This document shows positions 1 through 19,137 of a stretch of 19,137 nucleotides of DNA, one piece after another. The notes beneath the pieces are model-generated. The model saw only the letters and a program-made list of their open reading frames with translations, was not told the origin of the DNA and searched no databases. Position 1 is the stretch's first letter; each line of letters starts with the position of its first letter. The stretch comes from Candidatus Vampirococcus lugosii (GTDB lineage Bacteria > Patescibacteriota > Gracilibacteria > Absconditabacterales > Absconditicoccaceae). The position numbers and the translations under genes were made by a program. Where the stretch lies: contig NZ_JAEDAM010000098.1 of the NCBI RefSeq assembly GCF_018420025.1, positions 1 through 19,137 of the forward strand, written 5' to 3'.

Positions 1-357
1 ATTTTTATCTCAAACATTTATTTCAATTCTCTTTGAAAACTCTGGATTATCTAAATCACCTATAGTAACTGCATCATTATCACATTTAAGTTCTGCCCAT
101 CAATTATCATGAAACTTTATTGGTACAAATCTATCTATACTAATTCATTCTTTTTTACTTTTGTATTCTTGTGATACTCAATTTCAATCATTAATAGAAA
201 TCTTACACATTTTCCATCATTCAATTTTTATTGTAACATCTATTTCTTCTCATGGTTTCACTGTCTCACTAGATACACTTAATTCTGCAATATCTTGTCA
301 ATAAGATATTCAAGACAAAAAGAACATTCACATAAAAAGCAATCATATTTTCTTCAT
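1..357 (-). CDS. hypothetical secreted protein; only the N-terminal 119 codons are present because the gene runs off the left edge
   Basis: ATG at 357-355 on the minus strand. The table-25 frame is open to position 1, checked triplet by triplet with no TAA/TAG. The N-terminus MKKIGLLFMGMFFLSGISYG looks like a signal peptide. Several in-frame TGA codons are present. Confidence 0.6.
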
Positions 358-474
358 AATTATTATGGTAATAATATAAATAAATTTTATACTAATTTTT
401 TAAATTAATTAGTATATCTAATATTATATTATTTTTTTTTATTTTTGCAAATACTTTTTTTAATAAATATATTA

Positions 475-1031
475 CTAATCTTCTGCACCTAAATTAGAGA
501 AAAGAGTGAATTTTGTTGATTCTGTAGTTGTTTTCTTTGATTTCTATTTCGGAAAAATTTTCAATTATGTAATATATATTCAACTACTTCTAACCAGGTA
601 TACATTATATTTTTTAGCTTTATATCACATATAATCTTCTTTTCTTAATTCTAATGAAACATTCTTTGTCATTTATTATTTTTTATCACCACCAAATAAT
701 ATTTTCTCTTAGAGTTTGATTCAAATATCTTTACCATTCAATAGTAAAGTTTTCCTCTCATTTTCTTGCCTCCTTTCAGACTCATCTCTACCTCCTTTTT
801 CAAGCTTCTCAAATAACTAATTGAGTTCTCTATCCATACTGTTTTTCACTTAATTTTTACATATCTATTTTTTCTCATACATACTATAAAGCATTTAAAC
901 TTAATTTTAATGCTTCCTTTATACATATTTTTTCATAAATTTCCAATAATTCCACCTTTTTTATTTATTGTTTTTATTAGTTCTTAATTAACTTTTCAAA
1001 CTTTTTTTATCTTTTTACTGCAGAAGATTAG
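475..1031. repeat. 557-bp cassette bounded by a perfect 13-bp inverted repeat (ctaatcttctgca at 475-487, tgcagaagattag at 1019-1031)
   Basis: The two 13-mers are exact reverse complements and contain 5 G/C in a very AT-rich context. They enclose the only stretch on this side of the window without a large gene. I could not identify a target-site duplication. Confidence 0.4.
651..926 (-). CDS. small, very basic hypothetical protein (91 aa) inside the inverted-repeat cassette
   Basis: ATG at 926-924 and TAG at 653-651, with an open table-25 frame and 4 in-frame TGA. The product is MYKGSIKIKFKCFIVCMRKNRYVKIKGKTVWIENSISYLRSLKKEVEMSLKGGKKMRGKLYYGMVKIFESNSKRKYYLVVIKNNKGQRMFH, rich in K/R. The minus strand is purine-rich here, like the other coding strands. 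I recognise no family. Confidence 0.35.
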
Positions 1032-1085
1032 AAAAATTATATTATTTATACTTAAAAACAAATTTTAAAAATATTATAATAATTT

Positions 1086-1643
1086 TTATATAAGAGTATT
1101 TATATAATTTTTTATATCAATTGGAGATTTTGTTGCATCTATTGATATAAAATTATTTTGTAAACATTGATTTTTAAAGTTATTCATATAATTTAAAATT
1201 ATATTTTGTTGTTGAATAGTATTTCACATTGGGTTATTTCTATCATTTTTATTAAATCTTTTTTTTAACTCGTTTGAATTAATATTCAAAAAGAAACATT
1301 TATCAAATAATTTACTAGCCTCAAATATATTTTCAGATAATCAAAATAAATAACAATTGTTGTTTTTATTTAAAAATAATTTTAAAAATTTAATATCCCA
1401 TAAAAAATTATGATTTTTAAATCGTTTTTCATTAGCATTATTTTTAAATTTAACTATTTGATTTTTTTTATTATACCATTTTCCAACTCAAATTTCATCA
1501 GCATCATATAAATTAATATCTTTATTATTTTTTAAATTTTGGTATAAATAAGTTTTTCAAGAATATGATATTCAAGTAATTAATATAGATTTGTTAATTT
1601 TATTTTTTTTAATTAAATTTTTAGTATTTATATATATATTCAT
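1086..1643 (-). CDS. P-loop NTPase, putative small nucleotide kinase-like protein (185 aa)
   Basis: ATG at 1643-1641 and TAA at 1088-1086; the frame was checked and is free of TAA/TAG. Walker A motif ILITGISYSGKT lies near the N-terminus. The start is 27 bp downstream of the preceding minus-strand gene, which suggests an operon. Confidence 0.75.
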
Positions 1644-1669
1644 ATTTGAATTATTTTCATATTTTAAAT

Positions 1670-2305
1670 TTATTCATCACCTGATTCATCACTTGATTCT
1701 CAGTCTGATTCTTCTACTTGTTCTTTTTGAATTTTCTTTTGTCTTCTATTAAAATTTAGTTGTGTGCTAAATATTAAAGCTGTAATTGCAGGTAATATTA
1801 TAAGAATAGGTGTAAAAGTTAATAAATGATACATAAAAGAATTTTTTTCAAAAGTTTCTATAAGAGCTATCATAGTTTCAGTATTAAAAATATCTGATCA
1901 ATATATTACTACACTTAATCAAATTATTATACTTACTACTGTAAGTGGTGCAAAAATTATTCATAATAAATATTTAATTATTTTATTTTCAGAAACTCAA
2001 ATTGATATTTTTGATTTTGTAAATACTAAAATTAATGATAGTAAATATATTCATAATATTATCATCTCTTTATTATTTAATATATCGTTTATAAGTTTTT
2101 CTTGATTTTTCAAAAAACTTAATTCAAATTTTCATTGAAATATTAGATGATAAAAATCAAATCATAAATGCATTGCTAATGCAATTGAAATAAGCAAATA
2201 ATTTCATATAATAATTCTTATCATTTTATTAACTCATATAAACATAGAGAAAATCAGTAGTATTCATACCATTCATATAAAAAAAAAGTCATAATTGTCT
2301 TGCAT
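1670..2305 (-). CDS. multi-pass membrane protein with an acidic C-terminal tail (211 aa from the longest start)
   Basis: The frame is open from ATG 2305-2303 to TAA 1672-1670. Alternative in-frame ATGs lie at 2272, 2245 and 2224. Hydrophobic segments include FFFIGMVGILLIFSMFIGV, IIIGNYLLISIALAMHLGF, MIILGIYLLSLILVF, YLLGIIFAPLTVVSIIIGLSVVIYG and LLTFTPILIILPAITALIF. The C-terminus is EQVEESDGESSDESGDE. Confidence 0.7.
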
Positions 2306-2369
2306 AGTCTTGAAATAATATTATAAATATTTATATATGAGTTATATTTATACATATATATATAAAAAT

Positions 2370-3059
2370 ATGATTTTTTCAAATAAAAAAGCTTTCACTT
2401 TGATAGAATTAATTATAACAACTATAATAATATCAACATGAGTTTTATGAATTGTTAGTGTTATAGATTATGGTTTCAAAGCTATATCTATAATAAGACA
2501 AGATGTTATAGCAACTAATCTTGCTAGAGAATGAATAGAATGAGTTTTTAATATTAGAGATACTAATTGGTTTAGATGGTCTGGTAGGAGGGATCAATGT
2601 TGGCTATTGGAAGATCCTTTATGAGCAAGCTCAGACTGTCAAAGTGAAGATTGGATATGATCTTGAAATTATATTTTATCTTGAACTACTCAAAGTTGAC
2701 AATTATATAATTATTTAAGTGGTTCTTCTTCAACATTAAATCTTGATGATTGATATAATGTTTCTCAAGACGGAGAATTTGCTTTATGTTCTGAAACTTG
2801 AAAAACATGGCATCCTTGTCCTGGGCAAGATAATACTTCTCCAGAAGGAAGATTTTTCCGTATGATACAAGTAAAATGATTGTATAATAAAGAAGATGGT
2901 AGTACTTTAAATTCTTGTTCTAATTGAAATGATACTACTCCTAATGATTGTTGAGATGAGACTGCAAAAGAGCTTGTATTTTGTTCTATAGTTGAATATA
3001 CTTGAAATGGATGAGGTAAAGTTGAATTATGTAGTAGTATTACTAATTTTAAAGATTAG
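2370..3059 (+). CDS. prepilin-type N-terminal cleavage/methylation domain protein (minor pilin or pseudopilin, 229 aa)
   Basis: ATG at 2370 and TAG at 3057-3059, frame checked. The N-terminus MIFSNKKAFTLIELIITTIIISTGVLGIV carries the class III signal (KA|FTLIE with Glu at +5), as in Gram-positive Com pilins. The globular part has 8 Cys and many in-frame TGA codons. Confidence 0.85.
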
Positions 3060-3106
3060 TATTTAAATACTATATATATTTAAAATTAAAATAAAAAGTT
3101 AAAATT

Positions 3107-5302
3107 ATGGATATAATTACTTTGGAAAATTTTTTGAATTATGAACCTATATTTAATAAAGATCCTATTTTTTTATTGAATGAAATTAAAGAAAAAGCTT
3201 GAAAATATTTAAGTTCAGAAGATTTAAAATGAATAGATAAAGCATATGATTTTGGAAAAATGGCACATGAATGACAAATGAGACAATCATGAGAAATATA
3301 TTTTACTCATCCATTGAAAGCCACACTTTTTCTTATGAAAATAAGACCTTGATTAAAAAGTATTCAAGCTTGTATATTACATGATGTTATAGAAGATACT
3401 AAATATACTTATGAAGATGTAAAAAAAATATTTTGAGAAGATGTTGCAAATCTTTGTTACTGATTAGAAAAAGTTTCCAAAGTTAGATATGAATGACAGG
3501 ATAGGAATTTGGAAACATTAAAAAAAACTTTTTTGGCTATGTGAAGAGATTTGAGAGTTATATTTATAAAACTTGCTGATCGTATTCATAATATTCAAAC
3601 ATTACAGTTTCATCCAAAAGAAGAAAAAAGACTTAGAATAGCAAGAGAAACTTTAAAAATATATGTTCCTATAGCTCAAAGATTATGATTATCTGTTTTT
3701 CAAAATTATTTGGAAAATTGAGCTTTTTATATATTAAATCCTAAATGATTTACTAAAATTTTTAATCATATCAAAAAAAGACACTGAACTAATAATTCTT
3801 TTTATGTTAATGAAGGTATGAAAGAAATTGATGAACTTTTGAAAGAAAATTGAATAACAAATTTTAAAATAATGTGAAGATTAAAAAGTCCATATAGAAT
3901 ATATAAAAAGTTAAAAAAATATTCTACTGATGATCCAAATAAAATAATGGATGTATTAGCTTTTAGAATTATTGCTGATTCTCTTGCTGATTGTTATTCA
4001 ATTTTGTGATTAGTGAATAATAAGTATACTCCTTTAATCAAGAAAATTAAAGATTATATTGCATTACCAAAAGCTAATTGATATAGAAGTATTCATAGTA
4101 CTGTTATTTGAATGTTTAATTTCCCAGTAGAAATTCAAATAAGAACACAAGAAATGGATTATTTTGCTGAATTTTGAGTTGCTGCACATTTTGCATATAA
4201 AGAAAAATGATGACCAGTTTCTATATCTTTGGAACAATCAAAATGGATACAAAAATTACAAGAACTTGTAAATTCTTTTAAAGAATGAAAAGAAAATGAA
4301 AATTTTAAAAATACTTTGGAAATAGAGTTGTTAGATAAAAATATTTTTATATATACTCCATCTTGAGATGTTATAGAAATGCCTTCATGAAGTACAGTTT
4401 TAGATTTCGCTTTTAGAATACATACGGATGTTTGATTAAAATTTAGAGCTGCTTTTGTTGACGATAAAATAGTTCCTATTGATTACAAACTAAAAACATG
4501 AAATATAGTTTCTATCAAGACATATAAAAGAAAATATTCTGCATCAATTTCTTGGTCCAAATTTTTACATAATCCATCATCTAAATCAAAATTAAGTAGA
4601 TTTATAAGACAAAATGAGATTAAAGATAATATTATAAATGCAAAAGAACAATTAAATGTTATGCTTAATTTTTATTGACTCCCTTCTTTATTAGATAAAG
4701 AAAATAAAATATTAAAACAAAATTCTGAAACAAAATTAAATAATTTATTATTAAGAATTTATGATAAACAAATATCTCCTCTTAAACTTATCAAAAAATA
4801 TTACAATATAATTTCTGATAATAAAGAAAAAGAAAAAAAGGTTGTTCCTACATTTTGTAAAATGGATAAAATAATAATAGAATGATATAAAGATTTATAT
4901 TATTATAAATGTCCTGAATGCAATCCCAGTTGTCCAGATAAAATTGTAGGTAAAGCAACTAGAGATTGAGTAAAAATACATTCTATAAAATGTAAAGCAT
5001 TAAAAAATATATCTTATGACAAATTGCTTGAAGCACATTGGGATTGACAAGAATATAATAAATATTATCTAAAAATTGAATTACTTGCAAAAGATAGTCC
5101 ATGAGTTCTTATACAAGTTATTTCAATTTTTTCAGAACTTAGTATTAATATATCAAATATAAATGTTTATATGAAAAAGGATTGATATTCTTGATTTAAT
5201 ATAGAATTAGAATTTGATAATCCATCCAAGATACATTTTGTAATAAAAGAGTTGAAAAATAAAACTGAATTAGTAAAACTAGTGTCTAAAGAATTATTTT
5301 AA
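3107..5302 (+). CDS. relA: bifunctional (p)ppGpp synthetase/hydrolase, RelA/SpoT family (731 aa)
   Basis: Frame checked over all 732 codons. Hydrolase HD motifs are [18 protein letters not shown] and ILHDVIEDT. Synthetase motifs are [36 protein letters not shown] and [29 protein letters not shown]-like segment ([24 protein letters not shown]), a CPEC..C zinc-finger region and a C-terminal ACT-like segment follow. Confidence 0.95.
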
Positions 5303-5326
5303 TACTTAATTAATTATATAATAATT

Positions 5327-5842
5327 ATGGAAAATACAGAACTTATAGAAAATAATGAAGTAAATGAATCAAATGAATTTATTTGAGAAAGTTTGGAAGA
5401 AGTACAAACAAATGTTTTTGATCAATTACAAGAATATTGATTTTTGGATTGGTTTGTTACTTGATTTGTTTCTATTTTAGTTTATATTTGGGTTTGGTCC
5501 ATTTTATGGACGACTAAAGATATTTCTTCAAGAACATATAATATATTTTTACAAATATTTAGTATTGTAATAGTTGCAGTTTTAACTCCAGTTTTTTGAC
5601 TTCCTATATATTTTTTAATAAGACCTAATAGATTTAAATTTGATCAAATTTACTGGAGAGAAGCATTAGCAATTTTAGTAATAAAATGTGAATATTGTTG
5701 AGAACATAATCATAAAGACAATAAGTTTTGTGTACATTGTTGAAGTAATATTGTAACAACTTGTAAAGAATGTAAATCTATTTATCCAAAAAATAATGAA
5801 TATTGTTATAAATGTTGAGCTCCTAATTTAGAATTAGATTAA
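5327..5842 (+). CDS. membrane protein with a PLDc_N-like two-helix domain and a C-terminal double zinc ribbon (171 aa)
   Basis: ATG at 5327 and TAA at 5840-5842, frame checked. FVSILVYIWVWSILWTTKDISSR...AVLTPVFGLPIYFLIRP resembles the small PLD-nuclease N-terminal membrane domain. The C-terminus has CEYCG..H, CVHCG, CKEC and CYKCG pairs. The gene starts 24 bp after relA. Confidence 0.8.
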
Positions 5843-6369
5843 TACCTTATCTGTTTTAAAATAACAGAAAATACTATAAAAAAATTAAAATTTAAAAAAT
5901 CAAACTTTTATATTAAAATATTTTGTTTTATTTATTTTTTTCAATCAATTTGTTTTAATTAATCTTTGAGAATATTTTTGTTTTCAAATTAAAATTATTT
6001 CAATAAAAAGATTATTTAATAATTAAAAATTTTTGCAAATTAATTAATAAAAAATTAGTTATATTTCTATATTTTTATTCCTATAAGATTCAACAAAATA
6101 ATGAGTGATATAAGTTTTTCAATTATATTTACGATTACTTTTTTTAAATAAGTATATTATAATTACTTAAAACAATAAAACACAAAAAATAATATATTAC
6201 AATAAAAGACCATAATTTAAAGAAGAAACATAATAATATTCAATACTACAAAAGTACTATTTTTTACAAAGATGAGTTTAATGTATATTAATATATAAAA
6301 TGTAAATAAACATCAAGAAAAATATTTTTATATTATAATATATTTAGATAAAATATATAAAATAACAAA

Positions 6370-6400
6370 AAAAGAATCCACAATAAAGGATTCTTTTTTG
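6370..6400 (-). terminator. rho-independent terminator (bidirectional hairpin) downstream of the 6413..9139 gene
   Basis: Stem agaatcc (6373-6379) pairs with ggattct (6388-6394) and is extended by A/T pairs. T-runs flank it on both strands, and it lies 13 bp past the TAG of the minus-strand gene. Confidence 0.6.
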
Positions 6401-6412
6401 TTAAATCAAGGA

Positions 6413-9139
6413 CTATCTTCTTTGTATATTTAAATGATCCAACATAGATCTAGCTCAAGGTGGTAGATTATTCCAAATAGAAGGATTTGATTCTACCAAT
6501 AATGAAGCTCATTCATAAATATCATCATCACTTGCTCATCATCAATCAAACCAAGTTTCTATATTTGATCTTCTATTATTAATTAAATCATCAATTCATC
6601 ATCATCTAAGTATTCATTTTATTTTAAGTCTTCAATCACTAATCCAAGATTTATTTAAATTATTATTTATAAGTCTTTCTTGTTTAAAATTTTTATCTGT
6701 TAAGAATATTCATTCAACTTCTTGTAAAGAAGAATAATTGTTTAAATCAAATTTAATATTTCAATTTACGACTACAAACATTCAATTATTATTTTTTAAA
6801 TTTCAATTGATTGTTAAATTTCAACCTATTACTATTAAAGTATAAGGATTTGATGAAATATTACTTGAAATAGTAATATCATTTTTACAAAGATAAATTT
6901 CTTCTGACGGAACTTTTTTACATCAAGAAGGATTAGTTACATTTTTAACAGCTAAATTTTTATAATCTTTTACAAAATCTTTCAAAATATTTTCTATAGA
7001 TTCTGAATCAAACTTATCAGAAGAAGATATTATTGAATCAACACTTGTAGATATATTATCTCAATTAATTTTATAAAATTTTTCAAAAGTATTATCATTT
7101 GTAGATAATATTGCTCATTTTTGCATCAAATAAGGTTTAGTTACTGGAAAATTATACTCACAAATTCTATTTGATAGATTAACATTTCTCCAATTAGATC
7201 AATCACAAATTTTATAATTTTCAACTTTAATACTTACTTTATGTTCTCAATATTTTCAATCAACCATAGATTCTTTCAAAATCATAGCAATAGAACCATC
7301 AGAAATAGATTCTCATAAACTTCAAGATCTAAATCAATTTAATAAGTTTTTATTAAATTTTCAATCTCTTCAAATACAATTCTTTAACTCAGAATATATT
7401 ACTCATCAAGCATTTTCAATTTTCAATCTACATTTTGCATTATTTTTTATAGCTCACAAATTACTTGAATCACAAGTTGATCAGTATCTTTCTTCATTTT
7501 CCATTGCCCACCATATAGGAAGATATTCTCAAACTTGAATACTTGGCGGGTCTATCCATTTACATTTAGCAGGTTCTACAAAAATTTCTCTATCTGGATC
7601 TCATGGATCTCATGGATCTCATGGATCACCTGGATCTCATGGATCACCTGGATCACCTGGATCTCATGGATCACCTGGATCTCATGGATCACCAGGATCT
7701 CATGATCAAGCTACACAAACTACTAATTTTATTGCTCAATTATTTTTACATAACCATTCAATCCTTGGAAATCAACTATCTTTCCAATCACTAAAACTAG
7801 GTATATCTCAAAGATGAGTTGCTCAAGATGGACCACAAAAATCTCATTTCCAATCAGTATCAGAATCAGTATAATTTCATTCAGCTGGTCCACAATAAAC
7901 TGGTACACCTCATCAACCTGGAGGCTCATCATCACTTACTGTAATAGCTCATTGACATGCTCAAGCTGTTTCCCATCATTGACCCGCATTATTTACTTCA
8001 CATCTTGTATCATAATCTCAAGTATTACTAAATGTATAATTAAATTGTCAATTAGAATTTGTATTTACTAAACTTCAATTCACATACATTCTATATTCAT
8101 CTACATTTGTTCAAGCACATGTAAAATTTACACTTTCTCATTCCTCTACAGTTTTATTCTGAGGACTTAAACTATCACATACATAATCATCTTCATCATC
8201 ACTTACTGTAATAGCTCATTGACATGCTCAAGCTGTTTCCCATCATTGACCCGCATTATTTACTTCACATCTTGTATCATAATCTCAAGTATTACTAAAT
8301 GTATAATTAAATTGTCAATTAGAATTTGTATTTACTAAACTTCAATTCACATACATTCTATATTCATCTACATTTGTTCAAGCACATGTAAAATTTACAC
8401 TTTCTCATTCCTCTACAGTTTTATTCTGAGGACTTAAACTATCACATACATAATCTTGCAAATCAGGTATAGTACAATCAGATTGACAATTTGAATGATA
8501 TCAAGGATTATTAGAATCTGTAATTCAAGGATCACATTTTTCTCCATATTCAGATTGAAATTCACCATCTCAACAATATGAAATTCAATGAAATGCACAC
8601 TCTTTATGAGAGATAGGATTATCTAGATCAGGTGGTCAATCTAACTGAGTATAATAAGTAATATCATAATCAACTCTTATTCAAAGTTGATTAGGGTTTG
8701 CTGTTTTGGAAACTCAATCAAGAATTAAATTAGAAGAGGATTTCAATAAAGTTGTTTGTTCTCATGGGAAATACATAAAAATAGGTTCTCAAAGAGGATT
8801 ATCTTCTGGTGCTGAATAAGTATCATTTGGAAAATAATATTCAAAATTTTCTGGAAAATTCCAATATATATGAGTATTTTGAAGATTATACCAATTAACA
8901 CTATATTCTCACCATTTATGAATTAGATTTGATTGAGAATTTGAATTTTTAAAATCATCATATAAACGATATTCTCTTTTATGATAAAGATCTTTTCAAA
9001 TAAAACACTGATCACAAGCATTAGTATTTTGTCAGTTTAATAAAGGATCAGAACATTCTATTTCATCTAATAAATCAATATTTCAAAAAGAGAATGAAAA
9101 AGAAAAAAATATAACAACCAATAATATATATTTTTTCAT
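6413..9139 (-). CDS. large secreted or surface protein (908 aa): signal peptide, Cys-rich N-terminal region, two identical Ig-like modules, (Gly-Asp-Pro)x12 repeat, C-terminal GNLTI beta-helix-like module
   Basis: ATG at 9139-9137 and TAG at 6415-6413. All 909 triplets were checked with no TAA/TAG. The N-terminus MKKYILLVVIFFSFSFSFG looks like a signal peptide. The internal repeats are listed as separate features. Confidence 0.9.
7595..7702 (-). repeat. 12 tandem 9-bp units encoding (Gly-Asp-Pro)12 within the 6413..9139 CDS
   Basis: On the plus strand the units are ggatctcat or ggatcacct. On the coding strand they read TGA-GAT-CCA in 7 units and GGT-GAT-CC[A/T] in 5 units, counted directly. 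Confidence 0.95.
7926..8455 (-). repeat. tandem duplication with a 267-bp period; the two copies are identical over 263 bp and each encodes an 89-aa Ig-like module
   Basis: Positions 7926-8188 and 8193-8455 are identical base for base by direct comparison. Only the 4-bp junctions differ. The period of 267 bp equals 89 codons, so the reading frame is preserved. Confidence 0.95.
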
Positions 9140-9511
9140 ATACTTTTTATACTATATATATAAATATAAAATTTAATTAAAAATTTTAAATATCTTATAC
9201 ATAAAAAAATATAAAAATCAATATATTTTATATATTTATGCAAATAATGTTAAAATAACAACACTAAATAATACCCAAAAATAAAAAAGTATTAAAAGTA
9301 TTGTATAAACTTAATAAATGAGTATATTTTAAATTAAAATCCTTAAGATTAAATCCATAATCATTTTTTAAATTTGTTTCAGAATATACTAATATTATAT
9401 ACTTGATATAATACAAATCAGAAACTAAATTATTGACTATTTTTGAATTTTAAACATAATAACAAAAAATAGGAATTATTTAAAATATTTTCTTAAAAAA
9501 AGAATTAAGTT

Positions 9512-9539
9512 TTGACAAAAAAAAATATATTATTATAAT
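9512..9539 (+). promoter_or_regulatory. sigma70-like promoter candidate for the pilB-pilC-MBL operon
   Basis: TTGACA at 9512-9517, a 16-nt spacer, then TATAAT at 9534-9539, 47 bp upstream of the ATG at 9586. A-10-like hexamers are common by chance in DNA this AT-rich, but a full consensus -35 is not. Confidence 0.45.
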
Positions 9540-9585
9540 TAATTGTAAGTAAATTTTTTAATTCATATTTTAATAAATTAACTAT

Positions 9586-10794
9586 ATGTTTAAACAAATA
9601 GAAACTATAGATGATTTTAAAATTTTTGTTGATGATATAATAAGAGAAGCTATTGAACTAAATGCTTCAGATGTTCATATTGAACCACAAAAAGAAATTT
9701 TTCAGATAAGATATCGTATAGATTGAGAAATTTTTAAATTTTATTCAATTTCTATAGAAAATAAAGATAATTTAATAGCTAGAATAAAAATTTTGGCAAA
9801 ACTAAAAATTGACGAATCAAGAAGACCTCAAGACTGACAAATAGAATATGAATATCAAAATAATAATTGAAACATTGAAGATATAGATATGAGAATTTCT
9901 ACTTTCCCAACCATAAATTGAGAAAAAATAGTAATGAGAATACTTAAAAAAGATCCTAAATTATTAAATATAAATTCATTATGATTTATGCAATATAATC
10001 TTGACTCTATTAAAAAAACTTTACAAAATAAAGAATGATTGATATTAATATCAGGTGGAACAGGTTCTGGTAAAACAACTACACTTTATTCTATGTTAAA
10101 TAGTTATGATCCAGAAAAATTTAATATATCTACATTGGAAGATCCTGTTGAATACAAAATTGCTTGAATAAATCAATCTCAAGTAAAAAATGATATTTGA
10201 TATGATTTTTCTCAATGATTAAAAACATTGCTTAGACAAGATCCAGATATTATATTGGTATGAGAAATAAGAGATAGAGAAACTGCTAAACTTGCTATTG
10301 AAGCTTCAATGACGGGTCATTTAGTATTTGGAACTATTCACTCAAACAAATGAGTTTGAGTAATAGAAAGACTTGTTAATATGTGAATTGAACCATATTT
10401 AATAGCATCATCGTTAAAGATGGTATTATCTCAAAGATTAGTAAAAAAAGTATGTAGTAAATGTGCTCAAAACACTGAAATAAGTGATGAAGAGAAAAAA
10501 ATATTACAAACTTGACTATGATCAGTATGGAATTCTATAGAATCAAAAATTCAATTAAAAAAATGAGAAGGTTGTAAAAAATGTTTACAAACATGATATT
10601 CTTGAAGAATAGGAATACATGAAGTTACTATTATAGATAAAGATTTTAGTCGTGCTATAAATAAATGAATAAATAATGAAATATGGACAGAGCTTTGTAA
10701 GAAAAAATGATATTTAAGTTTATATCAGGATGCATTAATAAAATCTGCATATTGATTTATAAGTTTAGCTAATTCTGCACAATATAACAATTAA
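9586..10794 (+). CDS. pilB: type IV pilus / Com-type assembly ATPase, GspE/PilB/ComGA family (402 aa, short form without a long N-terminal domain)
   Basis: Frame checked. Walker A is [16 protein letters not shown]. The Asp box is [10 protein letters not shown], Walker B is DPDIILVGEIRD, and the His box is [13 protein letters not shown] tetracysteine CSKC...CKKC is present. Confidence 0.95.
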
Positions 10795-10816
10795 TTTATA
10801 TATCAAAATTATTTAG

Positions 10817-12979
10817 ATGGATATTAAAAAATTAATAAATTATATTTCAAAAAATATAGATTATATTTCGAACGATGATATAACTATGATTATTGATTGA
10901 AAATATAATGATTTTTTCAAAAGCATAAATGATAAATATGTTAAAGAAAAAGACAAAAAAAAGAAAAAAAAATATTTGGAAATAATAGAATTTATAAATA
11001 TATTTCTGGAAGATTATGAAAAAAACTGATATAAATATAATTATGATTTATCAAAAGAATATGAACATTTTTTATATTGGTTTAATTATTATTTAAATAA
11101 TAATAAACTTACAAAAGTAAACCAAGTTATTAATGATATTGAAAAATATTTTTGACAAGAATATTCATCCAAATTATATAAAAAATATAATAAAATTAAA
11201 CAAAGATATGAATTAGAACAAAAAAAAATAGAAATAAAATCAATAAAAAATAATGAATTAAAAACTATTGAAAAACTTATAGCTAATTGAAATTATTCAG
11301 AAGCTATGTCTAGTTGTTTAAAATATGCACAAGAATACGATGATGAAAAAACTATTAATAAATATATTGATAAAATAAATCAAAATAAAACTAATAAATT
11401 ATATGAACATACTAAAGATGATAATAAAGATTTTTTTGAAAAAATTGGTATGATTGATATCTACAAAGGAAATAAAGATAAAGATAATGGTAATTTCAAA
11501 AAAAATGATATAAAATTTTTATACAAAAAATTAGATAATTTGTATTCAAATAGTCATTTAGAGGATTGAATTTCATTAATAAATTATATGAGTGAAACTT
11601 ATGAATTATATGATAAAAAATTATCTAAATATAAATCAAAATTTCTTGACAAAAAAAGAGAAATTGAATCAAATAGTCAAAAAAATGATTATAATTTTGA
11701 ATTAAATAGTCTTAGATTAATGTTTAAAAATAAACAATATCAAGATTGTTTAATTAAAGCAAATAATATTTTAAAAAGATATCCTATGATATCAAAAATA
11801 GAAATTTTAAATATAATAAAAAAAGTAAAAAAGGAAAAATATAATATAACAAAAAATAGTTGAAAACAATCCTTTGAAGCAAAAGTTGAAAATTTTTTAA
11901 TAAACTTATCAAATCTAAATAAAAAAGGTATTGATGAATTTTATACAAAAATGGCTTGGTTTCTATGAGCAAATATGGATCTTAAACTTTCTATTCAAGT
12001 AATATATGCACAAACTAAAGATTATTGATTAAAAAAATTTATAAGAGAAATGCTGGAATGAATAGATACAGGTATTAAAATGTCTGATATTATGAAATGG
12101 TATAAGCAAATTTCTGAAATGGATATATCTTTAGTAAAAATATGAGAAAACACTTGAAAATTATGAGATATGTTTGAAAGTATTGCAAAACATAAAGAAG
12201 AAGCTAGCGAAAGAAGAAAAAAAATAAAATCTGTTATGATTTATCCCATTATTGTAATAAGTATTACAATAATTATTTTTATATGACTTTTAGTTTTTGT
12301 TCTTCCTCAATTTACAACATTGTTTAATCAAGTATGAATGGAAATGCCCGCACTTACACAAGCTATGATGTCAATAAGTAATTTTTTGAAAACAAAATAT
12401 TATTTAGTAATATTATTTATTGTATTATCTATAATGTTTTTTAAATTTTTGTGAAAAACAAATATCGGTAAATACATATATTCATATATGGCATTAAAAA
12501 TGCCAGTTGTTAAAGAAGTAGTTTATAGAAATTATGTAATACATTTGATGTGAAATTTATCTCTTATGTTAAATGCAGGTATTAATTTATTGGAAGCATT
12601 AGATATAGTTGCATCTTGAACAGCTAATAAATTATATAAAGATGAATTTAGAAGAATAAGATTTGAATTGGAATCTTGAATTACTTTTAGTAAAGCTGTA
12701 TGACTTGGTTGAGTTAATAATGCATCTAATTATAATAATATTTATGTACCTATAGATTGAGCATATGCCATTGATATATGAGAAAGAACATGACAATTAT
12801 GAAAATTATTATGAGATACAGCAGATCGTTATGACAAAGATTTAAAATTAATAATTAAAAATTTACAAAGCTTGATGGAACCATTTGTAATTTTATTAGT
12901 TTGATGAGTTGTATTTATGTTTGTTTTATCTATATTTTTACCTATGATACAAATGTATCAAGCTATATGATCATTATAA
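10817..12979 (+). CDS. pilC: PilC/GspF-family platform protein with a roughly 350-370 aa K/N/Y/E-rich N-terminal extension (720 aa)
   Basis: An in-frame TAG at 10814-10816 immediately precedes the ATG at 10817. All 721 triplets are free of TAA/TAG. The C-terminal half has two T2SSF-like repeats (GENTGKLGDMFESIA and GERTGQLGKLLGDTADRY) and three TM helices (IYPIIVISITIIIFIGLLVFVLP, YYLVILFIVLSIMFF, MEPFVILLVGGVVFMFVLSIFLPM). Confidence 0.9.
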
Positions 12980-13003
12980 AATTTAATTATAGCAAATAAA
13001 ATT

Positions 13004-13708
13004 ATGAATAGTATAATAAAAAAAGTTAAAATGGGTATAGCAAATGTATATTTGATAAATACAGAAAAAGGATTTATATTAGTTGATTCAGGTATGAAAA
13101 ATAAAATAAATAAACTTGAAAAAACTTTAAATAAAATTGATGCTAAATTAAAAGATATCGTTCTTATCGTAATAACTCATGTCCATTATGATCATGTATG
13201 AAGTTTATATCAGTTAAAAGAAAAAACTAATGCAAAAATATTAATTCATAATAAAGAAAAAAATATATTACAAAAGGGTAAAACTAATTTTCCTAAATGA
13301 ACTATGTTTATATTTAAAATAATATCTAAATTTGGAAGTTTTATTTCAAAAGGTAGTTTTAGACCTGTAAAAGCTGATATTGTAATAAATAATTTTTGTG
13401 ATTTAAAAGAATATTGAATTAATGCTAAAATTATACATACTCCATGACATACAAGTTGATCTATAAGTGTTATTGTTGAAGATAAATATATTATTTGTGG
13501 TGATACTTTTTTTAATCTTTTGCCTAATTGTGTATATCCACGATTTGCAAATGATGAAAAAACATTATTAAAAACTTTTGTTAAAATAAATAAATATAAT
13601 TTTGAAAAATTTTTTCCTGGTCATGGAGATATTTTTGGTAAAGAAAAATTTATAAAAACATTAAATTCATCTTTAGTAAAAAATAAATTAGCAAAAACTA
13701 ATTTATAA
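13004..13708 (+). CDS. metallo-beta-lactamase-fold hydrolase (234 aa)
   Basis: Motifs THVHYDHVG, HTPGHTSGS, ICGDTFF and FFPGHGD are present. The two standard-code ORFs at 13004..13201 and 13520..13708 share a frame and are joined through in-frame TGA codons. The gene starts 24 bp after pilC. Confidence 0.9.
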
Positions 13709-13740
13709 AAAATCCTTGATTAAATCAAGGATTTATATTT
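13709..13740. terminator. bidirectional rho-independent terminator between convergent genes
   Basis: Stem atccttga (13711-13718) pairs with tcaaggat (13724-13731) across a 5-nt loop. A-runs lie before it and a T-rich tract after it. It sits between the MBL stop at 13708 and the minus-strand stop at 13755. Confidence 0.6.
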
Positions 13741-13754
13741 TTAAATCTTAAAAA

Positions 13755-15638
13755 TTATTTAACCATTAAATAATAATTTCAAAAATCTTGTAATATTTCT
13801 TTTAAGTTTTTTGAATCATAATTTACACCTTTTATCATATTATATACTTCATCAATACTATTTGCACTAATATTTCAATCATTACTTTCAAGTTCTGCTA
13901 TCAAAGCATATCATTTATTCTCTTCTCAATCAGAATTAAGTGAAATATAATAATAATTTTTTCAATCCAAAGGATCATTAGGTAAACTATCCATATATCT
14001 AGGAATAAGATAATCTTGTATTTCACTAACTTCAATTATTCAATCACTTTCAGGATAAATTCATCTATCATAATGGTAAATTGACAAAGCTGTTCAAATT
14101 TGTCAAATATTTGCAAATCTTGCAGCATCTCTAGATTGAGCTTGAGCATATGTACGATCAGGAACTGATGTAGATAAAAACATTCATAATCAAACAATTC
14201 ATCAAGCTATTAAATATGGTGTTTCAATATCATTATATGAACTAAAATTAGGTAATTGAAAGAATTCATTATCTTTTGCTTGTACATAATTTGAAGGAAT
14301 TATATGTTCAAAATTATCTATTTCATAATTAATATTTAAATTATAAGAAAACATTTCTTCTCACATTGAATTTATATTAAATTTAGATTTTATTTCATTA
14401 TCTTTATAAGAAAACATTTTATCCAAATTTATAATTTCTTCTTTATCAGTATTTTCTGTTCATGCTGATCATTGTAGATCAATGTTTTCCCAAGCTGAAA
14501 AATCTCATTCAATATCCAAATAATATAAATCATCATATTCTTTTAAATTTCCAGATATTTTTAGATAATCATTATTATGATTTAAATTTCATTTAATAAA
14601 TGAATCACCTATTTCTTCAATAGGTTCTATAGAAAGATTAAGATCAGTATTATTATAAGATAAATCTCATGATAAAGATGAAGATAAGATATGTTTTTCT
14701 TCTCAAGAATTAATTTCATAATAATTAAAAGTAGAATCTAAATAATTATTTTCATATAATATTTTATATTTATTATTAGAGATAATGTCTAATCAAGTAA
14801 ATTTAATAGGGATATTTGTAATTAAATCTAAACTAAAATAATCTATTTTATTATCAATAAATTTAATTTTTGAAGAAATATCAAATTCATTTCAATTATT
14901 TAATTGAAAGTTTAAATCAAAATTATACATTTCATTTTCTTTCTCAAGTTTTCAAATTATTTTAACTTCTTCAGTATCAAAATTTAAATCATATTTATTA
15001 TCATCATATTTATATAATATATTTCATACAATTTCATTTTGAAATTTTGAAACTAGTTCAAAACTTCAAGAATCTTGATTTCATTCTCATTCCCAAGTAA
15101 TTTTTTCATATAAATTTTCCAAATTTCATACTGTATTATAATTTATTATTTTATCGTCTTTTATATCAATATTTAAGTTTGCATTTCATCATGAATTTTC
15201 AGATTCATAATTAAACTTTATATTTCAAAAAACTTCATCTTCAAAATTTAAATTTGCATTAAATTCCAAATTTTCTCATGCCATTTGCAAAAATGTAGGT
15301 GAAAACTTGAATGAAAGTTTGTTATTTTGATATTCAGAATTTAATCAAATCATAGGAGATTTAAGATTATAAGACAATATTTCTCAATTTTGATAAGATA
15401 AATCAAAAATAAAAAATCAATCATAATGTAAAGTTTCTATATCTCATTCATTTGTAACATATAATTGTTTTTGTACAAATTTATTTGCATTAGATATATA
15501 TTCTTTACAAATTGAAGAATTAAATTCAATAAATTGAAGTTCTGTATATTCATCTTTTGAAGAATTATATAAATCAACAAATATATCACAATTATCTTCT
15601 TTTATAGATAAATATTTTTTATCTCATTCATTATCAAA
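13755..15638 (-). CDS. C-terminal 627 codons of an interrupted large membrane or surface protein, ending in a GspG/type IV pilin-like domain
   Basis: This is the same frame as 15639..16280, open from just after the internal TAA down to TAA 13757-13755, with all triplets checked. The first in-frame ATG is at 15353-15351, and a TTG lies 8 codons before it. The last 154 codons (14219-13758) read PYLIAGGIVGLGMFLSTSVP-DRTYAQAQSRDAARFANIGQIGTALSIYHYDRGIYP...YLIPRYMDSLPNDPLDG...YALIAELE. Confidence 0.75.
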
Positions 15639-16280
15639 TTATTCAAATAAAAGTTTATAAGATCATTTACTAAAAAATAAATTAAGTAATTCCTCATCAA
15701 TTCAATATTTTTCAAAATAAGCATTAGGATTTGAACTTACTAATCATTTGATTAATCATACAATCAAATCATTATTTGCCAAATCTCATATCATTTGTAT
15801 TATAAATTTTGAATTATCTATTTTTGTATAATCATCATTATTATTAGTATTTCCAAAAATTTCTTCCAAAAATTCAGATTCTCAAAATTTATAATAAACT
15901 GATTCTTCATTTGAAATTAAATCAAGATTAGATATTTCAACTTTTTCTTCTCAGAATCAATCTTTGAGAATAAATGATAAATTATTTGCTGATAATCTTT
16001 GCTTTAATCAATTATCCATAGACAAAATACCTAAATCAGAACCTGAAAAAGAAATTTCAAAATTATCTATAGAACTATTTAAATCAAAATTAACATCAGC
16101 TTTTAAATTTATAGAATTATCACTTTTTTCATTTTTATTAAAACTTATATTATTAATAATATCTTTAATATTATCTTTAATATCAGAAAATCTTCAATCT
16201 AATGAAAAATAATAAGCTAAAATTCAAAATATAGCTCAAATCAATAATATAAATCATACAATATATTGTTTCCTAGTCAT
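15639..16280 (-). CDS. N-terminal 213 codons of the same interrupted protein (TM anchor plus start of the repeat-like region), ending at an in-frame TAA
   Basis: ATG at 16280-16278 and TAA at 15641-15639. The N-terminus MTRKQYIVGFILLIGAIFGILAYYF is a signal anchor. The frame continues open past the TAA for another 627 codons. Confidence 0.7.
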
Positions 16281-16307
16281 TTTTAAAATAAATTTATATC
16301 AAAATAA

Positions 16308-16340
16308 AATAGTATACATACAAGTGTATACTATTTTTCA
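16308..16340 (-). terminator. hairpin terminator candidate between the 16427.. gene and the 16280 start
   Basis: The 11-bp stem aatagtataca (16308-16318) pairs with tgtatactatt (16325-16335) across the 6-nt loop tacaag. On the minus strand it is followed by ttttatttt. All but 3 of the pairs are A-T, so stability is modest. Confidence 0.45.
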
Positions 16341-16426
16341 GTATAATTAATTTACATATTTTTTCAACTAAAAATTTGTATATTAAAAATAAAACAACTA
16401 ATTAATTTTATTATAACTAAATAAAT

Positions 16427-18093
16427 TTAATCTCTTAACAATCTTGATTCTATACCATTAGGTTGTATTATAAAAGAATTTCTTCTCCATCTATCACTGG
16501 AATCACTACAATTAACTCAATCAGTTCATTTTCAATTAGGTTTACAGTCCCAAGCAAAAAGTTGTCTCATTCATATTATGTCTTTATAATTATTATATGC
16601 AGTATCTCAAATAGATCTTTTTATCATTTTTTCTCTACTATCAGTAGGTCTTTGTGGTGAATTTAATAATGCCATCCTTCAATTAATATATAATTTATTA
16701 TTAATTTTATTATCAGTATCAGTTCAAACTAATAATCAATTTATAAAATAATCTCAATATAAATAAAGTCATTCAGTTACTCATGTTGATGTAGTATAAA
16801 ATCAATCTTTATCAATATCAACTTTACTTCATATATCAATCTTAATAACTCATCAATCTATAAAAACTTGTAAATTAGAATTTCATGCTTTTTGATTTTT
16901 CTTAATAGTAAGATTTCAATTTTTGATTAGAATTATATTATCAACACTACTTGATGTTAGATCATAATCTAAAACAACATCTTGACCATCTATACAAAAT
17001 AATTCTCTATCTTTATTTCAAGAATCAATACCTATTGGTCAACTTGTATCATCCCATTGTCATCTACATAGATCAGATGCATTTTTTTTCAAAGTATTCA
17101 TAGATGAGGATAGATTTACAGTTTTTCATCATATATTAAATGCTTGTTGTTGTGTTGCATCATCTCCAAGCTGTCACAATCTTGAAATAACGGATCTTCT
17201 TGAAGCCTCTGATCATTGTTCTCAAAGATAATATCATCACAATATTCATATAACACTAGATACTACTTGCATCACAGATCAATGATTTCTTGTAATACAA
17301 TTTTGATTAATATCATCGTTATATATAGATCATGTAAATATTAATCTTTTATCTTTATCACTATCAGGATCAAATTTATGTATCAAATCAATTATTGAGT
17401 TATCATTTGTTTCAGCAAATAAATCTTCCATACATTTTCTATGATTAACTTTACCTCAAACAAATCATACTCACCGTAAACTATCATAAATAAGACCTAC
17501 AGGTGTATTGTTATATAATGAAAAACTATCTGCATAATCATTATTAGTAGATCTATTAGTATTATAATCATATTCTCTTCAAGCTTGAATAAAAAAATCT
17601 TCAGCATAAAATGCACCTAAATCTCAATATTCAATATGACCAAAAATTGATGTTGGCTCAACACCTTGCCCCCTACAATTTGAATAAAATCATCAATCAA
17701 AATCATATCACATATTCATTCATCATGAAAGTGAACCACTCATATATTCATAATTATATTCATCTATAGCATATAATGTACTTCATCTCAAAGGATTAAA
17801 ATAAAATCATCTCAACTGCTCTTCACAAGTAATTGAATCAGAACTATTTTCAATTTTTAAAGTTTTAGATGAAGCCATATCATCTATATCAGTTAGTATC
17901 ATAAATCATCAAAAATCATTTCAAACTCAATTATCATGCAAAACATAAAAATGCATTTCTGAAACATTTCAACTAAGAGCTTGAGCTAAATCCTCAAATT
18001 CAAGTATTCAAAAAGAATGTGTAGCTCAAATTCAAAGTATAGATAGTAAAAATGTAATAAACATATATTTGATATACAATATTTTTATTTTCA
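16427..18093 (-). CDS. secreted protein (about 555 aa) with a C-terminal GNLTI module paralogous to that of 6413..9139; the 5' end carries a frame lesion
   Basis: The frame is open from 18151 to TAA 16429-16427 (574 codons, all checked). The first in-frame ATG/GTG/TTG is the ATG at 17956-17954. The signal-peptide-like segment VITFLLSILGIGATHSFG is encoded upstream of that ATG. The only upstream ATGs (18093 and 18063) are offset by one nucleotide. The end coordinate of 18093 assumes a 1-nt correction; the conservative call is 16427..17956. Confidence 0.7.
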
Positions 18094-18172
18094 TATTTAT
18101 TTTTATTTAAGTAAATTAAAAATTTATATAAATTAAGTATATAGAATATAATTAAATTTGTCAAGTATTTTT

Positions 18173-19137
18173 TTAATTTACTTTTATATTATCTAAACTT
18201 GATTTTATTCTAATAATTTCATAAGATAAATTGATAAGATCAATTATATCTTTTTCAGATGAAGATTGAATAAATCAATTTTGAGTTTTTAGCAATAAAT
18301 CGTTTATATCTAAACTATTTTTTCAAATATTTTTGATATCTATAAATCATTGACAAAATGATTCAAAATTATTTTTAAACATATTTTTTAAATATTTAAA
18401 TTCATTCAATTTTTCATCATCTAAATTATATTTGGAAATATCTATCCCTTCCTCATCAAAAATATTATAATAACTTATCAAGATTAATATAAATTTAAAA
18501 CTATTTAATAATATATTTATATTTTTATATAAATCATCGTTTATTTTATAAATATTTAAATTTTTTTCAAGACAGTCTATTTGAGAAAGAAAATTATTCA
18601 TACCAAAAATAGATATTTCTTCTTTTAAAGTTTCAATTTTATCTGTTAAATATTCAACATAAACTCTTTTTTTCTCAATCAATAAAATATTTTCTAGATC
18701 ATTAATATTAATTCATTTTTTATATAATCATTTTTCTTTTAATTTATCAAAAATCATATCTGAAGAATTCCAAATATAACTTAATTGTATACTATTTATA
18801 TAATTTTCTTCAATATGATTATATAATGTATATTTCAATACTATTAAATAAAGTTTATCTAAATAATTTAAAATATCATATTTATCTCTTATTTTTTTTG
18901 TATATTTTTTTTCATTTATTAATGAGTTTATAGTTTTACAAAAACCAAAATATTCATTATAATATTTATTTCAAAATTTAGATTTTTTTGATATAAAGTC
19001 TATTTTAGTTTTAAGTTTAATAAAGATTAATCTTATATCAAAAAAATCTATTCATTTATTTTTTCCCTCTTGTATAGCATTTATTAAATAATTATAATTA
19101 AATTCAGATGGTTCATTCAAAAAAACATTAAATATAA
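18173..19137 (-). CDS. hypothetical, probably cytoplasmic helical protein; only the C-terminal 320 codons are present because the start lies beyond the right edge
   Basis: The frame is open from the window edge to TAA 18175-18173, with all triplets checked. It includes the 111-aa standard-code ORF at 18347..18682 and extends it on both sides through in-frame TGA codons. The product is K/N/I/E/L-rich with no TM segment and no motif I recognise. Confidence 0.7.

Follow-up and report, generated by a model that had tools for sequence, protein, structure and literature searches.

The DNA analysed here (the window) is a stretch of 19,137 nucleotides from the Candidatus Vampirococcus lugosii contig NZ_JAEDAM010000098.1, V. 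lugosii being an ultra-small predatory bacterium. On its reverse strand lies an 842-codon frame, read with genetic code 25, which adjoins pilB- and pilC-like genes, lies 10.7 kb from a prepilin gene, and is annotated in GenBank as two hypothetical proteins of 213 aa (MBS8122465.1) and 532 aa (VAMP_106108n207). No tRNA or Rfam features were found within the window. The features of the frame are as follows, with residues numbered through the internal stop.

13755..16280, (-) strand: whole 842-codon frame, code 25, from ATG 16280 to TAA 13757-13755
16206..16262, (-) strand: N-terminal membrane anchor, residues 7-25, IVGFILLIGAIFGILAYYF, preceded by MTRKQ (Kyte-Doolittle, Hessa)
15639..15641, (-) strand: internal TAA, codon 214, one G>T change from GAA
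15354..15638, (-) strand: 95 unannotated codons between the internal TAA and the GenBank start ATG 15353, the best-conserved segment of the family
14328..15320, (-) strand: amphipathic antiparallel beta-meander, residues 321-651, ~24 hairpin-connected strands (AF2 pLDDT up to 96)
14160..14219, (-) strand: degenerate pilin alpha1-N helix, residues 688-707, PYLIAGGIVGLGMFLSTSVP, in register with the resident prepilin
13758..14159, (-) strand: GspG/PulG-type alpha1-C helix and globular head, residues 708-841 (Pfam, TIGR01710, BLASTP, AF2)

Throughout the window TGA is read as sense. Counted over the six frames with overlaps, stretches of at least 100 codons without a stop amount to 667 codons under the standard code versus 7,622 with TGA as sense; the studied frame contains 50 in-frame TGA, each read as glycine, and in its 532-aa part TGA is the main glycine codon (33 TGA versus 3 GGN). 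Codon counts over the whole frame, from ATG 16280 to TAA 13757-13755, agreed with the original prediction that it holds exactly one internal stop, the TAA of codon 214 at 15641-15639, between ...SYKLLFE and FDNEGDKK.... The same prediction had pointed to 95 codons after this TAA before any ATG (15353), and we found that GTG and TTG are missing as well, no start codon of the three occurring in frame for 88 codons, until TTG 15377. That so long an open frame is unlikely as non-coding DNA was also borne out: in the same region the other five frames carry 33-91 TAA/TAG per ~841 codons versus 1 in the studied frame, and the probabilities expected from base composition are 1.9e-4 for 95 open codons and ~3e-25 for 627. 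These stop-codon statistics favour a single coding frame. Programmed readthrough and reassignment of TAA were rejected as explanations of the internal stop, since TAA ends 11 of the 13 window genes and the base after the internal TAA is T; reinitiation past the stop as a designed feature was rejected on the missing start codons and on an unconserved Met310.

The useful homologues all came from an exhaustive HMMER search. Among other code-25 relatives, five independent orthologues were found, comprising six gene copies when the tandem paralogues P0012 and P0017 are counted separately, and in all of them the frame is uninterrupted at the break. The stop column is Glu in five of the six copies, the sixth, P0019, aligning poorly there, and in the studied frame itself Glu is written GAA 69 times versus GAG 3 times. 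Compared with the Absconditicoccus orthologue, the 95 unannotated codons are 50.5% identical and the other parts 35-41% (41% before the stop), conservation does not drop downstream of the TAA, and the 842 codons hold this one lesion and no frameshift. The N-terminal anchor is present in all orthologues. Because the orthologues are uninterrupted, carry Glu at the stop column and are best conserved across the 95 codons, the frame is, judged from its relatives, one ancestral gene struck by GAA>TAA in the V. lugosii assembly, and the proposal that both parts belong to one gene stands. The suggestion of a decaying gene does not, as the family is conserved and at most a single nonsense change affects one copy, with both flanks equally conserved.

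As far as its sequence distribution tells, the family is a conserved one of envelope proteins, confined to Absconditabacteria and to code-25 CPR bacteria related to them. Its core is matched by no family of Pfam or NCBIfam, and literature searches returned no description of this family, nor of C-terminal pilin-like domains in Patescibacteria. Low-complexity words rich in N/K/D dominated the word-index searches with the full frame and with the orthologue alignment, in which the protein itself was the sole match, and one with the tail alignment added P0153 and P0154 only. The six-sequence family alignment had no stretch conserved enough for seeking further members; a three-sequence alignment retrieved two loci from reference genomes, of which one was new, and from JGI metagenomes none.

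To the reading that the TAA is real, making the V. lugosii copy a recently inactivated pseudogene or a strain variant with at most a 213-aa anchored stub as product, we give slightly less than an even chance. It gains from the ordinary terminator context of this TAA, from the lack of an in-frame restart for 88 codons (95 to an ATG), from the split being kept in the submitters' curated annotation, and from the closest orthologue, that of Ca. Absconditicoccus praedator, in which the pilin-like tail has already been lost, so that the family tolerates truncation. It is countered by the single lesion in 842 codons with conservation undiminished downstream, from which the TAA, if real, would have to be very recent, and by the origin of the genome from amplified, micromanipulated cells (PMC8080830), in which a single G>T consensus error is plausible. 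A strain-level DNA search spanning the TAA, its first base masked as N, gave no match and so provided no independent sequence. If real, the internal TAA would leave the anchored stub and an inactivated V. lugosii copy; it could equally be an error of amplification or consensus, the cells having been whole-genome-amplified.

The N-terminal anchor has a Kyte-Doolittle 19-mer maximum of 2.44 and a Hessa-scale sum of -2.1 kcal/mol, and it corresponds to AF2 helix 2-27 in the orthologue model. It is followed by a small alpha/beta region whose two cysteines, C231 (15590-15588) and C258 (15509-15507), are invariant; they are the only ones of the whole protein and both fall within the 95 unannotated codons. 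AF2 models were made separately for the 532-aa GenBank product and for the intact Absconditicoccus orthologue, and none spans the Vampirococcus break. The alternating beta-like pattern that had been predicted to follow the anchor appears in the model of the GenBank product as ~24 consecutive strands, one face of which is 72% L/I/F/Y/G and the opposite face N/K/E/D/S, with a face-to-face hydrophobicity difference of 3.55 versus 1.70 +/- 0.24 in shuffles. According to the models, the ~650 aa before the tail are an N-anchored, strongly amphipathic beta-meander. In Foldseek searches of the PDB the ApoB-100 beta-belt was the top match for both independent models, the beta-meander matching 9coo_A (E=2.5e-4) and the orthologue model 9e9r (E=4e-6), at low TM-scores of 0.21-0.31 and identities of 9-13%; the predicted fold has the extended amphipathic antiparallel sheet of the ApoB/large-lipid-transfer type, and the match may reflect only the shared geometry of a long antiparallel meander. 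The sheet would most likely lie on or bind a lipid surface, either of the cell's own membrane or of the prey's.

Other beta-rich folds were considered for this region. Matches to outer-membrane beta-barrels (LptD, VDAC, usher type) had TM-scores of 0.09-0.19 and probabilities of 0.1-0.9 and ranked below ApoB, leaving a prey-inserted or outer-membrane barrel unsupported; CPR bacteria are generally regarded as monoderm. A beta-taco core of the AsmA/TamB type was rejected for now, since the model is a pure hairpin meander with no such Foldseek matches and without the 5-strand repeats and crossover loops or helices of the AsmA/TamB/VPS13 beta-groove.

At the C-terminus, the original prediction had recognised a GspG/type IV pilin domain, and for the last 154 aa profile searches agreed. 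TIGR01710 matches the tail with E=2e-4, while Pfam T2SSG (PF08334) scores 20.1-20.6 bits (E=5e-4 to 7e-4) against a gathering cutoff of 21; seven of 14 related tails match T2SSG at E<=0.01, the best at 4.4e-6, and P0013 reaches 31.1 bits. A profile built only from the non-canonical tails matches the EpsG/GspG crystal structures 3gn9, 3fu1 and 4lw9 (E=2e-6 to 1.7e-5), its best eight structure matches all being GspG. By BLASTP the same 154 aa match the V. lugosii PulG-like prepilin P0011/P0155 with E=9e-27, in an alignment that is gapless from the helix via RDAAR36 to the YP motif; Thr2, Gly14, Pro22 and the terminal YYLMVK, a lineage-specific C-terminal extension, are common to both. The tail contains SRDAAR...YP...PNDP...YALIAELE. 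The exhaustive HMMER search gave 340 matches, most of the best 150 listed being short prepilins of about 100-270 aa, and among the matches listed the prepilin consensus is G at the end of the leader, then FTLIELLVVIAIIG...RDAxR...YP...PxDP...YxY...LE. AF2 models the tail at pLDDT 85-98 (helix 400-430, strands 468-487 and 527-531 of P0001), with an alpha1-C helix on an antiparallel beta-sheet head homologous to those of known pilins. Its identity to the V. lugosii PulG-type pilin is 40% over 120 aa versus 26-33% to the orthologue tails. Thus, we conclude that the C-terminal 154 aa are pilin-derived and descended from the lineage's own PulG-type pilin. As predicted, this unit stands after ~690 codons with no class III signal peptide, and the same arrangement behind a long N-terminal part recurs in the orthologues P0012 and P0019.

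The second hydrophobic helix expected ahead of the tail is also there, at residues 688-707 (window 14219-14160). It keeps Thr2, Gly14 and Pro22 and has lost Gly(-1), Phe1 and Glu5: in register with P0011/P0155, where G precedes FTLVEML..., the target has I followed by ETPYLIA, that is Ile(-1), Glu1 and Leu5, so the earlier observation that an FTLIE/Glu5 motif is absent was correct. None of the orthologues has a Gly/Ala(-1), Phe1...Glu5 cleavage site, P0012 and P0019 also lacking Glu5, which leaves the idea of a pilin with a giant pro-region without support. The target has no match to Pfam N_methyl, which scores 22.6 bits in the window prepilin and 38 bits in P0155. On the Hessa scale the helix sums to +4.3 kcal/mol as a 19-mer and +1.4 as a 17-mer, and to between +1.1 and +4.7 in four orthologues, versus a median of -3.0 (range -4.75 to +1.17) in 53 classical pilins; by these sums it lacks the ~21 mainly hydrophobic residues of an alpha1-N, and AF2 confidence at it is low. 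The N-terminus of the target is an ordinary anchor (MTRKQYIVGFILLIG...), with neither a class III signal peptide nor a leader ending in Gly/Ala(-1) before Phe/Met1 and Glu5, and the pilin-like unit begins only at residue ~686 of 841. Phe1 and Glu5 are treated as needed for the processing and assembly of type IV filaments (PMC8179133), and we infer that cleavage, N-methylation and pilin-like polymerisation of this protein are impossible.

The same head also occurs without the helix. In the V. lugosii genome it ends two other secreted proteins, a thioredoxin-domain protein and a putative small lipoprotein, at ~65-67% identity. In paralogues the tail, again lacking the helix, comes after either a signal peptide (P0003) or a lipobox-like Cys (P0004, P0010). 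The tandem pair P0012 and P0017 share the terminal head, which in P0017 has no helix ahead of it, and in ~19 of the best 150 HMMER matches the head lies >100 aa from the N-terminus, mostly at the C-terminus and often in tandem. With Gly(-1), Phe1 and Glu5 gone, the helix marginal and the same head helix-less elsewhere, the tail is best read as a pilin head domesticated to serve as a C-terminal module, and not as a prepilin or pro-pilin. The closest orthologue has no such tail, and in P0028 other sequence stands in its place; the tail is therefore dispensable for the function of the core.

The prediction had further offered a pilin-like anchor by which a passenger would be plugged into the pilus or its platform. 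This reading is weakened by the poorly hydrophobic helix, the helix-less heads, the tail-less closest orthologue and the lack of any orthologue beside pilus genes. In its fuller form, a tail that enters a type IV pilus or platform by alpha1 plus head, perhaps docking laterally or serving as the final or basal subunit, so that the beta-sheet passenger is coupled to extension and retraction, we hold this reading to be unlikely. The position of the gene beside pilB- and pilC-like genes and near the prepilin gene speaks for it, as does the retention of a complete, collinear alpha1 including Gly14 and Pro22; the tail is moreover at least as similar to the resident PulG-type pilin as to the orthologue tails and ends in the same YYLMVK, which suggests co-evolution with, or recent recruitment from, that pilin. 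However, the residues needed for processing and assembly are missing in all orthologues, the helix is 4-7 kcal/mol less hydrophobic than a real alpha1-N, the ~690-residue extension would occupy the packing site of alpha1-N in the filament core, helix-less copies of the head exist, and the pilus-gene synteny is not conserved in the orthologue loci L001-L004.

Concerning topology, simple logic (anchor in to out, second helix out to in) would make the tail cytoplasmic. A two-pass protein, in which the second helix is a true stop-transfer and the pilin-like head sits in the cytoplasm and acts on the pilus machine from its cytoplasmic side or at another place, is the default for an N-in anchor with a second hydrophobic segment, and the C-flank of the helix is richer in Lys/Arg than its N-flank in Vampirococcus, P0012 and P0019; nevertheless, it appears improbable to us. 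In each of the four orthologues the helix is a borderline case for membrane insertion, the paralogous heads leave the cytoplasm by way of a signal peptide or lipobox-like Cys, and P0017 carries the same terminal head without a preceding helix. The orthologue tails keep a D-region-like Cys pair, absent from the Vampirococcus tail, that is expected only outside the cytoplasm, and the Arg/Lys-rich alpha1-C of real pilins is also outside. We infer that everything beyond the first anchor lies outside the cytoplasm. Two separate genes of 213 and 532 aa, as annotated in GenBank, are scarcely credible, given that all five independent orthologues are single and uninterrupted, that the start Met310 is Val/Gly/Thr in them and sits inside the conserved core, that conservation peaks in the 95 codons before it, and that the 532-aa product would have no anchor, so that its beta-region and the Cys-pair region would be in the wrong compartment.

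The explanation we prefer, with somewhat better than even confidence, is a single envelope-protein gene encoding an anchor, a Cys-pair region, an amphipathic beta-meander and a domesticated, unprocessable pilin tail, broken in this assembly at codon 214. A pilin head would here have been domesticated as a C-terminal surface module, most likely to dock or anchor the protein by recognising pilins or a pilus-associated part of the envelope. A much bolder extension, which we regard as very improbable, is the harvesting of prey lipid: an ApoB-like belt would bind membrane lipid of the prey cell, or extract it, for a predator unable to make lipids, the tail would couple the belt to the type IV pilus apparatus through PulG-type pilins or the platform and so place or move it at the contact zone, and helix-less or helix-degenerate heads would be a general C-terminal docking tag for cargo on pilin-based surface structures of CPR bacteria.

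These organisms make their living attached to other cells, and roughly one in two of their proteins lacks annotation. The present work defines a conserved code-25 envelope family with a confident and unusual predicted fold, an anchored amphipathic beta-belt, which puts the protein forward as a concrete candidate for interacting with membranes or lipids where predator and prey meet. It also indicates that pilin heads are reused in CPR as ordinary building blocks of surface proteins, as single or tandem copies, and as parts of putative lipoproteins or of large anchored proteins, a reuse to which searches for N-terminal motifs are blind. The GenBank annotation of the locus ought to be one interrupted gene, and not two hypothetical proteins with 95 conserved codons missing.

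Among known systems, the GspG/PulG pseudopilins and the type IV pilins of CPR (PF07963 with PF08334; TIGR01710) have an alpha1-C and beta-sheet head homologous to those of the target, whose tail keeps their nearly invariant R, D, R, L, Y, P, P-D-P, Y-Y and E. Their unit, however, is N-terminal, whereas that of the target follows ~690 residues, lacks the leader, Gly(-1), Phe1, Glu5 and an N_methyl match, has a marginally hydrophobic alpha1-N and scores just below the Pfam cutoff for T2SSG. Modular type IV pilins (Streptococcus sanguinis PilB/PilC, CofB, ComZ, GspK; PMC8179133) likewise join a pilin module and a large non-pilin module in one polypeptide, but in the reverse order: they have an N-terminal IPR012902 module and a C-terminal graft, while the target lacks the motif, carries its cargo at the N-terminus with an anchor of its own and ends in a pilin module that cannot be processed. 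The N-terminal IPR012902 motif has served to catalogue more than 1,200 modular pilins, of 264 architectures (Raynaud et al. 2021, PMC8179133), and the arrangement described here lies beyond the reach of a search keyed on it and outside current pilin catalogues. The beta-belt of ApoB-100 and of the large lipid transfer proteins (9coo, 9e9r, 9ea7, 9bde; vitellogenin 9enr) shares with the target model a long, hairpin-connected amphipathic antiparallel sheet, although no sequence relationship is detectable, the TM-scores are low and the similarity may be convergent geometry. SLH domains and the T9SS C-terminal domain are modules that many surface proteins share at the C-terminus for sorting or anchoring, and the likeness, with no sequence or fold relationship to the target tail, would lie in one conserved terminal module (65-67% identical) on otherwise unrelated secreted proteins of one genome. 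Archaeal FlaF and FlaG, soluble archaellin-like domains bound to the envelope, are a precedent for the fold of a filament subunit being reused as a non-polymerising envelope component.

GenBank divides the minus-strand frame running from ATG 16280 to TAA 13757-13755 between two hypothetical proteins, which leave a stretch between them unannotated:

16280-15639, minus strand: MBS8122465.1, hypothetical protein, 213 aa
15354-15638, minus strand: codons 215-309 (95 codons), unannotated
From ATG 15353, minus strand: VAMP_106108n207, hypothetical protein, 532 aa

Translation and codon counting located every feature that the original prediction had described in this frame where it had placed them. 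With table 11 the stretch 16280-13755 contains many stops, 50 of them TGA. The window is an entire contig (19,137 bp) of Candidatus Vampirococcus lugosii, which lives as an epibiotic predator on anoxygenic phototrophs and has UGA reassigned to glycine (PMC8080830). TGA reads as a sense codon across the whole window, where stop-free stretches of at least 100 codons, summed over six frames, total 667 codons with the standard code versus 7,622 with TGA as sense, and it is the main glycine codon (e.g. 33 TGA versus 3 GGN in the 532-aa part). The frame has only two TAA codons, codon 214 (15641-15639) and the terminator, and the other five frames of the stretch contain 33-91 TAA or TAG codons. Given the base composition, the probability of 95 open codons is 1.9e-4 and that of 627 is about 3e-25; the open frame is far beyond chance. 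After the internal TAA, no ATG, GTG or TTG occurs in frame until TTG 15377 and ATG 15353.

An exhaustive HMMER search, with the 532-aa product as query, gave 340 matches, including full-length relatives (P-numbers, proteins; L-numbers, loci), which are given here with the residues at the stop column and the state of the C-terminal tail:

P0002, 689 aa, Ca. Absconditicoccus praedator, complete genome CP054059: LLFE-E-VD; no tail, genuine TAA after ...QLPDLTVYK
P0012, 834 aa, L002 10001-12505, tandem paralogue of P0017 on one contig: ILFE-E-TL; helix and head
P0017, 1,017 aa, L002 6906-9959: LFFR-E-LK; helix-less head at its end
P0028, 851 aa, MAG / metagenome contigs: YLFE-E-VE; helix and different or diverged sequence
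P0019, 827 aa, JGI metagenome contig: poor alignment at the stop column; helix and head
L006, further orthologue in a reference MAG: LLFE-E-VD

All of these orthologues have the N-terminal anchor and an uninterrupted frame through the Vampirococcus break, and five of the six gene copies have Glu at the stop column. Identity to the Absconditicoccus orthologue is 41% before the stop, 50.5% in the 95 unannotated codons, which are the best-conserved segment of the family, and 35-41% further downstream. The protein has just two cysteines, C231 and C258, which fall within the unannotated stretch and are invariant in the family, and Met310, the GenBank start of the 532-aa protein, is not conserved. 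The proposal that both halves are one gene is thus borne out by the uninterrupted orthologues, the Glu at the stop column and the conservation continuing past it, and on these alignments the locus should be annotated as a single interrupted gene. As a separate observation, the contigs of L006 (CAYMVT010000028.1) and L007 (CAZWWJ010000065.1, encoding P0028, called with Trp at TGA) are titled ‘uncultured Candidatus Peribacteria bacterium’, have a GC content of about 0.26 and carry TGA (Gly under code 25) in their orthologue frames, and their taxonomic label or assumed genetic code may be wrong.

Because GAA outnumbers GAG 69 to 3 in the frame, one G>T substitution is enough to account for the TAA. 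Programmed readthrough is unlikely, since TAA terminates 11 of the 13 window genes and the base following the internal TAA is T. The assembly derives from micromanipulated, whole-genome-amplified cells (PMC8080830) and a strain-level DNA search across the site gave no match; GAA>TAA could equally be a biological change or an error. With a real stop, the 532-aa product would lack the anchor and be in the wrong compartment, and the V. lugosii copy would be dead.

The original prediction had recognised a pilin/GspG-type domain in the C-terminal 154 residues. As a single sequence this tail is borderline, scoring 20.1 bits against Pfam T2SSG (cutoff 21) and E=2e-4 against TIGR01710 GspG, the latter alignment lacking the leader and FTLIE part because it starts at profile position 12. 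The best 150 of the 340 matches are mostly short prepilins with the consensus G|FTLIELLVVIAIIG...RDAxR..D..Q...ALE.Y..DNG.YP...L.P.Y....P.DP.....Y.Y...Y.L.A.LE, whose nearly invariant head residues are kept in the tail. The homology was confirmed by a profile built from 14 non-canonical tails, each cut after the hydrophobic helix and with all classical pilins excluded, which matched EpsG/GspG head crystal structures (3gn9, E=2e-6; 3fu1, 1.4e-5; 4lw9, 1.7e-5), its top eight matches all being GspG. In BLASTP the tail is 40% identical over 120 aa (E=9e-27) to P0011, the nearest classical prepilin, whose cluster includes the V. lugosii annotated ‘PulG’ pseudopilin MBS8121595.1. No indel separates the two from the helix to the YP motif, the register being E1-T2-P3-Y4-L5-...-G14-...-P22-...-Q28-x-Q30-x-R32-D-A-A-R36 in the tail and F1-T2-L3-V4-E5-...-G14-...-P22-...-Q28-x-Q30-x-R32-D-A-A-R36 in P0011, and both end in YYLMVK. 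In the AF2 model of the tail, a helix of 31 residues leads into a small sheet and two short helices (pLDDT 85-98).

Pilins are defined by a leader whose last residue is Gly/Ala and by the stretch of about 21 hydrophobic residues, including Glu5, that comes next (PMC8179133). Here the pilin-like unit begins at residue ~686 with Ile at -1, Glu at 1 and Leu at 5; Glu5 is also missing in P0012 and P0019, and N_methyl does not match the protein but matches both the window prepilin (2337-3059) and P0155. The second helix is only marginally hydrophobic, its Hessa-scale sum being +1.4 to +4.3 kcal/mol (+1.1 to +4.7 in the three other orthologues having one), compared with -2.1 for the N-terminal anchor and a median of -3.0 (range -4.75 to +1.17) for 53 classical pilin alpha1-N helices. 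The lost processing residues, the absent N_methyl match and the marginal helix leave the suggested pilin with a giant pro-region unsupported and make ordinary polymerisation unlikely.

The head is reused as a module. Heads 67% and 65% identical to the tail, without the hydrophobic helix, form the C-termini of two further V. lugosii proteins: P0003 (859 aa; signal peptide and weak thioredoxin-like match) and P0004 (182 aa; signal peptide with a lipobox-like Cys). P0010 (161 aa) combines a textbook lipobox (LSAC) with a head, and P0007, P0008, P0013, P0029 and P0036, several of them from non-recoded CPR lineages, carry two or three copies each. In about 19 of the best 150 matches over 100 residues precede the head, which is mostly C-terminal. 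P0017 also has an internal pilin-like segment (...MSIIGALANIYSVGMF...RDADHRRLGDIGAIERALE...). The Vampirococcus tail, with helix and head, is at least as similar to its own PulG-type pilin (40% identity) as to orthologue tails (26-33%); a Cys pair and a terminal ...PCFYVI are common to the orthologue tails and P0010. Judged from these identities, tails seem to track local pilin repertoires, which fits recent recruitment, gene conversion or co-evolution.

A possible default two-pass topology, with a cytoplasmic tail, has to be weighed against paralogous heads located after export signals, the D-region-like Cys pair retained in orthologue tails and a second helix too weak for a confident stop-transfer segment. 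We favour an extracytoplasmic tail on these grounds, and the invariant C231/C258 pair points to an outside location for what follows the anchor.

For the 532-aa product (mean pLDDT 77.5), AF2 predicted about 24 consecutive hairpin-connected strands at residues 12-342 (pLDDT up to 96), with a low-confidence linker and helix before the tail. The Absconditicoccus orthologue, modelled independently (AF2, pLDDT 68), begins with the anchor helix and seven strands, which a helical insert at ~131-264 separates from about 30 further strands. The core strands are strongly amphipathic, one face being 72% L/I/F/Y/G and the opposite N/K/E/D/S; the face difference is 3.55 versus 1.70 +/- 0.24 in 500 shuffles (maximum 2.5). 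No Pfam or NCBIfam family matched the core. The top Foldseek match in the PDB for both models was the lipid-binding beta-belt of apolipoprotein B-100 (Vampirococcus, three best entries at E=2.5e-4 to 9e-4; Absconditicoccus, E=4e-6 to 7e-5), followed by large barrels (LptD, VDAC) at lower TM-scores and also vitellogenin. With TM-scores of only 0.21-0.31 and about 10% identity, we take the likeness to ApoB-100 to mean that both belong to one structural class, that of extended amphipathic meanders, and do not read it as homology. Where a sheet has an unbroken greasy face, something has to cover it: lipid, a partner or the sheet itself. V. lugosii reportedly relies on its host for lipids (PMC8080830), and the most natural inference is that the core would bind lipid or membrane surfaces.

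The gene lies among the following:

2337-3059: canonical prepilin (N_methyl match)
3107-5302, plus strand: full-length RelA/SpoT homologue (HD, RelA_SpoT, TGS and ACT domains)
6413-9139, minus strand: large secreted protein, 908 aa
9586-10794, plus strand: PilB/GspE-type ATPase, 402 aa, flanking
10817-12979, plus strand: PilC/GspF-like platform protein, 720 aa, flanking
13004-13708, plus strand: metallo-beta-lactamase-fold protein, flanking
16427-18094, minus strand: 555-aa signal-peptide protein, directly upstream on the same strand
18173-19135, minus strand: ORF beyond it, of at least 320 codons, with no stop before the contig end

T2SSE matches nearly the whole PilB-like ATPase, which contains CxxC...CxxC motifs and, compared with longer PilB/GspE proteins, seems to be missing the N-terminal domains. 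Both T2SSF matches of the PilC-like protein fall in its C-terminal half, its first ~350 residues being a K/N/E-rich extension without a family match. Adjacency to these pilus genes is not conserved, the orthologues in L001-L004 having no pilus genes nearby, and carries little weight. The idea that the protein plugs a passenger into the pilus was not supported. The 555-aa protein has no family match, and no homologues of the two upstream genes were seen beside orthologues. In Absconditicoccus-type genomes the orthologue is directly followed by a small conserved gene (L001 12137-12565 and L004 4133-4531; 142 and 132 aa) whose product has a signal peptide, an acidic stretch and a pair of hydrophobic helices; no such gene lies downstream in V. 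lugosii, the pilin-like tail being there instead. Elsewhere in the window, the 908-aa gene (local GC 0.31-0.33 versus about 0.20 elsewhere) contains a 267-bp tandem duplication (7926-8455; 2.0 copies, 100% identity) encoding two identical PKD/Ig-like modules, and a 9-bp repeat (7595-7704; 12.2 copies) encoding (GDP)n; the perfect duplication may have arisen very recently or be an artefact of the assembly. The RelA/SpoT homologue, retained in this highly reduced predator genome, has as neighbours the prepilin gene and a gene for a double-zinc-ribbon membrane protein.

Thus, we conclude that these proteins form a previously undescribed envelope family of Absconditabacteria and related code-25 lineages, and that the V. 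lugosii member is interrupted in the assembly by one GAA>TAA change. The family has an unusual amphipathic beta-belt, to which several lineages add a domesticated C-terminal pilin head. Compared with known modular pilins, the order of modules in this family is reversed.
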